Assembly (NCBI GenBank): GCA_036514715.1
Contig: DATBWR010000013.1
Location: 6,779-70,778 of the forward strand
DNA: 64,000 nucleotides
Origin: Candidatus Nanoarchaeia archaeon
GTDB lineage: Bacteria; Patescibacteriota; Microgenomatia; Woykebacterales; RBG-16-39-9b
Reading direction: 5' to 3'
Shown: in pieces, positions 1 through 64,000 of the stretch
How positions within the stretch are numbered: the stretch's first letter is position 1
Layout: every line of letters starts with the position of its first letter
Program-made: the position numbers and the translations under genes
The notes under the pieces: model-generated
Seen by the model: the letters and a program-made list of their open reading frames with translations, nothing else
Databases searched by the model: none
Told to the model about the DNA's origin: nothing

Positions 1-1040
1 TTAGTAGTTGTCGGCACAGTAATTAAAGCGTTTGCTAGACCAATTAAGAAGAGCAGGGCCAGAGACATTATCCTTGCTGCCAAATCAAGATTAACTTCCC
101 CCACGCTTGAAAGTAAAAGAAACGTTACCCCTAAGCCAAACAAACCGAAGTTGATTAACTTCCGTTCGTCAAAGCGGTTACCAATATGACCCAAAACAAA
201 CGACCCCAAGGCCATACCAGCAGTGGCTGGAAGAACTACAAAAGTGGCCACATACTTAACATCCAAACCCAAAACTTTGTCGACATAACCTGGTCCAATG
301 GCGGCGAGCATAAAAACAATCGTTGTTGTTAAGGTTAAGAAAAAGATTGAATCGCGAACCTTTTTGGTCGAAAAAACGAAAACAATTCCCCCAATAAATC
401 GTTTTAAAATACTTTGCTCACGTGCTGAAGATTCAGAACGGATACTCTTTGGCAACCAAAGATTTAGAGCCAAGGAGACAACAAAAAGCACAAAAATAGC
501 CCAAGTTGTCTGTTGTTCCCCCAAAATCCGCAAACTAAATCCTCCAATCAAAAACCCGACCACCAAACTCGTTTGGTAGCTGAAGGAAAACAAACCGTTA
601 GCCGCGATCAGCTGCCTCCCAACCACTAAAGAAGGCACGGCTGAGCCCTCTGCTGGAATAAAAAATAAAGTGGCCACTGAGAGGGCAAAGACGATCAGAA
701 AGACCAGATAAATTTGGCTGCCAAAAATAAGCAGTAATAGTATCGCCAACGCGCGTACTAAATTGGTGGCAAGCATTACCTTTTTCAGGGAAAGTTGATC
801 AACGTAAACTCCGGCAATATAACCAAGGAAGATACTTGGGGCCGTAAAGGTAAGAATTAAAAGACTCACTGCGGTGTTGGAGGCGGTTGCTTCGTAAATT
901 TTTAAAGTGAGAACAAAATAAAGAGCGTTAAGCCCAATTTGGGAAGTAAATTGAGCTAACCAAAGTTTAAGGAAGTTAATGTTACCAACAACTTCCGGAA
1001 AAAGCCCTCGAAAATACGGTGCAGTGATGGTTTCTTTTCT
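1..1040 (-). CDS. MFS transporter, partial (C-terminal part lies beyond window start); no canonical start codon seen near 1040
   Basis: Minus-strand frame is open from ~1040 to the window edge. It translates to multi-TM MFS-like sequence (LWLAQFTSQIGLNALYFVL...GYIAGVYVDQLS...). Absent from the ORF track because it runs off the edge and lacks ATG/GTG/TTG. Confidence 0.5.
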
Positions 1041-1048
1041 CCTCTATT

Positions 1049-2482
1049 CTAAAAGCTCTTAAGTAAGGCAAGCAGTGTACGAATTCCAACTCCGGTCGGA
1101 CCTTTCGCTAGATACGGTTTTTCGGTTTCCGTCCAAGCAGTTCCACAGATATCAAGATGAGCCCAAGGGTTTTTATTGGCAATAAATTCCTGTAGGAAAA
1201 CCGCACCCGCAATTACCCCAGCACCTCGGGTTGGTGGGATATTAGCCATATCGGCAATGTCACTTTTCAGTAAATCTTTGTGCTCCGAATAAATCGGTAG
1301 CTGCCACAAACGTTCCCCCGCTTCATCTCCGGCCTTAACAACTTGGTCCACAAAATCTTGATCGTTGCCGAGAATTGCGCTAGCTTCTGACCCTAAAGCT
1401 GAGATTGTTGCACCCACCAAAGTGGCCACGTCAACGATTTTAGTTGCCCCAAGCTTTTGGGCATAAACTAAAGCGTCGGAAAGAACTACTCGACCTTCCG
1501 CATCAGTATTGAGGACTTCAATAGTTTTACCGTTGAGCGCGCGGACCACATCACCGGGTTTCAGGGCTCCACCGCCTGGTAAATTCTCCGTTAACGGTGT
1601 TACGCCCACAACGTTAACTTTAGGTTTTAGGATCGCCACTAACTTCAAAAACCCAATTACCGCGGCGGCTCCAGCCATGTCCATCTTCATCTCGTGCATT
1701 TTTTCTGATGGTTTGATGGAAAGACCTCCGGAGTCAAAAGTAATTCCCTTGCCAACCACACCAAGAGTGGGATAGTTTTTGCCAGCCGAGTATTTCAGAG
1801 CTACCAAAAAAGAAGGTTCATGACTACCGCGGGCTATACCGGCAAAGGCTCCCATACCGCGCCTGACGGCATCCTTCTCATTAATAACCTCAATATCCAG
1901 TTTGTAATCGCGGGCAATTTTTTTGGCCTCATTAACAATGTGGGTTGGGGTGAGGAGATTGGCCGGCTCGTTAATTAAACGGCGGGCCCAGTTGACGGTT
2001 TCTACAACATCTAAGGCCTCCTTAATCTCCCTTACCCCAATTTTGCCGACAATAATTAATTCTTCAAGTTTGCCAGCTTTATCTTTACCGGTTTTGTAAA
2101 TTCCCGGGTCAAACTCCCCAAGACCCACTCCTTCGATGATAAGAGCCGAATTTTCGTAAAGAGAGGCATCATACACCAGGGTCTTGACTTTGGATTTAAG
2201 AGCGCGACGAACTGCAGTTCCAGCTACGTTTCTAGCAATTCTTGAGTCAAAATCCTCTTTTTTGCCTACTCCCACAAGTAGTATTAAGGGTGTAGATTCT
2301 GTTGCTGGAATTTGAAAGGTCTCGTAGAGTTTGCCGCTAAAATCTTCAAGTTTAAATTCAGGCAGCTTTTTAAAACTAGCCAACTGTTCAACCCTATCTT
2401 TAGAGCTACTTTCGAGCACAGGAATAGCCACTGCTTCCGCAGCAACTTTATCAAGACTTAAATCAGAACTAGTTACTTTCAT
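1049..2482 (-). CDS. pepA: Leucyl aminopeptidase (M17 family)
   Basis: 477 aa with the M17 signature NTDAEGRLVLSDAL and conserved C-terminal catalytic domain. Confidence 0.85.
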   Translation of the reverse strand: MKVTSSDLSLDKVAAEAVAIPVLESSSKDRVEQLASFKKLPEFKLEDFSGKLYETFQIPATESTPLILLVGVGKKEDFDSRIARNVAGTAVRRALKSKVKTLVYDASLYENSALIIEGVGLGEFDPGIYKTGKDKAGKLEELIIVGKIGVREIKEALDVVETVNWARRLINEPANLLTPTHIVNEAKKIARDYKLDIEVINEKDAVRRGMGAFAGIARGSHEPSFLVALKYSAGKNYPTLGVVGKGITFDSGGLSIKPSEKMHEMKMDMAGAAAVIGFLKLVAILKPKVNVVGVTPLTENLPGGGALKPGDVVRALNGKTIEVLNTDAEGRVVLSDALVYAQKLGATKIVDVATLVGATISALGSEASAILGNDQDFVDQVVKAGDEAGERLWQLPIYSEHKDLLKSDIADMANIPPTRGAGVIAGAVFLQEFIANKNPWAHLDICGTAWTETEKPYLAKGPTGVGIRTLLALLKSF

Positions 2483-2522
2483 TGGAAATTGATTTTAGCA
2501 CAAACCCACGCTCAAAAGAACC

Positions 2523-3635
2523 TCAGACTTTAACAATAACTTTTTCCAACTCTTTTGGGGCGTTGGTTAGAACCTCACAACCCTTCTCGGTTACCAAAAC
2601 CATATCCTCAAGCCTTACACCACCCCAACCGGGTTCGTAAATTCCCGGCTCAATAGTAATAACTTGGCCACTAGCTAACTTAGTCGTGGAGTGTTCGTTA
2701 ACGCGCGGGGCTTCGTGAACTTCAAGACCAACACCATGACCCAAACCGTGACCAAAAACAAACTTAGATTTCTCTTTCAAAAAGTCACGGGCTTGTCTAT
2801 CAACTTCCAAAGCTCGCCGACCAGCCCTAACCTTGGCAATTCCTCGGCTTTGAGCTTCCAGCACTAAATTGTAAACCTGCCTCTGCTTGGCGTTGGGTTC
2901 TCCTAAGAAAAGTACCCGGGAAGTATCACAAAAGTAGCCTTGGTAAACACAGCCCCAATCCAGTAAAACCTGGTCACCTTTTCTCAACTCACGGCCGCCA
3001 GCCGCATAGTGAACCATTGATGAGTTTGGACCAGAGGCTACGATAAAAGGTTCCCAAGCGTTCTTTTGGGCGCCCTTACTACGCATAAACTTCTCGATCT
3101 CAAAAGCAACTTCTGCCTCTGTCATACCAACTTTAACTTTGTTTTTGATGAAAGCAAAAGCCCCATCGGCAATTTCTACCGACTTCTTAAGAAGCTTTAT
3201 CTCTTCTTGATCTTTTACGCTTCGTAAATCCTCAAGCAGGTGCGCTACAGGCACAAGTTTCACACCGCGGGCATGTTTTTTAATTTCTTTAAAGAGAAAG
3301 ACTGAGAGGTCGTGGGACTCAAAACCAACCCAAGGCAATTCCTGATTTTTAAAAAAGTTGCCAAGAAATTCAGCCAACCGTCCCTTGTACTCTACCAATT
3401 CAAAGCCTTCTACCCTGCGCCCAACTTCTTCGGTGTAGCGGCTGTCAGTAAGAATAAAAGCCCGTCTCTCAGTTACCAAAAGATAACCAGACTCGCTGTC
3501 CCCCTGCCAACCGGTCAAGTAGTAGCGGTTGGCTTGGCAAGAAACTAAAAAAGCATCAAGGCCTTTACTAGTGAGTTTTTGGCGAAAAGTCTTTAGGCGG
3601 GTTGCTAAACTAGATGCTGACTGGCTGCGCTGCAT
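2523..3635 (-). CDS. Xaa-Pro aminopeptidase / M24 family metallopeptidase
   Basis: 370 aa with the M24 pita-bread motifs (HGLGHGVGLEVHE, DTSRV) and an N-terminal creatinase-like domain. Confidence 0.8.
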   Translation of the reverse strand: MQRSQSASSLATRLKTFRQKLTSKGLDAFLVSCQANRYYLTGWQGDSESGYLLVTERRAFILTDSRYTEEVGRRVEGFELVEYKGRLAEFLGNFFKNQELPWVGFESHDLSVFLFKEIKKHARGVKLVPVAHLLEDLRSVKDQEEIKLLKKSVEIADGAFAFIKNKVKVGMTEAEVAFEIEKFMRSKGAQKNAWEPFIVASGPNSSMVHYAAGGRELRKGDQVLLDWGCVYQGYFCDTSRVLFLGEPNAKQRQVYNLVLEAQSRGIAKVRAGRRALEVDRQARDFLKEKSKFVFGHGLGHGVGLEVHEAPRVNEHSTTKLASGQVITIEPGIYEPGWGGVRLEDMVLVTEKGCEVLTNAPKELEKVIVKV

Positions 3636-4257
3636 TTTTCCTTGGGCGGCCTCGTGGTCTTTTGATAATCGGACCGATAGGAGCTGGCTTCCTCGGGCGT
3701 CCTCTTTTTCTTTTTATTTCGGAAGGTTGCCTCGGAGCGCTAAAAAGCCTACGAAAAACACTAAAAAACGGACCGTTGGGGGTTTCACCCAAAAGCTTTG
3801 TACTTTCTTGTATTGTCGGTAAGGCGACTGTTCCAAGGGCCGCTCCGCAAAAAGGGCACTGGGTCCAGGAAACCTCCAAACCCCGCTTACAAGAGGGGCA
3901 TTCTCTTTTAATATTAAGTCCGCAAGAAGGACAAAACAGAAAATCTTCTCTTACTAACGCTAGACAACTTGGGCAAGCATAAGCTCGGGACTGGTTCTCC
4001 AGAATTTTTTCTTCCATTTCGCGTACCTTTTGTTCTTCAATAGTGGAAAGTGGACGGACTATTAAGTACAGAACGAAACCAAAGATTGATCCAAAACCTA
4101 CCAAAACTATTGCACCAAAGCGAACAAACCAGTTTTTGGTTCGGCTAAAGATATCCATTGCCGTCCAGACAGTCAAGGCGATCCACATGACGATGATATA
4201 ACCGAGTAAAACGGCACTAACTAAACTATTAGAAAGAAAATCAATAAAAGCAGCCAT
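3610..4257 (-). CDS. Membrane protein with double zinc-ribbon and C-terminal AT-hook-like GRP repeats
   Basis: Two TM helices, then CPSC..CPSC / CPSC..CPFC zinc-ribbon pairs, then KRKRGRPRK...KRPRGRPRK. Start placed at the internal Met (MAAFIDF) to avoid overlapping the next gene; the ORF track extends to 4344. Confidence 0.45.
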   Translation of the reverse strand: MAAFIDFLSNSLVSAVLLGYIIVMWIALTVWTAMDIFSRTKNWFVRFGAIVLVGFGSIFGFVLYLIVRPLSTIEEQKVREMEEKILENQSRAYACPSCLALVREDFLFCPSCGLNIKRECPSCKRGLEVSWTQCPFCGAALGTVALPTIQESTKLLGETPNGPFFSVFRRLFSAPRQPSEIKRKRGRPRKPAPIGPIIKRPRGRPRKNAAQPVSI

Positions 4258-4326
4258 TTGAAACTTACTTAGTAGTTGTATATAATTTAAACCTAACTCA
4301 CTAGTCAAGGGCCATTTTTTAAACTT

Positions 4327-4767
4327 ATGCTCTCCACACCACACCTACTAGTCGGTGCGGCCATTATCAAGGCTGTTCCCGAACCCACTATTTCTTTGCC
4401 GCTAGCCCTCTTGAGCCACTTTGTTTTGGACTCCATACCTCATTGGGATGGCTCCCCTCAAGCACCTTTTAGCTTGAAAGCCTCTTCTGCAATCATCATC
4501 GACTACGCCTTTGGGGCTAGTTTGGTTTTACTTTTCTCGGTTGGTTTTGAGAACCAGTACCTAATTTGGCTTGGGGCTTTCTTAGGCACTCTTCCGGATT
4601 TTCTTTTAGGAACCTATAAGCATTTAGAAAGCTTTTTTTCTCGCTGGAGCTTTATCCGTATTCCCAACGAGTTTCACATGAGTATCCAACGCAATATTCC
4701 CTTTAAAGAGGGTCTCGTTGTCTCTACCCTAACCAGTTTACTAGCGATCTTTGTTCTCCTTAACTAA
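4327..4767 (+). CDS. Hypothetical membrane protein
   Basis: 146-aa ORF with hydrophobic segments and no recognisable family. Confidence 0.4.
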   Translation: MLSTPHLLVGAAIIKAVPEPTISLPLALLSHFVLDSIPHWDGSPQAPFSLKASSAIIIDYAFGASLVLLFSVGFENQYLIWLGAFLGTLPDFLLGTYKHLESFFSRWSFIRIPNEFHMSIQRNIPFKEGLVVSTLTSLLAIFVLLN

Positions 4768-4781
4768 TTAGAACCCCTTAT

Positions 4782-5345
4782 TTACGACTTAACTCTCTCC
4801 ATATACTCCCCACTCCGAGTATCAACTTTAATAACCTCCCCTTCTTTTATAAAAAGTGGTACTTGGATTTTCATATCGTTTTCTAAAACTGCTGCTTTGT
4901 AAGCATTAGCGACTGTATCTCCGCGGGCACCAGGAGGGGATTCAACTACTTTAAGATCGGCTGTGCGTGGTATTTCTACTTTAAGAACTTGATCGCCAAA
5001 AGTAAGAAGTTGGTAACTTTGGCCCTCCTTGAGAAACTTTTCGGCACCAGCCAAGACATTGTTGGGAACGCTAAATTGTTCAAAGCTAGATTTGTCCATA
5101 AAAGTGGGTCCAGAGGCGTCTCTGTAAAGAAACTGGCCTTCTTTTTTGGTTAGATCAGCTTCTTCAACTCTAGCACCCGAAATAAAAGATTTATCAGTAG
5201 TTGCACCGCTGCGTAAGTTGCGTACTTTTATTTTAATGGTAGCCGTTCCCCGACCCATTTTGGTGTGAGAATAATCTAGAACTTCAAAAAGATTACCACC
5301 TTCTTGAAAGGTGGTCCCGCTTCTTAAATCCGTAACATTAATCAT
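4782..5345 (-). CDS. efp: Elongation factor P
   Basis: EF-P three-domain sequence starting MINVTDLRSGTTF. The ORF track extends to 5378, but the conserved start is the Met at ~5345; the stretch beyond overlaps the tRNA. Confidence 0.85.
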   Translation of the reverse strand: MINVTDLRSGTTFQEGGNLFEVLDYSHTKMGRGTATIKIKVRNLRSGATTDKSFISGARVEEADLTKKEGQFLYRDASGPTFMDKSSFEQFSVPNNVLAGAEKFLKEGQSYQLLTFGDQVLKVEIPRTADLKVVESPPGARGDTVANAYKAAVLENDMKIQVPLFIKEGEVIKVDTRSGEYMERVKS

Positions 5346-5348
5346 ATT

Positions 5349-5435
5349 TGGTGGGCAAGGAGAGAATCGAACTCTCAAGGTGTTGCCACCATAGGTTTTT
5401 GAGACCTACGCGTATACCAGTTCCGCCACTTGCCC
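5349..5435 (-). tRNA. tRNA-Leu (anticodon CAA), class II with long variable arm
   Basis: Hand fold of the reverse complement: acceptor GGGCAAG/CUUGCCC, 3-bp D-stem, anticodon stem UAGGU/ACCUA with loop CUCAAAA, long variable arm GGUGGCAACACC, T-arm GAGAG-UUCGAUU-CUCUC, discriminator A, encoded CCA. Confidence 0.85.
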
Positions 5436-5521
5436 AGGAAATAACTTCCAGATTATACAAAAATGAAGCTAAACTTGCAATAAGAAGGTATAATTCCCTC
5501 AACAAAAGAAGGAGAGGAAAA

Positions 5522-5758
5522 ATGCCCGTTAAAGTTTACGTCTTCGTCATTACCGACGCGGGACACACTAAAAAGGTGTTCGAAGCTCTGAAAGAGGTGC
5601 CTGGAGTAACCGAAATTCATGAGGTCATGGGTCCTTACGACATCATTGTCGAACTCGAAGCACCCAACCTCGTGGATGTTCCGCCGATCCTATCGAAAGA
5701 GATCAGAACGATCCCTGGTGTTCAGACTACTACCTCGCTGGTTGCCTTCCCTGATTGA
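5522..5758 (+). CDS. Lrp/AsnC C-terminal (RAM) domain small protein
   Basis: 78 aa (MPVKVYVFVITDAGHTKKVFEALKEVPGVTEIHEVMGPYDIIVELEA) preceded by RBS GGAGAGG. The ORF-track N-terminal extension overlaps the tRNA and is rejected. Confidence 0.5.
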   Translation: MPVKVYVFVITDAGHTKKVFEALKEVPGVTEIHEVMGPYDIIVELEAPNLVDVPPILSKEIRTIPGVQTTTSLVAFPD

Positions 5759-5767
5759 ACTGAAGCT

Positions 5768-5810
5768 TGGATTATACCCAACGTGTCTTTCTCTCTTGAA
5801 GGCACGTTTT
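5768..5810 (+). terminator. Putative intrinsic terminator after the Lrp-like gene
   Basis: Hairpin GUGUCUU-N9-AAGGCAC followed by GUUUUCAUUUU. Confidence 0.3.
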
Positions 5811-5814
5811 CATT

Positions 5815-7164
5815 TTAGACACGGGCGCGCTCTACTGGGAAGAAGCGGCGGCGCTCGCCGATGAACTTTAGATCCATTTCACCAAGAGGTCCTGAGCGGT
5901 GTTTAGCGATCGACAGTTTAACGTTTTCGAAATCTTCCGGATCTTCTCGGTACAAAAACATGACCACGTCCGCATCTTGTTCAATGCCACCTGACTCTCG
6001 TAAATCGGAAAGTTGCGGGATTTTGGCTTGGCGGCTTTCTACGGCTCGAGAAAGTTGAGAACAAGCTAGCACCGGAATCTTTAGTTCGCGGGCCAAATTC
6101 TTCAAGGCCTGAGAAATTTCACTAACCTCCTGTACTCGGTTCTCCAAGTCCCGACCGTGAATTAACTGCAAGTAATCAACAATTAAAAGCTTCAGCCCCT
6201 CTTCCATTTGCAGACGGCGGGCCTTAGTGCGCATTTCCATGATAGAAATCCCAGGCGTATCATCAATAAAAATCGGCGCTTCAGCTAGCTCCCCCATTGC
6301 TTCGGAAAGTTTTTCAAAATCTTCTTCTTTCAGATTTCCAGTGGTAATTTTCCAAGCATCAACATCGCTTTGGGAAGCTAACATTAAGTCCACGAGCTGC
6401 TCTTTACTCATTTCCAAAGAAAATACTCCAACTGGTACTTTCTCCTTCACCCCTAAATACTGGGCAATGTTCATTACCAAAGTAGATTTTCCCATGGAGG
6501 GTCTAGCGGCTACTATTACTAAGGTTGAATCCTGCAAACCGGAAAGTTTTTTATCAAGATCGCCAAAACCAGTGGGTACCCCTCGCATCCCGCTACCTTT
6601 TTTGTGCAACTCGTCCAGGCGGTCAAAACTTTCTGCTAGGGCGTCTTTCAGGGGAATAAAGTTTTGTTTGAGGTGGTCTTGGGAAATACCAAAAAGCTCC
6701 TGTTCGGAAAGTTCGAGCAGATCTTTAGCCTCAGTATCAGGGGTAAAAGCCCTTTCCGTCATTTTGGCAGCAGTGGCGATTAGAGCCCGTTTTGTGGCTG
6801 CCTCTTTGACAATATTAGCGTAGTGTTGAACGTGGGCGCTGGTTGGAACGCTGTTTACTAAATTAGTCAGGTAACTAGCTCCACCAGCTTCTTCAAGAGA
6901 GTCAGTCTTTTTGAGAACATCGGTTACAGTCACTAAATCAGCTGGCTGTCTTTTTTCGTAAAGAGTAAGAATGGAGCGGTAAATTTCCGCGTGGGCCGGG
7001 CGGTAAAAATGTTCGGGTTTTAAACTTTCCGCGATCTTTACAATAGCGTCGCGGTCGATAAGCAAACTGCCTAAAACCGATTGTTCGGCCTCCACGTTCT
7101 GCGGAGGAATTTTACCTTCGAGCGAAATTTTAGTATCACCTTTAACTGTAGGTTTGACAGCCAT
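5815..7164 (-). CDS. dnaB: Replicative DNA helicase DnaB
   Basis: 449 aa with DnaB N-terminal domain, Walker A (GKST) and RecA-like C-terminal domain. Confidence 0.9.
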   Translation of the reverse strand: MAVKPTVKGDTKISLEGKIPPQNVEAEQSVLGSLLIDRDAIVKIAESLKPEHFYRPAHAEIYRSILTLYEKRQPADLVTVTDVLKKTDSLEEAGGASYLTNLVNSVPTSAHVQHYANIVKEAATKRALIATAAKMTERAFTPDTEAKDLLELSEQELFGISQDHLKQNFIPLKDALAESFDRLDELHKKGSGMRGVPTGFGDLDKKLSGLQDSTLVIVAARPSMGKSTLVMNIAQYLGVKEKVPVGVFSLEMSKEQLVDLMLASQSDVDAWKITTGNLKEEDFEKLSEAMGELAEAPIFIDDTPGISIMEMRTKARRLQMEEGLKLLIVDYLQLIHGRDLENRVQEVSEISQALKNLARELKIPVLACSQLSRAVESRQAKIPQLSDLRESGGIEQDADVVMFLYREDPEDFENVKLSIAKHRSGPLGEMDLKFIGERRRFFPVERARV

Positions 7165-7171
7165 ATTTGCT

Positions 7172-7819
7172 TTAACCTTTTTGCATTAAAACTACCTGTG
7201 TTTCCTCTGGAAACTTATCCGCGTGAACAGAAAATTTGCTAACTGGTTGCACATTCTCTTTACCCATTTCCTTCAAGAATTTCTCCGCTCCTTCGAGCTC
7301 TGTAATTTTAGTTTGTGGATCGCGAAAATGCATCGGAATGATGATTTTTGGTTCAAGTTGACTAGCAACTTTGGCTGCAACAGAAGCATCAATTGTAAAG
7401 TGACCACCAACGGGGATAAGCAAAAGATCAACATTGCCGATCTCTTCAACTTGCTCGTTAGTTAGGGAATTTTGTCCGAGATCACCCAGATGGCAGACGT
7501 TAATTTTATCGATTTTTAGATTGTAAATGGCGTTTTTACCCCGCTCTGCTCCGCCCTTTTCATCATGGAAACTATCAACCCCCAAAATTTCCACACCCTT
7601 GACCTCGTACTCACCAGGTCCCCTAACCACAAACGGTTCTCCACCAACAAGGCTAGCTGCATTATGATCGTAGTGCTCGTGAGAGACAGTGACAATATCC
7701 GCCTCAACTTTGGGAAACTTTATCCCGATATCATCAGAATAAGGATCCAAAACTACAGTGGCAGTTTTACCTTTAATGCGAAATGAGGCTTGTCCTAGGT
7801 AAGTTATATCCATCGCCAA
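7172..7819 (-). CDS. MBL-fold metallo-hydrolase
   Basis: 215 aa with the HEHYDH metal-binding motif. Confidence 0.7.
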   Translation of the reverse strand: MAMDITYLGQASFRIKGKTATVVLDPYSDDIGIKFPKVEADIVTVSHEHYDHNAASLVGGEPFVVRGPGEYEVKGVEILGVDSFHDEKGGAERGKNAIYNLKIDKINVCHLGDLGQNSLTNEQVEEIGNVDLLLIPVGGHFTIDASVAAKVASQLEPKIIIPMHFRDPQTKITELEGAEKFLKEMGKENVQPVSKFSVHADKFPEETQVVLMQKG

Positions 7820-7873
7820 GAAATATTAACAACTTGAAAAGCAAGACGCAATAAGTAACACGTAAAAGTTCGT

Positions 7874-8332
7874 TTGTTGAAAAACTTGCTAAACTTTGTT
7901 AGTCTAGTTGTCGTGGAAAACGATTCTCCACCAACACCATCTCGATTACCGTTTCTGTTTGTTGGCCTGCTTATTGGTCTCTTTCTGGCTACCTTTTTTT
8001 GGGTTTTAGTAAAGGACGATGGAACCAGTGAGAAAGGAAGTGAAAAACCCAACGTTCTTTCCCTTAACATTAACACCCCTACCGAAAACCTAGCAACTTC
8101 ACAAAAAACTCTGACCGTGGCCGGTAGCACGGGAATAAAAAGTGTGGTAACTGTTACCGGACCATCCGAAACCAAAATAATTGACGCTTCCAGTGAAACT
8201 TTTTCGACTACTCTAGAACTAACTGAGGGGAAAAACATTATTGATATAGTGGTCTACGATCCAAAAAGTGGAAGTTCGGTTCACGAAACGCGGGAGGTGC
8301 TTTTTCTAAATGAAGATTTGAGTTCTCTTTAA
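7874..8332 (+). CDS. Hypothetical secreted/membrane-anchored protein
   Basis: N-terminal TM/signal segment followed by Thr/Ser-rich sequence. Confidence 0.4.
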   Translation: MLKNLLNFVSLVVVENDSPPTPSRLPFLFVGLLIGLFLATFFWVLVKDDGTSEKGSEKPNVLSLNINTPTENLATSQKTLTVAGSTGIKSVVTVTGPSETKIIDASSETFSTTLELTEGKNIIDIVVYDPKSGSSVHETREVLFLNEDLSSL

Positions 8333-8333
8333 G

Positions 8334-9035
8334 ATGACTAAAAAACTTTTGGCTACCAGCTTAATAATGTTCTCCGTTCTGATTACCCCGAAGTTAGCTT
8401 TTTCACAGGATTTTAGTGAAAATGCTCAAAAAAGGCTGGAAGAAATTGAAGCTAAAGCTGCGACCGCTAGCACCACTGCTACTTCCTCGGCAACCAAAAA
8501 AGAGGGCGAAGTAAGTTTTGTGGAAGGTACAGTTGCTGCTATCAACGGTACGGCTTTTTTAGTCAACACCGATGAAGGCTCACGGCTTATTTACACGACT
8601 GACAACACGAAATATTTTAATATTGACCCCTCGGGTAAAAAGTTAATCGGTTTTGGAGACATAAAGGTTGGTGAAACCATCATGGTTTTGGGGCTCTCCT
8701 CCCAAAGTAATTCCGGAACCGCCCGCATTATTGTCCGCGACACAGTTAAACAAATAACCACTTTTTCGGTTTTGGGGAAGGTGGTTGAGGTCAAAGACCC
8801 AAGCCTAACTTTAGAGAACTTATTGAGCGCAGATCTGCCTGCCTTGACTTTAACAACCAGTACCGACACCAAAATTCAATCTGGGGAAAAGACAATTGCT
8901 CTTATTGATCTTAAAGCTGGAGACAGGGTTGTGGCTGCCGGAACTATCGACGACAAAGGAAATTTTGTCGTTAAAACTATCCTGAGAATAAAAACTGCCC
9001 TCCAAGAACCCACTGCCACTACTTCGGCTCAATAA
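8334..9035 (+). CDS. Hypothetical secreted protein
   Basis: Signal peptide (MTKKLLATSLIMFSVLITPKLAFS); 233 aa. Confidence 0.45.
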   Translation: MTKKLLATSLIMFSVLITPKLAFSQDFSENAQKRLEEIEAKAATASTTATSSATKKEGEVSFVEGTVAAINGTAFLVNTDEGSRLIYTTDNTKYFNIDPSGKKLIGFGDIKVGETIMVLGLSSQSNSGTARIIVRDTVKQITTFSVLGKVVEVKDPSLTLENLLSADLPALTLTTSTDTKIQSGEKTIALIDLKAGDRVVAAGTIDDKGNFVVKTILRIKTALQEPTATTSAQ

Positions 9036-9053
9036 AATTTGTCGAATGGTAAG

Positions 9054-9077
9054 ATATATGAATGATCATTCATATAT
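9054..9077. repeat. 24-bp perfect palindrome ATATATGAAT-GATC-ATTCATATAT (copy a of 4)
   Basis: Read directly; lies between convergent gene ends and overlaps the stop of 9066..9347. Confidence 0.8.
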
Positions 9078-9347
9078 CTTTCGCAAAAGAGGTCTTTCTT
9101 CAATATGAAAGTCGACCTGCTTAAAACCAGGGTGGAGATGTACAGTCAGGGCTTTATTTTTATAAATCTTGCCGAAACCATCTGGAGCTGGTTCTGTGAA
9201 GACTTCTGAAGAAAGGCGAATATATTTCACTCCTCGATCCTCGACATATCTCCCACCACAGATCTCACCAGCTTCCTCAAATGAGGACGCCAGGATAACA
9301 TAATAACCAACACCCATCATTCGATAAACAACGTACGCTTTCATCAC
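9066..9347 (-). CDS. Hypothetical small protein
   Basis: 93-aa ORF, no family recognised. Confidence 0.35.
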   Translation of the reverse strand: MMKAYVVYRMMGVGYYVILASSFEEAGEICGGRYVEDRGVKYIRLSSEVFTEPAPDGFGKIYKNKALTVHLHPGFKQVDFHIEERPLLRKIYE

Positions 9348-9440
9348 TCTCTCCTTTTCTTGGCAAGAATCTTAGCACGAGGCTAAATGTAAATCAATTA
9401 TTCTGCTATAATACGCTCATGGCAAAAATAGCGGCCAATA

Positions 9441-9490
9441 GGTAGTTTCTGTGAAACTTAAATTTATTCAAATTACGGTCGATATTTTGC
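9441..9490 (+). promoter_or_regulatory. Conserved 5' leader module (hairpin AGUUUCUGUGAAACU ... UUACGGUCGA) upstream of hisS; copy 1 of 3
   Basis: ~45-nt block shared with rpmE and proS upstream regions. Preceded by an extended -10 (TGcTATAAT at ~9404-9412) and ends 7 nt before the hisS ATG. Confidence 0.55.
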
Positions 9491-9496
9491 AAAACT

Positions 9497-10711
9497 ATGA
9501 GCAAAATTGAGGGTAGGACGCCTAAGGGTTTTCGTGATTTTCTCGGAACCGAGGCGGCCAACCGGCAAGCAATTACAAATAAACTCTCCCAAACTTTTGA
9601 GCGGTTCGGTTTTGAACCGTTAATTACGCCTGCTTTGGAATATGCCGAAGTCCTCAAAGGCAAATATGGTGAGGAAGAAAAATTAATTTACGAATTTGAG
9701 GACCGCGGTGGTAGGCAAGTTGCTCTGCGTTACGATCAAACTGTTCCACTAGCCCGTGTGATCGCCGCCTACCCAAACCTACCCAAACCCTACAAACGCT
9801 ACCAAATCCAACCGGTGTGGAGAGCTGAAAACCCCCAAAAAGGTCGTTTCCGCGAGTTTGTACAGGCGGATATTGATACTATCGGTACAGCCTCGGCTTT
9901 GGCGGATGCGGAAACTATCGCCTGCACGGTTTCAGCAATGGAAGAACTTGGTTTCAAAAACTTTACCCTCAAGGTTAACGACCGGGAAATTTTTGCTGGG
10001 CTGCCAAATAGTGTCATCAGTGCCATTGATAAACTTCCAAAAATTGGCCGGGACGCTGTTATGCTTTTGCTAAAGAACCAAAATTACAGCGATTTTCAGG
10101 CCGAAGACATTCTTAAAAAAGTTACCGACAGTCCCCCAACTGCAAGAATAAACCAACTTTTTGACCTGCTTGCGAAATTTAAAATTAGCTCAGGTAGATA
10201 CGCTTTTGATCCCTCCCTTGCCCGCGGCTTGGATTATTACACTGGCCTGATTTTTGAACTTGAAGTTGAAGGCTACACTGCAGGATCCGTCGGCGGCGGC
10301 GGTCGCTACGACAAACTAATTGGCCAATTTAGCGAAACACCCCTACCAGCAGTCGGTTTTTCCTTTGGGTTAGATCGCATTATGGAAGCAGCCCAAGAAT
10401 TAAAACTTTTCCCAGCAAGATCAAGTCAAAGCCAAGTTTTAGTAACAATTTTTAGCCAAGATTTGCTTCCCCAATCCCTTGAGACCGCCTCTGCCTTGCG
10501 CAATGAAGGTATTAATACAGAAATCTACTTAGACCCAGAAAGCAAACTGGACAAGCAGCTAAAGTACGCGGACAGTAAAAACATTCCCTACGCTCTTCTG
10601 CTTGGACCCCAAGAACTTGAGAAAAAGGTGGTCACTCTTAAAGACCTTAAGAGCGGCGAACAAAAACAAATCAGACTTGCGCAGGTACGCTCGATAGTAG
10701 AAAATAAGTAA
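9497..10711 (+). CDS. hisS: Histidyl-tRNA synthetase
   Basis: 404 aa with class II motifs (GGGRYD) and HisRS anticodon-binding C-terminus. Confidence 0.85.
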   Translation: MSKIEGRTPKGFRDFLGTEAANRQAITNKLSQTFERFGFEPLITPALEYAEVLKGKYGEEEKLIYEFEDRGGRQVALRYDQTVPLARVIAAYPNLPKPYKRYQIQPVWRAENPQKGRFREFVQADIDTIGTASALADAETIACTVSAMEELGFKNFTLKVNDREIFAGLPNSVISAIDKLPKIGRDAVMLLLKNQNYSDFQAEDILKKVTDSPPTARINQLFDLLAKFKISSGRYAFDPSLARGLDYYTGLIFELEVEGYTAGSVGGGGRYDKLIGQFSETPLPAVGFSFGLDRIMEAAQELKLFPARSSQSQVLVTIFSQDLLPQSLETASALRNEGINTEIYLDPESKLDKQLKYADSKNIPYALLLGPQELEKKVVTLKDLKSGEQKQIRLAQVRSIVENK

Positions 10712-10714
10712 AGT

Positions 10715-12088
10715 ATGCCCGAACCTGCCGGCTCAACAAATTCCGATTTAGAAACCTTCAAAAAAGCCCTTGCCCAGTTTAAAAGCACAGGAAGCGTAGA
10801 TTTTGACGTGGTCTCTTTGGCTAAAGAAAAATTTCTTCCCAGCGTTGGCGTCGCCCCTTCCGAAATCCAGAACATGGGCCCAGTGGCTGTTATGGTTAGA
10901 CTGGAAGAAGAACTTGCAAAAAATTCAGCCCAAGTAACGGCTACCAACGCAAATCTTGCTAACCTGACCACTGAAGTTGAAAACTTAAGCCATAAGATTA
11001 ACGACGAGATAAATGAGGAAATAAAACGCCAACTTTCCCAACACCCTTCTTCCGAAACTGTCCAGCAAGAGTTAGACAAGGTGGTCAATAAAGTTGAACC
11101 CTCTGAAAAGGAGACTCAATCACCTCCCAACTTACCTCAATCACCGCCTCTAACTTCTGAGCAAGTCCACAGTTACAACCTTAACCCCCTGCAAGCTAGT
11201 CTTGAAGCTGCCCTTGCCGACCTAAAGGAGGGTGATAGGGTCAATGACGAATGGAGCTTACGGCGAATTTCTAATACCAGTTTCGGCAATACCCAAACGC
11301 CTTTTTATGAACTACAAAACGCAACTGGGGCAGTCAGGACACTAAACCAAGAGGAGATGAAAGAGTTACTAAAAGCGCAAATTGTCGATCAAAGTCAGTC
11401 TCCCCCAAGTTACGAATCTCTACAGCCAGCCTCCCTACCAAAGGTTGACATCAATCCCCACCCAACCAACCTTTTTGACGAAGAGCTTCCTGAAAAGGAA
11501 TCTACTGATACGCAAAATGAGCAAAAGAAAGATCTGTCAGAGAGCCAAAAGGAGGAGTTAACGCCAAAACAAATCGAATTCTTAAAGAAAATTGCCTCTA
11601 ACAAGAGTCAATGGTCGGCTCTTACCTCTTTCACCCCTGAGCAATGGCAGACTTTCTCGAAGCTTTATTCTCAAGGCAAGTTGGCGCAACTGGGAATTGC
11701 TGCTAGTCCGCTACTTGATCTTTTAAACGACCCAGACTCTACCAAGAACGTTACTATCAAAAAGGGCGACAACATCCAAAACCTCCTTGAGCAAGAGGGG
11801 CTCAAACTTTCCTATACGGCGGACGATGCTTTACTTTTGGGCATCCATCTGCTACTTAACTATCAGTTAATAGAGGGTTCTCATCACAAGATTGAAGAGA
11901 GCGGTATTGCTATTGAACCACTACCTGCAGAAAGCGATCTCCTAAACTTAACAAAAAAAGCTAGGGGTGGGGATCTCCCCGCTCTTAACAGTTTAAAAGA
12001 CTCTTTAACTTTTCTGCCAGTTGAAGGCAATTTCAAAATTATCAAACCGGAAAAGTTTGATCAGCTCCAAAAGTTACTTGCGGAATGA
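10715..12088 (+). CDS. Hypothetical acidic low-complexity protein
   Basis: 457 aa, Ser/Pro/Glu/Gln-rich, no TM segment; tightly packed between hisS and the EamA gene. Confidence 0.5.
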   Translation: MPEPAGSTNSDLETFKKALAQFKSTGSVDFDVVSLAKEKFLPSVGVAPSEIQNMGPVAVMVRLEEELAKNSAQVTATNANLANLTTEVENLSHKINDEINEEIKRQLSQHPSSETVQQELDKVVNKVEPSEKETQSPPNLPQSPPLTSEQVHSYNLNPLQASLEAALADLKEGDRVNDEWSLRRISNTSFGNTQTPFYELQNATGAVRTLNQEEMKELLKAQIVDQSQSPPSYESLQPASLPKVDINPHPTNLFDEELPEKESTDTQNEQKKDLSESQKEELTPKQIEFLKKIASNKSQWSALTSFTPEQWQTFSKLYSQGKLAQLGIAASPLLDLLNDPDSTKNVTIKKGDNIQNLLEQEGLKLSYTADDALLLGIHLLLNYQLIEGSHHKIEESGIAIEPLPAESDLLNLTKKARGGDLPALNSLKDSLTFLPVEGNFKIIKPEKFDQLQKLLAE

Positions 12089-13005
12089 CCAAAAAACTTC
12101 TGCCCATTTTAGCCCTAATCGCAACGGCGGTAATTTGGGGTATTACTGTCCCCTTACTAAAAGTCAACCTTGAAACCCTCCCACCTTTCTCCTTGGCTTT
12201 CATCCGTTTTACCATCGCTACCGTTATAGTAATGGGTTTGTCTGAGCTCTCGGGACTAAAATTAAAGGATTTTCTTCATATCGGCGTATTTGCTTTCTTT
12301 GGTGTCACCCTTCACATTGGACTACTACTCTTGGGTTTACGAGAGACAACAACTATTGATGCTTCATTTGTCTTTTCGCTGGGCCCAGTTATAACCTCTT
12401 TGCTAGCAGTCTTTGCGATCAGAGAAAAAATTAATTTTTCTCACATCTTGGGTATTTGCATAGCTTTCTTGGGAGCTTTTCTTTACGCTTTATATCCCTT
12501 ACTTTTTGGTAGCTTGGAGTTTAGAACCAACTTACTCGGAGACTTACTGGTACTGGCTTCGACTATTTCTGCTAGCATCTATATAGTTGGCTCTAAAAAA
12601 CTTTTCGAAACTTACAAACCCTCAACGATTTCGGCAGTATCTTTCACTGTTGGCGCAATTAGTTTCCTGCCTTTTAGCTTGTGGGAATTTTCAGACCCGA
12701 CTTGGTTAGCAAACGTTAGCTGGTTTAATATAGGTTCCTTAATCTTCTTTGGAATCTTCTCCTCTTTTTTGGCCTACTCAGTCTACGAATGGGCTCTATC
12801 AAAGGTAGCCGTACACATTGATGCTACCATCAGCTATTTGATACCAATAATCTCGATTTTGTTAGCAACAACCTTGTTTAAAGAAAATCTTGAGCCAATT
12901 TTCCCAGTTAGTTTTGTCCTAGTCGCTCTGGGGATATACCTGGTTAGTCGTTTTCACCCACCAACAATGCATGGTCACTATCACCGGCACCATCATAAAG
13001 CATAA
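12085..13005 (+). CDS. EamA/DMT-family transporter
   Basis: 10 predicted TM helices in a duplicated 5+5 pattern, with a His-rich C-terminal tail. Confidence 0.7.
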   Translation: MTKKLLPILALIATAVIWGITVPLLKVNLETLPPFSLAFIRFTIATVIVMGLSELSGLKLKDFLHIGVFAFFGVTLHIGLLLLGLRETTTIDASFVFSLGPVITSLLAVFAIREKINFSHILGICIAFLGAFLYALYPLLFGSLEFRTNLLGDLLVLASTISASIYIVGSKKLFETYKPSTISAVSFTVGAISFLPFSLWEFSDPTWLANVSWFNIGSLIFFGIFSSFLAYSVYEWALSKVAVHIDATISYLIPIISILLATTLFKENLEPIFPVSFVLVALGIYLVSRFHPPTMHGHYHRHHHKA

Positions 13006-13062
13006 TTGGCTTGCTGGAAGCAAAACTTTATGCTAATATACTCACGTTTATATCGACCAAAA

Positions 13063-13104
13063 GGTAGTTTCTGAGAAACTTAAGATTTATTATATTACGG
13101 TCGA
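13063..13104 (+). promoter_or_regulatory. Conserved 5' leader module upstream of rpmE; copy 2 of 3, followed by a 34-nt GC-rich insertion
   Basis: GGTAGTTTCTGAGAAACTTAAGATTTATTATATTACGGTCGA. Upstream promoter TTGCTG-N17-TAATAT at ~13011-13039. Confidence 0.55.
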
Positions 13105-13161
13105 AGATAGCGAAGCTAGCGCAGGGCGCGAAGCGATCTATATTTTGTCTAAGAAGTCAAA

Positions 13162-13563
13162 ATGACCCAAAAGATTGAAACTATAATTGAAAAACCTGAG
13201 GTTGAGGTTCCTGAAACAGAAATTGCACCAGAAGAACAAACCCAGCAACCCAAAGCCAAACAAGCAAAAAGTGAGGCTTTCAAACCCTTGCCGTATTTTG
13301 AAAATGCGACTGTTACTTGTGCTTGCGGTAACACTTTTACTACCGGCTCAACCCGGGAAGAGATTCGCGTAGAGCTTTGCAGTAACTGTCATCCGTTCTT
13401 TACCGGCCAAGAAAAATTTGTTGACACCGAAGGCCGAGTTGAGCGTTTCAAGCGCCTTGTGTCTTCTAAAAAGGCCAGCAGACCCAAAGATAAGTTTGAG
13501 AAAAAAGAAGACGATCGCCCCAAGACTCTCAAAGAAATGCTCCAAGCCCTAGAAAAGCGCTAA
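13162..13563 (+). CDS. rpmE: Ribosomal protein L31 with N-terminal low-complexity extension
   Basis: Contains CxxC...[11 protein letters not shown], the L31 zinc-ribbon signature. Confidence 0.75.
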
Positions 13564-13618
13564 TCACTTTCCCACAAACTTTGTTAAAATAAAGTAGGTA
13601 TTAATTTTTACTTTAGCT

Positions 13619-14554
13619 ATGGACTATATTAAGCAGCAAATTGAACAATTAGACCGGCAAATTGCGGAAAATAAAGCCTTACTATCCGATCCTGAGTTAG
13701 CCTCCCTTGCACAGGCGGAGATAAACAGACTCGAAGAAGTGAAACAGGCTTTACTCACCCCAGTTGCATCGCCAGGCGATGAAAAAGACTCAACTGGAAT
13801 CGACACCCACAGCGCTATTGTAGAAGTTCGGGCAGCGGCCGGCGGCGATGAAGCTGGACTTTTTGCTGGCGTCCTCTACCGCATGTACGCTCGCTTTGCC
13901 GATAGTCAGGTCTGGAAAGTCGAGCAACTATCGATTAGCGAAGGTGGTCTTGGTAATATCAAAGAAGTAGTTTTCAGGGTCTCTGGTCTTGGCTCGTACG
14001 GATTGTTAAAGTTTGAATCCGGCGTTCACCGAGTGCAGAGAGTTCCAGAAACTGAAAGTTCCGGTCGAATTCACACGTCTACAGCAACTGTTGCTGTCTT
14101 ACCGGAACTGGAAGACCGTGATTTCCATATCGACGAAAAGGATATAAAAATCGACACTTTTCATGCTTCAGGTCATGGAGGCCAAAGCGTCCAAAAAGTC
14201 GAAACCGCAGTCCGGCTGACTCACCTACCTACGGGAGTTATCGCCACTTGCCAAACCGAAAGATCTCAATTTCAAAACAAGGAAAAAGCTTTGAGCATTT
14301 TGCGGGCCCGTGTTTACGAAGCTTTAGCTTCCGAGCAAAAAGCAGAAGTTGATACTAACCGCCGTCTGCAAGTCGGGACTGGTGACCGAGCTGAAAAAAT
14401 CCGCACTTATAATTACCCACAAGACCGCATCACTGATCACAGAATTGGCAAGAGCTGGCACAACATCGAAAAGATTTTAGACGGTGACCTCTTGCCGATT
14501 TTAACTTCTATCCAACAAGCCGATCAGGAAGATTCGTCCAAAACGTCTGATTAA
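13619..14554 (+). CDS. prfA: Peptide chain release factor 1 (short form)
   Basis: GGQ motif (SGHGGQSVQ) and PxT tripeptide (QRVPETESSGRIHTS) mark it as RF1; 311 aa. Confidence 0.85.
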   Translation: MDYIKQQIEQLDRQIAENKALLSDPELASLAQAEINRLEEVKQALLTPVASPGDEKDSTGIDTHSAIVEVRAAAGGDEAGLFAGVLYRMYARFADSQVWKVEQLSISEGGLGNIKEVVFRVSGLGSYGLLKFESGVHRVQRVPETESSGRIHTSTATVAVLPELEDRDFHIDEKDIKIDTFHASGHGGQSVQKVETAVRLTHLPTGVIATCQTERSQFQNKEKALSILRARVYEALASEQKAEVDTNRRLQVGTGDRAEKIRTYNYPQDRITDHRIGKSWHNIEKILDGDLLPILTSIQQADQEDSSKTSD

Positions 14555-14562
14555 AGCTCCTT

Positions 14563-15288
14563 ATGAGGATTGCTGATGCCTTGAAGCAAATAAACATTGA
14601 CCTAGTGGAAAAGGAGATTTTGCTAGCTGATCTTTTGAAAAAAGACCGCTCTTTTCTCCACTCCCACCCGGAATTTACATTGTCCGAAAGTCAGACTGAA
14701 GAATTTAAATCTCGACTGGAGAGACGAGAGCAAAATGAGCCGGTTGCCTACATTTTAGGTTATCAAGAATTTTACGGCCGGCGTTTTTTAGTTAATAAAG
14801 ACGTCCTCATTCCTCGAGCCGATACTGAAATGTTAGTTCAAGAGGTTTTGGCATTTACTAAAAACAAAAATCTAACCATTGTCGATGTCGGTACCGGCGC
14901 TGGTTGTATCGCCATTACCCTTACAGCCGAAAATCCTAAACTCAAAATCGTTGCTACCGAGATCAGTAGACCAGCTCTCGCGGTTGCTAAAAAGAACGCC
15001 GCTCTCCACAGTGTCACCAAAGCAGTTCAATTCCTTCATGGTTCGCTTCTCGAACCCTTAACTGGCCCCGTTGACGTTATTGTCGCCAACTTGCCTTACA
15101 TCACCACTAGGTCTTTGCATAGGCTGCCAGAGGAAATCAGAGACTGGGAACCACACGTGGCTCTACATTCTGGTGGCAATAGTAAATGGGGTTTTTACGA
15201 AGTGTTATTCGCACAGAGCAAGGAAAAGCTAAAACCGGGAGGTAAAATTTTTTATGAAATTGATGGAAAAGTCCTCACCCAACCTTAG
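14563..15288 (+). CDS. prmC: Release-factor glutamine N5-methyltransferase
   Basis: SAM-binding VDVGTGAGCIA and N/D-PPY-like ANLPYI motif; immediately downstream of prfA. Confidence 0.75.
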   Translation: MRIADALKQINIDLVEKEILLADLLKKDRSFLHSHPEFTLSESQTEEFKSRLERREQNEPVAYILGYQEFYGRRFLVNKDVLIPRADTEMLVQEVLAFTKNKNLTIVDVGTGAGCIAITLTAENPKLKIVATEISRPALAVAKKNAALHSVTKAVQFLHGSLLEPLTGPVDVIVANLPYITTRSLHRLPEEIRDWEPHVALHSGGNSKWGFYEVLFAQSKEKLKPGGKIFYEIDGKVLTQP

Positions 15289-15967
15289 GTGGCTGGTCCA
15301 TGGGAAATGGTTCTGGTGTATAGACATCTTCCTTAGGCTTGCGCTTCTTCCACCAGTACCACAACCCAACGCCAATCAAAATCATTAGTGGGATAAAAAT
15401 AATTAACGGTGAGGGGGCTCCTCGGGCCTTCCTTGCCCGAGCTTTTTCCAAGTTCTCCTGGGTTGCGACCACGTTGTAACTTCCACCCACCACCCCTTCC
15501 AAAGAGTCCTCTGCTTTACCATGAAGCGGGGCATTTGACTCTTTTGTTCCCCCCTTTTCGAAATCAAAGGAAAGTTTTGTTTGCCCACTGTCCAGTACTT
15601 CAAAAATTAGGTTCGCTACCACCACATCTCCAAAAACTTCAACCCCATCTTTGGGTGCTAGAGCAGTTAACTTTAACTTACCACTCTCATCTTGTTTGAT
15701 AGGGTAAGTTCCAAAAAATCCTCCTTCCCTAAGCTCCTTTAACTCTAAATAATCGGCATCATACATCAAGGAAACATCAACCCCATCCACCCGCTCCCCA
15801 TCGCTCTGCAAAACAATCTCAACCTCCAAATCTTTACCTTCCTCAACATTAGAAAAAGGTGGATTTAATATTAATTTACTTGCCCAAACCGAAGAAAATT
15901 TCGGTGCGAGTATTGCGAAACCTAAAATTAGGATTGCTGTTAAGCTAAGTTTAAACTTAAGTCTCAT
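15275..15967 (-). CDS. Membrane-anchored protein with cohesin-like beta-sandwich domain
   Basis: Signal peptide, ~140-aa domain resembling type I cohesin (…VEIVLQSDGERVDGVDVSLMYDADYLEL…), C-terminal TM anchor plus KKRKPK. Confidence 0.4.
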   Translation of the reverse strand: MRLKFKLSLTAILILGFAILAPKFSSVWASKLILNPPFSNVEEGKDLEVEIVLQSDGERVDGVDVSLMYDADYLELKELREGGFFGTYPIKQDESGKLKLTALAPKDGVEVFGDVVVANLIFEVLDSGQTKLSFDFEKGGTKESNAPLHGKAEDSLEGVVGGSYNVVATQENLEKARARKARGAPSPLIIFIPLMILIGVGLWYWWKKRKPKEDVYTPEPFPMDQPPKVG

Positions 15968-15976
15968 TATCTAGCC

Positions 15977-17962
15977 TTACCCTCTTTTACCTAAGTTGGT
16001 TAATAATAAAGAATAATCAACGCTGTTAACAACGCCGTCATAGTTGATATCGTAGAGAGCCTCTTCGTTGCTCATCCCGGCCGGAACCATTCTTTCAAGG
16101 TCAGTTTGATCAATCACGTTATCACCATTAAAGTCGCCCATCACAAAGGCTGCAACTGACGCTTTAGTATCGTTGGTGAAAGTAAAACCTAAAGCCTGCA
16201 TTAAGGAATTTTTCGCCCAAACTTTCAAGACGTAATTGGTGTTCTTTGCCAACTGACTGTTGGTCTTTAAGATTAGCGTCCCACCCTTGCTTTCCACTAT
16301 CGCTTTTTGGGAAAAAGCGGTTTGCTCTACTTTAATCGTCACTTCCATACCACCTTTCAGGAAGGGGTTTGGAGCAAAGGTAAGGGTAATATCGCTACTT
16401 GTGGCTTTCGGCGCAGTTGACCCGGGTGGCGTAACTTTAGGAGCCGAAGATTGCGAACCGCCCGTTCCACCGCTGGTTCCACCAGTCGAACCACCGGTTG
16501 ATCCTCCAGTCGAACCACCGGTTGAGCCCCCAGTCGAACCACCGGTTGAGCCCCCAGTGGAGCCTCCTCCAGAAGAACCGCCGCCGGAGCTAGAAACAGT
16601 ATAACTGGTAGTAGCCTGGTTATTGGAATCATTGCTTTCGGCGATTTGACAGTCAGCATCGACAAAAACCCTCCCCGTGTAAGTACCCGCTGAAGATGGG
16701 GCGGTGAAGCTCAAAGTGAAATTACCGGTTGAAACACCTGCTCCCAAAGAACTAAAGGAACGGGAAGCCTGACCGTTGGGTGTTAGACATGGAACACTTG
16801 AAGGTTGGTTGGAATAAACATCAACCCAAAAAGTCCCAGAAGCAGCTCCACTACCGTTGTTAACAATATTGACAGTGGCAGTTACCGTCTGTCCTGAAGT
16901 TGGGTTTGTAGGCGACAGAGTAAAATTACTAACCGCCAAATCTGGCTGTGATGGCGGAGGTGGGGGTGAGGAGACGTTAACGGTTACTGAGTCAGAAGCA
17001 CTTCCCCCCGAACCGCTACAGGCCAAAGTGTAGGTTCTGCTGGCCGTTAGACTACCGGTAGATTCAGATCCGCTTGTGCCTTTGGTCCCGGACCAACCAT
17101 TAGAAGCTGTACAAGAAGTGGCATTGGTTGAAACCCAAGAAAGAGTCGCACTGGTATTGTAACTAATGGTAATTGGGCCGTTAGAGTTATTAGCTTTAAG
17201 ATCCACTGTTGGTTGGGGAGGAGGCGGAGGTGGTGGGGAAGTCACGTTAACGGTTACCGAATCGGACGCACTCCCCCCTGAGCCGCTACAGGCCAAAGTG
17301 TAGGTTTTTGCCGAGGTGAGATTACTCGTAGATTGTGAACCGCTAGTTGCTTTAGACCCTGTCCAGCCGTTAGAGGCCGTACAACCAGTTGCATTACTCG
17401 AACTCCAGGAAAGAGTCGCACTGGTATTGTAACTAATGGTAATTGGGCCGTTAGAGTTATTAGCTTTAATATCCACTGTGGGTGGGTTACAGTTGGGAGT
17501 GGTAATTGTAGGGGCAGCCGGGTAAGCAAGAGAGCCGCCGTTGGGATCGGAATTAAGATAGGCGTAAATTCTCCACCAGTAAGTGTAGCTGTCTTGCGGA
17601 GTTGCCCCGCCAATTGGGTTGTCCCTGTCCCAAATGAACCATTCTTGGGGAACAGGAAGGTAAAGGTTCCACCAGAGACCATCGTCAGCAAAACTTGAGT
17701 TGACATCAATGTCAATGTAACTACCGTCAGCGTAAGGCGGGTTCCAATCCCAAAAAAAGGTTACGCGCGGATCTCCTTGATAACAACTAGTGGTGTAAAC
17801 ATAAAGGTCAGTGGGTACGGGTGAGGAGGCTTGGGAACGAGTGTCTCTTGAAGTTAGAGCAGCGTATTGAGTAGCAGCAATGGCGGTGAAAAGCAAGACA
17901 GTTAAAACTAGAGAGAACCAGGTTGACCGGCTTAGTTTAATCTTCTTCAAGGAAAAAGACAT
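15977..17962 (-). CDS. Secreted surface protein: two tandem ~88-aa repeats, CARDB-like domain, Gly/Ser/Thr linker, C-terminal dockerin
   Basis: Dockerin duplicated Ca-binding segments GDFNGDNVIDQTD and YDINYDGVVNSVDYSLL; CARDB-like DLAVSNFTLSPTNPTSGQTVTATVNIVNNG; poly-Pro linkers. Confidence 0.6.
   Translation of the reverse strand: MSFSLKKIKLSRSTWFSLVLTVLLFTAIAATQYAALTSRDTRSQASSPVPTDLYVYTTSCYQGDPRVTFFWDWNPPYADGSYIDIDVNSSFADDGLWWNLYLPVPQEWFIWDRDNPIGGATPQDSYTYWWRIYAYLNSDPNGGSLAYPAAPTITTPNCNPPTVDIKANNSNGPITISYNTSATLSWSSSNATGCTASNGWTGSKATSGSQSTSNLTSAKTYTLACSGSGGSASDSVTVNVTSPPPPPPPQPTVDLKANNSNGPITISYNTSATLSWVSTNATSCTASNGWSGTKGTSGSESTGSLTASRTYTLACSGSGGSASDSVTVNVSSPPPPPSQPDLAVSNFTLSPTNPTSGQTVTATVNIVNNGSGAASGTFWVDVYSNQPSSVPCLTPNGQASRSFSSLGAGVSTGNFTLSFTAPSSAGTYTGRVFVDADCQIAESNDSNNQATTSYTVSSSGGGSSGGGSTGGSTGGSTGGSTGGSTGGSTGGSTGGTSGGTGGSQSSAPKVTPPGSTAPKATSSDITLTFAPNPFLKGGMEVTIKVEQTAFSQKAIVESKGGTLILKTNSQLAKNTNYVLKVWAKNSLMQALGFTFTNDTKASVAAFVMGDFNGDNVIDQTDLERMVPAGMSNEEALYDINYDGVVNSVDYSLLLTNLGKRG
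16470..16580. repeat. 12/24-bp coding tandem repeat encoding (GGST)n linker
   Basis: CCAGTCGAACCACCGGTTGAGCCC repeated about four times. Confidence 0.7.
16948..17476. repeat. Two ~264-bp intragenic direct repeats (~85% identical) within 15977..17962
   Basis: Duplicated DNA blocks encoding the two TVDIKANNSNGPITISYNTSATLSW... modules. Confidence 0.7.
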
Positions 17963-18051
17963 TAACTATATGCTAGCAAATAGCAAGTCAAAATTAAACC
18001 CTTCACACTCTTAGGGATTTGCTTTCTTGAGAAGAAAGTGAAAAGTCAAAA

Positions 18052-19239
18052 TTATTCTGGGTTTTCTTCCAAAGTCGCGGTTAGTTTAACTACCTTCCCG
18101 TCTCGATAGATCTCTAGGGGTATTTTCTGACCCACTTTTAATGAGTTGAGAATAGTGACAATATCATTATCTTCAGTTACCCTTTGGTCGTTGAGTTTGG
18201 TAATAATGTCACCGGCCACAACTGTGGCTTTTTCGGCTGGAGAACCGCCAGCAACGCGGCGCACAAAAGCTCCCTGGGGTACTCCCTGAACTTTAGCTAC
18301 GGCCGGGTCAATGGTCTGGTAAACTATGCCCAAGTAAGGTTTAATTATCCGCCCGTCCTTTTTGTATTGATCTAAAATCACCTTGACCCGGTCAATAGGA
18401 ATGACAAAACCGATGTTTTGGGCTTCAACCGAAATTGCAAAATTGACTCCGACAACTCTGCCTGAGAGATCCAGTAGTGGCCCTCCGGAATTACCGGGGT
18501 TTAGGGCGGCATCAGTTTGAATAATGTTTTGCAGAGTCTCCCGGGATTGGCCTGGACAACCACCACCACCAGCGGTTATTCCTCTACCCACTCCAGAAAC
18601 AACTCCAACTGTCACACTGTTTTGAAACTGCCCTAAAGCGTTACCAATAGCAATCACCTTTTGGCCTGGTTTAAGCACTGACGGGTCGCTGCTGCCCAGC
18701 TCTAAAGCGGGCAGGCTGCTTCCTTCGATTTTCAAGATGGCAATGTCGTTGGCTGGATCCAGATCAATTTTTTTGACGTCAAAGGTCTTTTGGTCTTTAG
18801 TCACCACTGCGTAATCAAGGGTTTTTTGGCAAACCACATGGTTGTTGGTGATAACAATTCCACTTTGGTCAATGATAAAACCCGTGCCAATCCCCTCTTG
18901 ATCAGTTACTGAGCCGCGGTCCGGATCAAAACTGACTGTTTTAGCCACAATAGAAACTACTGCCGGGGAAACTTTATCAACCACGTCAATAATAGCTGAT
19001 TCTTCAACTGTCCGAATTATTGTGCCACCGTCAGGAGTTTTTACTTCACTTACAGTCGGCCTGAGGAAATCAGGTAAGGAATCCTTAAACGGCAAACTTT
19101 GATACCAATTTGGATAATTGATCCCTAAGATCAAACCAACTACCAGAGTAAGAAAAAGAAGAATAAGTCCGGATAGAACTAGTGTCGCAGTCAACCAGTA
19201 TTTTTGAACCAAAGGATTTTGACGAAGTTTATCGAGCAT
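18052..19239 (-). CDS. HtrA/DegP-family serine protease (trypsin-like plus PDZ)
   Basis: GNSGGPLLD catalytic Ser motif, His/Asp triad, C-terminal PDZ, N-terminal TM. Start taken at internal MLDKLRQNP; the ORF track extends to 19311. Confidence 0.8.
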   Translation of the reverse strand: MLDKLRQNPLVQKYWLTATLVLSGLILLFLTLVVGLILGINYPNWYQSLPFKDSLPDFLRPTVSEVKTPDGGTIIRTVEESAIIDVVDKVSPAVVSIVAKTVSFDPDRGSVTDQEGIGTGFIIDQSGIVITNNHVVCQKTLDYAVVTKDQKTFDVKKIDLDPANDIAILKIEGSSLPALELGSSDPSVLKPGQKVIAIGNALGQFQNSVTVGVVSGVGRGITAGGGGCPGQSRETLQNIIQTDAALNPGNSGGPLLDLSGRVVGVNFAISVEAQNIGFVIPIDRVKVILDQYKKDGRIIKPYLGIVYQTIDPAVAKVQGVPQGAFVRRVAGGSPAEKATVVAGDIITKLNDQRVTEDNDIVTILNSLKVGQKIPLEIYRDGKVVKLTATLEENPE

Positions 19240-19349
19240 TTCTACTATTTTCCTAAATTGAAGAAGTTCAAACGAAATCTTGAGCTTCTTATATTTTACA
19301 CCAAAAAGCAAACTCGCAGAAAAAGGAAAGCTGACCGCTTTTTATGCAA

Positions 19350-19661
19350 TCAGCTTTGATCCCCTCCTGTATTTATTTCAGCCAGTCTTTTTTCGAGATA
19401 TTGGCCGGTTTTATCTCTCTCCGACTCTAGACGGGCTACCTCTCCATCTAGTCTCCTTAATAACTCTCTCCTTCTCAACGAAGCAAACTGCTCTGGCCAA
19501 TGTTTTCTCTGACATCGTGTACACTCTCTCTGGTTGGCTAGACTGATCTTCCCCATCGAGAAAAGAAGGGCGATTTCGCAAGTACCGCAATCCCCGTGAG
19601 CATGACCAGTAATTGGCGGGGGTTCAGTCTCGTTTGAAGCAACCAAATCTCTCTCCTTCAT
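19350..19661 (-). CDS. Small Cys-rich (CxxC...CxxC) zinc-finger protein
   Basis: 103 aa (GDCGTCE...CTRCQRKHW); overlaps the upstream gene by ATGA. Confidence 0.4.
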   Translation of the reverse strand: MKERDLVASNETEPPPITGHAHGDCGTCEIALLFSMGKISLANQRECTRCQRKHWPEQFASLRRRELLRRLDGEVARLESERDKTGQYLEKRLAEINTGGDQS

Positions 19662-20089
19662 TAAGAGTTAATTGGTAATGGTTTGGGTGTTATGATCCAC
19701 ACCCTTTGCATTTCCAGGTAAACCAATCCCTGAGTCTGCATCAGGGTGGAAACTTCCTCTTGGAACCGCGTACAATTCTCCTTGCTCCAGGTTCCCTCCA
19801 GTCTTGTAATTGGTTTGGAAAGACCAATCCCACGACTAGCTTCTCTCGATAGACGTTTACCCTTAAACTCGGGGGCCCTCACCAACTTAGCTGTTGGTTT
19901 CTCCGGATATCTGTTGGTAACACCGTAAGAGTGCATAAGACTGCAAACCTGGGCCCAGAAACTTTTCATCTCTTCTTCCGTCCATGGTGGTTCAGCTTTT
20001 TTGACCAAACCGTTTAGATCCACGAACCAATTACCAGTTTCGTCGGAAACAATACTTCCGAAAATGGGTCCCTCCTCCTTTTTGGACAT
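19661..20089 (-). CDS. Hypothetical protein
   Basis: 142-aa ORF, first gene of a two-gene unit with moderately elevated GC. Confidence 0.45.
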   Translation of the reverse strand: MSKKEEGPIFGSIVSDETGNWFVDLNGLVKKAEPPWTEEEMKSFWAQVCSLMHSYGVTNRYPEKPTAKLVRAPEFKGKRLSREASRGIGLSKPITRLEGTWSKENCTRFQEEVSTLMQTQGLVYLEMQRVWIITPKPLPINS

Positions 20090-20124
20090 AGAACACTTGC
20101 GCGCTCTGTTTCCAGTTTCTAGAC

Positions 20125-20151
20125 ATAAAAAAATAGCCCCGAAGGGCTATT
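20125..20151 (-). terminator. Intrinsic terminator / attenuator hairpin upstream of the 19661..20089 start
   Basis: Minus-strand RNA GAAUAGCCC-UUCG-GGGCUAUU followed by UUUUUUUAUG. Confidence 0.6.
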
Positions 20152-20199
20152 CCTCTATGTATTCAGTTTGTGGTAGTTTTGCCCACATACTGAAAATTT

Positions 20200-20229
20200 A
20201 TTCTAAACAACCCAGAGACTTTCTGTCAA
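20200..20229 (-). promoter_or_regulatory. Sigma70-like promoter TTGACA-N18-TAGAAT on minus strand
   Basis: Perfect -35 and 5/6 -10, read on the reverse complement. Confidence 0.5.
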
Positions 20230-20232
20230 CCC

Positions 20233-20275
20233 ACCAAAAAAGGAAAGGCACACTGTTTTTTCACAGATGTGCCTT
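20233..20275 (-). terminator. Intrinsic terminator of purC
   Basis: 12-bp bulged hairpin AAGGCACAUCUGU-GAAAAA-ACAGUGUGCCUU followed by UCCUUUUUUGG on the minus strand. Confidence 0.65.
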
Positions 20276-20287
20276 GCTGAAACGGCA

Positions 20288-21238
20288 TTAGTCAATGAGC
20301 CGCTTCTTGATCTCTTGGTAACGAGCGGCAGTTTCCGCAACTACTTCGGCCGGAAGTTTTGGAGCAGGAGGTTCGCGGTTCCAGCCTGATTTAATTCCCC
20401 AATCGCGAACGTACTGTTTGTCCATTGCCCTTTGAGGACGTCCAGGTTCGTAATCGTTCAAGTCCCAAAATCGGCTCGAGTCCGGAGTCAGGACTTCGTC
20501 GATTAGAATTACCTCTCGGGTTTCCTCGTCGATCCCAAACTCGAACTTAGCGTCGGCGATGATGACTCCTCGGCGCAGAGCGTACTCGGCTGCCATGTCG
20601 TAAATCGCCATACTTACTTCCAGTAAGACAGCGGCGGCGTTCTGGTCCTTGTCAAGGACAGACAAGAACTCTTCTTTGGTTAAGTTTTGGTCATGACCTA
20701 CCTGTGTCTTAGTTGTGGGAGTAAAGACCGGACGGGGTAGTCGATCTGAGTCCTTCCAACCAGCTTGGTAAGGGTTTCCGGCAATTATTACTCCGCGCTC
20801 TGAACCACCTTTTTCTTTGTATTCCGCGTAGAGCGAGCCAGTAATGTAACCGCGGACGATGCATTCCACCGGCAGTGGCTTTGCTCTGCGTACGATCATA
20901 GCTCTTGTAGCAATCTCCGGGCACTTGACCACACGTTTCCCTGCTGGAATACCCCATTCCAGAACTGGGCGCAGGTAATGGGTTTGGCAAATCCTTCCGA
21001 TCAACGGATGGGTCAGCCAAAAAGTGCTCATCTCGTTGAGCACCCCACCCTTGCCCGGAATGCCGTTGGGGTGAACAGAGTCGAAGGTTGAAATCCGGTC
21101 GGTGGCAACGATCAGTAAGGTCCTGTTACCCAGATCATAAGTGTCGCGCACCTTTCCTTGGTGAGTACACTGCAAACCTTTAGGCTCCAAGAACGGCCGA
21201 CTGTCGACCATCACCTCAGGAACAGCTGCGTTAGCCAA
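20288..21238 (-). CDS. purC: Phosphoribosylaminoimidazole-succinocarboxamide (SAICAR) synthase
   Basis: GKVRDTYDLGNRTLLIVATDRISTFD signature; 316 aa. Confidence 0.85.
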   Translation of the reverse strand: MANAAVPEVMVDSRPFLEPKGLQCTHQGKVRDTYDLGNRTLLIVATDRISTFDSVHPNGIPGKGGVLNEMSTFWLTHPLIGRICQTHYLRPVLEWGIPAGKRVVKCPEIATRAMIVRRAKPLPVECIVRGYITGSLYAEYKEKGGSERGVIIAGNPYQAGWKDSDRLPRPVFTPTTKTQVGHDQNLTKEEFLSVLDKDQNAAAVLLEVSMAIYDMAAEYALRRGVIIADAKFEFGIDEETREVILIDEVLTPDSSRFWDLNDYEPGRPQRAMDKQYVRDWGIKSGWNREPPAPKLPAEVVAETAARYQEIKKRLID

Positions 21239-21359
21239 CTTCCTGCTCCTCTCATTTCTTTTAGGATTTTTGGTTGTTAAGAATGCTTGAGGGCTCTTGC
21301 AAAATGCAAGACAATCCTAGTCTAACACAAATTAGCAAGAAATTTTCTTGATAGAGAAG

Positions 21360-21383
21360 ATATATGAATAGTTATTCATATAT
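21360..21383. repeat. 24-bp palindrome ATATATGAAT-AGTT-ATTCATATAT (copy b)
   Basis: Read directly; intergenic between ctpA end and purC start. Confidence 0.8.
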
Positions 21384-21439
21384 TTTTAAGAAAAAAGCCT
21401 GCTCTTTCATACTTCATCCTTCGCACTTCTTACTTAATT

Positions 21440-22651
21440 TTATTTGAGGAGTTCTTTGGCTTTTGAGAGTTGTGGGTCGCTGCCAGCAGCAATATCTTCT
21501 TCGGTTAACTCAACTTTCACATCTGGTTCCAAACCCTTACCGTGCACCCAAACGCCACTCGGCGTTAACCATTTGGCCACAGTAATATGCAAACCCGACC
21601 CGTCTTTAAGATCAACCACGGACTGCACTGTGCCTTTACCAAAACTTGCCTCACCTACTACCTTAGCCTTTTTCTGATCTTTTAAGGCACCGGCGACAAT
21701 TTCCGAAGCCGAGGCACTGCCTTTGTTGATTAATACTACTAACTCTACGCCTCGTAAGCGTCCGTCGCGGTCAGAATAAAAAGACTGTCGCTTGCCGTCA
21801 GCATCTTCTTGCATCACCACCACATCTGCCTTTTTCAAAAATTCGCTCGCGACGTAAATTGCGCTGTCCAGCCTTCCACCCGGGTTGTTACGAACATCTA
21901 AAACTAATTTTGAAATGCCTTTGGTGGCAATTTCGTTGACAACACTGTCCCATTCTTTATTAGTGTTGTCGCCGAAACGGTTAATTCTCACTATTCCGAT
22001 CTCTCCGTCAACCACAAGCTTAACGGTTTTGATGGTGATTGTTTCGCGCGTTATCTCAAATTCATGCTCTGCGTCAGCTTCTCCTCGCACTACAGCGAGT
22101 TTTACTTTGGTGCTTGCTTTACCGCGGATTAGCTTCACAGCTTCGGCAATGGACAGTTTTGCGGCATCTTTCCCGTCAATTTTCACAATCCTGTCACCTG
22201 CCAAAACACCGTTTTTCTCTGCAGGTGAGCCTTCCAAGGGGGAGATCACCACTAGTTGATTATCCTTAACCCCAAGTTCAATCCCCACTCCTTCGAAGGT
22301 GCCGGCAAGTTCAGAGTTAAAAGTTTGGTTAGACTCAGGGTCAAAATAAGAAGTGTAAGGGTCTCCGGCTGCTTCAACCAACCCGCGGAGAGCACCCTGC
22401 AGAAGTTTGTCGCCCTCTAAGGTTTTCTTATCTAAAAACTTGGAATTTAGCTCATCCCAGGTCTGCCAAAATGGTGCGAAATCAACATTGTCTTTAGAAT
22501 AAAGTTTGTTAAGAACGTCGTACTTGGGCTGACCTTCTGGTAAAAACGGCAGGCTAACGTTGCGCCCGACCCAAATCCCCAAACCAAGCAGGAATAAACT
22601 GACAACCAGTTTCGGAAAAAATTGATTGAATTGTTTTGCTTTTTCAGCCAT
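21440..22651 (-). CDS. Carboxyl-terminal processing protease (S41, with PDZ)
   Basis: S41 motif GSASASEIVAGAL, PDZ domain, N-terminal TM. Confidence 0.85.
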   Translation of the reverse strand: MAEKAKQFNQFFPKLVVSLFLLGLGIWVGRNVSLPFLPEGQPKYDVLNKLYSKDNVDFAPFWQTWDELNSKFLDKKTLEGDKLLQGALRGLVEAAGDPYTSYFDPESNQTFNSELAGTFEGVGIELGVKDNQLVVISPLEGSPAEKNGVLAGDRIVKIDGKDAAKLSIAEAVKLIRGKASTKVKLAVVRGEADAEHEFEITRETITIKTVKLVVDGEIGIVRINRFGDNTNKEWDSVVNEIATKGISKLVLDVRNNPGGRLDSAIYVASEFLKKADVVVMQEDADGKRQSFYSDRDGRLRGVELVVLINKGSASASEIVAGALKDQKKAKVVGEASFGKGTVQSVVDLKDGSGLHITVAKWLTPSGVWVHGKGLEPDVKVELTEEDIAAGSDPQLSKAKELLK

Positions 22652-22653
22652 GA

Positions 22654-23715
22654 TTAACTTAAGATTTCTAAATTCGCCGCTGGCGCTCCGGTCTTTTGGC
22701 CGGAGAGAAACTTAATTTGGGCAATTTCCGCTTCCAGCCCAGAGTTAAGAGCCTCTTCTTTAGGACTAAGTGCCTCCACTACACCCACCAACTCTTCTGA
22801 ATCAGGTTGGAAATAGCGCACCAAATCGCCCACGCGCAACTGCCGCCAAACTTCTCTTTTTATTTCCTTGGAAGTGACTGCCATTTCTTTTTCAGTCGGA
22901 ATGAAAATACTTTTTTCCAAACCATTGAAAAAGGCGTATCTGTCGCCCGCTTTGTTGAAAGCTTCGAAAATATCCTTACCCATACTCACAGTTCCAAAAC
23001 CCTCCGTGATAATAATCGTCACCCCAACGTCGCTTTGGATCCCCAAACTAACAAAATCCCGGTAATCAATACCACCAACCACAATCCCTCTAACTCCAAC
23101 AGTAAGAGCCTTTTCAATCGAGGCTCGATCGATATGGGCTCCACCAACAATAATTTTGCCTTGACAAGAGGCATCAATTTTCTGCGGGATAATAAACTCA
23201 CTGGGTTTAGCAACTATTTTAATTAGGCCCTCTCGTGCCTTGCCAATCCCAGAAGCCCCTTTGATTTCAGTACCAAAAGTTCTAATGCGGATGTAATCTT
23301 CTTTTATCTCGTTAACCACTCCGTTAGCACCAGCCACCAAGCGAAAGGGTGTGGGTAAAAATTTAACAATAATGTCACCGTTTTGGTCGGTGTCAGTAAT
23401 CACCCCGTCGGCCGGAGAGCGTAGCTCTCTCTTACCAACACCCAAAACGCCCCTCTTGCGGGCGATAATTTCACCTTGGTAAATGCGGTCTCCAACGCTA
23501 CGAAGCAGGTACTTTTTAACCTTCTTGGGGCTAACGCCAATCACGTGGGCAACTTTTACCAAACGCTGTCCGGCTGAAATTTCACAGTGGGCAACTACGG
23601 TCTCGATGTTTACTTTGTCACCGACCTTAACTGACGGTTGGCACTTTCCAACGAACTCTCTTACCAAATCAAACTGGTTATCAAGGCTCACACGGTGCCA
23701 AACCGGACAAATCAT
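22654..23715 (-). CDS. Conserved hypothetical protein (possible lipoyl/hybrid-barrel-like segment)
   Basis: 353 aa; RELRSPADGVITD resembles barrel motifs of membrane-fusion proteins; no firm family. Confidence 0.4.
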   Translation of the reverse strand: MICPVWHRVSLDNQFDLVREFVGKCQPSVKVGDKVNIETVVAHCEISAGQRLVKVAHVIGVSPKKVKKYLLRSVGDRIYQGEIIARKRGVLGVGKRELRSPADGVITDTDQNGDIIVKFLPTPFRLVAGANGVVNEIKEDYIRIRTFGTEIKGASGIGKAREGLIKIVAKPSEFIIPQKIDASCQGKIIVGGAHIDRASIEKALTVGVRGIVVGGIDYRDFVSLGIQSDVGVTIIITEGFGTVSMGKDIFEAFNKAGDRYAFFNGLEKSIFIPTEKEMAVTSKEIKREVWRQLRVGDLVRYFQPDSEELVGVVEALSPKEEALNSGLEAEIAQIKFLSGQKTGAPAANLEILS

Positions 23716-24761
23716 TCAATCACCCCCAATTTTGCGATTGCAGTCGCCCAGCCTTTCACAGCTTCCCTGCTTTCCGCTCTTCCAAAGGCCAACCGCAGTG
23801 GTTTGAGCCGACCATCAAGCATAATCCCAAACACCCCACCGCTCAGGGTAATTTTTTCTTTATTTTTAGAATCAAGAAAGGTGACTTTAACCTCTTGGTG
23901 AGCGCTAGTGGGTACCAAAGCAATTTCGTTTTCAACAATTGAGAGTTCCTGATTTTCCGTGTAACCCCAGTCAAGCATTACCCTTCCCTTTCCACCAAAA
24001 GAAATAAAAGCACCCAGATCCTGCAAAAAATCTGTTTCCAGATCGCCAAATTTTGGGTTATGAGCAACTAGCGCCCCGAAACTATGAGCAAACAATTTAG
24101 TGTCAACCTTGACTTGAGCTACACGCCCGGCAAATAAGATGTCGGCAATAATTAAACCAAGTTTCGCCTTGTTAGGCGCTAAAGAAATAAAAGAGCCGGT
24201 AATAACCGTGTTAACTACTCCGCGGGCGTTAAGAAACTCTCGATTACTGGCAAAGCTTAAGCGCAAGAAGGCTTCCTCAAACTCAAGTTCTGCCTGAGAT
24301 ATCGGTACTGCGCGAGGGTGCAAGGACTTGTTGCCAAAATAATTTTCAATATCAACTTCGCTAACTTCAGTTGTTAAAAAAGCCCCCAAGCTGCCAACCT
24401 TGGTGTTGGCTGAGTAAGAGTAATCACCAGCATCAAGTACGACCGGTTTTTTAAAGCCATGGTTGTCGAGATAACTCCCAAGAGCTTTTTTGGCAGCCTC
24501 TTCAGAAACGAAAACAACCGAGAGGCTCTTGGCTAAATCCTCTGCTTCAGCCAAAGAGCCGGTCAAAATCACTTTTGTTTCGCTACCCGCTTTTAAACTT
24601 TTTACTAGCTCGCTGTAAGAAAGGGGGGTGTCTCCAGTGGAAGTTGGCAAGCTCTGTCTTTTCTCGATAATGAGGTTGTTTTTATCGACGCTGACAAGAA
24701 AGGCTTTAGTCCAAGATCTGCCAATATCAACAATAAGGGTTTTTGGGAAGGATTCACTCAT
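23712..24761 (-). CDS. Putative actin-like ATPase (ASKHA superfamily) protein
   Basis: N-terminal LIVDIGRSWTKAFLV phosphate-1-like motif; 349 aa; overlaps the downstream gene by 4 nt. Confidence 0.4.
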   Translation of the reverse strand: MSESFPKTLIVDIGRSWTKAFLVSVDKNNLIIEKRQSLPTSTGDTPLSYSELVKSLKAGSETKVILTGSLAEAEDLAKSLSVVFVSEEAAKKALGSYLDNHGFKKPVVLDAGDYSYSANTKVGSLGAFLTTEVSEVDIENYFGNKSLHPRAVPISQAELEFEEAFLRLSFASNREFLNARGVVNTVITGSFISLAPNKAKLGLIIADILFAGRVAQVKVDTKLFAHSFGALVAHNPKFGDLETDFLQDLGAFISFGGKGRVMLDWGYTENQELSIVENEIALVPTSAHQEVKVTFLDSKNKEKITLSGGVFGIMLDGRLKPLRLAFGRAESREAVKGWATAIAKLGVIE

Positions 24762-24767
24762 TATTAA

Positions 24768-25019
24768 CTATCTGACTGATACTGTAAACGGAAGTAAGCC
24801 CAGGTAGCGGCTGCGTTTTATGGCTGTGCTCAAAATCCTCTGGTGTTTAAAACAAACTCCGCTTCGGGCGCGGGCGACAATTTTCCCGCGATCGCTTACG
24901 AAACGGCGCAACCCAACAACGTCTTTGAAATCTGGGCTTATTTCTTCTTTGCAGAAAAGGCAGTATTTTCTCCGAGCAGGTTTAAGGTTTTCACTTCGTG
25001 TTCTAGTTCTTTCCAACAT
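24768..25019 (-). CDS. rpsR: Ribosomal protein S18
   Basis: CLFCKEEI...RRFVSDRGKI...RILSTAIKRSRYLGLLPF. Confidence 0.85.
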   Translation of the reverse strand: MLERTRTRSENLKPARRKYCLFCKEEISPDFKDVVGLRRFVSDRGKIVARARSGVCFKHQRILSTAIKRSRYLGLLPFTVSVR

Positions 25020-25021
25020 AA

Positions 25022-25603
25022 TTAAAAAGGAATATCGTCAATGTTAATTTCGTCACTATCTTCTTTAGGTTTTTCTTCCGCCTCATCTTTCGAAGCGGGT
25101 TCTTTTTCTTCTTTTTTACCCTTTGACTTCTTGCCTTTTTCCTCTTTTTCTTCTTTTCCTTCAGTCTCTTTCACTCCACTGGCAACTTCCTGAGACTCAC
25201 TACCGACTGAAGAGGTTTCCTCAGTACGTTCCTCACCAGTATCAGCTCCGGAGGCAAAATCGCGTCTGGAGTCTAGTAGAACCATGTCTTCAGCAACTAT
25301 CTCAGTTGCCTGGCGTTTTTCACCTTCCGGACCTTCCCAACTGCGGGTTTGCAGTCTACCCTCAATGTAAACCTTGCGGCCCTTGGAAAGCAGTTGGCTG
25401 CAAAGTTCAGCTAGTTTATTCCAAGCAACAATACGGTGAAACTCGGTTTCTTCTCTTCTCTCACCACCATCAGTTGGCTGCCAACTGCGGTTGGTAGCTA
25501 TACCAAAAGAACAAACCGCCGCACCATTAGGAGTGTAGCGCATTTCCGGATCCCGAGTGAGGTTTCCGATTAACATAACTTTGTTTAATGAACGTGTCGA
25601 CAT
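25022..25603 (-). CDS. ssb: Single-stranded DNA-binding protein
   Basis: OB fold, acidic tail ending DDIPF. Confidence 0.85.
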   Translation of the reverse strand: MSTRSLNKVMLIGNLTRDPEMRYTPNGAAVCSFGIATNRSWQPTDGGERREETEFHRIVAWNKLAELCSQLLSKGRKVYIEGRLQTRSWEGPEGEKRQATEIVAEDMVLLDSRRDFASGADTGEERTEETSSVGSESQEVASGVKETEGKEEKEEKGKKSKGKKEEKEPASKDEAEEKPKEDSDEINIDDIPF

Positions 25604-25615
25604 TTTGTTCCTCCC

Positions 25616-25975
25616 TTAACGTACCACTAATTCATCTAATTTCTTGACTGTGGCTACCTTTAACTTTTTCTTACTAACTTTACTCGGCTTTTGCCTTACG
25701 ATAACAATAAAACGTAAAATAGCCTCTTCAATTCTCAAAGTATCAGTAAGAATTTTGGGTAAACTCTCTTCGCCGCTAAAGGTTACCAGGTGGTAGTAAG
25801 CATTTTTGTTCTTCTTAATTGGATAGGCAAGGGCTCGCTTACCCCAAGCTTCCTCTTGGTCAACTTGACCCTTACTTTTTTCAATTGTCGCGGAAATTTC
25901 TTTAATCAACTCTTTCTGCGCGGCCTCTGAAGTTTCTTCGCCAAATGCAACCAGTAATTCGTAATTTTTAAGCAT
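25616..25975 (-). CDS. rpsF: Ribosomal protein S6
   Basis: MLKNYELLVAFGEE... Start taken at the internal Met; the ORF track extends to 26035. Confidence 0.8.
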   Translation of the reverse strand: MLKNYELLVAFGEETSEAAQKELIKEISATIEKSKGQVDQEEAWGKRALAYPIKKNKNAYYHLVTFSGEESLPKILTDTLRIEEAILRFIVIVRQKPSKVSKKKLKVATVKKLDELVVR

Positions 25976-26223
25976 AAGTTTGAAAAGGCAATTTCGTTTG
26001 CGAGTATAGCATAACATACTGCAAGCGACAAGCACGTTTGTGTGTAAACTAAAAATTCAAAGTTACGATAAGAATCGTTGCATTCGCTAACGCGAAAGTC
26101 AAAAGTAAACCTTGACTTCGTCAACGACTGCTTTTGACTAAGAAGTCAAAAGTTAAAAGTTTGCAAATCCTTCTACAACAAGCTATTATTGAGCCAATTC
26201 AAAACCAAGAAAGGCAGGGAGAA

Positions 26224-26649
26224 ATGGTCAATACTCAGCTCTTACGAGCTGCCTTAAAAGAGTGGCCAGACGAGCTCATCGCTGATCACTTCAAAGCGTG
26301 GAGAGTGGGAGGTTACCGCTACTGCGTAGTTGGCTGGCTTCACGAGTTCGCGCGCCGGCACGGCCGTTGTACACATCCGCCGAAAGAACGCCGCAGAGCA
26401 TTAGAGGTCGCAGCTACACAAAGGTGTATAGCCAAAGCCTTCGGTCTCCATGTCCACACGGTCCGAAGCTTGATGCACTACAACGACGACTACAAAGGCA
26501 AAAACCGTGGTCGAAGCTTGGCAATGTGGTGGCGGGTCGAAGCTGCTCTCCAGAGGTACATCCAAACCTACGTAAGCAAGCAAGCAGGCCAAGTGTTAGT
26601 ATCCACTGGCTTTGGGAGCGAAGAGGAGAAAGAACTGGTCACCGTCTAG
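26224..26649 (+). CDS. Hypothetical protein, high-GC island gene
   Basis: ~142 aa from Met at 26224 (RBS GGCAGGGAGAA); the AT-rich N-terminal extension in the ORF track is rejected; GC ~55%. Confidence 0.45.
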   Translation: MVNTQLLRAALKEWPDELIADHFKAWRVGGYRYCVVGWLHEFARRHGRCTHPPKERRRALEVAATQRCIAKAFGLHVHTVRSLMHYNDDYKGKNRGRSLAMWWRVEAALQRYIQTYVSKQAGQVLVSTGFGSEEEKELVTV

Positions 26650-26763
26650 TTCGAAACTAGCGGATCAAGGTCGTTATCAATCCGGTAACGGCCTTTTCTT
26701 TTTGCAAAAAGTTCCAAAAAGATTTATCATTTACGCAAAATTGAAAATTAAAGGAGTTAGATC

Positions 26764-26952
26764 GTGAAGGTAGCACTTTTCTTTGTGCTCGTTCTTATCG
26801 TGGGTTTGGCTGGCGTTTCCGTCTTCCAACAAGCAGTCGGCCCTGACAAATTCATGGTTTGGGGACCGATAATCGCCGGTGTCCTTTCCGTAGTGGCATT
26901 GGTCCTCGTCCTCAGAGGTTGGGTGCGAGAACCTAGAAAGGTCGTGAGATGA
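26764..26952 (+). CDS. Small membrane protein
   Basis: 62 aa, two hydrophobic helices; GTG start. Confidence 0.4.
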   Translation: MKVALFFVLVLIVGLAGVSVFQQAVGPDKFMVWGPIIAGVLSVVALVLVLRGWVREPRKVVR

Positions 26953-27314
26953 AAAAGTATCTGCTTGAAGTTTTGTTGTTGTACGGTGGTCTCATCGCTT
27001 TTAGCCTATTCCACATCTACCTTCTGCCGGAGCGCTTTCTAGTAATGCTCCTAGCAGAATTCATGGCCTTGGTAGTATTCATAACACAACCTAAGACAGG
27101 TTGGTATCTGCTACGCACCACTGGCATATCCGGGTCGGTTTGGATCATGGTTTTAGGTGTCTTAGCCACAGACCTAGCCGAAACTTGGCGCTGGCTGTTA
27201 GTAATCCTTGGAGGTATCGCTCTGTACCTCCTTTACTACTTCGGTACGCCAGAATTCTTTGAGGTGGTAAGAGATCTGAGGAGAGGTCAAAATAACCAAG
27301 CGGTTCAGCAATGA
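26949..27314 (+). CDS. Membrane protein
   Basis: 121 aa with 3-4 TM helices; overlaps the upstream gene by 4 nt. Confidence 0.45.
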   Translation: MKKYLLEVLLLYGGLIAFSLFHIYLLPERFLVMLLAEFMALVVFITQPKTGWYLLRTTGISGSVWIMVLGVLATDLAETWRWLLVILGGIALYLLYYFGTPEFFEVVRDLRRGQNNQAVQQ

Positions 27315-27334
27315 ACCGCTTCTTTTTCTGGAAA
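27297..27334 (+). terminator. Intrinsic terminator (palindromic, possibly bidirectional)
   Basis: AAGCGGUUCA-GCAA-UGAACCGCUU followed by CUUUUUCUGG; overlaps the stop codon. Confidence 0.7.
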
Positions 27335-27519
27335 ATCCGCCCTTTGGATTAGTCACCGTTAAAATGGGGTCCCCTTTGTGGAGTTGGCGTTTTTAAACTT
27401 GCAAAAAAGCAAGAGGAAGCGGTTCCCGAGGATGTCCCGATGATTTTTTGCTTAGTTTAACAGCCAACGCAGCAGGGGTGTCCTTTCTTGGCTACTTCTT
27501 TGGACAAGCAAAGAAGTAG
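27333..27519 (+). ncRNA. Candidate novel structured RNA, copy 1 of 2 (paralog at 49319..49509)
   Basis: ~85% identity to copy 2, invariant 33-nt core, compensatory substitutions in three helices, U-G wobbles valid only on the + strand. Confidence 0.5.
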
Positions 27520-27556
27520 TAAAAATTAAACGTTGAATTTAAATAGCTTAGATGTT

Positions 27557-28606
27557 TCAAGTATTGAATTTAAAGATGGTTGTATCGCCGTCTTGAAAAA
27601 TATAGTCGCGTCCTTCCAACCGCACCCAACCTTTATCCCGGGCTTGCTGCCAACCACCTGCTTCTACTAATTTTTCGAAAGTTATTACCTCGGCTTTAAT
27701 AAAGCCCTTTTCAAAATCCGTGTGAATAACACCGGCAGCCTGTGGAGCTTTAGTTCCAACAGTAACGGTCCAAGCTCGCACTTCTTTTTCCCCGGCCGTA
27801 AAATAAGTACTCAACCCCAGCAATTTGTAACTTTCCGCAATTAACCGCTCCAACCCTGACTGCCGCAAACCCAGTTCTGCTAAATAGTCTTTTTGCTCAG
27901 GTTTTGTAAGTTCTGAGAGTTCCTCTTCAACTTTAGCGCAAATAACAACCTCAGGACTAAAACCACTAGCAACTTCCTTTTTGAGAGCGCCTTCAGCCAC
28001 GTTAAAGACGTAAATTACTGGTTTCAAAGTAATTAACGGTAGCTCAGCCGCCAGCTCCTCATCCACCTCAACCTCTTTAGCTAGTTTCCCTTGCTCTAAA
28101 CCTTCTTTGAGCTTTTTCAGCACAGAGAGTTTTTTTTCAGCATCTTTTTCTTTGGCCTTAAGATCTTTCTCAGCTGAAAAGATTACTTTCTCAACTGTTT
28201 CAAGATCAGCAAGAGCTAGTTCCGTGTTAATTGTTTCAATGTCTGATTTGGGATCAACTCCGGAGACAGCTACGTTGGGGTCAACAAAAGCGCGGACAAC
28301 GTGGGCAAGAGCGTCAACTTCCCTGATGTGACTCAAGAATTGATTGCCTAAACCCTCACCAGTTGCGGCCCCTTTGACTAAACCGGCAATATCGACAAAT
28401 TCCACCACCGCCGGCACAATCTTCTCAGTTTTAACAACAGCCGCTAACCTTCCAAGACGTTCATCGGGAACTTCAACCACCCCAATATTGGGTTCAATAG
28501 TCGTAAATGGGTAATTTGCACTCTGGGCAACCTGCTTTTTTAGCAAGGCGTTAAAAAGAGTGGATTTACCCACGTTTGGTAAGCCAACAATGCCAACTTT
28601 CAGCAC
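27557..28606 (-). CDS. ychF: Redox-regulated ATPase YchF (Obg-family GTPase)
   Basis: G1 motif GLPNVGKSTLFNAL and TGS/YchF C-terminal domain. Confidence 0.85.
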   Translation of the reverse strand: MLKVGIVGLPNVGKSTLFNALLKKQVAQSANYPFTTIEPNIGVVEVPDERLGRLAAVVKTEKIVPAVVEFVDIAGLVKGAATGEGLGNQFLSHIREVDALAHVVRAFVDPNVAVSGVDPKSDIETINTELALADLETVEKVIFSAEKDLKAKEKDAEKKLSVLKKLKEGLEQGKLAKEVEVDEELAAELPLITLKPVIYVFNVAEGALKKEVASGFSPEVVICAKVEEELSELTKPEQKDYLAELGLRQSGLERLIAESYKLLGLSTYFTAGEKEVRAWTVTVGTKAPQAAGVIHTDFEKGFIKAEVITFEKLVEAGGWQQARDKGWVRLEGRDYIFQDGDTTIFKFNT

Positions 28607-28625
28607 TTAAACCCACTTTCTGAAT

Positions 28626-28997
28626 TTACCAAATGACTTTTTCATAAATATCTGAAATTTTTGCATCTTTAGTCACAACGTGAAGATTTAGGAGTTTTGC
28701 AGAAGAAACAATTACTCTATCGTGAATTTCCAATCCATCTTCCAGGTTTATGTAGTCATTAACGATATTGATATCCAATGAGAGGGTTCGAAACTTTGCA
28801 GACGGTAGGTCAGAAAGAAATTTCCTAAATTCTTTTTCGAAATTTAACTTTTTACTAACGTGAAAAGCTTCTAATAAAACAATTGTGGGTAAGAAAACAA
28901 TATCGGCAGAAAACACAACTTCCCTAGCTTTATCACTTAATCTAGAACTAGCGGATAAAAACCAAATTAACGAGTGGGTATCAAGTAGTACGTTCAC
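28626..28997 (-). CDS. vapC: PIN-domain toxin (VapC-like)
   Basis: MNVLLDTHSLIWFL... with conserved acidic residues; 123 aa. Confidence 0.65.
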   Translation of the reverse strand: MNVLLDTHSLIWFLSASSRLSDKAREVVFSADIVFLPTIVLLEAFHVSKKLNFEKEFRKFLSDLPSAKFRTLSLDINIVNDYINLEDGLEIHDRVIVSSAKLLNLHVVTKDAKISDIYEKVIW

Positions 28998-29168
28998 CGG
29001 AATAGATTAGAAGTGGAGCAGTTTTTTAGCTTTATCTAGTTCTTCCTCAAGTTTACCTTCGGGAATCTTAACATCCTTCAAAAATCCGTAGAAATCCTTA
29101 GCAGTCTTATTACTTTTGAAAGTTTGTTTGGAAGTATTTATTTTTTCTAAAGTTTCAGTCTTTTTCAT
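28998..29168 (-). CDS. Putative antitoxin of the VapC module (56-aa sORF)
   Basis: MKKTETLEKINTSKQTFKSNKTAKDFYGFLKDVKIPEGKLEEELDKAKKLLHF; stop abuts the vapC start. Below the ORF-track size cutoff. Confidence 0.4.
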
Positions 29169-29521
29169 AGCAGCAATAATATAGCAAAAAACACTTATTT
29201 TAACAACATGCTCTTATAGTCAATTTCCTTAGCAGACCGCACACTATAGCCAGCCCTGCGTGCAACTTCCGCACAACAACTACTACCCAAACTGTTGGGG
29301 ACTATGTAGGCAAAAGACGAGAAAAACTTGACAAAAAATCTCTACTTTCCTTGGCTGGTGAAGATCTCTACAAAAAAGTGAAAGCGCTAGCAAAGGAAAA
29401 ACCCGAAAAAGATCTAAGCGAAGAAGAAACCAAGATTGTTCAACTTTTGCAACAGAAAGAGCCACACGAGGACGACTAACTCCATTGGAGGAAACGGGAC
29501 TTACGCGTACAGGTTCTTCAA

Positions 29522-29793
29522 AGAAAAACGACCCTTTCAGGTCGTTCCTCCTCCTAAGTAAACCTTCAAAAGATTTGCTTAGGGAAACCAGCTGAGAACC
29601 GTGCTTGTATCCAAAACTTCCAGCTTTGTAACTTGGTGGTGTTACCCGGTACTGGCTACTATTGCGTTTATTTCCACCAGACCAAATTCTGAAACCACTT
29701 GCTCTTGAGATTTAGAACTCTGACTTATTTTGGGAAGAAAAGAGATTTTGGCGACCAAAGACCTTGACCTTTGGTACATTAGCCTACTTTCCA
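29522..29793 (-). ncRNA. Candidate sRNA or sORF transcript between two minus-strand terminators
   Basis: Minus-strand promoter TTTACC-N17-TATAAT (~29800-29828) and terminator GAACGACC-UGAAAG-GGUCGUU plus U-run (29522-29548); ~270-nt ORF-free, hairpin-rich; contains a 55-codon ATG frame with no SD. Confidence 0.25.
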
Positions 29794-29839
29794 TAACGGA
29801 TTATAAATAAAATTGCTTGGTTGGTAAAGTAAAAGATAA

Positions 29840-29885
29840 TAGAAATGGAAAAGCCCCGGGTCTTGCTTGGTTAGCAAGTCGGGGC
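29840..29885 (-). terminator. Intrinsic terminator of the high-GC gene 29968..30861
   Basis: GC-rich 11-bp interrupted hairpin GCCCCGGGUCUUGCU-UGGUU-AGCAAGUCGGGGC followed by a U-rich tract on the minus strand. Confidence 0.55.
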
Positions 29886-29967
29886 CTGATCCAACTGAAT
29901 GTTCTGCGAAGTTCAAGAAGCAAGAGATCAAGAATCTCAAGGATTCAAGTCTCAAGCTGCAAGAACA

Positions 29968-30861
29968 CTACCGGGCGAAGCCAGACGCAGAGCCGTAGCT
30001 CCCGTTAGCGCGGACAACAAACCCGCGGCCGAAGTGCAGCTCGTCGCTGTCGAAGTCGAAGCAGAGGCAGAGCTCGAACTCGCCGACAGGCTTGAACCTG
30101 TACTCGTCACCGGGGCAATCAATGCACAGGTGCTCGAACTTGTCGAGGCGGTTCGGATTGGTGAGCAGGATATTCCCCACACACCAGGCCGGGAGTGCGA
30201 ACTCAGACGCAGCGCGTTCCATTTCCCAGCGAGCGTTGCGAGGACTGTACCCACCCCACTTCTTGCCCGTCTGGGCGAAAAACACCAGGAAGTCTCCGGG
30301 TGTCGCTTCTTCCAGCTTGCGCAGCGCCTCTGCCGTTGACTGTCGTACCCTCACCCGGTCGGGTGTCAGCTCGCCGGCGCGGTAGTTGTGAAAATTCCGC
30401 TGACCTGCGAGGTGAGTGAGCACCGCAGCCTCGAGCAATTGCCCGTAGCCCGCTCCGTACGGATCGTTGATACCGAGCTTCGCAGCGACGCTGCTGGGCT
30501 TCGGGACAACGAACAGTCCGTCGGTGTCGAGTGGGCCAATGATTCCCCCTGCAATTTCGACGACGTGCGAGCCGTCGAGATCAGGGTAGAACCCCTGTAA
30601 GACCGAGAGCTGTTCTTCCACACTGGTTGGCTTCCAGCCTTCCGGGTAGAAGTAGCGAACCTCAACCTTCTCCTTGGCGAACGGGTTGATCACCTGCTTG
30701 ATAATCTGGTTGATTACCTCGCGAGTGAGCGTGCCGTTGCCGATTTGGACAAGAGTGTCAGCGTTCTCAACGAGTCGCTGAATCTCTGTCCGACCGAAGT
30801 TGTGCTCGTCGAAGCGTTCGAATAACGCCTTCAACGGGCCCCAGGGTGTTTGGGTAGCCAT
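29968..30861 (-). CDS. Hypothetical protein on a ~60% GC island (likely horizontally acquired)
   Basis: 297 aa, no family recognised; GC ~58-67% in counted 60-nt blocks versus ~30-40% in flanks. Confidence 0.5.
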   Translation of the reverse strand: MATQTPWGPLKALFERFDEHNFGRTEIQRLVENADTLVQIGNGTLTREVINQIIKQVINPFAKEKVEVRYFYPEGWKPTSVEEQLSVLQGFYPDLDGSHVVEIAGGIIGPLDTDGLFVVPKPSSVAAKLGINDPYGAGYGQLLEAAVLTHLAGQRNFHNYRAGELTPDRVRVRQSTAEALRKLEEATPGDFLVFFAQTGKKWGGYSPRNARWEMERAASEFALPAWCVGNILLTNPNRLDKFEHLCIDCPGDEYRFKPVGEFELCLCFDFDSDELHFGRGFVVRANGSYGSASGFAR

Positions 30862-31330
30862 TTGGCCATCCCCTTTCTTGAAAGCTCCGTTTTAAGGGAG
30901 CGATTACCGCGATATTCAATAGCAAACTATGGGTCTTTATCCAACAACAGAAGAATTTAGGATTTTTCCGAACACGTCTCTATTTATTATTTCACGGGCT
31001 TTTTTAGGCTTGGGGATTCTTAATTTGAACTCAAATGGCAGCATTGTGTTCCAACTCTGCCAACTTTTAGCATAGCTTGCAATTTTAACAGGTTCCAGAA
31101 AGGTTTACAAAAGAAGCTCTCTCAACCGATAGTAATTTGCTTTCTTTCTTCAAGTATGCTACACTCTCTTTGTTGAATTAGAATACGAGCTGTTTTCTAC
31201 TCCTTTATTCTCCCTTTTGTAAAGAACTGCTCCTAAGTAAAGTTTGTTCTGTTTACAAACGGAGCACGAGTCTTTAGTCTTCTTAGACGCAAGGCGCGTT
31301 AGCGACTTAGATTTCTCTTTCACATAAATT

Positions 31331-32578
31331 ATGTATCGGCCCAACAATTCGAGGTTTTCGAGGAACCGCAGCGGTTCAAACCGGGGTAAATTTCACCGAC
31401 CATTTCACAATGGTGGTTTCTCTACTGCCAGAAAATTTAACGGTGCACAACGCGGCCCGGCCAAAAGTAAGTTAATTGGCGCCGATATCAATATTTTTAT
31501 TAAAAAGGCCTCTGATGTTACCACTGACGAAGCTTACAGACCACACAACTCTTTCAGTGATTTTGCAGTCAATGAAAACTTAAAACGCAACATTATTAGC
31601 CACGGTTATACTACTCCCACCCCTATTCAAGATAAGGCTATTGAGCCCATACTAGGCGGTCGGGATTTAATTGGTTTGGCCAACACCGGCACTGGTAAAA
31701 CTGCTGCTTTCCTGATCCCGATCATTGATAAAATCTTTAAAAACCGCGCTGAGAAAGCCTTGATTATTACTCCCACCCGGGAACTGGCCGCTCAGATTAA
31801 CGACGAATTTAAAAGTTTTGCCTTTGGTATGAGAATTTTTTCTACTGTAGTTATCGGCGGTGCCAGCATGAACCGCCAGATTTGGGATTTAAAGAGGGAA
31901 CCCAACGTAGTTATCGGTACGCCGGGTCGGTTAAAAGACTTAATTGAACAGAAAAAGCTCTTTTTGCAGAACTTCCGCACCATAGTACTGGATGAAGTGG
32001 ATTTGATGGTGGATATTGGCTTTATTAATGATGTTAAATATTTTATTTCCCTGCTTCCAAGAGAGCGTCAGTCTTTGTTTTTCTCCGCCACTATTGACGG
32101 GAAGGTGCGCGAAGTGCTGCAAGCTTTTGTTACCAACCCAGTGACGGTTTCCGTCCAAACTCAACCAACTAGTGAGAATGTTGATCAGGACGTAATTAGA
32201 GTTATTAACCCGGTTAAAAAAGTGGACCAGCTTCACGACTTGTTAATTAAAGAAAGTTTCAACAAAGTGTTGGTTTTCGGCCGCACCAAACACGGCATTG
32301 AGAAGCTCGACAAAGCTCTGACCGAGAGGGGTTTTAAGGTTGGCTCGCTTCACGGCAACCGTTCTCAAGGCCAGCGTCAGCGCACCTTGCGGAGTTTTAA
32401 AGAAAACGAGATTCAAGTGCTACTGGCTACTGATGTAGCTTCCAGAGGACTCGATATCGATAATGTTTCCCACGTTATTAATTACGACTTGCCGGAAACT
32501 TACGATGACTATATTCACCGCATTGGCCGAACCGGCCGCGCCAACAAGCGCGGTGTAGCCCTCACCTTTGTCGAATGA
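31331..32578 (+). CDS. DEAD-box ATP-dependent RNA helicase
   Basis: Q motif, GTGKT, DEVD, SAT and HRIGRTGR motifs; Arg/Gly-rich N-terminus; long AT-rich 5' region. Confidence 0.85.
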   Translation: MYRPNNSRFSRNRSGSNRGKFHRPFHNGGFSTARKFNGAQRGPAKSKLIGADINIFIKKASDVTTDEAYRPHNSFSDFAVNENLKRNIISHGYTTPTPIQDKAIEPILGGRDLIGLANTGTGKTAAFLIPIIDKIFKNRAEKALIITPTRELAAQINDEFKSFAFGMRIFSTVVIGGASMNRQIWDLKREPNVVIGTPGRLKDLIEQKKLFLQNFRTIVLDEVDLMVDIGFINDVKYFISLLPRERQSLFFSATIDGKVREVLQAFVTNPVTVSVQTQPTSENVDQDVIRVINPVKKVDQLHDLLIKESFNKVLVFGRTKHGIEKLDKALTERGFKVGSLHGNRSQGQRQRTLRSFKENEIQVLLATDVASRGLDIDNVSHVINYDLPETYDDYIHRIGRTGRANKRGVALTFVE

Positions 32579-32612
32579 AAAAGTTTCTGAGATGGATTAG
32601 AATGGTGAGGCT

Positions 32613-33083
32613 ATGAAGGCTTTAGTAATTTACGATTCGGCTTTTGGAAATACAGAAAAAATTGCTCAAGCGATTAGCCAAACTTTGGGCGGAGAACTTA
32701 AATTTGTAAAAGAGACAGACCACACTAAGCTAAAGGGTATTGATCTTCTTGTTGTTGGCTCCCCCACCCAAGGCGGTCAGGCAACCAAACCTCTTCAAGA
32801 GTTTCTTAATAAAATTCCCGACGGTGCTCTGAAAAACACCAAAGTCGTCTCCTTTGATACCAGAATTTCGGCTAAACAACAAGCCGGTTGGTGGTTATCT
32901 GCCTTGGCACAGCTAGTAACGGGAATTTTTGGGTTTGCCGCTCCCCGAATAGCTAAAAGTCTGGAAAGTAAGGGTGGTATCTTAATAGCCGAGCCGGAAG
33001 GATTTATTGTGGAGGGGACAAAAGGCCCCCTCGCCCCCAGTGAACTCGACCGAGCAAAAACTTGGGCCAAAAAACTTTTGTGA
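32613..33083 (+). CDS. Flavodoxin-like fold protein
   Basis: MKALVIYDSAFGNTEKIAQAI N-terminal FMN-binding-like motif. Confidence 0.55.
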   Translation: MKALVIYDSAFGNTEKIAQAISQTLGGELKFVKETDHTKLKGIDLLVVGSPTQGGQATKPLQEFLNKIPDGALKNTKVVSFDTRISAKQQAGWWLSALAQLVTGIFGFAAPRIAKSLESKGGILIAEPEGFIVEGTKGPLAPSELDRAKTWAKKLL

Positions 33084-33089
33084 TGCACT

Positions 33090-33515
33090 TTGGCTATGCA
33101 AAAAACTAAAACCAACCCCAACGACTATATCGCTTCTCTAACCGAAGATAAACGGGAGGATATTAAAAAGCTCGACGAGTTAATTTCCAAAGTAATGGCA
33201 GGAAAATCGCGTGTTATGTGGGAGGGGGTTTTCTGGAGTGGCAGCGAGCAGAAAATCATTGGTTATGGCGATCTGACTTACATTAATTCGAAAAAAGAGA
33301 ACGTCGAGTGGTTTATGGTCGGACTCACCCTGCAGAAAAACTATATAAGTGTTTACGTGAATGCAGTTAATAAAAAACTCAACCTTGTGGAATACAAGGA
33401 CAAACTTGGCAAAGTAAAGGTCGGCAGAAGCAGCATTGGTTTTAACTCGTTGTCAGATATAAATATAGAGGTATTGGAAGAACTGATCAAAAAAGCCAAA
33501 GAACTTACAGGTTAA
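33090..33515 (+). CDS. DUF1801 (YdhG-like) domain protein
   Basis: PNDYIASLTEDKREDIKKLDELI...; resemblance judged from memory. Confidence 0.35.
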   Translation: MAMQKTKTNPNDYIASLTEDKREDIKKLDELISKVMAGKSRVMWEGVFWSGSEQKIIGYGDLTYINSKKENVEWFMVGLTLQKNYISVYVNAVNKKLNLVEYKDKLGKVKVGRSSIGFNSLSDINIEVLEELIKKAKELTG

Positions 33516-33519
33516 TTTT

Positions 33520-34116
33520 CTAACTAAAAAGGGCTATAGATAAGGCAATTACTGACACAAAAAGGCTGTAAAAACCCATTCTTGATGAGCTTATCTCATA
33601 CAACTTTCTATTACAAATATCGGCAAGTCTGTTTTCTAAAGAGGATAGGTACATTAGTTCGTCAGATAAAGCTTCTATCTCCGCCTGTTTTTCACTTATG
33701 TGTGTGGCAAGCATACACGCTTGGAATTCAGCTATATCGTCATGTAAATCCTTTAAGTCTAGTTGAAACCCATCAAGTTTTACTAAAATAATCTTTAAAG
33801 TACCTTCGCTATTTAGTACATAAAAAGATGAGCTTGCGTATCTTGCTTCATCATATAATGTTCTCAGTTGACTGGTTAGTTTGCTCGAAGCACTATATAA
33901 CTCACTAGCCCACACAAGATACTTTGAGAAGTCCCTAAATTTATCCAGTTTGGATGGATCGTGGTGATATTTTTTTGGAGCATCAAATCCGTCTACACGA
34001 GCTTCTGAGTTACCTTCTATTGCTTCATAGGCTGCGTTAAAAGCTTGATGCTTGATGTATATACGGCTTTTCCCCATTAAAGCAGGAATTTTACTTTTTT
34101 CTGGCTTGGAAAGCAA
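33520..34116 (-). CDS. Hypothetical protein with C-terminal TM anchor
   Basis: 198 aa, no family; adjacent to the TA island. Confidence 0.4.
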   Translation of the reverse strand: MLSKPEKSKIPALMGKSRIYIKHQAFNAAYEAIEGNSEARVDGFDAPKKYHHDPSKLDKFRDFSKYLVWASELYSASSKLTSQLRTLYDEARYASSSFYVLNSEGTLKIILVKLDGFQLDLKDLHDDIAEFQACMLATHISEKQAEIEALSDELMYLSSLENRLADICNRKLYEISSSRMGFYSLFVSVIALSIALFS

Positions 34117-34130
34117 TTTTTGGGAGTAGA

Positions 34131-34355
34131 CTACTTTATTTTGAGGAACTCTTCAACTGTCAGACCGCTCTGGCTTATAATCGAGCGCAAAGTCCCTGTT
34201 TTCAAATCTTTGGTGTGAAACGGAATTGGGATACGGGCTCTGGTTTTTGGGTTAAGCAAAAGGTAATGACTACCGGAAATATGGTCAACAATAAAACCGA
34301 TTTTCTTAAGTTTAGAAATTACTTCACGAGGTTTTTGTGGGGAAAGCTTGGGCAT
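34131..34355 (-). CDS. hicA: HicA-family mRNA interferase toxin
   Basis: GSH...KDLKTGTLRSIISQSGL signature; 74 aa. Confidence 0.7.
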   Translation of the reverse strand: MPKLSPQKPREVISKLKKIGFIVDHISGSHYLLLNPKTRARIPIPFHTKDLKTGTLRSIISQSGLTVEEFLKIK

Positions 34356-34580
34356 CTAAACTGAGACGGAGACCTTCTCTATTTCAGCGGTATCAGTTGG
34401 AATATTCTCACCGTGTTTTTTCAGAGAGGCAATATAGACTGAAATTGCATCTTTAATCATTTCTAGTGCTTCTTGCCGACTCTCGCCTTGAGTAACACAA
34501 CCCGCCAGTGCCGGCGCGGAGACAACATATCCACCATCAGGAGCTTTTTGTAAGTAAACCGTGTAGTTCAAGACTTTCAT
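34356..34580 (-). CDS. hicB: HicB-family antitoxin (UPF0150)
   Basis: MKVLNYTVYLQKAPDGGYVVSAPALAGCVTQGESRQEALEMIKDAI. The ORF-track start at 34613 is possible; I chose the internal Met. Confidence 0.6.
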   Translation of the reverse strand: MKVLNYTVYLQKAPDGGYVVSAPALAGCVTQGESRQEALEMIKDAISVYIASLKKHGENIPTDTAEIEKVSVSV

Positions 34581-34702
34581 GGTGAAACTATAACAAATAC
34601 CAAGTACTTCCACAAGAGAAGATAGTTCTCTAATCTTCCTGCCTCAGAAAGCAAATTTTAGAAACTTTACTTAACTGGGGTTGGATGTTAAGATAACCCC
34701 AA

Positions 34703-34936
34703 ATGGAGCATCTTCAGGTTATCCGCAATGGAATAGTTTTTGAGTTAGAACCGGAAAAGGAAGGCGGCTTCACTATTACCGTCCCTTCTCTACCCGGCTG
34801 TATTTCCTACGGAAAAACTATTGATGAAGCTCTAGAGCAAATAAAAGACGCCATGGCTGGTTGGGTCGAGGTTGCTAAAGAAGAAGGAATCGATATTCCA
34901 GATGAGGTTGAAAAATCTCTACTTGTTACTCGTTGA
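34703..34936 (+). CDS. hicB: HicB-family antitoxin (UPF0150)
   Basis: GGFTITVPSLPGCISYGKTIDEALEQIKDAM. Confidence 0.7.
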   Translation: MEHLQVIRNGIVFELEPEKEGGFTITVPSLPGCISYGKTIDEALEQIKDAMAGWVEVAKEEGIDIPDEVEKSLLVTR

Positions 34937-35164
34937 ATGAAACTAACCCCAATCAAACCAAAAGTGATGGTTATTATCCTGCAAAAAGCAGGATTTTCTA
35001 TACGTAAACAGACTGGTTCTCACACTATTTTGTTTAAGAAGGGGGTTCGCAGACCAATCTCCGTAGCTATACATCCCCGTGATTTACCTTCTGGAACTCA
35101 AAGGGCAATCCTGCGCCAGGCAGAAATTTCAATTGACGAGTTTAACAAATTAATTAAAGAATAA
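34937..35164 (+). CDS. hicA: HicA-family toxin
   Basis: KQTGSHTILFKKG...IHPRDLPSGTQRAILRQAEI. Confidence 0.7.
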   Translation: MKLTPIKPKVMVIILQKAGFSIRKQTGSHTILFKKGVRRPISVAIHPRDLPSGTQRAILRQAEISIDEFNKLIKE

Positions 35165-35236
35165 AGTCTTAACTACTTTTTCCTGCCTAGGAAAGCAAAT
35201 TTAGTTTTTAGAAATTTATGCCATAATATACGCACA

Positions 35237-35518
35237 GTGAAAGTTGTTTATACCGACCACTTAGTCGAGCGTATAGAATTAAGAGGGATCCCTTACAATT
35301 TACCGAAAGATGTTTATCAAGGTCGTGAAGAGGTTTTCTTTGATACTCAAACAAATCATTTTGTGGCCTTGAGTAAAAAAGAGTATTTTGGTAAACTCAG
35401 AACAGTTGTTGTTCCATTTGACAAATTTTCTGATAGAATCAAGCTGGTTACTATTCATCCGATTGAAGAAAAGGACAAAACACAAAGAATAAAATCTGGA
35501 AGGTGGATAAGCAGATGA
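35237..35518 (+). CDS. DUF4258-like toxin-like protein
   Basis: HLVERIELRGI N-terminus; co-occurs with the downstream DUF2283. Confidence 0.4.
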   Translation: MKVVYTDHLVERIELRGIPYNLPKDVYQGREEVFFDTQTNHFVALSKKEYFGKLRTVVVPFDKFSDRIKLVTIHPIEEKDKTQRIKSGRWISR

Positions 35519-35727
35519 AAAAACCAAAAATTTCTTACGACAAAAAAGCAGATGTTCTTTACTTCTTTCTTAAAGAAGGTTCCGAAGAGGAATACAAAGA
35601 AATCGCACCAGGCGTAGGTTTAGAGTTAGACAAAAAGGGTGCCCTACTTGGTGTAGAGATACTTAATGCCTCAAAAGTTTTAGGTGCCAAACCTAAGATT
35701 AAAGAAAAAATCCTTGAATCTGCATAG
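35503..35727 (+). CDS. DUF2283 family protein (antitoxin-like partner)
   Basis: KISYDKKADVLYFFL...GVGLELDKKGALLGVEILNASKVL. Confidence 0.55.
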   Translation: MDKQMKKPKISYDKKADVLYFFLKEGSEEEYKEIAPGVGLELDKKGALLGVEILNASKVLGAKPKIKEKILESA

Positions 35728-35825
35728 GAACTAAATTTCTTAAACAAGCTTCAAAATCCTTCCTCAAAAAGTTAAAGAAACAGTTTTCCAATAACATTTT
35801 CCTGGCTCGGAAAGCAAATTGTTAA

Positions 35826-35849
35826 ATATATGAATACTTATTCATATAT
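35826..35849. repeat. 24-bp palindrome ATATATGAAT-ACTT-ATTCATATAT (copy c)
   Basis: Read directly; between convergent gene ends, immediately after a GGAAAGCAAATT repeat copy. Confidence 0.8.
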
Positions 35850-35866
35850 TTGTTGGGAAAAGAAAT

Positions 35867-36157
35867 CTACAATTCGAGGAGGAAAACAGGAGCGGCGGCG
35901 GCAAGAAAGGCAGCAATTTGGGCTGCTAGGATAATTAAAGCTTGTTTTGGCTTCTGTGGTAAATAGACGACTGCAAAAAAAGCTATAACGAACACTTGGC
36001 CAACCATAAATAACTGCCAGATATGGGCAGCTCCTCCCTCATCTCCAGAGGGGTCTGGACCAAAGACTAAAAGCCAAATCCACGGCAGAGTTAAAGCTCC
36101 CACAGACATAACAATTGGAAGAGAGGCCAAAGGCTTTTTGATTAAAGTAAAATCCAC
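35867..36157 (-). CDS. Small membrane protein
   Basis: 96 aa with 3 TM helices. Confidence 0.4.
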   Translation of the reverse strand: MDFTLIKKPLASLPIVMSVGALTLPWIWLLVFGPDPSGDEGGAAHIWQLFMVGQVFVIAFFAVVYLPQKPKQALIILAAQIAAFLAAAAPVFLLEL

Positions 36158-36248
36158 GAGCTTATTTTACCACTATTGCGGATTCAAATTCTGGCAAAAA
36201 GAAAAGCGACTTGTTACCAAGCCGCTCAGGACATTCAACGACTATAGG

Positions 36249-36277
36249 TTGACATTTAAACCTATTTGTGCTACACT
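36249..36277 (+). promoter_or_regulatory. Promoter TTGACA-N17-TACACT with inverted repeat ATAGGTT/AACCTAT flanking the -35
   Basis: Read directly; followed by RBS AAGGAGGG and the ATG at 36304. Confidence 0.5.
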
Positions 36278-36303
36278 TGCCGCAACCAAAAAGGAGGGAA
36301 ATC

Positions 36304-36681
36304 ATGCCTGTAATCGAGGTACGCCTTGGCGAGGCTTTCGCCAAGAGCATTGGTGTGGCAAACCGCACCAGTCTCAGTTACGAGTGGAGGCAGATCGTCA
36401 GCGAGGCCTTCGAGGCACCCATCGAATCCGTCGCCTGTCAGTGGCACCCTTGGTTCGACTCACAGAACACGGAGGGTATCGAGATCCTCGTCCACTTCTC
36501 CGCAGCCGATCCAGTAACGACCGTTGCACGTATCGACCGGGTTAGAAAAGCTCTTGCAGAATCCATACAGCGGAGCACATTCTTACCACCGGGAACCGAG
36601 GTTGGAATCTGGCCGGATCCAAAGCCTTATACTAGTTACAGCTCATGCCGCGTTGGAGAGCCAAGCCCCATAGGACCTTGA
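36304..36681 (+). CDS. Hypothetical protein, high-GC island gene (MPVIEVRL N-terminus, weakly tautomerase-like)
   Basis: Start at the Met following the strong RBS; the ORF track starts at 36268. Confidence 0.4.
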   Translation: MPVIEVRLGEAFAKSIGVANRTSLSYEWRQIVSEAFEAPIESVACQWHPWFDSQNTEGIEILVHFSAADPVTTVARIDRVRKALAESIQRSTFLPPGTEVGIWPDPKPYTSYSSCRVGEPSPIGP

Positions 36682-36723
36682 AATCTTTCAAGGTCCTTTT
36701 CTTTTTCCAAAACAAATTTAAAA

Positions 36724-37092
36724 TTAGCTTTGCTGGGGTTTTTGCTGGCTAGCTAAAAACGTGGGGATGGCGACTGTTAAAACGTACGGAATGTAGGATT
36801 TCCAATCAGAAAAATAGTCTTTACCGGCAAAGGGAACAGTCAAAACAAGATCAAGAACAAAAAAGATGACTAACCACACAAGGCCGAATTTCAAGCCTTG
36901 CCGCCAATTTTCCGGCTTAGCATAATTGGTGGCGATGTACAAACCAACAATTGAGATGCCAAGGTTAACTATCCAAACCCAAATTGCTTCCGCATCAATT
37001 TTGGCGCCGATAAGCGCCGAAATAAAAAGAAAGATAACTGCGTAAAGGGCTAGGGGTGGAATGAGAAATTTTTTCCAATCTTTAACATTCAT
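36724..37092 (-). CDS. Membrane protein
   Basis: 122 aa with 4 TM helices. Confidence 0.45.
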   Translation of the reverse strand: MNVKDWKKFLIPPLALYAVIFLFISALIGAKIDAEAIWVWIVNLGISIVGLYIATNYAKPENWRQGLKFGLVWLVIFFVLDLVLTVPFAGKDYFSDWKSYIPYVLTVAIPTFLASQQKPQQS

Positions 37093-37165
37093 AAAATAAG
37101 TATAACTTTACAAGCTGAGTGGTTCAAGATGTTTTTCTTCCTCGGAAAGCAGCTTTCTCTTGTTT

Positions 37166-38845
37166 TTATTCTAATTCCGGCTCATCCTCGGCAGGAATTG
37201 TTGCCTCTTCCACCGCTAGTTCTTTACCCGCTTCTTCCAAAACATCTTCCTCATGAGTTTTGCGCAAAGGAACCTCCTTGAGAGCGAACGAAACTAAGAA
37301 AGAAATAGCGATTATTACCGAAGCGATTAAGAAAATCTGATCAACAGAGGAAGCAAAAACTTCTTTAGACTTGTTCACAAAGTCACTGAAAGCAGCCGCA
37401 GCTTGCGTGTGTAAAACTGCCGGCAACTGGTCAATTTGGGCCTCAATTGCGGCTCGTCCGTCACCGCCCAGTAAACCTTGCAGTTTATTAGCGTCAATTT
37501 TGGTTAAATCAAACTCTGGGTTTATCTTAGAAACCATTTGAACAAAGGGATCGGCAGTTAAATTGCCAAACTTGCCAGCTAAAGAGCTGTTCAAGACTCC
37601 CCCTAAAATAGCGGTTCCTACTGTCGCCCCGACACTACGGAAAAGTTGAGTCGAGGCAGTTGCCACCCCAAGTTTTGAGTGGTCAAAGGCGTTTTGGACT
37701 GCCAGGGTAAAAATCGGGAAGGTCACCCCCAAACCCACTCCGGTTAAAATCATCCTAACTACCAGCCCAGATTGAGTAGTATTGACGCTCATTCCGGAGA
37801 GAAGGTAAAGCCCTATGGCAGCTATTCCCAAACCCAAGATGGCTAAAACTTTATAACGGCCGCTTCTGGAAACAACTTGTCCAGAAACAATACTTGCCCC
37901 CACCATTCCCAACATCATGGGCGTCAGAATTGTTCCCGAATTAGTCGCAGTCACTCCTAAAACTAACTGGGCAAACAAAGGTACGTACAAAATCGCTCCG
38001 AACATGCCAATTCCAGTTAAGAAGATAACTATTGAGGAGACCGAAAAAATCGGATTTTTGAAAAGTTCCAAAGGCAGTACTGGCTCTTCTGTCTTCCTTT
38101 CAACCCCCACAAACGTTAAGAAGCTCACTAGAGACATTACCAACAAAGAGATTATCTCCAACGAAATCCATGGGTATTGGCTGCCTCCCCAAACTAAAGC
38201 TAACAACAAACTTACTAGACCAAGGGAAAGTAAAATAGCACCTAAGTAATCAACCACTCGGTTTTTAATATCCGGAACAATCTTTGGCATTAAAAACCAA
38301 ATCACCCCTAAACCGACAATTCCAATGGGAACATTCACGTAAAAAATCCACCGCCAAGAAGCGTTATCAGTGATCCAACCCCCAAGCAAGGGCCCAACAA
38401 CAGAAGCTAAACCAAAGGTCGCGCCAAACAAACCCTGCCACCTCCCCCTCTCGGCTGGCGGAAATAAATCGCCAACAATGGCGAAGGCATTGGCAAAAAT
38501 TGCTCCACCGCCTAAACCCTGAATAGCCCGGAAAATAATTAGCTGAGTCATGTTTTGGGATAAACCACTCAACATCGAACCCACCAGAAAGAGAGCCGTT
38601 GCTCCCAAAACAAAAGGTTTGCGTCCGTAAATATCGGAAAGTTTTCCGTAGATCGGCACAATTACCGTAGAAGCAAGCAAATACGAGGTAAATACCCAAC
38701 TTAGGTGCTCTAAGCCTTTCAACTCACCGACAATTTTTGGCATTGCGGTCGCGACAATTGTCTGGTCTAAAGCCGCCAAAAGTAAGGCGATCATGGCGCC
38801 AAACATTACGATTAATTTTTGGGATTTGGGAATATTACTTAACAT
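37166..38845 (-). CDS. MFS transporter, DHA2 (14-TM drug:H+ antiporter) type
   Basis: 559 aa with 14 hydrophobic helices and MFS motif GRKPFVLGATALFLVGS; acidic C-terminal tail. Confidence 0.8.
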   Translation of the reverse strand: MLSNIPKSQKLIVMFGAMIALLLAALDQTIVATAMPKIVGELKGLEHLSWVFTSYLLASTVIVPIYGKLSDIYGRKPFVLGATALFLVGSMLSGLSQNMTQLIIFRAIQGLGGGAIFANAFAIVGDLFPPAERGRWQGLFGATFGLASVVGPLLGGWITDNASWRWIFYVNVPIGIVGLGVIWFLMPKIVPDIKNRVVDYLGAILLSLGLVSLLLALVWGGSQYPWISLEIISLLVMSLVSFLTFVGVERKTEEPVLPLELFKNPIFSVSSIVIFLTGIGMFGAILYVPLFAQLVLGVTATNSGTILTPMMLGMVGASIVSGQVVSRSGRYKVLAILGLGIAAIGLYLLSGMSVNTTQSGLVVRMILTGVGLGVTFPIFTLAVQNAFDHSKLGVATASTQLFRSVGATVGTAILGGVLNSSLAGKFGNLTADPFVQMVSKINPEFDLTKIDANKLQGLLGGDGRAAIEAQIDQLPAVLHTQAAAAFSDFVNKSKEVFASSVDQIFLIASVIIAISFLVSFALKEVPLRKTHEEDVLEEAGKELAVEEATIPAEDEPELE

Positions 38846-39014
38846 TGAAAATTAAGTTTCCGTAGCTTATTTCACAAATTCTAACGTCTATATTTTGCGG
38901 TTCTTTTCGTAAATAGCAATGAACGCTTCCGGAATAAGAAGCGGCACGAAATTAATTATCTCTTAAAACTCAAGAGTTAAAGAAGAATGGAAAATTTATG
39001 AATAATTCCGAGGG

Positions 39015-39221
39015 TCACTTACTACCCCCGACAAGCACGTACGCTTTCCAGAGAGCAGCGAGTCCTACCACCACATAAACCAAGTTCTCGACCGCTGCCC
39101 AAGCGCCCAGTAGCATGTTAACTACGTTGAGATCGGTGTTGAGGAAATAACCTAAACCCACTAAGCCCCAGTTAAGTCCACCGATAACCAGTAGCCAAGC
39201 GACTAATTTTTTCTGATCCAC
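39015..39221 (-). CDS. DUF378-family small membrane protein
   Basis: GGLNWGLVGLGYFLN motif; 68 aa. Confidence 0.5.
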   Translation of the reverse strand: MDQKKLVAWLLVIGGLNWGLVGLGYFLNTDLNVVNMLLGAWAAVENLVYVVVGLAALWKAYVLVGGSK

Positions 39222-39427
39222 AAAAAAGTCACCTCCTCCCTAAATATCTTACATTTTAACTTTCTCAAGCTTTCTACCGCTTGTCAAGAAAGAACCTAGC
39301 AAGGTCTTAGTAGATTTTACCCTCTTCCTCTCCTTAGGTTGCAACTTAAGCTCGAATCAGGTATAATCCCAAGAACAAAAATACCGCCCAAAACAGGGCT
39401 TAAAAGAAAGAAGGGAGAACTTTAACT

Positions 39428-39892
39428 GTGCCTCGTAGCAGCAGTAAAAGTGCCCGACGCAAAAAGAGACAGAAATGGGAAAAGAAGCACCCAAAAAACA
39501 GTTCCATACTTCCACCTGTCTACGTCGTTGACTCTACCCCAAAGAAGCCAGGGGTGTCTGTTCTCAGCCTGATGGGTAGGTTGGGGTTTTCTCTCACCCT
39601 CTTTCCGAAACCCAATCTGGAAGCGGTAAGGTTAGAGAGCGTGACAGTTCTCGAACTTGAGGAAGAAGACAAGGTCGAGGAAGAAACAGCCCTGACAGCA
39701 GCTGAGGCCATCCCACAGGCAGTAGTCATCGTAAAGGCTGTGGAGGAAGAACCATTACCGACAACTCTTGCAGAAACTCAACAAGCGGTGAAAGAAGCAC
39801 GGTCAAAGTGGCTTGAAACTACTGACCCAGAAGAGACGGATCGTCGTTACTATAGCTGGAAGCGGTTGAGAGAACACGAGAGAACTTTCTAA
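39428..39892 (+). CDS. Hypothetical basic/acidic protein
   Basis: 154-aa ORF with N-terminal KR-rich stretch. Confidence 0.4.
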   Translation: MPRSSSKSARRKKRQKWEKKHPKNSSILPPVYVVDSTPKKPGVSVLSLMGRLGFSLTLFPKPNLEAVRLESVTVLELEEEDKVEEETALTAAEAIPQAVVIVKAVEEEPLPTTLAETQQAVKEARSKWLETTDPEETDRRYYSWKRLREHERTF

Positions 39893-39929
39893 GAGACTTC
39901 AGAAATGAGGTCTCTTTTCTTTTTCGAAA

Positions 39930-40721
39930 TTATTGGAAGGGATCGGCTTTACCTAGCGGGAAGTTTGAAGGGTTGGCGGAAAATTCGATTTTTTTCTCAA
40001 TATTCTCAAGTAAATCCTTGTCGGCTTTTGATAAGCTAGCAACACTTTCGGCACTAGCAGTGTTTAAGCCTTTAGATGAGAGCGGCAAAACATACACCAC
40101 ATTCACAGTTACTTCGCCAGTTGAAGCAACTTGATTAGCAGTCACCTTACTAACCCCGGCAGCCCGATCTAAACTTTCCAATTTAGAAAGAACCGCCTCA
40201 ATAGCGCTGTATGTTCCCCGGTAGGAAATTTGTAAGTAAATTTCACTTGAGGAAGCTTTGGTGGTTGGCTGAGGTGAGGATTTTGAAGAAGTAGACGAAG
40301 AGTCTAAGGACGCGACTCCTGCACCAGCGGCCGGACCAACTGAAGGCGTTGAGGCAGCCGCGATCAGTGGCTTGGCAGCAGAAATGGCTACACTGGTAAC
40401 TTCTACACCGAAGTTAGCGGCAAGACTTTCATTGAGCGTGGCAAAATGCAGGTGGTCCCCTTCCTCAGGGTAAAATAAACTAAGCAACTCTGAAAATCCC
40501 TCAAGATCAGTTCCGCTTGACTGCCTGACCAAATTAATGTTTTTTGTTAAAGAGTCAACTTTACTTTGAGTTGTGACAACTGTTTCCTGAGCTTTGTTCC
40601 AATCTGAAACCTGCGGTAAAATAAAGAGTGTCGCAACTAACAGACTGATTACAATTGTAACTGCTAAGCCTCCAATAATTAGGGCGAGGGGTTTTTTTAA
40701 AATCTCAGTTAATTTTTTCAT
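39930..40721 (-). CDS. PilO-like type IV pilus assembly protein
   Basis: N-terminal TM, coiled coil, Ser/Thr-rich C-terminus; position after the PilN-like gene. Confidence 0.45.
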   Translation of the reverse strand: MKKLTEILKKPLALIIGGLAVTIVISLLVATLFILPQVSDWNKAQETVVTTQSKVDSLTKNINLVRQSSGTDLEGFSELLSLFYPEEGDHLHFATLNESLAANFGVEVTSVAISAAKPLIAAASTPSVGPAAGAGVASLDSSSTSSKSSPQPTTKASSSEIYLQISYRGTYSAIEAVLSKLESLDRAAGVSKVTANQVASTGEVTVNVVYVLPLSSKGLNTASAESVASLSKADKDLLENIEKKIEFSANPSNFPLGKADPFQ

Positions 40722-41263
40722 CTCTTGATCGTCAAACTCAGATTAATTAAGTAATCTTCAGCCTCACTATTTTTGGTAATACTGGCTAATTTCACATCCG
40801 AAAAACTTTTCTCTCTTACCAAGACGTCATACAATTGATAACCGTCGGCGGCTGTTGCCACTGAGGCTTGCAGAGTTGTCTTGCCCAAATTATCAACGTC
40901 CAGCGAAATAAGGGTTACAGAGGTCGGCAGATACTTCTTCAGGGTTGTCAGATAAACGTTAGGAAGGGGGTAACTTTTTTGGAAAGCAACGTATGAGTTT
41001 AGCTTGTTCTTGACAGCGGAAAGTTGCGCTGCTGCTGAGGCAACAGACTGCCACTCTTGGTTTTTGGCTACCAAGGCGGTTTCTAGCTCCTGAACCTCAC
41101 TTTCCGCACCAGCCTTAAGAAGAAAAATACCCACACCAGCACCGATTGTTAGGAAAATGATTAACCCAAACAAAGCTAAAAATGGAGTAGCTTTATTACG
41201 CCGGACCGCCTTCTCCGACTCAGTCAGAAGATCAATGTCTTTAGCTTTTTTTAGATCAACCAT
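40718..41263 (-). CDS. PilN-like type IV pilus assembly protein
   Basis: Single N-terminal TM plus periplasmic domain; overlaps the downstream gene by 4 nt. Confidence 0.45.
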   Translation of the reverse strand: MVDLKKAKDIDLLTESEKAVRRNKATPFLALFGLIIFLTIGAGVGIFLLKAGAESEVQELETALVAKNQEWQSVASAAAQLSAVKNKLNSYVAFQKSYPLPNVYLTTLKKYLPTSVTLISLDVDNLGKTTLQASVATAADGYQLYDVLVREKSFSDVKLASITKNSEAEDYLINLSLTIKR

Positions 41264-41324
41264 AGGGCAGCTTCATACTCAAAACTTAAGTCTATTTTAA
41301 CAGCAAATGATCTTAACAACAACT

Positions 41325-42941
41325 TCATCTCTCCTTCCACGAAAGAATTGTGTAACTTCCGGTGGTCGGAAAATGTGGTGGCGGAACTAGAGTCAAATAA
41401 GGGTCGTAAAGCAAATTTCTGGTTTGATAGCCAGTGCCATCGGTGTAGGCAAAACCGTAGCGAAGATTGGTGCCGATTGAGCCGTAGACAGTAATAATGT
41501 TGCGAGTGTAACTAGTCCCACAAGAGCTTGAGTAATAATTGCGCCCCACCCGACCGTTTTGGGCCAGTAGCGCTGCATCAATCCTCAGTTCCTGGTTATC
41601 AGCACTTCCAGAAAAGGCTCCTTCGCTAGCGTAACCAACGGTAACACTCCTTTGAGCAACCACGCCAATCTTGTCAGTACCATCATAATTGGTATATTCC
41701 AAGTCGTTATTAATAATCACTGATTTTTGTTGCGCAGGAGTAGCACCAATGTGGGCGGCCACAATTGTAACCTGGGAACCATTAATTTGTCCGTCGAGCC
41801 AAAGTCTGGTTGTATCAGAGGTTTTGTCTTCAACAAAGATCACTCCGTTGGAAGGAAAAGGCACGTTGTTAGCCAAAAGAACCTCCCCTGGAGGGCTGAT
41901 TCTGATGCTTTCGCGCGGCGAACTACAGCTTCCTTGACTAAGAACGTTGGTAACACGGTAGATGTCGAAAGTATCGTTGGTCCTTAAAACAATATGATAG
42001 CCTAGACTTCCTGAATTTCCGTAGTAGACACCTTCACCTGGAACTTGTCCTAAATCCCTTAACTCCTGCAGGTCAGTGGTCACTGCGGCAAAGTTTACCG
42101 GCGGCACGGGAAATTGCCGACCAGCTAGAAAAACATCGTTAGGATCAGGCTGGTGGGTATGAACCCCATCTTCGTTACCGCCCCCGTGGTCCGGGTCATC
42201 GTAGGTCGTCATTGCGCTGGTCACCAAAGCATGCGCGGCCCCATCAAACCTAATCCCACCGTTATTGTGAACCGGTCCGAAAGTTTCGGTCCCTTCCCCG
42301 ATTCTCAGGTGGTTGACCGTATCATTGGCGATGATTGAGTAGTTAGCAAAGGAAGGTATGCCCAATTCAGCCACGATCGCACGGTTTTCATTGCCGTCGT
42401 TAATATCGCCCCGCGCTTCAACGGTAACTCGGTTACTGCCGTTATTACCGGCTCCTGCCCCACAGACTCCAAGACTGTCGCCATGGTCCAAATGGGCTTG
42501 AAGAGCCGAAGGAGAAACTTCGATGGTTACGTCTGGATCAGGAGGTGTGTGGCAAAGAGTAACCTTCCCACCTTCACCTACTCCCGGGGGAACAATCCAG
42601 AGAGTGTAGGTACCGATAACTTTACTTGAGCTGTCAGTGTAATTGTGCTCGTAGGGCCCGTAAACCGCTTGGCCACCCACACAAGCAGTACCGTCACAAT
42701 AGTCATCAGGATCGTGGGCAAGATGCCACAAGTAATAATTTATCCCTGCTTCGGCGATATCCAACACCGAAATCTGGCGGCTGTTACTATCTGCTTTCCT
42801 AAGGGAAAGTGAAACCAAACCAAAAATGATGCTGATCAAAACCGAGACAATTACCAAAATAATCACTGCACCGATTAGGATAAACCCAGTTGAGTTTTTC
42901 TCTTTCCAAAAGGAAATTGGCAGGTTTTTAAACATAATCAA
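41325..42941 (-). CDS. Large minor-pilin-like protein (prepilin-like N-terminus without Glu5)
   Basis: N-terminal KNSTGFILIGAVIILVIV hydrophobic helix, then 480-aa Gly/Asn/Thr-rich domain. Confidence 0.45.
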   Translation of the reverse strand: MIMFKNLPISFWKEKNSTGFILIGAVIILVIVSVLISIIFGLVSLSLRKADSNSRQISVLDIAEAGINYYLWHLAHDPDDYCDGTACVGGQAVYGPYEHNYTDSSSKVIGTYTLWIVPPGVGEGGKVTLCHTPPDPDVTIEVSPSALQAHLDHGDSLGVCGAGAGNNGSNRVTVEARGDINDGNENRAIVAELGIPSFANYSIIANDTVNHLRIGEGTETFGPVHNNGGIRFDGAAHALVTSAMTTYDDPDHGGGNEDGVHTHQPDPNDVFLAGRQFPVPPVNFAAVTTDLQELRDLGQVPGEGVYYGNSGSLGYHIVLRTNDTFDIYRVTNVLSQGSCSSPRESIRISPPGEVLLANNVPFPSNGVIFVEDKTSDTTRLWLDGQINGSQVTIVAAHIGATPAQQKSVIINNDLEYTNYDGTDKIGVVAQRSVTVGYASEGAFSGSADNQELRIDAALLAQNGRVGRNYYSSSCGTSYTRNIITVYGSIGTNLRYGFAYTDGTGYQTRNLLYDPYLTLVPPPHFPTTGSYTILSWKER

Positions 42942-43525
42942 AGGTTGGTCTTTTTGAACCTCAATTGTGCCTCTGTTGTGGCGGTAAAATCGGTCTTGAG
43001 GCTAGCATCACCCAAACTTAAAGTCATTCTCACTAAAGTAATATTACCAGTAACAATTGGGGCACTCAACAAATTTCCATCCTGATCGTAATACTCAAAG
43101 ATAGCGCCCGCTCCGTTTTTAACGTCAGTAGCCAGCGTCCTAAAAGTTTCACTGTCTGGATCGTAAGTGTAACTTGGACCAGTACCGGTTGGTGGAATCT
43201 GTCCGCGTATTAGATCTGTGCCGTTTAAGTAAAACCGTACTTGGTAAGGCGCCTCGTCTTCAACGTTTAAATATTCCAAAATGGTAATACCCTGATCAGT
43301 CGCTGCCACTACCCCAGGACCTTGGCGAATTTCTTTGGCCATTCGGTTAATAAGAGCGGTAGCATCAGCTTGGGCGTTGAAGCTACTGAAACCCACCAAA
43401 TGGTATAAAAAGCCAGTACTTATCAACTGAGTGATAAAAATCATAGCGATTGACCCAATTGTGATCGCAACAAGAACTTCGATTATGGTAAACCCTTTGT
43501 TGTGAAAATTTCTTAGCTTGCTCAT
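42938..43525 (-). CDS. Type IV pilin / pseudopilin (prepilin-type cleavage-methylation N-terminus)
   Basis: NKGFTIIEVLVAITIGSIAM class III signal motif. Confidence 0.7.
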   Translation of the reverse strand: MSKLRNFHNKGFTIIEVLVAITIGSIAMIFITQLISTGFLYHLVGFSSFNAQADATALINRMAKEIRQGPGVVAATDQGITILEYLNVEDEAPYQVRFYLNGTDLIRGQIPPTGTGPSYTYDPDSETFRTLATDVKNGAGAIFEYYDQDGNLLSAPIVTGNITLVRMTLSLGDASLKTDFTATTEAQLRFKKTNL

Positions 43526-44949
43526 GGTGCGCTAATAACAAACCCCCCGACTTGAGTAACTACCCGAACGGAAGGGTCGGTAACAATTAAATCCCACGTT
43601 CCTGTCTGAACACCGGTTAGATCAAAAGTCCCAGTTAGTTCAGTGTCTCCACTGGCGCTAGTAACTCCGGTGGCAGCAATATCTGCTTGACCAGAGAGGC
43701 GTAGAACAACAGTTGTACCTGTTGGTAAGTTAGTACCGGTGATTACGAAGTCAACAGTTGAATTATTAACCCCCGAGGCCGGCATCATTGTACTGACAGT
43801 TGGGTGAGAGCTATCGGTGGTTATCACCATACTTACGTTGACCGCTCCTCCTGACGGCACGCTGACTTTCTGGTAAGGCGCTGTGGAAACGATGTAATAA
43901 CCGGAGGGAACGCTGATGCTGTAGCTATCTGTCTCTACGTTGCTAACGTTAACTACCCCTACTCCATCGGTGTCGAGGTTTTGATTGAATTTGTGAGTAT
44001 CCGGCGCGGTGTAAGTGAGTTTGTCTCCAAGCACATTTAAGGTTAAACCAGTAACGGCAGATCCGCTGGTGTCAGTTACGGTAACTTGCATACTCCCCAA
44101 AACATCGATACTCAAAGTTACTGAGGTAATTTGCTGGACAAGAATGTTAAAGTCCGGTTGTACAGGATTTAGGTTGTCTGGTGGGAAGGCTGGGTTTGTC
44201 GAATCAGTTCCGTAACCCCCTAGACTCACCTCAACGTGGTAATCATTATCTGAACTTGGCGGCAAATTTGGTATCTGTACCAAACCGGTGATATCAGTAA
44301 AAGTATTGATATCAACTGGCGGCACTTGATTGGGGTTGGTAACGTGAACTGCTGCGCCAGCGACCGGATCACCCACTGAATTGTCTACCCGCAAAGACAA
44401 AATACCAGTATTACTGGCAGTTTCCGCAGCTTTGGCAGCCATGTTAGTGCTTGTTTGAGCTAGAAATTTGTTGTTGTTGTCACGCACGGTAATAGTTATT
44501 TTTTTATAATCATAAGACCAAAAATCCTGAGGTTTGCCTGGTATAGTACCTTCAGCATTACCGTCAAAAGGGTCGTCTACGTAACTAATTGAGGTATAAA
44601 CTTTGAAAACTGTTCCGTCGATGGTGATATTTTCTTGGTCTGGAAGGTTGCCGGGTGGGTAAATTGCACCGGCGACTGTGGCTACATCATCGTAAGGCAA
44701 GTTGCGAATAAATTCGATTTTTTGGTGGGCTAGGTTTTGAGCCTGGATTTTATCTTTGGCTTGTTGGGAGAATTTCACGAAAAGGTTGATCGTTCCCAAA
44801 ATAGAAATGCCAATAATGGCAAAAATAGCGGTGCCGATAAGAACTTCCGAAAGGGTAAACCCTCGCTCAGAAGCTCGGGACTGCTTCTCAGAAGAAGTAA
44901 ACCCTCGTGAAGATTGGAAGGACTTTTTAAGATAAAAACGGACGGACAT
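43522..44949 (-). CDS. Large type IV pilin-like protein (prepilin-type N-terminus plus ~400-aa beta-rich domains)
   Basis: ERGFTLSEVLIGTAIFAIIG motif; 475 aa. Confidence 0.65.
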   Translation of the reverse strand: MSVRFYLKKSFQSSRGFTSSEKQSRASERGFTLSEVLIGTAIFAIIGISILGTINLFVKFSQQAKDKIQAQNLAHQKIEFIRNLPYDDVATVAGAIYPPGNLPDQENITIDGTVFKVYTSISYVDDPFDGNAEGTIPGKPQDFWSYDYKKITITVRDNNNKFLAQTSTNMAAKAAETASNTGILSLRVDNSVGDPVAGAAVHVTNPNQVPPVDINTFTDITGLVQIPNLPPSSDNDYHVEVSLGGYGTDSTNPAFPPDNLNPVQPDFNILVQQITSVTLSIDVLGSMQVTVTDTSGSAVTGLTLNVLGDKLTYTAPDTHKFNQNLDTDGVGVVNVSNVETDSYSISVPSGYYIVSTAPYQKVSVPSGGAVNVSMVITTDSSHPTVSTMMPASGVNNSTVDFVITGTNLPTGTTVVLRLSGQADIAATGVTSASGDTELTGTFDLTGVQTGTWDLIVTDPSVRVVTQVGGFVISAP

Positions 44950-45041
44950 AGGCAGTTAGTTCTTAAGGTTAATTTTAACAAAAAAGAAGAGCCCTTGCAT
45001 CTTAAGAAGGAAATGCAAGGGCTTGAGGTCAAGGTTTTCTC

Positions 45042-45488
45042 TCACGCAGTTACGGCCTCTCTTTCCTCTCTGTGGATCTCTGACACAACGACAGCCTTGT
45101 TGATAGCGTTAAGCATTGCTATGGCTGCTGCAACGAACGGATCCGAGACAGGAGACTCTCCCCAGTACCTTCTACGACGGTTTAGCGGCAGGCCGGCCAA
45201 AATCCTCACTCTGGTTACACCAGATATACCGCCACGACTACTATTCATTTTTTGGTCGACGAGGTACTTTTCCAGAAGCCAGTCGTCGCTTTCCTCGCGG
45301 CCAACCGCACTTTTAACCGCCCGCCAAATTGCGTCGACTGAGCTATCATGCGAGTGAGCGACTCCCATTAACGAAACAGTTCCGTCCAGAACTACACGAT
45401 CGAGGTGGACGGTTGCCTGGGTCATACCGAAACCGTCATCTGCTCCGACTCCACCGTTGACGTTAATCGCCTTCAGGTTAAGGTACAT
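45042..45488 (-). CDS. Hypothetical protein, high-GC island gene
   Basis: Start at MYLNLKAINVNGG with RBS AAAGGAGGAAAG; GC clearly above flanks. Confidence 0.45.
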   Translation of the reverse strand: MYLNLKAINVNGGVGADDGFGMTQATVHLDRVVLDGTVSLMGVAHSHDSSVDAIWRAVKSAVGREESDDWLLEKYLVDQKMNSSRGGISGVTRVRILAGLPLNRRRRYWGESPVSDPFVAAAIAMLNAINKAVVVSEIHREEREAVTA

Positions 45489-45570
45489 ACTTTCCTCCTT
45501 TTGGTCTCTCTCAACCAATAATTACTCGGCTCGGAGTCACGTTCTCCAACACCAATCTCTTTCAAAGCAC

Positions 45571-45595
45571 AAAAAAACTCCCTTTCGGGGAGTTT
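45571..45595 (-). terminator. Intrinsic terminator downstream of the alpha/beta hydrolase gene
   Basis: AAACUCCC-CGAAA-GGGAGUUU followed by UUUUUUUG on the minus strand. Confidence 0.6.
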
Positions 45596-45713
45596 AGTTG
45601 CTCGAAACTAGAAGAGTTCTTACATTTCTCCCAAACCAAGGTAGCTCGCGCTAACGAGCTCTCTACTGAGAAGGAGTTGAGAAGAACTAACCATTGTCTT
45701 GATTTATAGCAAA

Positions 45714-46502
45714 CTATTGCTTGTCTGTCAATGTTTTCGCAAACCACTCTGCCACCGCTGTCTTTACTTCTTCTAAGTGCTGGGGGTTAGAGTAAACATG
45801 GTTCGCACCTTCTATTATCTTCAATGTTTTGTCGCTCGCAGTCAGTCTATCTAGATAATTTTGGCTGTGAGAAAGCAACCTATCATCAGTTCCACAAAGG
45901 ACCATCACCGGGCAATTTATGTTTTCAACTACTTTGTTCGTATCATAACTTGCTCCATCGTCATAAAACTCTCTTCTGAGTTTTAAGTTTTGGTGTGTTC
46001 TGGAAGAGAAAACATTTCCAACACCTTTCTCACGTGCCTCTTGCACCCATTCTCCGTAATGACTTTCAAAAGCTTGTACAAAATTGTAAACCGCGGAGAG
46101 TGGTACTAACGATTTTATTTCCGGATGCTCCGCAGCGTACCAACTAACAACTAGACCCCCCAAAGAGTGGCCAGTTAAACCAATTTTACTTGAGTCAATT
46201 TGTGGTACAATTTTTAGGTAATTAACTGCTTGGTCAAGAACTTCCAGTTCGTAAGAAACGGTCATTTCTTCAAACGGCAACAGGCTCTCACCTGGATCTT
46301 TTACAAAGTCGAAGCGTAAAGTTATGATATCTTTTTTGGAAATTTCTTCCGCAATTTCTTTGATATGAACTTCGTTCCGATCTCCTTTAAAGCCGTGACA
46401 AACGATAACTGCCGGAAAAGGGCCTTCACCATCCGGAATAATTAAAGTGCCCACAATTTTTCTTCCCTGTTTATCTTGGAATTCAACAACTTTTTCTGGC
46501 AT
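45714..46502 (-). CDS. Alpha/beta-fold hydrolase (dienelactone hydrolase/esterase-like)
   Basis: GHSLGG nucleophile elbow; 262 aa. Confidence 0.7.
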   Translation of the reverse strand: MPEKVVEFQDKQGRKIVGTLIIPDGEGPFPAVIVCHGFKGDRNEVHIKEIAEEISKKDIITLRFDFVKDPGESLLPFEEMTVSYELEVLDQAVNYLKIVPQIDSSKIGLTGHSLGGLVVSWYAAEHPEIKSLVPLSAVYNFVQAFESHYGEWVQEAREKGVGNVFSSRTHQNLKLRREFYDDGASYDTNKVVENINCPVMVLCGTDDRLLSHSQNYLDRLTASDKTLKIIEGANHVYSNPQHLEEVKTAVAEWFAKTLTDKQ

Positions 46503-46507
46503 TTTTA

Positions 46508-47899
46508 TTAGATAATCTTTTTTAATTTGGGTCCGGCCGGGTCATCAATAACTTCGTAACCAATTTCGGCAATCTGCTTGCGGATTTCGTCACTCTTTAC
46601 GAAGTCTTTATCTTTCCGCGCTTTTTCCCTTTCAGAAACTAAATTCTCGACCTCGGCCGAAACTTTAATTCTAGCTTGGTTTTCCAAATCAAGACCTAAA
46701 ACTTGGTCAAACTTTAATAAACTTTTCAACTTGGCACTGTCTGGGTAGTCGCTTTTGACCAGCTCCCAAACTATCGCTAAAGCCTTAGGCGTATCTAAAT
46801 CGTCATTAATTGCTTCAAGAAAGCGGCTTTCGAACTCTGCACAACCAATTCTAGCTTCGCCTTGGTAGCCGGAAACTTCGCGGTAAAGGTTTTTCAAGGC
46901 GGTTTCGGCTGCTTTCAAAGCTTCCCAGGTAAAATTTAAACGCGTGCTATAATGGGCGGTTAGGACTAGATAACGAAACGCCAACGGATCAACACCTTTG
47001 GCTTCAAGGTCGGCCAAACGGTAAAAATTGCCCAACGACTTAGACATTTTTTCATTTTCAACCAGTAAGTGTTCCCCCTCTAACCAAAACCTGACGAACT
47101 GTTTGCCGGAAGAAGCCTCACTTTGAGCTATTTCATTGGTATGATGGACTGGTATGTGGTCCACCCCACCAGTGTGGATATCGAAGCTTTCTCCCAAATA
47201 TTTCATACTCATCGCCGAGCATTCAATATGCCAACCGGGGAAACCTTTACCCCAAGGACTTTCCCATTCCATCTGCCGTTTCTCACCTATCGGCGAGAAT
47301 TTCCACAGGGCAAAATCAGTTGGATGTTTTTTGCCGGGAACCATTTCAACCCGGGCGCCGGCTCTCAAATTCTTCTGCATGTCCTCCCATGTTTGGCCGG
47401 TCAGTTCTCCGTATTTTGGAAACTTTGAAGTGTCAAAATAAATCCCATCGGCGAGTTTATAAGTAAAGCCTTTTTCTTCTAAAGTTTTGATCAATTCGAT
47501 CATTTCTTTAATATGGTCAGTGGCTTTAGGAACAATTTCCGGCTTTTTGATGTTTAGAGCTTCAATCATGTCAAAAAAGTCTTTAGTGTAAAAATCGGCA
47601 ATTTCCCAAACTGTTTTTTTCTCCCTCTCTGCACCCTTTTCCATCTTGTCTTCGCCGGTGTCTGAGTCACTGGTTAAATGGCCAACGTCAGTGATGTTCA
47701 TCACTCTTTTTACAACAAGGGCGTTGTACTCCAAAGTTCTTTGCAGAATATCGGCGAATATATAGGTCCGAGCGTGGCCAATATGGGCATAGTCGTAAAC
47801 AGTTGGTCCACAAGTGTAAATACCCACCTGACCAGAAGTAATTGGTGTAAATTTTTCCTTTTTGCGGGTCAAAACATTATTCAAGAAAATTTCAGCCAT
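46508..47899 (-). CDS. cysS: Cysteinyl-tRNA synthetase
   Basis: HIGH (HIGHARTY) and KMSKS motifs, Zn-binding Cys residues. Confidence 0.9.
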
Positions 47900-47988
47900 G
47901 AGAAAATTATAGCAGAAAATAATTGCTTTTCTTGACTTTCAGGCTCCAAGAGGTAAAATACAGGCAAATTAAAGAAGGGAAGAGAATC

Positions 47989-48585
47989 ATGCTGAAGCGG
48001 TGGAACGATCTAAGCACTGACAAAAAGCTCTGGGTACTCTTCATCACCGTGGTCCTGATAAGCCCTTTTCTCGCCTACTTAATTATTTGGGCAGTGGAGG
48101 GACCTCCCGGGCCGGCGAGGAACGACCACACAAACCTCGCCATCGATGTTTGGGTCCCAAATGGTGCGGAAATCAAACTGGAGAAGGATCTTCACATTGG
48201 CGAGGCCGCTAGCTTTGAAGATGTGGGGGGCCTTGACAACTTCAAGGCCCTAGGCCTTCCAAAAGTAACGGTGGTAAGAAATTCCGATGACACCCAACTC
48301 ACTTACTGGGCCAAAAACCCTGACAGTGGGTCGGTCACGGACCTTTACCGAGTGGTTGTACCAGTTTATTCTGTTCCGGTTGGATCAAGCTACACTCTAC
48401 TTGAGCATCGCCTTGATCCAGTAAACCAAAAGGTGTATGCGACAATAAACCACTACATTGACCCCCGCTTTGACCGCTATGTGGTATCTGCCCTAGTAAT
48501 GACAGTTGCGGTAACCTGTGGCTTGTTTGTAGGTTTGTACAGAGGATGGAAGATCTTAGAAGCAACTACAGCACAACCAGCTTAA
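47989..48585 (+). CDS. Hypothetical membrane-anchored protein, high-GC island gene
   Basis: Start at MLKRWNDL with RBS GAAGGGAAGAG; N-terminal TM. Confidence 0.45.
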   Translation: MLKRWNDLSTDKKLWVLFITVVLISPFLAYLIIWAVEGPPGPARNDHTNLAIDVWVPNGAEIKLEKDLHIGEAASFEDVGGLDNFKALGLPKVTVVRNSDDTQLTYWAKNPDSGSVTDLYRVVVPVYSVPVGSSYTLLEHRLDPVNQKVYATINHYIDPRFDRYVVSALVMTVAVTCGLFVGLYRGWKILEATTAQPA

Positions 48586-48644
48586 ACACTACAGACGAGC
48601 CAAGACGGTTTGACCTGCGTGAGCCCTGGACTAAAGCGCAAGCT

Positions 48645-49118
48645 TTACGGTTTGGGGCTTTTCTTTCTGGGAAGAGAGTGGGTGTAGGTTTTTTCTTCTT
48701 TGGTAGCCTCTGTTCCGGCGTAGCGGGATTCTATTTTGGTGATTAGATGACGCACTTCGGCTAAATCTCTTTGCAGAGTGTCAAAATCCTCTTGAATATC
48801 TTCAATCTCTTCGTGAATTTCCTCAGTATCTTCCTCCTCTTCTTCCGCTCTCATTTCATCCATTTCAGCTTGGCGGTTTTGGTTGATCATAATGAAGGTT
48901 GCCAAGAAAATAGCCTCGAGGGACAGGAAAATATTAAAAACCTCAATTTGAAACGGCCGGAAGACAAAGAAAAGAGTGAAGGCTAAAACATGCAAGTAAA
49001 CAAAGGTCATACTGCCGGAAAGACGCGTGATGAGATCAGCGAGTTTAACTTCGCCTTCACGGTATTTGCGGCCAAACAAACTAACCATATAATTTTGCTT
49101 CAAAAGTTTTTTAACCAT
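48645..49118 (-). CDS. DUF1003-family membrane protein with acidic C-terminal tail
   Basis: VYLHVLAFTLFF...LSLEAIFLATFIMINQNRQ motif. Start at MVKKLL with RBS GGGGGAGAA; the ORF-track N-terminal extension is rejected. Confidence 0.5.
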   Translation of the reverse strand: MVKKLLKQNYMVSLFGRKYREGEVKLADLITRLSGSMTFVYLHVLAFTLFFVFRPFQIEVFNIFLSLEAIFLATFIMINQNRQAEMDEMRAEEEEEDTEEIHEEIEDIQEDFDTLQRDLAEVRHLITKIESRYAGTEATKEEKTYTHSLPRKKSPKP

Positions 49119-49318
49119 AGTTGTTCTCCCCCTGCCTGCCGGCAGGCAACAAAAAAGACACCTGAACGCCAAGCGATTTTTTCCCTGTTTAGATTTATCC
49201 GCCAAATAAGGCGGAATATTTTTCACGTCGGGCTCTGGTCGTGAACCAGAGTGCGGCGCATCAAGTGCCCTTATACTTAAGACTAATTTTACTCTTGAAG
49301 GAGACTAGATGCAACCCT

Positions 49319-49509
49319 CAAAACCGCCCTCGCCGAGCATGTATTTTTTGGGGTCCCTTTTGTGGAGCGAGCGTCTTTGAACTAGCAAAAATTCGAGAGG
49401 AAGCGGTTCCCGAGGATGTCCCGATGAATTTTTGCTAAAGCTTCAACAGCTCGCGCAACAGGGGTGTCCTTTTCTTGGAAACTTCTTTTGGACAAGCAAA
49501 AGAGGTTTC
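49319..49509 (+). ncRNA. Candidate novel structured RNA, copy 2 of 2 (paralog at 27333..27519)
   Basis: See copy 1; the 3' hairpin overlaps the stop codon of the convergent gene 49508..49945. Confidence 0.5.
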
Positions 49510-49945
49510 AAGAGAGTTTTTCTTTAACGAGTTGGGAAACCAGGGAGAAGTCTGCCTTACCATGTAAACCAGACAGAGCGCCCATAACTTTGCCCATTTC
49601 AGCAATTGTGGCTGCACCAGTGCTCTCTATTGCGTCATCAACTGCCTTGCGAACCTCTTCTTCAGACACTTGCGCTGGGAGATAAGTTTGGAGAATTGAG
49701 AGTTCCTTTTTCTCTTTCTCGGCGAGCTCTCTCCGTCCACCTTTTTCAAAGCCTTCAATGCTTTCCCGATGCCGCTTCACTTGCCGCTCAATTACACTAA
49801 TAACCTCTTCATCAGTCAGTTCCCGCTGCTTTTCAATCTGGTAATTTTTAATATCAGCTAGCAAAAAACGGACTGTCGAAAGTTTTATCTCATCGCGAGC
49901 CATCATTGCCGTTTTCATATCTTCCTGCAATTTCCCAAGTAACAT
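49508..49945 (-). CDS. GatB/YqeY domain protein
   Basis: Characteristic YqeY sequence (…LSILQTYLP…, …TGAATIAEMGKVMGAL…). Confidence 0.75.
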   Translation of the reverse strand: MLLGKLQEDMKTAMMARDEIKLSTVRFLLADIKNYQIEKQRELTDEEVISVIERQVKRHRESIEGFEKGGRRELAEKEKKELSILQTYLPAQVSEEEVRKAVDDAIESTGAATIAEMGKVMGALSGLHGKADFSLVSQLVKEKLS

Positions 49946-49947
49946 GT

Positions 49948-50559
49948 TTAAATTATACCTTTCTTTTGCAAAACCAACTCTACTTCGGCTAAAACTTCCG
50001 CTAGTTTTCCCCGATTGATTACTAAAATGTCGGCAGCTTCAAAAACTGCTAAATTGTTTTGGCCAAACTCCGGTTGTCCGATACCCAAATCCCTATCTTC
50101 TTGTTCTTGAAACTGCCCCCAAGTTTTTGGATCGCGAGGTAGTCCTCTTTTTCTCAAGCGTTCAAACCTCAACTGTTGGTCCGCATAAATCCCGACTAAT
50201 AAAAACCCCGGATAGCTTTTAAACGGTGGAAGTTCCCCTGGGTTGCGAAAACCATCGACAACAAAGTGAGTTTCAGTGGATTTTTCCGCTTCAGCAAGCA
50301 ACAATTTACTGATGTAGTCCAAACCAAACTTCTCTCGCCATTCATCACCAATATCTTGATAAACGGCCCTTTTCAAAGGCAATTTTCTCTTTTTAATTTC
50401 TGTCTCGATAGGATCGGAAAAACGCAAGTGTTGAAAGCCTTTTTTAATTAAAAACTCGGCTACAGTACTCTTGCCACTGCCAATAAAACCCGCCAAACCA
50501 ACAATTTTCTTAAATTGCAGAGCACGTGGTGAATCTACAATCTTCTTGGTCACGAGCAA
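49948..50559 (-). CDS. P-loop nucleotide kinase (dephospho-CoA kinase-like)
   Basis: Walker A GLAGFIGSGKST; 203 aa. Confidence 0.5.
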   Translation of the reverse strand: MLVTKKIVDSPRALQFKKIVGLAGFIGSGKSTVAEFLIKKGFQHLRFSDPIETEIKKRKLPLKRAVYQDIGDEWREKFGLDYISKLLLAEAEKSTETHFVVDGFRNPGELPPFKSYPGFLLVGIYADQQLRFERLRKRGLPRDPKTWGQFQEQEDRDLGIGQPEFGQNNLAVFEAADILVINRGKLAEVLAEVELVLQKKGII

Positions 50560-50571
50560 AGTATAACAGAA

Positions 50572-51168
50572 CTAAAATTCAACCCTACCCTCAACTGCGC
50601 GGGAGAGAGTAGTTTCGTCAGCATATTCCAAATCAGCTCCAGTCGGCAGACCACGAGCAATGCGAGTAACGCGCAAACCAAGAGGAGAAATTAATTTCTG
50701 GATATACATCGCTGTTGCCTCTCCTTCAATATTAGGGTTGGTAGCCAAAATTACTTCTTTCACTTCCCCATTTTTGAGGCGCGGTAAAAGTTGGCGCAAG
50801 TAAAGCTCGTCCGGTCCGATATTTTCTAGTGGGGCGATAGACCCGTGCAAAACATGGTAAAGACCTTTAAAAGAATGGGACCGCTCCATTGCCAGCGCGT
50901 CCAGTGGCTCTTCCACAACCATAATGATGCTCTGGTCGCGGATTTTTGAGCTGCAGACCTCACAAGGGTCAGCCTCGGCAACGTTGAAACAAGTACTGCA
51001 CAGAACAGTTTTATCGCGTAGTTGGCCAACTGCAACGGCTAAACTTTGCGCGTGTTCTTTAGGAGCGTGAAGTAAATAATAAGTCAAACGTTGGGCGCTT
51101 TTGGGCCCGATACCAGGCAATTTTTCAAACTCAGCAATAACATTAGCAACACTTTTTGGAATTTGCAT
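50572..51168 (-). CDS. recR: Recombination protein RecR
   Basis: HhH motif, C4 zinc finger CSTCFNVAEADPCEVC, Toprim domain. Confidence 0.85.
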   Translation of the reverse strand: MQIPKSVANVIAEFEKLPGIGPKSAQRLTYYLLHAPKEHAQSLAVAVGQLRDKTVLCSTCFNVAEADPCEVCSSKIRDQSIIMVVEEPLDALAMERSHSFKGLYHVLHGSIAPLENIGPDELYLRQLLPRLKNGEVKEVILATNPNIEGEATAMYIQKLISPLGLRVTRIARGLPTGADLEYADETTLSRAVEGRVEF

Positions 51169-51305
51169 TTAAATAATTCTACCAATAACAAAGCCTACTG
51201 TCACCCCCTCCAACAATACTAATATAATGTATATATTAGTATTTATTGATCTGCGGAAAAATTTTCCCAAAGAAAAACGCCTCAAGCCAGTAAAAGGCTA
51301 AGGCG

Positions 51306-51506
51306 TTAGCGAAAGATATCCAAGACGGTCTTCCAAACTCGGTAAAGGATAGCTGCACCCAACGGTGTTATCCCGACAACGAAGATCAACAAAGCAACAC
51401 GAGGTAGCACCCCAACCCCATAAAGAAAGAACACGATTATTGAAACTAGGGACAGTACCCCCACCAAATAGTTCACTTCGAGGATAAGGTTACGTACTTT
51501 CTCCAT
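51306..51506 (-). CDS. Small membrane protein
   Basis: 66 aa with two TM helices. Confidence 0.35.
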   Translation of the reverse strand: MEKVRNLILEVNYLVGVLSLVSIIVFFLYGVGVLPRVALLIFVVGITPLGAAILYRVWKTVLDIFR

Positions 51507-51561
51507 TCGACCTCTCTCCTGCTTGGGTTTTCCAGCAATTATATAACAAATGGGAAATTAT

Positions 51562-51843
51562 TTAGCCTTTGAGGAGATCGGAAAGGCCACCCAGCCCTCC
51601 CATCATGCCTTGCATTTTCTTGGCGGCTACTTTTTGGGCTTCTTCGATGGCTTTATTAATCGCGTCTTTTATCTTGGAATTATCAGTGCCTTCTTCATAA
51701 CTTAAGTTGGTAACTTTCAAATTGCCGTTGATGCGTACAGTTACGTTGTTATGTTCAACCTCGATAACTTCAGCTTCAAGCTCTCTTTTAATAGCGTCTG
51801 CTTGTTTTTTTAATTCATAAAGTTGCTTTACTTTATCAAACAT
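51562..51843 (-). CDS. ybaB: Nucleoid-associated protein YbaB/EbfC
   Basis: 93 aa with typical YbaB sequence; sits between dnaX and recR. Confidence 0.8.
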   Translation of the reverse strand: MFDKVKQLYELKKQADAIKRELEAEVIEVEHNNVTVRINGNLKVTNLSYEEGTDNSKIKDAINKAIEEAQKVAAKKMQGMMGGLGGLSDLLKG

Positions 51844-51851
51844 AAAACCTC

Positions 51852-53414
51852 CTAAACTAATTTTCCAAAAACTTCCACTGGATCAGCTTCGTCCAAAGGG
51901 TTGCCGGTTACTTTGCTCTGGGGTTTTTTCTCCCCCACTACCACCTTAATTCTAACAGGTTTACCAAGTATTTCAGAAAAAACTCTTTCTAAAATCTCAT
52001 TGTTTTTGGTTTCTGCAAGCATATCTCTGTGAAAACCGTAACCTACCTCAAGCGTAATTAAACCGCTCTCCACACTAATCGGGGTAGCTTTTCTTAAAAA
52101 AATCTCAACAGAATTGTTGTGCGGCTTAACCTTTTGCAGGATCTGTGGCCAACTAGAGCGCAAACTTTCGACATCTTCCTCCAAAACCTTTTCTTTCTTC
52201 TCTTTAATCGGTTCCTTGACCTTACCTTCTTTCTCTTTGGAAAGGGCTGTCTCGGGCTCCTGGGTTTTTTCACTCCTTACTTCTTCCTCCTGCCTCAATT
52301 TCTCAACCGTAACCTCAGAAACAGGTTCTTCATTAAAGTCGCAAGCTTCAATAATTGCTAGCTCCAAAGGAAGCTGTGGTATGGGAGAATCTTTCAATTC
52401 GGCTATTGCGTTGGTGAAAATATTTATCCAAGAAGTCAGTTTTTCCCTATCAATTTTGGCAAGTTCTAGAAGTTGCCGAAATTCTTCTGGGGCGTATTTT
52501 GCTTGACTCTCGGTTAAAACCCCAACCTTGATAAGAAGGATGTCTCTTAAAGGTTCTAAGAAAAATACCTCGGTAAACAATTTATAGTCGCCCGCCCCAC
52601 TCAAATCGTGTTTATTCAACCAGATAATTGCTTCTTTGGTTTTCTTATCCCTGATCAGTTTTAAATAATCAAAATCTCCCTTTCTCTCCCTTACTAGGAG
52701 TATTGCTTCAACTTCCGCAGTCTCTGCTTTGGGGTTAACAGAAGCTACTTTCTCATAATTTACAATGCAGTCGCGAAAGGTGTCGCTGGTTTTTGCTAGA
52801 AATTTTAGAGTTTCTTGTGATGTGCCAAATTTCTCAGATTTATTAATCTTTTCCAAAACTTTTAATCTATCCGCCTCGCTGGGTAAGTTTAAACTATATT
52901 TTTGTGTTCGGCTCTGTATTGTGGCCGGAACTTTGTGGGCTTCTGTGGTGGCCAAAATAAAAATCGCGTGCTCCGGAGGCTCTTCCAAAGTTTTCAACAG
53001 GGCGTTGAAGGCTTCCGAGGTCAGCATATGTACCTCGTCAATAATGTAAACTTTGAAACGTCCGGTAGTTGGAGCTAGACTAATCTTTTCACGCAAATCG
53101 CGGATTTCATCAATGCCCCGGTTGCTGGCAGCGTCAATTTCCAAAACATCAAGGTAAGCTCCTTGGGTAATCGCTTTACAGTTATCACACTTATTACAAG
53201 GCTCACCGAAAGTCATATCAGGATATTTTTGGCAGTTAACGCTCTTTGCAAAAATACGGGCAGTGGAGGTTTTACCAGTACCCCGAGGACCACTAAAAAG
53301 ATAAGCATGGGAAATTTTGCCAGTTGTGAGTTGCTTCAAAAGAGGTTCACTAACGTGCGGCTGTCCGATAATTTCCCCAAAAGTCTGCGGCCGGTACTTG
53401 CGATATAAACTCAT
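51852..53414 (-). CDS. dnaX: DNA polymerase III subunit gamma/tau
   Basis: AAA+ Walker A GPRGTGKTS, Zn-binding CxxC module, DEVH box. Confidence 0.85.
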   Translation of the reverse strand: MSLYRKYRPQTFGEIIGQPHVSEPLLKQLTTGKISHAYLFSGPRGTGKTSTARIFAKSVNCQKYPDMTFGEPCNKCDNCKAITQGAYLDVLEIDAASNRGIDEIRDLREKISLAPTTGRFKVYIIDEVHMLTSEAFNALLKTLEEPPEHAIFILATTEAHKVPATIQSRTQKYSLNLPSEADRLKVLEKINKSEKFGTSQETLKFLAKTSDTFRDCIVNYEKVASVNPKAETAEVEAILLVRERKGDFDYLKLIRDKKTKEAIIWLNKHDLSGAGDYKLFTEVFFLEPLRDILLIKVGVLTESQAKYAPEEFRQLLELAKIDREKLTSWINIFTNAIAELKDSPIPQLPLELAIIEACDFNEEPVSEVTVEKLRQEEEVRSEKTQEPETALSKEKEGKVKEPIKEKKEKVLEEDVESLRSSWPQILQKVKPHNNSVEIFLRKATPISVESGLITLEVGYGFHRDMLAETKNNEILERVFSEILGKPVRIKVVVGEKKPQSKVTGNPLDEADPVEVFGKLV

Positions 53415-53511
53415 AGGCAGTAACTATTTTAGCTATCCTTCCCCAACAAAACAACCCATTCAAATCCTTCTGCCCTTTTAACTTTTTACTTTTTACTTTA
53501 AACTTAAAACT

Positions 53512-53910
53512 GTGATCACTACGGAAAGTGCTTTTGCCCAAAAAATCAATAACGTTCCTCTCACTGCCGGTGGCAAGGTCATTAAGATTTTACCGGATGA
53601 TATTGGCGCTACCCCTCATCAGCGTTTTGTCATCGAAGTCCACTCTGGTCACACTATTTTAATTGCCCACAGCCTCTTACGTGCCTACCGAGTGCCGGTC
53701 AAAATCGGTGATCGAGTTGAGGTTCACGGCACTTATGTTTGGAACCGCTACGGCGGGCTAATTCACAACACCCATCATTATGGGCAGGAATGTGTCGGAA
53801 CTTACTGCGAAGTCCACGAAGACGGTTACATCAACTTTGTGGGAATACACAAAAACCCTCACCAAGAAGTAGTTCCTCCCCACAAACCCAAAACTTACAC
53901 CTGGTCTTAA
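53512..53910 (+). CDS. DUF3465-like protein
   Basis: LPDDIGATPHQRFVIEV...TILIAHSLLRAYRVP...GTYVWNRYGGLIHNTHH pattern; family recalled from memory. Confidence 0.45.
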   Translation: MITTESAFAQKINNVPLTAGGKVIKILPDDIGATPHQRFVIEVHSGHTILIAHSLLRAYRVPVKIGDRVEVHGTYVWNRYGGLIHNTHHYGQECVGTYCEVHEDGYINFVGIHKNPHQEVVPPHKPKTYTWS

Positions 53911-53932
53911 AAAGGAAAACCGAGTTAGCTTT

Positions 53933-54196
53933 TTAGACTGACTCGGTTTCGATTTGGCTTCTCGTAGGAACACTCAATCTCCGTGCTTTGTGTAACGCAA
54001 AGAAGAAATCCCTCTTCTTGAAACCTCTCTTCCTCACATCGCAAGAATGGCCCTCCAAGTATTCCTGGTAAAACTCTTCGAGCCGTTCTTCACAGGCTGG
54101 GCAGCCTCTGAGATGTACCAAGATGTCGTTGATGTCTCCACGCCCCAACCTCTGCTCTAAGTGGCGCCACGGTTCGTCCACTGTCTCCTCCTTCAT
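53933..54196 (-). CDS. Small zinc-finger protein with H-x3-C-x2-C (zf-HC2-like) motif
   Basis: HLRGCPAC; 87 aa; overlaps the upstream gene by ATGA. Confidence 0.35.
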   Translation of the reverse strand: MKEETVDEPWRHLEQRLGRGDINDILVHLRGCPACEERLEEFYQEYLEGHSCDVRKRGFKKRDFFFALHKARRLSVPTRSQIETESV

Positions 54197-54477
54197 CTAG
54201 AGGCCATTCGTGTGTAAAGTTTACCACTCTCCTCGAATTTATGGAGAAGGAACTTGGTTCCGTACTGAAGGTTGACGTCAGCAAAGAACCTACCCACTCG
54301 ACGGGAAAGACGCAAGGCTTCACTTCCCTTCCAGGTATACAGAGTTTTCCCGTCAAGAAGTTGTTGTAAGGTTCCAATCCAACCTGGCGTCTGTCCTCGG
54401 AAGCCAAAAACTACGGTTTCCTGCCCATCAAGGTTCAAGATAACCTCTTCGGACTTTACAAGTAGGGATGCAGCCAT
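54193..54477 (-). CDS. Hypothetical protein
   Basis: 94-aa ORF, higher GC. Confidence 0.4.
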   Translation of the reverse strand: MAASLLVKSEEVILNLDGQETVVFGFRGQTPGWIGTLQQLLDGKTLYTWKGSEALRLSRRVGRFFADVNLQYGTKFLLHKFEESGKLYTRMASR

Positions 54478-54529
54478 TTCCTTCCTCCTTTAAGTTTTAA
54501 ACCATTTTATCAAACTATAGGATTCTGTG

Positions 54530-56401
54530 TCAAGAATCCTGCGTACCACTTCGTGGGCTAGAGTTATTTTTCAACTGTTCGACGGCTTGAGCAAGGAGTT
54601 GGACGTAAAGTTCAAAGCCAACCAAAGAAATGTTGCCGGACTGGGCCGTACCCAACAAATTGCCCGCACCGCGAATTTCCAAGTCCGCTCGGGCAATTTT
54701 GAAACCACTACCCAGCTCCTTTGCTTGGGAAATAGCCAATAATCGTTGTGCAGCAGCCCCCTCAGGCTTGTACCCTTTTGGATAAAAAAGATAAGCGTAG
54801 GCCTCTTTTTCACCCCGGCCGATCCGACCCCGTAGCTGATAAAGATCCGCTAGTCCAAACTTATGTGCATTCTCAATTAAAATAGTGTTAACGTTGGGCA
54901 CGTCAAGACCTGAGCCAATAATGCTTGTGCAAACTAAAACATCAACTTTCCCACTGTAAAGGGCATCCATTGTCTTTTCCAGCTCTTTTTCATCAGTTTG
55001 TCCGGAAGCAACAGCAACCTTTGCCTTAGGGAAAAGATTTTTAATAAAGGCACTCTTAGCTGGTAGGGTCGCAATCCGGTTTGATAAATAAAAAACTTGT
55101 CCTCCGCGCGCAAGCTCCTGGCTAATTCCTTCTTTAATTAACTCTTCGTTCCACTCGGCAATTTTAGTCTCAATTGGCAGACGTCCCAGCGGCGGGTCTG
55201 TAAGTAGCGAGATATCACGAATTTTAGTTAGGCTCAGCTGCAAACTGCGGGGTATCGGTGTTGCTGACAAGCTCAAAACGTCAATTTCAGCACGGACCTT
55301 TTTCAATTTTTCCTTTTGAACTACTCCAAAACGGTGCTCTTCGTCAATAACCAACAGTCCTAAATTACTAAATTTAACATCCTTTGATAAAAGCCGGTGC
55401 GTTCCAATAATGATGTCAACTACTCCTTTTTCTACATCGATAATTACCTCTCTCTGCCTTCTTTTATCAACAAATCTGGATAATAATTCTACTCTTATAG
55501 GGAATTTCTTTAATCGGTCTTTGAAAAGGTGGAAATGTTGCTCAGCCAGTATTGTGGTTGGTACTAAAATAGCCACCTGACGGCCATCAACCACCACTTT
55601 GAAGGCAGCTCGAATAGCCACCTCAGTTTTTCCAAAACCAACATCTCCGACTAACAAACGGTCCATTGGTTTGATATTTTTTTCCAAGTCCTCCTTGATT
55701 TCGGCAACTGATTTTAACTGACCGCTAGTCTCGTGAAATTCGAAGCTATCTTCAAGTTCTTTTTGGAAGGAGCTATCTGGTGAGTAGGTTTTTCGCTTAA
55801 CTAGTTCCCTCTTTGCATAAACTTCGAGCAGATCACGGGCTACTTCAATAATCGAGTCTTTAACTTTCTGTTTGGTACGCTCCCAAACCGCAGTTCCTAA
55901 GCTGTTGAGGGCCGGCCTCTTGCCGGTTCCGCCGATGTATTTGGTTAATCTTTCGATTTGGTGAACCGGTACAAAGAGATGGTCACCCTTAGCGTATTCC
56001 ACTATTAAATTAACCGTCTCTTTTTGTACACCCCCGAGGTGTACATTTTTAAAACCAGTAAACTCGCCGATTCCGTAGTCAATGTGAACCACATAATCAC
56101 CCTCTTTAATCTCTGAAAGGAAAATTTTCTCGTACTTTTCGCTTTTTCGCCCTCGCCAAACCTTCTCCAGATCCGGTAAGGATTTAAACGGAATGACAAT
56201 CAACTCTTTCAATTCACGAATTTTCTCGTTGGTTAACGGATTAAAAAGATAAATCCCCTCGAGACTGTTACCGATTAGGTCCAAACGCACCGGAACTCTA
56301 TAACGCTCAAGCCAAAGGTCAAGTAAACCGCCCCGTATGGAAAATTGGCCTTCTTCCACCACTTGGGAACGACCAACATTCTCGTAACCAAAGTTGGTCA
56401 A
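54530..56401 (-). CDS. mfd: Transcription-repair coupling factor (short form lacking the N-terminal UvrB-homology region)
   Basis: CarD/TRCF RNAP-interacting domain (DYVVHIDYGIGEFTGF), SF2 helicase motifs (GDVGFGKTEV, DEEHRFG), TRCF C-terminal domain. Confidence 0.75.
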   Translation of the reverse strand: MTNFGYENVGRSQVVEEGQFSIRGGLLDLWLERYRVPVRLDLIGNSLEGIYLFNPLTNEKIRELKELIVIPFKSLPDLEKVWRGRKSEKYEKIFLSEIKEGDYVVHIDYGIGEFTGFKNVHLGGVQKETVNLIVEYAKGDHLFVPVHQIERLTKYIGGTGKRPALNSLGTAVWERTKQKVKDSIIEVARDLLEVYAKRELVKRKTYSPDSSFQKELEDSFEFHETSGQLKSVAEIKEDLEKNIKPMDRLLVGDVGFGKTEVAIRAAFKVVVDGRQVAILVPTTILAEQHFHLFKDRLKKFPIRVELLSRFVDKRRQREVIIDVEKGVVDIIIGTHRLLSKDVKFSNLGLLVIDEEHRFGVVQKEKLKKVRAEIDVLSLSATPIPRSLQLSLTKIRDISLLTDPPLGRLPIETKIAEWNEELIKEGISQELARGGQVFYLSNRIATLPAKSAFIKNLFPKAKVAVASGQTDEKELEKTMDALYSGKVDVLVCTSIIGSGLDVPNVNTILIENAHKFGLADLYQLRGRIGRGEKEAYAYLFYPKGYKPEGAAAQRLLAISQAKELGSGFKIARADLEIRGAGNLLGTAQSGNISLVGFELYVQLLAQAVEQLKNNSSPRSGTQDS

Positions 56402-56638
56402 CTTATCGGCAATATCGGAGAAAGTTATCTCTTGTTTTTGGGAAATAGTGAAGCTCTCCCATCTGGATTTTGTGGGGCTTTCTGGTTTGTTTTTAGCTTG
56501 ACTTGAACTTCTATCTAAGACTTTCTAACACCTCCAAGATTTTTAATTATACCAATCTAGCAAAATTCTCTTGCACTCGCTTGCTTGTCAGGCTTATAAT
56601 ATTAGTAAGAAATTATCTAGGAGGGAGGTAACTTCAAG

Positions 56639-56974
56639 GTGTCACACGTAGCAGACGCCGCAAGACACTTCGGAGGAATGAACTTAGAGTTTGGGTGGGT
56701 CAAAAAACTCTTCTCGACCCTTCCTCTAATCATTACCGAAGGGACGCTGGGAGTTGGGTTGGTAGTGCTGGGCACGGTCCTCTTCCTTACCCAAGCAATA
56801 CAATCCAAACTCGTTGAGGAGCCAGTCACTAGAGAGTTGCGCTCAACTCTCACCTTGAACGACATGATCGCTCCTTTTGCCATCATGGCAATTGGAATAA
56901 CAGTTTCCTTCCTGTTCTTCGGAAGCCTAATGCACTACCGCTACCGAAAGGGCAACGACCGCTTAAATCCTTAA
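56639..56974 (+). CDS. Hypothetical membrane protein, higher-GC island gene
   Basis: GTG start, two TM helices, RBS GGAGGGAGG. Confidence 0.4.
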   Translation: MSHVADAARHFGGMNLEFGWVKKLFSTLPLIITEGTLGVGLVVLGTVLFLTQAIQSKLVEEPVTRELRSTLTLNDMIAPFAIMAIGITVSFLFFGSLMHYRYRKGNDRLNP

Positions 56975-56994
56975 GCGGTCTTTCTTTAAAGAAG

Positions 56995-57519
56995 TCAAGC
57001 CTCCTTGAGCCAGTTTTGTACAACTTCGGCCGCGCGTAAGATACAACGAGCGGCGGTTTCTTTTTCTCCAGAGGTGAATTTCTGCAAGACAAAACCCTCA
57101 ACATCAATGTTTGGGCTGGCGGGTCGGCCAACACCTAGACGCAGGCGATGAAACTCTTGAGTTCCCAAAGCGCCAATTATTGACTCCACTCCTTTATGAC
57201 CGGCACTAGAGCGGTCGAATTGATGACGAATATCCCCTAGTTCCAAATCCACATCATCATGAACCACTAACATTTCGCTGGGTGTGATTTTGTAAAACTC
57301 CAAAGTTGCCTTTACAGAACGGCCAGAAAGGTTCATAAAAGTCTGGGGTTTAACTAAAATCGTATCAGGCAGTTTGTAAATAATTGCTTCTAACTTTTTA
57401 CTAACCTCTGGGGAAGCTACAGTTCCGGAGATAACTTTATCAATCACCTCAAAACCCAAGTTATGGCGCGTTCCAGCATATTCGGCACTAGGATTTCCTA
57501 AACCAACTACCAGTTTCAT
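56995..57519 (-). CDS. pth: Peptidyl-tRNA hydrolase
   Basis: MKLVVGLGNPSAEYAGTRHNLGF...; the ORF-track N-terminal extension to 57585 is rejected. Confidence 0.85.
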   Translation of the reverse strand: MKLVVGLGNPSAEYAGTRHNLGFEVIDKVISGTVASPEVSKKLEAIIYKLPDTILVKPQTFMNLSGRSVKATLEFYKITPSEMLVVHDDVDLELGDIRHQFDRSSAGHKGVESIIGALGTQEFHRLRLGVGRPASPNIDVEGFVLQKFTSGEKETAARCILRAAEVVQNWLKEA

Positions 57520-57565
57520 CTTCTTAAGATTAGCTTCTTGTTTAGTTTTTTTCAATCTCTGACAA

Positions 57566-57589
57566 ATATATGAATGTTTATTCATATAT
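57566..57589. repeat. 24-bp palindrome ATATATGAAT-GTTT-ATTCATATAT (copy d)
   Basis: Read directly; in the divergent intergenic region upstream of pth. Confidence 0.8.
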
Positions 57590-57672
57590 CTTTAGATACT
57601 ATGGGATTTACTTTTGCTTGGTTGTATGTTATTATTGCCTTAATAAACAGGAAGAAAGTAGGAGGGTAAAGA

Positions 57673-58077
57673 ATGTCACTAGTAGGTGGGCTCAAGGAGT
57701 CTGGTTCTGGACTTTGGGTGAGTTCCTACCCAACCAGGGGGCAAGAACTGGTTGCCTTCGATGACGATGGACACGATATTAGCTGCGGACAGGTGATTTG
57801 CTGGGAAGCAATCTGCAGCTACTATTTCGAAGCTGCCACACCAAAACCTGGGTTTCGGGTTCGAACCATGGAACGTGGTGACTTCGACGTACGTATTGCC
57901 AGTGTCCAAAGCTACGAAGACAGCGACTACGACGTGATCACTTCTTTCGATGAGGTTCTCCGTCTACCAGAAGGGTCCTACGGAAGGTGCGTTTACGAAC
58001 CCGGCCCACTGCTCAGAATCAGGAGGATGCTCACTCACTTCTCCTGGCCAGGAATCGCTATCCCCGTCGGCTTCTAA
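57673..58077 (+). CDS. Hypothetical protein, high-GC island gene
   Basis: 134 aa, strong RBS AGGAGGG. Confidence 0.4.
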   Translation: MSLVGGLKESGSGLWVSSYPTRGQELVAFDDDGHDISCGQVICWEAICSYYFEAATPKPGFRVRTMERGDFDVRIASVQSYEDSDYDVITSFDEVLRLPEGSYGRCVYEPGPLLRIRRMLTHFSWPGIAIPVGF

Positions 58078-58135
58078 AAAGAGTGTTCCGCAAACCAAAA
58101 ACCGCTTTCCAAAATAAGGAAGCGGTTTTCTTTTT

Positions 58136-58612
58136 CTAGATTATTTTGGGAACGGAAATTTCTTTGAGGATTGTCTCTTCCAGTTTTTCCATGGCAAAAG
58201 TTTCTTGAGGCTTTTCGTGATCGTAACCAAACAGGTGCAAAATCCCATGCACTACAAGTAAGTTCAACATCTCATCAACAAGCATATCTTCTTTGGCTGC
58301 TCTCACCAAGAGCTGCGGGTAAGAAATAATCACGTCCCCTAAATTAAGTACTTCAGAGTTCGGGGGGTTCACAAAACCAGAGCTCCCCTGACTCTGGGCA
58401 TCAAACGGAAAGGCTAAAACATCAGTAGTCTTATCCTGCCCCCGAAAATCCCTGTTAAGAACGCGCATTTTTCGATCGCCGATAATAGCAATAGCAACAC
58501 TTGTATCGCTGGTAGGCGCAATTTTTTCTAAAGTGACCTTAGCAGTCTTTATAATTTGGGATCGTCGAATTGGGTAGTGAGGTTCAACGGTGGCGCGAAC
58601 GTCAAGCGCCAT
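58136..58612 (-). CDS. ybeY: Endoribonuclease YbeY (rRNA maturation factor)
   Basis: HGILHLFGYDHE zinc-binding motif. Confidence 0.85.
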   Translation of the reverse strand: MALDVRATVEPHYPIRRSQIIKTAKVTLEKIAPTSDTSVAIAIIGDRKMRVLNRDFRGQDKTTDVLAFPFDAQSQGSSGFVNPPNSEVLNLGDVIISYPQLLVRAAKEDMLVDEMLNLLVVHGILHLFGYDHEKPQETFAMEKLEETILKEISVPKII

Positions 58613-58613
58613 A

Positions 58614-58808
58614 TTATTCGCCTCTTCTGGCTCGGGCCATCATCAGACGCCGGCGCTCTTTGGCCTCACGTTTGCGCACGACAGAAGGCTTCTCGTAAAA
58701 CTCACGTTTTTTGAGTTCATTGAGAATTCCGTCGGACAGAACTTTTTTATTGAATTTTCGGATTAGAACCTCAACTGGTTCTCCCTCTTGCGCTCTAACT
58801 ATAGTCAT
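58614..58808 (-). CDS. rpsU: Ribosomal protein S21
   Basis: 64 aa, basic, typical S21 sequence. Confidence 0.85.
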   Translation of the reverse strand: MTIVRAQEGEPVEVLIRKFNKKVLSDGILNELKKREFYEKPSVVRKREAKERRRLMMARARRGE

Positions 58809-58838
58809 TTAGAATAAAAACACCTCCTGACCTTACAA

Positions 58839-59150
58839 CTAATCGCCTAGCAAGTGCCAATGTAAATGCGACACCTCAAGTCTCGCCCCACCGTTGATAA
58901 CTAAGTGATACGAGCCTCCAATTTTTTGCTCTCTTATTAATCTTTGTATCACTTTTACCATTTTTGTCAACAGAGAAAAATTCTTGACTGATAAGTCTAA
59001 AAAGCTCTTTATGTGCAGGGTTGGTACTACTAGTAAGTGTACCCTTGCTTTTGGTTTAATGTCAGCAAAAACAACAATTTCTCTGTCCTGATAAACGAAC
59101 TTAGTCGGAATCTCGCCTTTTATAATTTTGCAAAACAAACAACCATTCAT
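58839..59150 (-). CDS. HIT-family (histidine triad) protein
   Basis: HLHWHLLG histidine-triad motif and CLFCKI N-terminus. Confidence 0.75.
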   Translation of the reverse strand: MNGCLFCKIIKGEIPTKFVYQDREIVVFADIKPKARVHLLVVPTLHIKSFLDLSVKNFSLLTKMVKVIQRLIREQKIGGSYHLVINGGARLEVSHLHWHLLGD

Positions 59151-59174
59151 AAAACTTCTTTTGCTTATTACCTA

Positions 59175-60089
59175 TTACTTTCTACTTGCTACTCTTTTCT
59201 TTAGGTTTTCTAAAACCTCATAAGGCACTTTCAGGTAAAAATCTTCAAACCCTAAATTTTTCCCAGCGCTTCCAAAACCGTGAAAATCGCTCCCACCGGT
59301 TTTAACTAAATTGTACTTGTCCGCGAGAACTTCAAAATGCTCCACGCACTTTTTGGTATCTTCAACACTGTCACGGTGAGCCCAAACTTCGATGCCATCT
59401 AAACCCAAACCAACCAAAGTTTTGACCCAGTGATCAGCAAAAATAAGTCGGCTTTTAATCTTTTCAGTTAAGTTCCAGCAGGGATGTGCCAAAACTGCCA
59501 AACCACCAGCTCCGTGAATTAAATCAAGCGCCTCTTTTGGTGTGGCTGCATTTCGTGGCGAGTAAGCAGGGCCATCCGGGTTTAAATACTTCTCAATAAA
59601 GCCCCCTGTTGAGGGTATTTCCCCGAAATCTTTTTTTAACTTCTCTTCATTTTCTTTTTTACTAATAACTACACTAGCGATGTGCGGTTTGACAATCGTA
59701 CCCTTAGTTGTATCTCTAAGATCTTTAAAAGTAATTTTGTAGCCAAGTTGTTCGAGGTTCTCAACTATTTCCTTGGCTACTCTCTCCCTTTCCTTTTGGT
59801 AAAATTCAAGTTTTTTCTGTAAAATGTGGTTTCTCGGGTCAATGAAATACCCTAGAATATGCAGGTCGTTACGTGAGTCAATGTAGGCAGTAATTTCCAC
59901 TGCTGGTACAACTTCAACCCCTAGCTCTTGACCTTTCAGGGTAGCTACCTCAGTGGCTTTAGTGTTATCGTGATCAGTAACCGCAATTGCCGAGAGCTTG
60001 GCTTTTTTTGCCTCAACCACTAGTTGGTTCGGCGTTAAACCACCGTCGGAATAGACAGTATGAGTGTGCAAATCAACAAAGCGAGCCAT
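59175..60089 (-). CDS. PHP-domain metal-dependent phosphoesterase
   Basis: VDLHTHTVYSDG motif. Confidence 0.75.
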   Translation of the reverse strand: MARFVDLHTHTVYSDGGLTPNQLVVEAKKAKLSAIAVTDHDNTKATEVATLKGQELGVEVVPAVEITAYIDSRNDLHILGYFIDPRNHILQKKLEFYQKERERVAKEIVENLEQLGYKITFKDLRDTTKGTIVKPHIASVVISKKENEEKLKKDFGEIPSTGGFIEKYLNPDGPAYSPRNAATPKEALDLIHGAGGLAVLAHPCWNLTEKIKSRLIFADHWVKTLVGLGLDGIEVWAHRDSVEDTKKCVEHFEVLADKYNLVKTGGSDFHGFGSAGKNLGFEDFYLKVPYEVLENLKKRVASRK

Positions 60090-60204
60090 CGAGGCATTTT
60101 ACTCTTTTTCGGCAGGAAAAACAAATTTAGTCGTTTCTCTTACCAATAGAAAAACGGCTCGGTGAAAGTTGCACGAAGCCGTTTTTCCTTTTTGAAAGTC
60201 AAAT

Positions 60205-60399
60205 TTAATGAACTAAAGCTGCTTTTACCTCGTCTGAAGAGTTGTAAGTGCCTTCGGCGAGATTGTTCTTCACATCATCGAGAACTTCAGCGGGAACATC
60301 TTCCCCATTACAAGCCGCGACAATAGCTTCTTTGGTAGCTGGCCAGGTAATGTGTCCTTCCATGTGGTCGGAGTGCTCATTCCATTGTCCTTCGGTCAT
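60205..60399 (-). CDS. DUF2795-like small protein
   Basis: WPATKEAIVAACNG motif; 64 aa. Confidence 0.35.
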   Translation of the reverse strand: MTEGQWNEHSDHMEGHITWPATKEAIVAACNGEDVPAEVLDDVKNNLAEGTYNSSDEVKAALVH

Positions 60400-60525
60400 A
60401 AAAAATTCACCTCCTTTTATCTATTCAGTGTTTTTCATTCTATTGTTAAGTAATTAACAAGTCAATTAGCAAACAAGCCAAAAGAAAACTCCCACTGAAA
60501 GATTGATCAATGGGAGCTTTTAACT

Positions 60526-60714
60526 CTAGTGTTCCTGTTTAGCGAGGATCTGGCGGACAGTCTTCCCTAGACCGTAGTCAGGGTAGATGTAAGCCAGTTT
60601 ACCGAGCCCGAAATTGACTCCAACCCTCCCCGCACTGTCAGAGAACACTTTGGGATACGCTAATCCTTGCGTTTCTTCGTCCTCCTTGACTCCCTTGGTT
60701 GGGAGTAAGGACAC
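60526..60714 (-). CDS. Hypothetical small protein
   Basis: 62-aa ORF. Confidence 0.3.
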   Translation of the reverse strand: MSLLPTKGVKEDEETQGLAYPKVFSDSAGRVGVNFGLGKLAYIYPDYGLGKTVRQILAKQEH

Positions 60715-60800
60715 TTTTCTGATCCACCTCCTCTGAGTTTTTAGTGGATTAAGTTTACTATTCTCACTATGGGTTTGTCAACCTTCCGACAGTGGGTTGC

Positions 60801-60829
60801 TTGTTTACTTAAAAAGGATAAGTTATAAT
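60801..60829 (+). promoter_or_regulatory. Promoter TTGTTT-N17-TATAAT (perfect -10)
   Basis: Read directly upstream of the ORF-free locus. Confidence 0.45.
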
Positions 60830-60835
60830 TTACTT

Positions 60836-61112
60836 ACTGGTGGAGAAAGTTTAGTTGAGTGTATCTTAAGCCGCAGCAGGGAAAGCGGTACGTGTAAGCT
60901 CAAGGAGGAGCGCAAGAGATCAACTCAAACCTTTCTCCATCAGGACCAAAACGTGAGCGAGGGTCGGGACAAGAAGAACCTAATTTGTCACGGGTCTGGA
61001 GGTTTGTGTCTTCAGCTTGTCCTTAACAGTCGGCCCTTTCTCTACCTTAGGCTCGGTGTGTTCTCTCCCCCACACTAGTGGTCGCGCCGCACACCGAGCC
61101 TCTTTCATTTTC
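60836..61112 (+). ncRNA. Candidate sRNA (~275 nt) between a consensus -10 promoter and an intrinsic terminator
   Basis: 390-bp ORF-free interval; 20-bp interrupted long-range helix GGUGGAGAAAG-UUUAGUUGAG / CAACUCAAAC-CUUUCUCCAUC closing a ~60-nt domain; 3' terminator stem GGCUCGGUGUG/CACACCGAGCC plus UCUUUCAUUUUC. Confidence 0.35.
61050..61112 (+). terminator. Intrinsic terminator (11-bp perfect stem, large loop, U-tract)
   Basis: Read directly. Confidence 0.5.
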
Positions 61113-61522
61113 TAAAAATTTCCTGAAGAAAGTTTTGCCCGTGCCTGAGTGTTAGTTTTAGCTTTTAGTGCAGTTTCAACAAATCTTAGTAATTTGCTCG
61201 TCTTATCTTTATTTGAAAACTTTGCTGTCTTGGACAAGAATTTGCTGAATTCATCTGAGGAATCTAAATAGTTCTTAGCTTGTCGAAAGGTTTCGTAACT
61301 GACTTTTAAGGCCTCTTTAACTTCTGTTTCTGAATACCCACCTACAATCATTAAATAAAGACCCAATCTTTTGGCCAACATTCCTTTTTCTTCTTTAGTG
61401 AGAAAACGTTGCAAAAAATCTTCAATCTGAGCTTGATTACTGGAAGCTAAAACTTGAGCAAATGTTTCATTAACCTGATTCCAAACGGACTTCTTTAATG
61501 GTGTCTTTGAAACCCTCGTCAT
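61112..61522 (-). CDS. Putative TrpR/YerC-like small DNA-binding protein
   Basis: Start at internal MTRVSK; helical protein with KEEKGMLAKRLGLYLMIVGGYSETEV segment; weak family assignment. Confidence 0.35.
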   Translation of the reverse strand: MTRVSKTPLKKSVWNQVNETFAQVLASSNQAQIEDFLQRFLTKEEKGMLAKRLGLYLMIVGGYSETEVKEALKVSYETFRQAKNYLDSSDEFSKFLSKTAKFSNKDKTSKLLRFVETALKAKTNTQARAKLSSGNF

Positions 61523-61606
61523 AATTACTAATATAATTATTATATTAGTATTAGTCAACTGTAGAGTTTTGTTAATTTAGACTAATAATCAAGCTATTTA
61601 CTTAAA

Positions 61607-62821
61607 CTATATAGAGGTAATTTTTACGAGTTTTGTAGATTCCTCACCGCGGTTTTTGACTTCAATTGCTTCTTCTTTAAGAGATTTTTCGCTGACGATC
61701 CAGCGCTCAGGTATACCAATCAGGTCACTGTCGGCAAGTTTTTCACCGGCACTCATTTGTCTGTCGTCAAACAAAACTTCAGTACCTTTTTTCAAAAGCT
61801 TTTCATAAATTTCTTCAGAGGCTTTCGTAACTTCTTTTTCTCCACCTAAAGAAAGTAAGTGGACCGCAAACGGAGCAACACTCTCAGGCCAAACAATGCC
61901 TTTTTCATCGTTAAAAACTTCAACAATTGTGGCCAGCAACCGCCCCAAACCAATTCCGTAGCAACCCATTAAAATTGGCTTTTCGGTTCCGTCGGCTTCC
62001 ACAAAGTTTGCACCCATGGCCTCAGAATACTTGGCTCCCAGTTGAAAAACTTGTCCGGCCTCGACCGCTTGAATCTGCTCAAATTTACCCTTTTTACCCT
62101 CAGAAATTTCTTCAAGTAAGTCTTTATTATAAGCTTCACCGTTTTCATCCGAGACGTAGACAGTATCTTCTCCAACTTTAGTCGGTACTTGAAATTCGTA
62201 AGTAACACTTCCGCCGATCGTCCCACCAGAGGCTTTGGCGATAATCGGTTTTAGATTTACACGAGCAAAGATTTTCTCATACGCACTAACAACTTTCTCA
62301 AAAAAGTTGTCTAAATCCTCTTGAGTTGCGTGGAAACTGTAAAGATCTTTCATGGAAAATTCTCGCACGCGCAATAAACCACCGGTAGAACGCACTTCGT
62401 TGCGGAATTTAGTTTGGATTTGGTAAAGGGAGAACGGCAGGTCTTTGTAGCTTTGGACCCGTCTGCGCACAAGGTCAGTGATTACTTCTTCATGAGTTGG
62501 CCCTAAAGCAATTTCTTTGTCGTGCCGGTCTTTGAATTTAAATAAAGGTGGGTCAATCGTGGTCCAACGGCCAGTCTCCTCCCACAAATTCTTTGGGGAT
62601 AAAGCTGGCATCAAAATTTCCTGGCCGCCGAGAGCGTTCATCTCATGCCGAATAATGTTTTCAATTTTCTTGAGGACGCGCAAGCCTAAAGGCAAAAAAG
62701 TGTAAACCCCGCTCATCAACTGGTCGATAAAGCCACCGCGAACTAAATATTGGTGGGAAATCGCCGTTGCCTCGGCTGGAGCCTGCCGAGAAGTTTTTCC
62801 AAAAAGGCTGCCTTGTCTCAT
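61607..62821 (-). CDS. proS: Prolyl-tRNA synthetase, compact form without the INS editing domain
   Basis: N-terminus aligns with bacterial ProRS (…HQYLVRGGFIDQ..GVYTFLPLGLRVLKKIENIIR…LGPTHEEVITDLVR…LYQIQTKFRNEVR…); 404 aa. Confidence 0.85.
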   Translation of the reverse strand: MRQGSLFGKTSRQAPAEATAISHQYLVRGGFIDQLMSGVYTFLPLGLRVLKKIENIIRHEMNALGGQEILMPALSPKNLWEETGRWTTIDPPLFKFKDRHDKEIALGPTHEEVITDLVRRRVQSYKDLPFSLYQIQTKFRNEVRSTGGLLRVREFSMKDLYSFHATQEDLDNFFEKVVSAYEKIFARVNLKPIIAKASGGTIGGSVTYEFQVPTKVGEDTVYVSDENGEAYNKDLLEEISEGKKGKFEQIQAVEAGQVFQLGAKYSEAMGANFVEADGTEKPILMGCYGIGLGRLLATIVEVFNDEKGIVWPESVAPFAVHLLSLGGEKEVTKASEEIYEKLLKKGTEVLFDDRQMSAGEKLADSDLIGIPERWIVSEKSLKEEAIEVKNRGEESTKLVKITSI

Positions 62822-62833
62822 TTTTGATTCTTA

Positions 62834-62879
62834 TCGAAAATATCGACCGTAATATTAATTAATAGTTTCTCAGAAACAA
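62834..62879 (-). promoter_or_regulatory. Conserved 5' leader module upstream of proS; copy 3 of 3
   Basis: Reverse complement reads GTTGTTTCTGAGAAACTATTAATTAATATTACGGTCGATATTTTCG. Confidence 0.55.
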
Positions 62880-62901
62880 CATTCTGGTCGTTATAGTGGA
62901 A

Positions 62902-62930
62902 AGTATAAATTAGCGGGAATTAAGTATCAA
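62902..62930 (-). promoter_or_regulatory. Promoter TTGATA-N17-TATACT upstream of the proS leader
   Basis: Read on the reverse complement, in the rseP-proS intergenic region. Confidence 0.45.
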
Positions 62931-62936
62931 GTGGGG

Positions 62937-64000
62937 TCAACCGAAGATGCGGCCGGTGAAGATTTTGACTACGTCGTTGAAAGTAATGAGGAGGAAAAGA
63001 AAAATGAGGACTACAAAACCAATGCTGTGAACTAAGTTCTCTACTTTAGGGCTAACTTTTTTGCCCCGCACTGCTTCAAGGGCGAAAAAGAACAACCTTC
63101 CCCCATCCATAGCGGGAATCGGCAGAATGTTCACCACACCTAAAACCAGACTAATGAAGGCAGTTAAAGTTAACAGAATTCGCACCGATTCAGTACCAGC
63201 ATTTTGCACAATTACTCCTAAGACTGCCACAATTCCGACTGGTCCGGAAGATTGACTGGCAATTGGTTCAAGGGAGCCTTGCTCAAAGGCCTTACCAAAA
63301 ATAGTTTTCATTCCTACCCACTGGTACTGCAACATATTGCCTGAGTGTAAAACTCCGGAAAAAAGCCTTTCAGCAAAACTTTCATAGGCAACCGTTGCAC
63401 CCTGAGCTAAACCTAATCCAAGGGCTCCCTGACCCTCTGGGGGATCAATTCTCGGTACAGCGTTCACCACCCGAAGTTGATTATCTTCCTTGATGTTTTC
63501 GACTAGTAAACTAAGGGGCTTGCCTTTATTTACCTCAACTAGGTCTTGAAGGTCCTCAACGAAATTTACACGCTGACCATCATGAGACAAGATTTTGTCG
63601 CCGAACTTCAAGCCCGCCATCTGGGCAGGAGAACCTTCTTCCACGCCAGTAATCAGGACATAATTGGTTTGTTTACCAAAAGGAAATTGGTTTGGTATTT
63701 GCAAATCAAAATCGGCCTTAAAACTGCTTGCCGCCAAAAGAATGGTGAAAAGTATGACCGCCAGAGCTATGTTGACGATCACACCGGCAGCAGCAATAAT
63801 AATGCGCACACCAACCGGTTTTGAAGTGAAAGCTCTAGGGCCACGCGCAGAGCCAGATTCTTCCCCATAAAGTTTTACAAAACCACCCGCCGGCAACCAA
63901 TTGATCGAATAGGTTGTTTCACCCTTTTTTACTGACCAAATCTTACCCGGAAAAGGAAAGCCGAAGCCAAACTCCTCAACCTTCACACCAAAAAGTTTAG
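62937..64000 (-). CDS. rseP: RIP metalloprotease RseP (site-2 protease, M50 with PDZ), N-terminus beyond window end
   Basis: PDZ domain and C-terminal membrane segment with NILPIPAMDGGRLFF; the HExxH motif is expected upstream of coordinate 64000. Confidence 0.8.
   Translation of the reverse strand, partial: KLFGVKVEEFGFGFPFPGKIWSVKKGETTYSINWLPAGGFVKLYGEESGSARGPRAFTSKPVGVRIIIAAAGVIVNIALAVILFTILLAASSFKADFDLQIPNQFPFGKQTNYVLITGVEEGSPAQMAGLKFGDKILSHDGQRVNFVEDLQDLVEVNKGKPLSLLVENIKEDNQLRVVNAVPRIDPPEGQGALGLGLAQGATVAYESFAERLFSGVLHSGNMLQYQWVGMKTIFGKAFEQGSLEPIASQSSGPVGIVAVLGVIVQNAGTESVRILLTLTAFISLVLGVVNILPIPAMDGGRLFFFALEAVRGKKVSPKVENLVHSIGFVVLIFLFLLITFNDVVKIFTGRIFG

What the first reader, a model, noticed from the sequence alone, without database searches (positions are those of the whole stretch)
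9054..9077. Four copies of a 24-bp perfect palindrome ATATATGAAT-N4-ATTCATATAT in intergenic regions
Copies at 9054-9077 (centre GATC), 21360-21383 (AGTT), 35826-35849 (ACTT) and 57566-57589 (GTTT) each have identical, perfectly complementary 10-bp arms and a variable 4-bp centre. A degenerate half-copy lies near 38990. The contexts differ: two sit between convergent gene ends, one between tandem genes, and one in a divergent promoter region. A gene-oriented signal is therefore unlikely, and an AU-only stem without a U-tract is not an intrinsic terminator. Exact arm conservation with a free centre fits either a dimeric DNA-binding protein site (nucleoid protein, R-M or homing-type recognition site) or a hairpin recognised in single-stranded form, as REP/PATE-like elements are by IS200/IS605-type TnpA. 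The arm half-site TGAATGA is reminiscent of, but not identical to, Fur/PerR-type 7-1-7 boxes.
Basis: seen in the sequence. Interest (0 to 1): 0.55.

Follow-up and report, generated by a model that had tools for sequence, protein, structure and literature searches.

The report
Scattered copies of a repressor-binding palindrome
The four identical palindromes are real and match the DNA site that zinc/cadmium-sensing ArsR/SmtB repressors bind in many bacteria, but in this tiny uncultured bacterium they are scattered about every 17 kb between unrelated genes, away from promoters and with no repressor gene found nearby.

Summary
There are four perfect copies of ATATATGAAT-N4-ATTCATATAT at the stated coordinates, none expected by chance, and no imperfect copies even at 5 mismatches or fewer. 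The symmetry extends further, to AR-ATATATGAAT-R NN Y-ATTCATATAT-YT (about 13-2-13).

The same 24-mer occurs in many phyla. In 41 loci it lies 0-80 bp upstream of an ArsR/SmtB-family gene (PF01022, SH[Q/H]L recognition helix, 33/41 with a CzrA/SmtB-type zinc-site signature). In others it lies next to HMA P-type ATPases and CDF exporters. So it is the conserved 12-2-12 operator of SmtB/CzrA-type metal repressors.

The window belongs to a CPR bacterium related to Ca. Woykebacteria. Two more perfect copies lie on another contig of the same organism, giving 6 in about 103 kb. Five relatives have none in about 94 kb.

Unlike true operators, these copies are not embedded in promoters (0/12 half-sites versus 22/41). 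They show no gene-orientation preference (2 convergent, 1 divergent, 3 tandem), sit next to no metal genes except possibly a TerC/DUF475 gene, and no ArsR gene occurs in the 103 kb. They are not intrinsic terminators, MITEs or ARG boxes.

Best reading: dispersed high-affinity sites for a trans-encoded ArsR/SmtB-type dimer. What they do here is unknown.

The parts
9054..9077 (.). Copy 1: ATATATGAAT-GATC-ATTCATATAT. With its flanks it is a perfect 30-bp palindrome (9051-9080). It lies in the 30-bp gap between convergent genes 8334-9035(+) and 9066-9344(-), and supplies the last four codons and the stop (AAG ATA TAT GAA TGA) of the 92-aa minus-strand gene.
21360..21383 (.). Copy 2: centre AGTT. 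On the minus strand it lies 56 bp after the stop of the S41 C-terminal protease gene (21440-22651) and 121 bp before the purC start (21238). There is no canonical terminator in this gap.
35826..35849 (.). Copy 3: centre ACTT. It lies in the 139-bp gap between convergent genes, 98 bp after the DUF2283 gene stop (35727) and 17 bp after the stop of an 80-96-aa membrane-protein gene (35867, minus strand).
57566..57589 (.). Copy 4: centre GTTT. It lies in a divergent region, 83 bp upstream of the ATG of a 134-aa gene of unknown function (57673, +) and about 46 bp upstream of the likely pth start (ATG at 57519, minus strand). The longest pth ORF starts inside the arm.

Best explanation
Each copy is a consensus-strength recognition site (12-2-12 type hyphenated inverted repeat, TGAA/TTCA cores with ATA/TAT outer blocks) for a homodimeric winged-helix repressor of the SmtB/CzrA branch of the ArsR family, encoded elsewhere in the genome. 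One recognition helix (...QSxxSH[Q/H]L...) would read each arm, and the central two base pairs would not be contacted. In most bacteria this sequence overlaps the promoter of the repressor gene or of a metal exporter, and metal binding releases the repressor. In this CPR bacterium the site has multiplied to about one per 17 kb in intergenic DNA, is kept perfect by selection, and has lost the promoter context. The copies therefore most likely act as protein-occupied points on the chromosome. Possible roles are a dispersed regulon for the copies upstream of purC, pth, the HU gene and a TerC/DUF475 gene, a transcriptional roadblock or insulator at gene ends, or a titration/architectural role, rather than classical operators. 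Shown: the sequence identity with bona fide operators, the shared extra constraints, the all-or-none perfection, the lineage specificity, and the absence of promoter geometry. Inferred: that an ArsR/SmtB protein exists in this genome and binds these sites, and what binding achieves.
For: (1) Chance is excluded: 4 copies against 0 in shuffles, and 6 perfect copies in about 103 kb of this organism. (2) The identical 24-mer is found in over 110 species genomes. In 41 loci it lies 0-80 bp upstream of a 100-139-aa protein that forms one cluster, is PF01022 HTH_5/ArsR, and carries SH[Q/H]L in all 41, an alpha5 DxH...H..H/E signature in 33/41 and an alpha3 CxC in 18/41. Eight more loci flank HMA-domain P-type ATPases and four flank CDF exporters. 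Further ArsR-adjacent cases appear in metagenomes. (3) Positions outside the searched pattern agree between the window copies and true operators: purine next to TGAAT (12/12 versus 76/82, never C) and purine at -1 (12/12 versus 64/82). (4) Published SmtB/ArsR operators have the same skeleton. The AztR-regulated aztA site TACAATTGAATA-GT-TGTTCAATTGTT shares TGAATA-GT with copy 2 (PMC8790569). (5) The arms are identical in all copies while the centres differ, with no compensatory variation. This points to sequence-specific, two-fold symmetric recognition rather than mere pairing. (6) In Ca. Saccharicenans/Aminicenantes, which also carry several copies per genome and do encode an adjacent ArsR (L010), orthologous sites keep perfect arms while flanks are 77-83% identical and the centre changes. 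This shows purifying selection on the arms. (7) This genome uses perfect-arm, variable-centre palindromes as operators elsewhere: a TACTAATATA family overlaps the promoter of a TrpR-like gene.
Against: No ArsR/SmtB gene was found in about 103 kb of this organism, although most of its genome was not available. The one ArsR seen in a relative (L141) has a different upstream palindrome. The copies are not in operator geometry: 0 of 12 half-sites have a sigma70-like promoter abutting the palindrome, versus 22/41 for true operators and 1.7% for background. Position -2 is A here but mostly T in true operators, where TA+ATAT forms the -10 box. Two of six copies lie between convergent gene ends, where nothing can be repressed; only 2 of 59 classifiable sites in single-copy lineages do. 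Apart from possibly TerC/DUF475, the neighbours are not metal genes. Six perfect copies and no degenerate one is unusual for a regulon.
Confidence: 0.55

Rival explanations
1. A very short selfish palindromic repeat (REP/REPIN- or MITE-like) that spreads through intergenic DNA. It would be recognised as a hairpin in single-stranded DNA by a transposase such as a RAYT or an IS200/IS605-type TnpA. The identity with the ArsR/SmtB operator would be coincidental, or would reflect an operator that became mobile.
For: The distribution among gap types (2 convergent, 1 divergent, 3 tandem) mirrors that of all intergenic gaps (8/13/28), so there is no gene-orientation preference. All copies are perfect with none degenerate, as after recent spread. 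The family is lineage-specific: 6 copies in about 103 kb versus 0 in about 94 kb of five relatives. At the copy 1 position the relatives carry an ordinary GC-rich hairpin instead.
Against: No Y1 or other transposase appears in the Pfam-annotated gene calls of about 103 kb. There are no target-site duplications at any boundary, and no flank similarity above a shuffled null. The centres differ between copies, so a simple copy-paste of the unit did not occur recently. Copies are single and 12-22 kb apart, not in clusters or doublets. There is no REP-type conserved 5' tetranucleotide. The extra R/R...Y constraints are the same as in protein-bound operators. Only 9 single hits occur in 2.9 million viral contigs.
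Confidence: 0.13
2. Binding sites for a different dimeric DNA-binding protein of this lineage that happens to share the TGAAT-N4-ATTCA core. Candidates are ArgR (ARG box) or a chromosome-organising, nucleoid-associated protein comparable to RacA/ram, Noc/NBS, SlmA/SBS or MatP/matS.
For: The inner 18 bp, TATGAAT-RNNY-ATTCATA, fits the ARG-box consensus TnTGAATwwwwATTCAnw (recalled from established knowledge, not tested here). The density of about one per 17 kb, the lack of promoter geometry and the orientation independence resemble architectural site families more than regulons. No ArsR gene was found locally.
Against: Across 110 loci the motif associates with ArsR/SmtB genes and metal exporters, never with arginine genes. 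Conservation extends over about 28 bp, beyond an 18-bp ARG box, and the boxes are single rather than paired. No ArgR or candidate architectural protein was identified. Known architectural sites also occur inside genes, whereas all 6 copies here are intergenic, and only 11% of the window is intergenic.
Confidence: 0.15
3. A structural hairpin in RNA or DNA (weak bidirectional terminator, RNA 3'-end stabiliser or cruciform) that works through pairing alone.
For: Five of six copies lie within 100 bp downstream of a stop codon. The predicted RNA hairpins have free energies of -7.3 to -15.2 kcal/mol with z-scores of -2.3 to -5.0. The palindrome never shares a gap with a canonical terminator: of the 8 convergent gaps, 5 have a canonical terminator, 2 have the palindrome and 1 has neither. 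A relative has a GC-rich hairpin at the copy 1 position.
Against: The arm sequence is identical in all copies with no compensatory changes, which pairing alone does not require. There is no U-tract, whereas this genome's terminators share a TTCTTTTT tail. Copy 4 lies in a divergent promoter region. The terminator complementarity is not significant (p about 0.1-0.3). There is no Rfam match.
Confidence: 0.07

Closest known systems
SmtB/CzrA/AztR-type (ArsR family) 12-2-12 operators of metal-responsive repressors
   Same: About 26-28-bp hyphenated inverted repeat with TGAA/TTCA cores and ATA/TAT outer blocks. The exact 24-mer lies upstream of ArsR/SmtB genes, HMA P-type ATPases and CDF exporters in many phyla. 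The purine preferences at -1 and next to TGAAT are shared. Published operators have the same skeleton (PMC8790569).
   Different: There are 6 or more copies at about one per 17 kb, none overlapping a sigma70-like promoter. Two lie between convergent gene ends. No adjacent repressor or metal-efflux gene was found. Position -2 is A instead of the T that forms the -10 box in true operators. Every copy is perfect.
REP/REPIN elements mobilised by RAYT transposases, and MITEs
   Same: Short extragenic palindromes, orientation-independent, found between convergent and tandem genes, lineage-specific, with a loop more variable than the arms.
   Different: Only about 28 bp. Copies are single rather than clustered. 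There is no conserved GTAG-like 5' end, no target-site duplication, no internal sequence, no transposase in about 103 kb, and tens rather than hundreds of copies are inferred.
Chromosome-organising palindromic site families (RacA-ram, Noc-NBS, SlmA-SBS, MatP-matS)
   Same: Perfect or near-perfect short palindromes bound by a dimeric protein, tens of copies spaced 10-40 kb apart, not tied to promoters (from established knowledge).
   Different: Those families are bound by MerR-like, ParB, TetR or RHH proteins, occur inside genes as well, and are confined to a macrodomain. Here all copies are intergenic, the sequence is an ArsR/SmtB operator, and the genome-wide distribution is unknown.
Multi-copy sites of the same palindrome in Ca. 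Saccharicenans / Aminicenantes
   Same: The identical 24-mer occurs several times per genome (4-5 or more in a truncated scan) and is often not next to an ArsR gene. Some copies lie between convergent genes. The arms are conserved across species.
   Different: The density there is much lower (about 4 per 0.9 Mb on the long contigs of one MAG). Flanks are mostly TA...TA as in true operators. An adjacent ArsR gene exists (L010). Neighbours include an ArsP permease and molybdenum-cofactor genes.

Membership tests
ArsR/SmtB 12-2-12 operator | About 26-bp hyphenated inverted repeat with TGAA...TTCA cores and AT-rich outer blocks | tested here: met
   Compared with published operators in PMC8790569.
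ArsR/SmtB 12-2-12 operator | The same sequence is found at ArsR/SmtB-regulated promoters elsewhere | tested here: met
   41 loci have the exact 24-mer 0-80 bp upstream of a PF01022 protein, and others lie next to HMA-ATPase or CDF genes.
ArsR/SmtB 12-2-12 operator | A cognate ArsR/SmtB repressor is encoded in the same genome | tested here: inconclusive
   An HMM built from the 41 regulators finds nothing in about 103 kb of this organism.
ArsR/SmtB 12-2-12 operator | The site overlaps or abuts the promoter of the regulated gene (arsR itself, or a metal efflux or sequestration gene) | tested here: not met
   0/12 half-sites have a 9/12-or-better sigma70-like promoter in operator geometry, versus 22/41 true operators. 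Two copies are between convergent genes. The neighbours are purC, pth, the HU gene, TerC/DUF475 and hypothetical genes.
ArsR/SmtB 12-2-12 operator | Binding by the repressor dimer and release by metal | not testable with these tools
   Needs EMSA, DAP-seq or ChIP.
REP/REPIN (RAYT-associated) | A RAYT (Y1 transposase) gene in the genome, typically flanked by REPs | tested here: inconclusive
   None in the Pfam-annotated gene calls of about 103 kb. The whole genome was not available.
REP/REPIN (RAYT-associated) | Imperfect palindrome with a conserved 5' tetranucleotide, occurring in clusters or inverted doublets, hundreds of copies | tested here: not met
   Single perfect units 12-22 kb apart.
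MITE | Terminal inverted repeats enclosing internal sequence, flanked by target-site duplications | tested here: not met
   Only 2-4 bp lie between the arms, and there is no target-site duplication at any of four tested boundaries.
Intrinsic (Rho-independent) terminator | GC-rich stem followed by a U-tract | tested here: not met
   The stems have 1-2 G-C pairs and no T-run. This genome's terminators have 3 or more GC pairs and a TTCTTTTT tail.
ARG box (ArgR/AhrC operator) | 18-bp TnTGAATwwwwATTCAnw, usually in pairs, upstream of arginine genes | tested here: not met
   The core sequence fits, but the boxes are single, conservation spans 28 bp, and no arginine genes flank the motif in any of 110 loci.
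Fur/PerR/Zur 7-1-7 box | TGATAAT-N-ATTATCA type heptamers separated by 1 bp | tested here: not met
   The spacing between TGAAT and ATTCA is 4 bp in all copies, and the half-site differs (consensus from established knowledge).

The most novel reading that the evidence does not exclude
In an ultra-small CPR bacterium, a metal-sensing ArsR/SmtB repressor and its operator have been co-opted into a genome-wide system. Tens of perfectly conserved, promoter-less operator copies would serve as metal-responsive roadblocks, insulators or architectural anchor points between genes, in places standing in for terminators at convergent gene ends. Alternatively, this is a first case of a transcription-factor operator that has itself become a dispersed intergenic repeat.
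Probability: 0.2. Interest if true: 0.75.

Novelty: new variant of a known kind. Interest (0 to 1): 0.45.

Why it matters
The palindrome itself is a known kind of element, an ArsR/SmtB operator, so its identification is ordinary. Its behaviour in this genome is what is unusual. It occurs at a density of about one per 17 kb, every copy is perfect, and it is decoupled from promoters, from gene orientation and from metal genes, while five relatives have none. CPR bacteria have very few regulators and almost nothing is known about how they control or organise their genomes. A single repressor with tens of high-affinity sites would be a major feature of such a cell. It also gives a directly testable prediction: a specific recognition helix should exist in the genome, and the protein should bind a defined 28-mer. 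A parallel, less dense expansion in Aminicenantes suggests that operators of this family can be recruited repeatedly for wider roles.

Tried and rejected
(1) A longer repeat unit or mobile element. Alignment of +/-150 bp, pairwise local alignment of all 12 flanks against a shuffled null, and target-site-duplication tests found nothing.

(2) Intrinsic terminator. Rejected from folding and from comparison with this genome's own terminators.

(3) ARG box/ArgR. This was my first recalled resemblance. It was rejected because no arginine genes flank the motif anywhere and because conservation exceeds the 18-bp box.

(4) Known RNA family. None at the gathering threshold.

(5) Conservation at orthologous positions in relatives. 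Five relatives (HisS 70-76% identity, DUF475 86-87%) are syntenic but carry no copy, so phylogenetic footprinting was impossible. All strain contigs are 100% identical, so there is no polymorphism information either.

(6) Finding the cognate repressor. There is no ArsR in the window, in the extensions on both sides, or in 21 kb of a second contig. The ArsR in the Woykebacteria relative L141 belongs to an ArsR-AHSA1 module with a different palindrome.

(7) The first homolog search used a repetitive surface protein and was uninformative.

(8) One contig look-up failed because the ORF start was wrong.

The metagenome collection evidently lacks most contigs of this organism, so it could not be used for counting.

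(10) Viral contigs: 9 single hits, none informative.

(11) Literature searches for the arm sequence and for CzrO returned nothing useful.

Full report
OBSERVATION. The pattern ATATATGAAT-N4-ATTCATATAT occurs exactly four times in the window: at 9054, 21360, 35826 and 57566, with centres GATC, AGTT, ACTT and GTTT. No match occurred in 100 dinucleotide-preserving shuffles. Allowing up to 3 mismatches or up to 5 adds no copy. The 10-base core TGAAT-N4-ATTCA at 1 mismatch or fewer also finds only these four. The family is therefore all-or-none. The 'half-copy near 38990' is a single half-site with one mismatch (38994-39003) and no partner arm, and about two such half-sites are expected by chance. 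Similarity does not extend into the flanks. Pairwise alignment of all flanks gives scores no higher than a shuffled null, and no target-site duplication exists at any plausible boundary.

ORGANISM AND GENE CONTEXT. Exact-protein look-ups place the window on a 132-kb metagenomic contig (ENA ERZ27254762 k141_2636750). The same contig was assembled identically in several JGI and Logan samples. The gene content is many small hypothetical genes, HicAB and PIN modules, DUF2283, and scattered housekeeping genes. The HisS relatives are Ca. Woykebacteria at 58-63% identity and unnamed relatives at 70-79%. Together these indicate a CPR/Patescibacteria bacterium of the Microgenomates group.
- Copy 1 lies in a 30-bp gap between convergent genes and supplies the last four codons and the stop codon of a 92-aa gene.
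- Copy 2 lies 56 bp after an S41 protease gene and 121 bp before purC.
- Copy 3 lies between the convergent ends of a DUF2283 gene and a small membrane-protein gene.
- Copy 4 lies between divergent pth and a 134-aa gene of unknown function.
There are no metal-related genes and no transposases in the window.

WHAT THE SEQUENCE IS. In many Firmicutes the palindrome sits directly after a TTGACA-N17-TATAAT promoter and before a ribosome-binding site. I clustered the ORFs that start next to the motif. One cluster holds 41 proteins of 100-139 aa from Bacillota, Alpha- and Gammaproteobacteria, Chloroflexia, Thermotogota, Fibrobacterota, Campylobacterota, Saccharibacteria and Aminicenantes. A second cluster holds eight 620-800-aa proteins, a third holds four ~340-aa proteins, and a fourth holds three cysteine desulfurases.

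Pfam identifies the first cluster as ArsR family (PF01022 HTH_5), the second as HMA-domain P-type ATPases and the third as cation-efflux (CDF) proteins. All 41 regulators carry the SH[Q/H]L recognition-helix motif. 33 have a DxH...H..H/E signature like the alpha5 zinc site of CzrA/SmtB, and 18 have an alpha3 CxC. Five further ArsR-adjacent cases appeared among metagenome hits. The literature describes SmtB/ArsR repressors as binding 12-2-12 inverted repeats such as AATACCTGAACA-GA-TGTTCAAGTATT and TACAATTGAATA-GT-TGTTCAATTGTT (PMC8790569). The latter shares TGAATA-GT with copy 2. The 24-mer is thus the conserved operator of SmtB/CzrA-type metal repressors.

THE SAME RECOGNITION RULES APPLY IN THE WINDOW. 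I wrote each site as two half-sites and compared positions that were not part of the search pattern. The base next to TGAAT is a purine in 12/12 half-sites of this organism, 76/82 of ArsR-adjacent operators (never C) and 54/54 in Aminicenantes. Position -1 is a purine in 12/12, 64/82 and 49/54 respectively. The centre is therefore R-NN-Y, and the unit is a 13-2-13 repeat that fits the 12-2-12 architecture. The arms are identical in every copy and show no compensatory variation, while the central bases differ. That is the signature of a two-fold symmetric protein reading the sequence, not of selection for pairing.

MORE COPIES IN THE SAME ORGANISM, NONE IN RELATIVES. A metagenome scan with the organism-specific extended form recovered a contig that does not overlap the window (L135). 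Its tetranucleotide signature correlates 0.94 with the window. The window's own 10-kb chunks give 0.90-0.95 and relatives give 0.86-0.90. The same region lies on a 194-kb contig from the same ENA sample as the window contig (L140, r = 0.95). That locus holds two perfect copies:
- one 52 bp after a Carb_kinase/YjeF_C gene and 160-290 bp before a TerC/DUF475 gene;
- one 15 bp after ymdB and 79 bp before the HU gene.
Extending the window by 9.0 kb and 8.8 kb added no copy. In total there are 6 perfect copies in about 103 kb, or about one per 17 kb, and no imperfect one.

Five relatives are syntenic: L124, L125 and L127 around hisS, and L141 and L142 around DUF475, about 94 kb in total. None has a copy at 4 mismatches or fewer, where about 5.5 would be expected at the same density. 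At the copy 1 position two relatives carry ordinary GC-rich stem-loops. The expansion is therefore specific to this lineage.

HOW THESE COPIES DIFFER FROM TRUE OPERATORS.
(a) Promoter geometry. In 22 of 41 ArsR-adjacent operators a sigma70-like promoter scoring 9/12 or better has its -10 box abutting or overlapping the outer arm; often the flank TA plus the arm's ATAT gives TAATAT. The background rate in this window's intergenic DNA is 1.7%. None of the 12 half-sites of this organism reaches 9. Position -2 is A in 11/12 half-sites here but mostly T in true operators.
(b) Orientation. The six copies lie in 2 convergent, 1 divergent and 3 tandem gaps. Those are the proportions of all gaps in the window (8/13/28). 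In single-copy lineages only 2 of 59 classifiable intergenic sites are convergent (which used crude ORF-based gene calls).
(c) Neighbours. None is an ArsR or metal-efflux gene. TerC/DUF475 is the only plausible metal-related neighbour.
(d) No ArsR-family gene was detected with an HMM of the 41 regulators in any DNA of this organism that I could reach. A Woykebacteria relative encodes an ArsR next to AHSA1 genes, but its upstream palindrome is TTAATTAAGTC-AA-GACTTAATTAA, so it is a different specificity.
(e) All six copies are intergenic, although only 11% of the window is intergenic.

RIVALS.
- Terminator. The RNA hairpins are moderately stable (-7 to -15 kcal/mol), but they have 1-2 G-C pairs and no U-tract. 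This genome has clear canonical terminators with GC-containing stems and a recurrent TTCTTTTT tail. The palindromes never share a gap with a canonical terminator, and of the eight convergent gaps five have a terminator, two have the palindrome and one has neither. The numbers are too small for significance, so this is only a hint that a bound protein could act as a roadblock there.
- REP/MITE-like element. Orientation independence, lineage specificity and perfection fit. However, there is no transposase, no target-site duplication, no flank similarity, no clustering, and the centres differ.
- ARG box. The inner 18 bp fit the consensus I recalled, but no arginine genes flank the motif in any locus, and conservation spans 28 bp.
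- No Rfam family matches.
- Viral contigs hold only nine single, uninformative hits.

THE AMINICENANTES PARALLEL. Ca. Saccharicenans and other Aminicenantes MAGs (53-59% GC) carry several copies each, despite the truncated scan. One copy is next to an ArsR gene (L010). Others precede an ArsP-type permease, MoaA, a ThiS/MoaD-like protein, amidases and DUF456, and some lie between convergent ORFs. In the orthologous trio L027/L077/L100 the arms are perfect while the flanks are 77-83% identical and the centre changes from GTTC to GACC. This shows purifying selection on the arms, so dispersed copies of this operator can be functional. The density there is far lower than in the window organism.

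CONCLUSION. The palindromes are real, non-random and under sequence-specific constraint. They match in sequence, and in the extra positional preferences, the operator of SmtB/CzrA-type ArsR-family repressors. The most likely mechanism is binding of such a dimer encoded elsewhere in the genome (confidence about 0.55). Because they fail the promoter-context feature of that family, I do not file them as classical operators. They are an orphan, dispersed, lineage-specific variant whose role (regulon, roadblock/insulator, titration or architecture) remains inferred. Whether the cognate protein exists in this genome is the decisive open point.

Noticed in passing
window 51217-51241 and 61526-61550: A second perfect-arm palindrome family, TACTAATATA-N5-TATATTAGTA (2 copies, 0 expected by chance). 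On the minus strand, the copy at 61526-61550 lies between a TTGACT -35-like hexamer and the ATG of a Trp_repressor-like (PF01371) gene (61112-61522). It contains a TATATT -10-like hexamer at 17-nt spacing, and the ATG follows only about 7 nt later, which looks leaderless. The other copy is about 50 bp upstream of recR. This looks like an autoregulatory operator plus one regulon member.
   Followed up: partly
window, e.g. 26650-26700, 27300-27335, 36672-36710, 39890-39925, 45000-45041, 58097-58140, 60480-60525: The canonical intrinsic terminators of this genome share a nearly fixed tail, TTCTTTTT, after GC-containing stems. Several serve both genes of a convergent pair.
   Followed up: partly
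loci L003-L103 (Ca. Saccharicenans / Aminicenantes MAGs): The same 24-mer is multi-copy in Aminicenantes genomes of 53-59% GC. The arms are perfectly conserved across species while the flanks diverge (trio L027/L077/L100). The neighbours are diverse (ArsP permease, MoaA, ThiS/MoaD-like, amidases). This may be an expanded ArsR/SmtB regulon in that phylum.
   Followed up: partly
L010:3720-4115 (Ca. Saccharicenans sp. Yes71-14): The ArsR-family protein next to the palindrome has a basic, Pro/Lys/Ala-rich C-terminal tail (...GGRPAKTPRPAPGKTAGAKP). It is reminiscent of the tails of nucleoid-associated proteins.
   Followed up: no
L141:8750-9210 (Ca. Woykebacteria GCA_040903525.1): An ArsR-family gene (114 aa) in an operon with two AHSA1/SRPBCC genes has a different perfect palindrome upstream, TTAATTAAGTC-AA-GACTTAATTAA. 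It lies about 900 bp from the DUF475/TerC gene that carries the window-type palindrome upstream in the window organism.
   Followed up: no
window 16953-17486: Two tandem ~266-bp repeats (82% identical) inside the 661-aa Ser/Thr-rich surface-protein gene (15977-17962, minus strand). Homologs are large repetitive CPR surface proteins.
   Followed up: no
window 9066-9080: The arm of copy 1 encodes the C-terminal residues K-I-Y-E and the stop codon of the 92-aa gene. Homologs in the relative L124 end differently.
   Followed up: partly
L029:7896-7919, L099, L101: In a Patescibacteria MAG, a Lachnospiraceae MAG and a Saccharicenans MAG the palindrome lies 59-95 bp upstream of a class-V aminotransferase/cysteine desulfurase gene. 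This hints that Fe-S or cysteine-desulfurase genes may be a recurrent target of this operator type.
   Followed up: no
L138:1869 and L139:4682 (metagenome BNJU01): Two near-identical loci in one metagenome carry the palindrome with the same flanks (tttcaaa...ttgatta). At least one (L138) has an ArsR-family gene nearby.
   Followed up: no
window 33373-35164 region (L117 12801-13834): Two adjacent HicA/HicB toxin-antitoxin pairs in opposite orientation, next to DUF2283 and other small genes, in a 38% GC stretch just upstream of copy 3.
   Followed up: no

What the first reader, a model, noticed from the sequence alone, without database searches (positions are those of the whole stretch)
9420..9496. 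Conserved hairpin-containing 5' leader module shared by hisS, rpmE and proS
A ~45-nt block is found three times: GGTAGTTTCTG(T/A)GAAACTTAA(-/G)ATTTATT..AATTACGGTCGA at 9441-9490 upstream of hisS, at 13063-13104 upstream of rpmE, and its reverse complement at 62834-62879 upstream of proS. Each lies downstream of a plausible sigma70-type promoter: extended -10 TGcTATAAT (~9404-9412), TTGCTG-N17-TAATAT (~13011-13039), and TTGATA-N17-TATACT (62902-62930, minus strand). Each ends 7-60 nt before the start codon, so it is most likely transcribed as a 5' UTR. It contains a perfect hairpin AGUUUC-UGN-GAAACU and the invariant UUACGGUCGA. In rpmE a 34-nt GC-rich insertion separates the block from the ATG, so its position relative to the start codon is not fixed. 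Flanking sequence can pair with GGUCGA(UA) in the rpmE and proS copies, enclosing the block. A shared cis element on two aminoacyl-tRNA synthetase genes and a ribosomal-protein gene suggests a regulon-level control element for translation genes, either an RNA leader/attenuator or a transcription-factor site. It is clearly not a T-box, being far too short.
Basis: seen in the sequence. Interest (0 to 1): 0.65.

Follow-up and report, generated by a model that had tools for sequence, protein, structure and literature searches.

The report
Dispersed leader repeat inserted at start codons
The three look-alike blocks are real, but they are copies of a small repeat, specific to this lineage, that has been inserted exactly at the start codons of unrelated genes in an uncultured Patescibacteria (Woykebacteria-like) genome, turning leaderless genes into genes with a structured leader; they are not a control element for translation genes.

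Summary
Observation confirmed. A covariance model finds exactly three copies in the window (71-85 bits; next best 13.6), ahead of hisS, rpmE and proS.

The translation-regulon reading is not supported:
- Two more copies on a contig from the same sample set precede mreC and secE-nusG-rplK.
- Two related genomes carry one copy each, ahead of an M50 peptidase gene and a Wzy-type gene.
- cysS, efp, prfA, rpsB-tsf-frr, rpsU and pth in or next to the window lack it.
- Orthologous hisS, proS, rpmE, mreC and wzy sites in relatives are empty. They keep the same -10 box and are leaderless or nearly so (mreB-mreC: a 2-nt spacer).
- At hisS the ancestral start ATGGCAAAAAT survives upstream of the insert.

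Each module has a 5-6-bp outer stem (P1), an inner hairpin (P2), an optional GC-rich hairpin (P3) and a tail hairpin that reaches the ATG. P1 and P2 show compensatory changes. No Rfam family matches.

Best reading (0.6): a MITE/REP-like dispersed repeat, co-transcribed as a portable 5' leader. It has an unusual restriction: all 7 copies are sense-oriented and 6 of 7 end within 2 nt of the ATG. How it spreads and what it does to expression are unknown. Novelty: new variant of a known kind.

The parts
9404..9412 (+). hisS promoter, extended -10 TGcTATAAT, retained from the leaderless ancestor
   Evidence: Same box, followed by 6-7 nt and then ATG, in the hisS orthologs L010, L011 and L012. A near-identical arrangement drives leaderless cysS at 47917-47889 (I7).
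9419..9445 (+). Remnant of the ancestral leaderless hisS start (ATGGCAAAAAT, 9419-9429). It now opens an 8-codon uORF that ends at UAG inside P2.
   Evidence: Identical 11 nt begin hisS in the closest relative L010 (ATGGCAAAAATTGAAG). The present start ATGAGCAAAAT at 9497 is an imperfect duplicate of it.
9430..9496 (+). Copy c1 (short form): P1 9432-9436 with 9477-9481 (CGGCC/GGUCG, one G-U), P2 9445-9449 with 9453-9457, AU-rich joiner 9458-9476, tail TATTTTGCAAAACT 9483-9496
   Evidence: Model hit 9428-9486, 85.1 bits. Absent from orthologous sites. Identical in 9 assemblies.
9497..10711 (+). hisS
   Evidence: Pfam tRNA-synt_His plus HGTP_anticodon.
13011..13039 (+). rpmE promoter TTGCTG-N17-TAATAT
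   Evidence: Aligns with TTGTCA-N17-TATGAT/TAATAT of L012 and L011, where ATG follows 11 nt after the -10 box.
13050..13161 (+). Copy c2 (long form): P1 13054-13058 with 13099-13103, P2 13067-13071 with 13075-13079, optional GC-rich hairpin P3 13105-13139, tail hairpin P4 13140-13161 (AUUUUG/CAAAAU around UAAGAAG) abutting the ATG
   Evidence: Model hit 83.6-83.7 bits. About 93% identical to copy c4 on L031, including P3. Folds.
13162..13563 (+). rpmE (ribosomal protein L31)
   Evidence: Pfam Ribosomal_L31.
62902..62930 (-). proS promoter TTGATA-N17-TATACT
   Evidence: 10/12 match. The same TATACTttcc box is followed by ATG after 6-8 nt in the proS orthologs L051 and L052.
62822..62894 (-). 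Copy c3 (short form): P1 62890-62886 with 62848-62844, P2 62877-62873 with 62869-62865, tail hairpin 62842-62822 abutting the ATG
   Evidence: Model hit 62894-62839, 77.5 bits. The site is empty in relatives.
61607..62821 (-). proS
   Evidence: Pfam tRNA-synt_2b plus HGTP_anticodon. An identical protein is on record as proline--tRNA ligase.

Best explanation
The block is one member of a small family of non-coding dispersed repeats, confined to this lineage. It is MITE/REP-like in behaviour: it has been copied into new loci, and it always lands at the start codon of a gene. Most of the hosts were previously leaderless genes, with the -10 box 6-11 nt before ATG or GTG.

Each copy is co-transcribed from the pre-existing promoter, or within the mreBC operon. 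It therefore converts a leaderless or tightly coupled gene into one with a 75-120-nt leader. The leader consists of a 5'-proximal outer stem P1 (5-6 bp, extendable by AUAU/AUAU), an inner hairpin P2, an AU-rich joiner, an optional GC-rich hairpin P3, and a tail hairpin P4. P4 shows an SD-like AAGA/AGGA in its loop and has the AU of the AUG in its stem.

Shown: the copies, their positions, the empty orthologous sites, the retained promoters, the retained ancestral hisS start, and the compensatory changes in P1 and P2.

Inferred: that the element is mobile or duplicative rather than ancestral. Also inferred is that it persists at start codons because its tail supplies a workable translation-initiation region, and possibly a 5' stem that stabilises the mRNA. 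On this reading any effect on expression is generic, not a response to a specific signal. The copying mechanism is unknown.
For: (1) Copy number differs sharply between close genomes. This population has 5 copies in about 94 kb (window, its flanks, and L031). Four related genomes have 2 copies in about 101 kb.

(2) No copy is at an orthologous site in another genome. Filled and empty pairs keep the same promoter:
- hisS: TATAAT-N6-ATGGCAAAAAT|78 nt|TGAGG against L010 TATAAT-N6-ATGGCAAAAATTGAAG.
- proS: TATACTttccact|module|ATG against TATACTttccccATG.
- mreB-mreC: 120 nt with the module against TAGtcATG in L054.
- wzy: TAAGATacttac|76 nt|ATGAAAATC in L054 against TAAGATatttacGTG in L050 and TAATATcaaaggGTG in L031.
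- M50 peptidase gene: filled in L050, empty in L031, same TACAAT box.

(3) The host genes are unrelated in function: hisS, rpmE, proS, mreC, secE-nusG-rplK, an M50 peptidase gene and wzy. Other translation genes nearby lack the module.

(4) Copies within this genome are 80-93% identical. The family has long and short forms and two subfamilies. One copy (c7) has a decayed P2 and no fold stability (z = +1.0).

(5) The same genomes hold other small dispersed repeats. One of them fills the mreB-mreC spacer of L050, exactly where this genome has the module.

(6) No Rfam family matches at E <= 10.

(7) Prokaryotic MITEs are described as <500 bp, with TIRs of about 4-30 bp, AT-rich, forming stem-loops in transcripts. 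Correia elements sit mostly just upstream of genes (PMC10969869).
Against: No transposase or autonomous element with matching ends was seen in the roughly 94 kb available.

There is no consistent target-site duplication: only an AT dinucleotide on both sides of every copy, and an imperfect 11-nt duplication at hisS.

All 7 copies are in sense orientation to the downstream gene, and 6 of 7 end within 2 nt of the ATG. The second repeat family in the same genome shows no such restriction. So either targeting or selection for a leader function is at work.

P1 and P2 keep pairing through changes on both sides (P1 pair 8-51: CG x4, GC x2, UA x1). One G-U pair works only in the sense RNA. This fits selection on RNA structure at least as well as it fits terminal inverted repeats.

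Only 7 copies were found, from 3 genomes. L031 is assigned to the same population only by shared sample and a near-identical module.
Confidence: 0.6

Rival explanations
1. A dedicated cis-regulatory RNA leader (riboswitch-like or protein-binding). It would place a set of housekeeping genes under one signal, with P1/P2 as the sensor and the tail hairpin P4, or P3 plus the U-run, as the expression platform that hides or frees the AUG.
For: Sense orientation and 5' UTR position in 7 of 7 copies. P1 and P2 are 97% paired, with 4 of 10 pairs changed on both sides, against 31-48% paired for slid controls. One G-U pair is sense-specific. UAUUUU can pair either with the AAAAU(G) at the start codon or with upstream AAAAUA in c1. 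The c6 fold has z = -4.9.
Against: It is not conserved at any orthologous gene in relatives with 70-87% protein identity. The gene set has no common theme, and cysS, efp, prfA and other translation genes lack it. Fold stability of the window copies is ordinary (z = -1.5 to +0.2). The joiner varies in length and sequence. P2 has decayed in c7. P3 is optional. No Rfam match. The covariation comes from about two subfamily splits, and the alignment was fitted to the model.
Confidence: 0.2
2. A processing signal. The module would be cut off at or next to the AUG, by self-cleavage or by a host RNase such as RNase III acting on P1 or P4. That would regenerate a leaderless mRNA, which is why insertion is tolerated only at the start codon.
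For: 6 of 7 copies end 0-2 nt before the ATG. Leaderless expression is the norm in this genome. Correia elements are cleaved by RNase III at their inverted repeats (PMC10969869; PMC2649163).
Against: No match to any known self-cleaving ribozyme family in Rfam. P1 is only 5-6 bp, which is short for an RNase III substrate. In c6 there are 59 nt of unrelated sequence between P1 and the ATG. No data on RNA ends.
Confidence: 0.08
3. A DNA operator. The GTTTC-N3-GAAAC palindrome would bind a dimeric transcription factor just downstream of the promoter.
For: A perfect 5-3-5 palindrome 25-40 nt downstream of the -10 box in c1-c3.
Against: In c5 and c6 both half-sites change together (AUUU/AAAU with a 4-nt loop), and in c7 the palindrome is lost. 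A protein reading bases would not tolerate this. Copy c4 lies inside the mreBC operon with no recognisable promoter. The conserved unit is far larger than an operator and is asymmetric.
Confidence: 0.03

Closest known systems
Prokaryotic MITEs, in particular Neisseria Correia repeat-enclosed elements (CREE)
   Same: Short non-coding AT-rich dispersed repeat bounded by inverted repeats. It has long and short forms and presence/absence differences between related genomes. It sits mostly just upstream of genes, is co-transcribed, and is able to reshape the 5' UTR (PMC10969869 sections 2.1 and 4.1; PMC2649163).
   Different: The core is only about 56-59 nt with inverted repeats of 5-9 bp. There is no TA or other consistent target duplication, no internal promoter that I could find, and no known parent IS. 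It occurs in one orientation only, and 6 of 7 copies end within 2 nt of the start codon. Its inverted repeats covary instead of being sequence-conserved.
REP/BIME elements and other hairpin repeats (ERIC, RUP, BOX, SPRITE, Rickettsia RPE)
   Same: Small structured extragenic palindromes present in many copies, transcribed with neighbouring genes. Their structure is maintained while the sequence drifts (PMC2229807 and PMC3049150, listed).
   Different: As I recall, REPs usually lie at gene 3' ends or between operon genes, occur in both orientations, and carry a conserved GTAG head tied to a RAYT transposase. Here the GTAG-like head is not conserved (GTAG, GTTG, GAAG, GTAA), and the position is the start codon. 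Orientation follows the gene, not the replication direction.
Riboswitch or protein-binding 5' leaders of aminoacyl-tRNA synthetase and ribosomal-protein genes (T-box, r-protein leaders)
   Same: A structured 5' UTR ahead of hisS, proS and rpmE, with covarying helices and a hairpin that includes the start codon.
   Different: No Rfam match. Far too small for a T-box, and no specifier logic: the P2 loop is UGU for hisS and UGA for proS, rpmE and mreC alike. It is not conserved at orthologous genes, and it is also present ahead of mreC, secE, an M50 peptidase gene and wzy.

Membership tests
Prokaryotic MITE | Short (<500 bp) non-coding, AT-rich unit | tested here: met
   67-112 nt, 29-38% GC in the core, no conserved ORF. 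Definition from PMC10969869.
Prokaryotic MITE | Terminal inverted repeats of about 4-30 bp | tested here: met
   (AUAU)CGACC...GGUCG(AUAU) bounds the core in all 7 copies, 97% paired. However, the conserved tail lies outside these repeats.
Prokaryotic MITE | Flanking direct repeats (target-site duplication) | tested here: inconclusive
   Every copy is flanked by AT...AT(G), which is too short to be meaningful. c1 has an imperfect 11-nt duplication, ATGGCAAAAAT/ATGAGCAAAAT. No fixed length.
Prokaryotic MITE | Multiple dispersed copies with presence/absence at orthologous sites | tested here: met
   7 copies at 7 non-orthologous loci in 3 genomes. 5 filled/empty pairs.
Prokaryotic MITE | Related autonomous IS or transposase able to mobilise it | tested here: inconclusive
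   No transposase domain among the genes called in most of the roughly 94 kb examined. The rest of the genome could not be reached.
REP / RAYT system | Imperfect palindrome with a conserved GTAG-type head, both orientations, mostly at gene 3' ends, with a RAYT gene | tested here: not met
   The head varies (GTAG, GTTG, GAAG, GTAA). All copies are in sense orientation at gene 5' ends. Orientation does not follow the replichore. No RAYT seen.
Known cis-regulatory RNA family (Rfam, including T-box and r-protein leaders) | Match to a curated covariance model | tested here: not met
   At the gathering threshold only tRNA-Leu matched. At E <= 10 the modules gave chance hits only.
Riboswitch-like regulatory leader (generic) | Conservation upstream of orthologous genes across related genomes, with a coherent gene set | tested here: not met
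   hisS, rpmE, proS, mreC and wzy orthologs are empty. The gene set is heterogeneous.
Riboswitch-like regulatory leader (generic) | Helices supported by covariation | tested here: met
   4 of 10 pairs changed on both sides. 0 of 500 shuffles reach the covariation score. Slid controls pair at 31-48%. Caveat: 7 related sequences, and the alignment was fitted to the model.
Transcription-factor operator | Sequence-conserved half-sites | tested here: not met
   The half-sites change together in c5 and c6 and are lost in c7.

The most novel reading that the evidence does not exclude
A non-autonomous element whose insertion specificity is the translation start itself. On this reading it integrates at the AT|G of a start codon, leaderless or not, and brings a ready-made structured 5' UTR with its own SD-like hairpin and ATG. 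It would be a mobile 'leader cassette' that rewires leaderless genes into leadered ones. Two points fit a junction formed by microhomology or duplication at the gene start: the 11-nt duplication at hisS, and the repeated resemblance between the module's 5' end and the first codons of the host gene.
Probability: 0.25. Interest if true: 0.8.

Novelty: new variant of a known kind. Interest (0 to 1): 0.5.

Why it matters
Small dispersed repeats are barely described in Patescibacteria/CPR; two literature searches found nothing relevant. These genomes are tiny and compact and, as this window shows, rely heavily on leaderless mRNAs.

An element that lands at start codons and swaps leaderless initiation for a structured, SD-bearing leader would be a simple route by which expression of essential genes is rewired between close lineages. 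It would also give a natural set of matched pairs for studying leaderless versus leadered translation: the same gene and the same promoter, with and without the leader.

It is also a caution for motif-based regulon prediction. A shared 5' motif on two aaRS genes and a ribosomal-protein gene arose here by copying, not by common regulation.

Tried and rejected
- Known RNA families: Rfam at the gathering threshold on the whole window and at E <= 10 on two modules gave nothing relevant.
- T-box: rejected on size and because the P2 loop does not track the amino acid.
- Exact-pattern scan of 185,579 species genomes: only 2 chance hits, in Verrucomicrobiia and Terriglobia, with no similarity outside the pattern.
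- Metagenome scan: 19 hits, of which only L031 is real.
- Two viral scans: nothing, or chance hits only.
- Internal promoter in the module (TATATT of the tail with a -35 in P3): no acceptable -35, and the spacing differs between the long and short forms.
- P3 plus the U-run as an intrinsic terminator: not called by the scan.
- Conserved leader peptide: only c1, c3 and c6 have a short ORF, and the three are unrelated.
- Replication-strand bias, as for IS200/IS605 or REP elements, as the cause of the uniform orientation: GC skew is negative in 15 of 16 bins, so c1/c2 and c3 face opposite ways relative to replication.
- Population polymorphism: all assemblies from at least 5 samples are identical across the three modules.
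- More copies in the window flanks: none.
- Tail motif or P3 occurring on its own in the window: only one tail-like hairpin, at 26132-26152.
- Reaching more of this genome: the exact MreB of L031 was not returned by the protein search, so its longer contig could not be fetched.

Full report
**1.

The three stretches were read directly. GTTTCTGNGAAAC and TTACGGTCGA each occur exactly three times, at the stated places. A covariance model built from the three copies (A2, R1) scores them 77.5-85.1 bits. The next best hit in the 64-kb window, both strands, filters off, is 13.6 bits. Pfam confirms that the downstream genes are hisS (9497-10711), rpmE/L31 (13162-13563) and proS (61607-62821, minus strand).

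It starts at ATA(N)CGRCC and runs through GGTCGA. It then continues as TATTTTS-(loop)-CAAAA up to the ATG.

**2. Anatomy**

- P1 is an outer stem: CGACC/GGUCG. In the hisS copy it is CGGCC/GGUCG with one G-U pair.
- P1 encloses an 8-nt purine-rich joiner (AAAGGUA), the hairpin P2 (GUUUC-UGN-GAAAC) and a 15-19-nt AU-rich joiner.
- After P1 there is an optional GC-rich hairpin P3 (AGAU...AUCU, 35 nt in rpmE).
- A tail follows in which AUUUUG pairs with CAAAAU, so the AU of the start codon lies in the stem and an SD-like AAGA/AGGA lies in the loop.

Predicted stability of the window copies is ordinary (z = -1.5 to +0.2).

**3. Organism and more copies**

HisS, MreB and ProS homologs place the window in Patescibacteria, near Candidatus Woykebacteria. 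The contig recurs identically in several ENA, JGI and Logan assemblies.

- An exact-pattern scan of species-representative genomes gave only two chance hits.
- The metagenome scan gave one real locus, L031, from one of the same samples. It carries two further copies:
  - c4 (L031:11641-11698, 64-74 bits) lies in the 120-nt spacer between mreB and mreC. It is about 93% identical to the rpmE copy, including P3.
It has its own version of P3.
- A second model (R2) found one copy in each of two related genomes:
  - c6 is ahead of a small M50 peptidase gene in GCA_034680565.1 (L050:1772-1718).
  - c7 is ahead of a Wzy-type gene in GCA_964442195.1 (L054:1729-1672).
- No further copies were found in the window flanks or in L010, L011, L012, L051 and L052.

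In total this population has 5 copies in about 94 kb. Four relatives have 2 copies in about 101 kb.

**4. The module is an insertion at start codons of formerly leaderless genes**

- **hisS.** In relatives with 70-76% HisS identity, hisS is leaderless. L010 reads TATAATtcccacATGGCAAAAATTGAAG, and L011 and L012 are likewise leaderless. The window keeps TGcTATAAT-acgctc-ATGGCAAAAAT. Then come 78 nt that end in a second, imperfect copy of the start (ATGAGCAAAAT), and then TGAGG. The old start now opens an 8-codon uORF (9419-9445).
- **proS.** Relatives read TATACTttccccATG (L051) and TATACTtttcccaaATG (L052). The window reads TATACTttccact, then the module, then ATG.
- **rpmE.** Relatives have the aligned promoter and ATG 11 nt after the -10 box. 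The window has the module after the same promoter.
- **mreB-mreC.** L054 has TAG-tc-ATG. This genome has 120 nt containing the module. L050 has 196 nt occupied by a different repeat.
- **wzy.** L054 reads TAAGATacttac | 76-nt module | ATGAAAATC. L050 (TAAGATatttacGTG) and L031 (TAATATcaaaggGTG) are leaderless and empty.
- **M50 peptidase gene.** Filled in L050 and empty in L031, with the same TACAAT box.

Leaderless arrangements are common in the window. cysS, for example, reads ctgcTATAATtttctcATG.

**5. It is not a translation regulon**

The hosts are hisS, rpmE, proS, mreC, secE-nusG-rplK, an M50 peptidase gene and wzy. In or beside the window, cysS, efp, prfA, rpsB-tsf-frr, rpsU, pth and ychF have no copy. 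No Rfam family matches.

**6. Structure evidence**

On the 7-copy alignment (A8), 97% of cells pair. Four of the 10 pairs change on both sides:
- P1 pair 8-51 is CG x4, GC x2, UA x1.
- P1 pair 7-52 is AU x3, CG x2, GU x1, with one mismatch.
- The outer P2 pair is GC x4, AU x2.

None of 500 shuffles reaches the covariation score, and slid controls pair at 31-48% (6-copy version).

Caveats: the sequences are few and related, the changes trace to about two subfamily splits, and the alignment was fitted to the model.

Co-variation of both arms argues against a base-reading protein, whether a transcription factor or a classical transposase acting on inverted repeats. It fits a hairpin requirement in RNA or in single-stranded DNA. 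Copy c7 has lost P2 and folds no better than shuffled sequence (z = +1.0). Copy c6 folds very well (z = -4.9).

**7. Position and orientation**

All seven copies are in sense orientation to the downstream gene. Six end 0-2 nt before the ATG; c6 has 59 unrelated nt in between.

GC skew is negative in 15 of 16 bins, so the window is a single replichore. c1 and c2 (+ strand) and c3 (- strand) therefore differ in orientation relative to replication. Orientation follows transcription.

A second repeat family in the same genome (27365-27500 and 49349-49480; the third copy is in L050) is not tied to gene starts or to orientation. Lack of intergenic space alone therefore does not explain the restriction.

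**8. Interpretation**

The turnover between close genomes, the empty orthologous sites with conserved promoters, the retained ancestral start, the unrelated host genes, the long and short forms, the decayed copy, and the company of other dispersed repeats all point one way. This is a MITE/REP-like dispersed repeat that is co-transcribed as a portable 5' leader (confidence 0.6).

Its strict start-codon, sense-strand placement and its covarying helices are not typical of MITEs. This leaves three possibilities:
- Real target specificity for translation starts (the novel reading, about 0.25).
- Selection, because the tail supplies an initiation region and the 5' stem may protect the mRNA.
- A genuine regulatory role (rival, 0.2).

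Removal of the leader by processing (0.08) and a DNA operator (0.03) are less likely.

**9. Comparison with known elements**

The closest analogues are Correia elements and other small structured repeats. These sit upstream of genes and alter 5' UTRs (PMC10969869; PMC2649163, PMC2229807 and PMC3049150).

Membership in the MITE class is not established. Size, inverted repeats and presence/absence polymorphism are met. Target duplication and a parent transposase are unresolved. REP, T-box/Rfam and operator memberships each fail on a tested defining feature.

**10. Unexplained**

The 5' end of the module repeatedly resembles the first codons of its host gene:
- c1: ATGGCAAAAAT against ATGAGCAAAAT.
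- c2: AT(ATC)GACCAAAAG against ATGACCCAAAAG.
- c3: ATAACGACCA against the ancestral ATGCGACAAT.
- c4: TTGAAGTTT against ATGAAGTTC, the mreC start in L054.

Part of this is module sequence shared with other copies (GAAGTTTAT is also in c6). It could therefore be chance in A-rich sequence, or it could be a trace of a microhomology-based junction.

Noticed in passing
window 27365-27500 and 49349-49480; L050:11054-11249: A second dispersed non-coding repeat family of about 125-170 nt (88% identity over 88 nt between the two window copies). A third copy fills the mreB-mreC spacer of relative GCA_034680565.1, exactly where this genome has module copy c4. No Rfam hit. It is not tied to gene starts.
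   Followed up: partly
window 9051-9082, 21357-21391, 35826-35861, 57558-57592: Four copies of an AT-rich perfect palindrome, AAGATATATGAATnnTTATTCATATATCTT. Two of them lie between convergent genes. It could be a shared terminator or a protein site.
   Followed up: no
window 34093-37155: Five copies of ACTTTTTCCTGnCTnGGAAAGCAAATT, spaced 0.5-1.3 kb apart, among small genes that include two adjacent hicAB toxin-antitoxin pairs (34131-35164).
   Followed up: no
window 26132-26152: An isolated hairpin, TTTTGACTAAGAAGTCAAAAG. It matches 19 of 21 nt of the module tail hairpin of the rpmE copy, but has no core, and lies in the intergenic region 26036-26224.
   Followed up: partly
window 9419-9445: The retained ancestral leaderless hisS start now opens an 8-codon uORF (MAKIAANR) that stops at UAG inside P2. 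If the transcript still starts at 9419, ribosomes would translate through the 5' strand of P1.
   Followed up: partly
window-wide, e.g. 47899-47917 (cysS), 49945, 51168, 37092, 60089: Many genes have a -10 box 6-9 nt before ATG, so they are probably leaderless. A minority have clear GGAGG Shine-Dalgarno sites (25603, 51843, 57673).
   Followed up: partly
window 15977-17962 (minus-strand ORF, 661 aa, no Pfam): Internal repeats: seven 12-nt-phased copies at 16455-16574, and a 264-nt duplication at 16953-17486. This points to a repetitive, probably surface, protein.
   Followed up: no
window 51215-51246 and 61521-61552: Two copies of another AT-rich palindrome, ACTAATATAATnnATATATTAGTATT.
   Followed up: no
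window 61607-62821 (ProS): The identical ProS protein is recorded in NCBI as 'MAG TPA: proline--tRNA ligase [Candidatus Nanoarchaeia archaeon]' on a contig of 166 kb. All close homologs are Patescibacteria/Woykebacteria, so the MAG label looks like a binning or taxonomy error.
   Followed up: no
c1-c4 5' junctions (window 9419-9436, 13050-13064, 62894-62884; L031:11632-11649): The 5' end of each module resembles the first codons of its host gene. This is unexplained: it may be chance in A-rich sequence or a trace of microhomology at the junction.
   Followed up: partly

What the first reader, a model, noticed from the sequence alone, without database searches (positions are those of the whole stretch)
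27333..27519. Two-copy ~190-nt element with compensatory helix substitutions: candidate novel structured RNA
Copies sit at 27333-27519 and 49319-49509, both on the + strand, ~85% identical, with an invariant 33-nt core GAGAGGAAGCGGTTCCCGAGGATGTCCCGATGA. The differences fall in predicted helices and keep pairing intact. (a) GUUGGC/GCCAAC in copy 1 versus GCGAGC/GCUCGC in copy 2: three double substitutions at aligned positions. (b) GCAAAAAA/UUUUUUGC versus AGCAAAAAUUC/GAAUUUUUGCU. (c) 3' hairpin CUACUUCUUUG-GACAAG-CAAAGAAGUAG versus GAAACUUCUUUUG-GACAAG-CAAAAGAGGUUUC: different stems, identical loop. (d) Outer stem CCCCU/AGGGG versus UCCCU/AGGGG. The U-G wobbles in (c) and (d) are only valid on the + strand, so the RNA is probably + strand, convergent on the minus-strand ychF gene in copy 1 and on the GatB/YqeY gene in copy 2. 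A conserved box AAAnCCGCCCT lies ~20 nt upstream of an AT-rich hexamer (TAAAAT / ATTTTT) just before the first helix, suggesting its own promoter. The core loop carries two AGGA motifs and a direct repeat UCCCGA-N5-UCCCGA, reminiscent of protein-titrating sRNAs. I could not match it to conserved blocks of 6S, SRP, RNase P, tmRNA, T-box or common ribozymes from memory.
Basis: partly seen in the sequence, partly recalled or inferred. Interest (0 to 1): 0.78.

Follow-up and report, generated by a model that had tools for sequence, protein, structure and literature searches.

The report
Modular structured RNA repeat in Patescibacteria
The two look-alike 165-base stretches are real and are copies (at least three per genome) of a folded, probably transcribed RNA repeat. 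Its tail matches repeat elements of the little-understood TwoAYGGAY type in distant bacteria, and its tip carries the same 19 bases as a conserved hairpin in front of the 23S ribosomal RNA gene of other uncultured bacteria.

Summary
Two + strand copies lie at 27365-27519 and 49349-49509 and share a 32-nt identical core. I found a third copy about 5.6 kb outside the window.

Across the three copies, 8 base pairs change on both sides (0 of 500 shuffles reach this). About 16 G·U cells fit only the + strand. This supports a + strand structured RNA.

No Rfam family matches. The element is still not an orphan:
- **3' module.** The pyrimidine tract plus AU-rich hairpin matches multi-copy intergenic repeats of Ilyobacter, Pseudoalteromonas, Ralstonia and Caballeronia. 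A model built only from those sequences finds all three copies at E 3e-9 to 5e-7. In Pseudoalteromonas the module follows a TwoAYGGAY RNA (RF01731).
- **Core.** Its first 19 nt are identical to the invariant loop of a covarying hairpin 50-75 nt upstream of 23S rRNA in ten metagenome contigs.

Five related genomes lack the element at the syntenic sites examined, so it behaves like an expanding repeat.

Best reading: a new Patescibacteria variant of TwoAYGGAY-like modular RNA repeats, probably a protein-binding decoy. Transcription, binding partner and way of spreading are not shown.

The parts
27365..27519 (+). Copy 1 of the repeat: long hairpin, linker and 3' hairpin
   Evidence: Model R1 scores 169.6 bits. 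Fold -59 kcal/mol, z -3.9.
27366..27483 (+). Copy 1 long hairpin domain: outer GGGG/CCUU, CCCCU/AGGGG, GUUGGC/GCCAAC, UUAAA/UUUAA, GCAAAAAA/UUUUUUGC
   Evidence: Consensus fold and per-pair counts, with 6 pairs changed on both sides in this domain.
27412..27443 (+). Identical 32-nt core at the tip of the hairpin, with two GAGGA and two UCCCGA motifs. Its first 19 nt (27412-27430, AGAGGAAGCGGTTCCCGAG) equal the loop of the pre-23S leader hairpin.
27473..27523 (+). Copy 1 3' module: CAGGGGUGUCCUUUCUUGG followed by the hairpin
   Evidence: Model R2, built only from Ilyobacter, Pseudoalteromonas, Ralstonia and Caballeronia repeats, scores 40.3 bits, E 2.9e-9. blastn hit to Ilyobacter.
27492..27519 (+). 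Copy 1 3' hairpin CUACUUCUUUG-GACAAG-CAAAGAAGUAG. It ends 6 nt before a remnant of the ychF stop and 37 nt before the real stop.
49349..49509 (+). Copy 2 of the repeat
   Evidence: R1 scores 191.1 bits. Fold -65.3 kcal/mol, z -4.7.
49396..49427 (+). Copy 2 core, identical to that of copy 1
49459..49515 (+). Copy 2 3' module. The hairpin spans 49478-49509 and overlaps the yqeY stop codon (49508-49510, - strand).
   Evidence: R2 scores 32.3 bits, E 5.2e-7..
27333..27343 (+). AAATCCGCCCT box upstream of copy 1. Whether it belongs to the element is uncertain.
   Evidence: Only two exact matches in the window. Absent from copy 3.
49320..49330 (+). AAAACCGCCCT box upstream of copy 2. Whether it belongs to the element is uncertain.
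   Evidence: A similar string occurs in relative L133 at the start of a 156-aa ORF, but the alignment is no better than shuffles.

Best explanation
The finding is one of at least three copies of a ~165-nt modular structured RNA repeat in a Woykebacteria-like Patescibacteria genome.

Each copy has two parts:
- **Long helix.** It evolves by compensatory change and holds an invariant 32-nt tip with two GAGGA and two UCCCGA motifs.
- **3' module.** A pyrimidine tract (CUUUCUUGG) is followed by an AU-rich hairpin whose 5' arm repeats that tract.

The same 3' module follows long hairpins in multi-copy intergenic repeats of Pseudomonadota and Fusobacteriota, including a TwoAYGGAY RNA. I therefore read the element as a new, divergent variant of that class.

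Inferred mechanism: the + strand is transcribed into a small stable RNA. Its exposed tip binds an RNA-binding factor, the same one that recognises the identical loop in the pre-23S rRNA leader of other uncultured bacteria. The RNA would then act as a decoy or sponge, as proposed for the AYGGAY loops and Csr/Rsm proteins. The family expands within a genome like a mobile element.

- **Shown:** the copies, the conserved + strand structure, the module homology, the leader-loop identity, and absence from syntenic sites in relatives.
- **Inferred:** transcription, the binding partner, the decoy role, and how the element spreads.
For: - **Three copies.**
- **Covariation.** 8 pairs changed on both sides, 0 of 500 shuffles reach this, slid controls give 0-2.
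- **Strand.** The G·U excess and the better consensus energy are on the + strand.
- **Module.** The non-CPR module model R2 finds exactly the three copies (E 2.9e-9, 3.3e-7, 5.2e-7). The next hit has E 0.2 in 83 kb on both strands.
- **Module distribution.** It occurs at 550 places in 149 plasmid or chromid records. In Pseudoalteromonas it lies directly 3' of a TwoAYGGAY match of 56.7 bits, above the gathering score of 43.
- **Shared architecture.** Ralstonia and Pseudoalteromonas elements also have a long hairpin, a linker and an AU hairpin.
- **Leader loop.** The 19-nt loop lies 50-75 nt upstream of 23S in 10 contigs. Its stem covaries: 12 cells changed on both sides, 0 of 500 shuffles.
- **Shared order of short motifs.** Both the leader and the element read GGGUC-pyrimidines, then the loop, then GUCYGAU, then a pyrimidine-arm hairpin.
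- **Absence in relatives.**
- **Literature.** TwoAYGGAY is multi-copy, varies in copy number, looks mobile-element-like and has been proposed as a Csr/Rsm binder (bioRxiv 10.64898/2026.09.22.753630).
Against: - The Rfam TwoAYGGAY model does not match any copy at E <= 10.
- The tip has GAGGAA, GAGGAU and RCGGUU, not AYGGAY.
- The tip is invariant, so its own fold is untested.
- No promoter-like site and no canonical terminator were found. All three copies abut the stop codon of a - strand gene, which a 3'-UTR reading would explain more simply.
- No CsrA-like signature was found in about 93 kb of this genome.
- No full-length homologue was found in any other genome. The two big scans used single exact 18-mers, and the metagenome set lacks even the source organism's own contigs.
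- Copies 2 and 3 do not retrieve the foreign module by blastn.
- The taxonomy of the leader-bearing contigs could not be verified.
Confidence: 0.5

Rival explanations
1. A selfish, MITE- or REP-like DNA repeat with no RNA function. The hairpins are DNA structures needed for mobilisation, and the compensatory changes come from templated correction within quasi-palindromes.
For: - Multi-copy and absent from syntenic sites in relatives.
- The copies sit in variable intergenic spots.
- In Caballeronia the module lies in 93-nt inverted arms of a ~600-nt palindromic unit.
- Logan contigs break at the core, as at repeats.
Against: - There are no terminal inverted repeats and no consistent target duplication at the three copies.
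- About 16 G·U cells against 1-2 A·C cells is a strand asymmetry that DNA hairpins do not predict.
- The core equals a loop conserved in transcribed rRNA leaders.
- No transposase lies nearby.
Confidence: 0.17
2. A - strand 3'-UTR element of ychF, yqeY and the 357-aa gene. It would be read through from those genes and act as an mRNA end-stabiliser or terminator.
For: - All three copies start 0-45 nt after the stop of a - strand gene.
- No + strand promoter is predicted.
- At copy 1 the first canonical - strand terminator (27321-27298) lies beyond the element.
Against: - The wobble pattern and the consensus energy favour +.
- R2 matches only on + (E 0.36 or worse on the - strand).
- The leader motif is sense on +.
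- The - strand hairpin has no U tract.
Confidence: 0.12
3. A trans-acting base-pairing sRNA. Its exposed UCCC and CUUUCUU tracts would pair with purine-rich ribosome-binding sites, as in RsaE/RoxS-type regulators.
For: - Two UCCCGA motifs in the invariant tip and a conserved pyrimidine linker.
- Paralogous copies, as for many sRNAs.
Against: - No target was identified.
- Duplex scans of the loop against a complete 23S-5S locus were no better than shuffled loops.
- This reading does not explain the identical loop in rRNA leaders or the cross-phylum module.
Confidence: 0.1
4. Orphaned fragments of an rRNA operon leader, left by rearrangement and decaying neutrally.
For: - The 19-23 nt identity to 23S leader hairpins.
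- Shared flanking short motifs.
Against: - Three copies keep the structure through compensatory changes.
- There is no boxA, no processing stem and no rRNA nearby.
- The 3' module is not a leader feature.
Confidence: 0.04

Closest known systems
TwoAYGGAY RNA (Rfam RF01731) and its extended forms in Pseudomonadota
   Same: - Multi-copy intergenic structured RNA repeat whose copy number differs between relatives.
- A long basal stem carries GGA-containing apical motifs.
- In a Pseudoalteromonas locus the basal stem is followed at once by the same pyrimidine tract and AU hairpin as here.
- Function unknown. Proposed as a Csr/Rsm sponge with mobile-element-like spread.
   Different: - The Rfam model does not match at E <= 10.
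- The tip motifs are GAGGAA, GAGGAU and RCGGUU rather than AYGGAY.
- The tip is 32 nt, not two well-formed hairpins.
- The host is Patescibacteria, where the family has not been reported.
- The tip is shared with a 23S leader.
Module-bearing intergenic repeats of Ralstonia, Burkholderia, Caballeronia and Ilyobacter. They partly overlap the Rfam candidate Bp1_Cand684_SIPHT, RF02421, below its threshold.
   Same: Same 3' module and the same order of long hairpin, linker and AU hairpin.
   Different: The 5' hairpin domains show no detectable sequence similarity. In Caballeronia the units are arranged as large inverted pairs.
Conserved hairpin in the pre-23S rRNA leader of uncultured groundwater and soil bacteria (L045, L050, L059, L063, L065, L078, L102, L109, L111, L116)
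   Same: Identical 19-nt AGAGGAAGCGGUUCCCGAG, and 23 nt identical in L050 and L111. It is displayed at the end of a covarying stem and followed by GUCYGAU.
   Different: The leader hairpin is a branch of the 23S processing stem and is cotranscribed with rRNA. The element stands alone, far from any rRNA gene, and has a different stem and a 3' module.
CsrB/RsmY/RsmZ-type protein-sponge sRNAs
   Same: GGA motifs exposed in an otherwise strongly paired RNA. The two GGA lie 17 nt apart. There are paralogous copies.
   Different: Only two GGA per copy, in GAGGA rather than ANGGA context. No CsrA gene was seen in the DNA available. No Rfam match.
ERIC, REP and MITE-type intergenic repeats
   Same: Imperfect palindromic units scattered in intergenic DNA next to gene ends, present or absent between relatives.
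   Different: No terminal inverted repeats or target duplications. The structure is strand-specific. The loop is invariant.

Membership tests
TwoAYGGAY RNA (RF01731) | Match to the Rfam covariance model at or above the gathering score (43 bits) | tested here: not met
   No TwoAYGGAY match at gathering score or at E <= 10 for copy 1 and copy 3 regions. The same search finds it in Pseudoalteromonas at 56.7 bits.
TwoAYGGAY RNA (RF01731) | [quoted passage not shown] | tested here: not met
   The basal stem is present and covaries. The tip reads GAGGAA-GCGG-UUCC-CGAGGAUG (ACGG in copy 3), with no AYGGAY. The tip is invariant, so its pairing cannot be tested.
TwoAYGGAY RNA (RF01731) | Multi-copy, intergenic, with copy number varying between related genomes | tested here: met
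   3 copies in about 93 kb of this genome. None in about 120 kb from five relatives, including the syntenic sites.
TwoAYGGAY RNA (RF01731) | 3' extension after the basal stem (terminal hairpin), as in Pseudomonadota members | tested here: met
   Model R2 from non-CPR modules hits all three copies at E 3e-9 to 5e-7. How general the module is among TwoAYGGAY members was not tested. I examined one Pseudoalteromonas locus.
Csr/Rsm sponge sRNA | Many ANGGA motifs in loops, and a CsrA/RsmA protein in the genome | tested here: inconclusive
   Two GAGGA per copy. No CsrA signature in the window, L122, L124 or L128. The whole genome was not available.
6S RNA | ~180-nt rod with a central bubble closed by the 5' and 3' ends; Rfam match | tested here: not met
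   No Rfam match. The ends do not pair. The architecture is a hairpin plus a second hairpin.
MITE | Terminal inverted repeats and target-site duplications | tested here: not met
   The ends (UGGGGUCCCC... and ...CAAAGAAGUAG) are not inverted repeats. The flanks of the three copies share no duplication.
Intrinsic terminator (for the 3' hairpin) | GC-rich stem followed by a U tract | tested here: not met
   The scanner does not call it on either strand. The tails are UAAAAAUU, AAGAGAGUUUUU and AAUAGUAA.
pre-23S rRNA leader hairpin | Position in the leader 50-75 nt upstream of 23S, within the processing stem | tested here: not met
   No rRNA and no boxA in the window. Only the loop sequence is shared.

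The most novel reading that the evidence does not exclude
Patescibacteria carry a family of small RNAs built on the cross-phylum TwoAYGGAY-type repeat scaffold. Their tip is an exact mimic of a conserved pre-23S rRNA leader hairpin. The RNAs would titrate, or deliver, a so far unknown leader-binding factor and so tie a mobile RNA repeat to ribosome biogenesis. Conversely, the leader hairpin could be a domesticated copy of such a repeat.
Probability: 0.15. Interest if true: 0.75.

Novelty: new variant of a known kind. Interest (0 to 1): 0.55.

Why it matters
- TwoAYGGAY-type repeats are abundant, at tens to hundreds per genome in some Pseudomonadota, and their function and way of spreading are open questions.
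- A compact relative in a tiny Patescibacteria genome shares only the 3' module. That marks the module, not the AYGGAY hairpins, as the common denominator across phyla.
- The tip is identical to a conserved pre-23S leader loop, which gives a concrete, testable handle: one RNA hairpin to use as bait for the binding partner.
- If the link to rRNA leaders is real, it would connect a repeat family to ribosome production in organisms where almost no RNA regulation is known.

Tried and rejected
- **Rfam.** Tried at gathering score and at E <= 10 on the window, copies 1 and 3, a 23S leader and the foreign repeats. Only noise for the element.
- **tRNA and tmRNA scan.** Nothing at the element.
- **Exact 18-mer scans.** GTDB representative genomes gave 33 chance hits. 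JGI metagenomes gave no full element. Viral contigs gave none.
- **Six-frame 'spurious ORF' protein search.** No hit.
- **Phage, plasmid and E. coli blastn.** Only copy 1 reached the Ilyobacter repeat.
- **Small-protein reading.** Rejected. There is no shared ORF, indels break the frame, and copy 1 has no start codon. A 10-codon frame at the 5' end has no ribosome-binding site, and its changes follow the helix.
- **Loop pairing with 23S or 5S rRNA.** No better than shuffled loops.
- **K-turn, T-loop, sarcin-ricin, hammerhead, SRP and RNase P resemblances.** Considered from memory and dropped, because the motifs do not fit.
- **Copy 2's upstream box as a remnant of a relative's ORF.** The alignment is no better than shuffles.
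- **Homology between the 121-aa neighbour and the relative's 134-aa neighbour.** None.
- **One look-up wasted.** I used a wrong start codon.
- **Taxonomy of the leader contigs.** No names were returned.

Full report
**Observation.** The two stretches exist as described, both on the + strand. They are 27365-27519 and 49349-49509. Identity is 84-88% inside the unit. The identical core is 32 nt (27412-27443 = 49396-49427). Both strands fold better than shuffles (z -3.9 to -4.7). Rfam has no match at gathering score or at E <= 10.

**Organism and context.** YchF homologues place the genome among Woykebacteria-like Patescibacteria. The nearest other species has about 80% YchF identity.
- Copy 1 lies between a + strand operon of small membrane-protein genes, which ends in a canonical bidirectional terminator at 27298-27321, and the stop of ychF on the - strand.
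- Copy 2 lies between the start of a DUF1003 gene and the stop of yqeY, both on the - strand.

**A third copy.** Fetching the contig beyond the window start revealed a third copy at L122:17993-18160, about 5.6 kb before window position 1. It has the same orientation and again lies about 40 nt from the stop of a convergent gene. Its core differs by one base (GGAAACGG). No further copy lies in the window or in the 10 kb beyond its end.

**Structure and strand.** I aligned the three copies (A4) and counted 58 pairs in the consensus structure.
- 96.5% of cells pair.
- 8 pairs change on both sides. Shuffles give 2.6 +/- 1.4 and 0 of 500 reach 8. Partner-slid controls give 0-2.
- The compensatory pairs include the three in GUUGGC/GCCAAC, one in UUAAA/UUUAA, two in the A/U-rich helix below the core, and two in the 3' hairpin.
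- About 16 cells are G·U or U·G on the + strand and would be A·C on the - strand. Only 1-2 show the reverse.
- The consensus energy is -53.4 kcal/mol on + and -46.0 on -.

This supports selection on a + strand RNA fold. The core itself never varies, so its internal pairing is untested.

**Not tied to its neighbours.**
- Three relatives (76-78% YchF identity) have no element within 10 kb of ychF. One of them has an ordinary bidirectional terminator in its place.
- Two relatives (72-75% YqeY identity) have no element between yqeY and the DUF1003 gene. One has a 156-aa ORF there and the other has 917 nt of unassigned non-coding DNA.
- All strains of the species in the collection carry identical copies.

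So there are three copies in about 93 kb here and none in about 120 kb from relatives. The family looks expanded in this lineage.

**The core equals a 23S leader loop.** An exact scan of metagenome contigs with AGAGGAAGCGGTTCCCGA gave 76 loci. Most lie in unrelated coding DNA, but ten are one kind of place. There the motif is the loop of a hairpin 50-75 nt upstream of the 5' end of 23S rRNA, in operons without a linked 16S gene.
- In nine aligned leaders the 19-nt loop is invariant.
- The stem covaries: 4 pairs and 12 cells changed on both sides. For the changed cells and for the covariation score, 0 of 500 shuffles reach the observed value; for the number of pairs, 86 of 500 do.
- Two leaders (L050, L111) share 23 nt with the element.
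- Leader and element also share the order GGGUC-pyrimidines, then the loop, then GUCYGAU, then a pyrimidine-arm hairpin with a (G/A)CAAG-like loop. This is suggestive and I did not test it statistically.
- The loop shows no special complementarity to 23S or 5S rRNA.
- I could not recover this organism's own 23S leader.
- I could not confirm the taxonomy of the leader contigs.

**The 3' third is a cross-phylum module.** blastn of copy 1 against plasmids hit six places in the Ilyobacter polytropus megaplasmid. Using that repeat as the query gave 550 places in 149 records of Ralstonia, Burkholderia, Caballeronia, Pseudoalteromonas, Variovorax and others. All were unannotated intergenic DNA.
- The shared unit is (G)YGCCUUUCUUUGG, 3 nt, then a hairpin CUUUCUUUG-6 nt-CAAAGAAAG.
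- Hairpin symmetry inflates blastn significance. I therefore built model R2 from the five non-CPR sequences only and searched the window plus L122 with filters off.
- The top three hits are the three copies: E 2.9e-9, 3.3e-7 and 5.2e-7, all on the + strand. The next hit has E 0.2.
- Copies 2 and 3 had played no part in finding the family, so they are an independent confirmation.
- In Pseudoalteromonas the module follows directly after the basal stem of a TwoAYGGAY RNA (RF01731, 56.7 bits against a gathering score of 43).
- Ralstonia and Pseudoalteromonas units fold into the same long hairpin, linker and AU hairpin architecture.

**What is known about TwoAYGGAY.** It was described in 2010 as a probable RNA of unknown role (PMC2864571). 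A 2026 preprint reports the following (10.64898/2026.09.22.753630):
- extended structures with a terminal 3' hairpin;
- association with repeats;
- a proposed Csr/Rsm-sponge role with mobile-element-like expansion.

Patescibacteria are not mentioned.

**Interpretation.** The element is best seen as a new, divergent variant of this class. It has the same scaffold and 3' module, but a different tip, and that tip is shared with rRNA leaders.

It fails the formal membership tests for RF01731: there is no model match and no AYGGAY loops. I therefore do not file it as a member.

The decoy function is inferred from three features:
- the invariant tip is exposed;
- its two GGA motifs lie 17 nt apart;
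- the same loop is conserved in a transcribed leader.

The following are not shown:
- transcription;
- a promoter (none predicted; the AAAnCCGCCCT box is missing in copy 3);
- the binding partner (no CsrA signature in the available DNA);
- the mode of spread.

The main rivals are a selfish DNA repeat, a - strand 3'-UTR element (all three copies abut - strand stop codons), and a base-pairing sRNA.

**Verdict.** 'Structured RNA' is supported. 'Novel two-copy sRNA linked to ychF and yqeY' is not. Novelty: new variant of a known kind. Interest: moderate.

Noticed in passing
window 9054-9089, 21360-21395, 35826-35861, 57566-57601: Four copies of a 24-nt palindrome ATATATGAATnnTTATTCATATAT in intergenic DNA (family D3). 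It looks like an operator for one transcription factor.
   Followed up: no
window 51203-51243 and 61512-61552: A shared palindromic box TACTAATATAAT...ATATTAGTA upstream of genes (family D5).
   Followed up: no
window 9428-9482 and 13050-13104: A 55-nt direct repeat, 82% identical, containing GGTAGTTTCTGNGAAACTTAA (family D7).
   Followed up: no
window 27526-27546: TTAAACGTTGAATTTAAATAG is a leftover copy of the ychF 3' end. Its reverse complement reads ...FKFNV*, the true ending in relative L006. It sits 10 nt before the present stop at 27557, which points to a small rearrangement next to copy 1.
   Followed up: partly
window 34100-35800: A low-GC (0.38) cluster of small paired ORFs that look like HicA/HicB-type toxin-antitoxin genes. 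A PIN-domain pair also lies next to ychF at 28626-29168.
   Followed up: no
window 16455-16574 and 16953-17486: 12/24-nt tandem repeats and a 270-nt tandem duplication inside the 661-aa ORF 15977-17962.
   Followed up: no
L004 and L121 (Logan contigs of SRR3989304): Both contigs end exactly inside the shared core. This is an assembly break of the kind expected at a repeated 31-mer.
   Followed up: partly
L045:80-420, L111:3080-3410 and seven other loci: Unlinked 23S-5S operons with a TTGACT-17-TATCAT promoter, a boxB-like hairpin and a boxA-like GATATTTGAAAACTGAATG that pairs with the 23S trailer. An invariant GGGTCTTTT and the 19-nt loop hairpin branch off the processing stem.
   Followed up: partly
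L135:10442-11358: In a related genome, 917 nt of GC-rich, hairpin-rich non-coding DNA lies between yqeY and the DUF1003 gene, with no Rfam match. It includes a tandem TATATTTCTGAATATACA box.
   Followed up: partly
L124:13697-14800: A 1013-aa TrwB/DUF87-type ATPase gene lies about 2.2 kb from copy 3. It may mark an integrated conjugative element.
   Followed up: no
L137:981-1587 (Caballeronia pNK81): The module sits in both 93-nt arms of a ~600-nt inverted-repeat unit (88% complementary). It partly matches the Rfam candidate Bp1_Cand684_SIPHT below threshold.
   Followed up: partly
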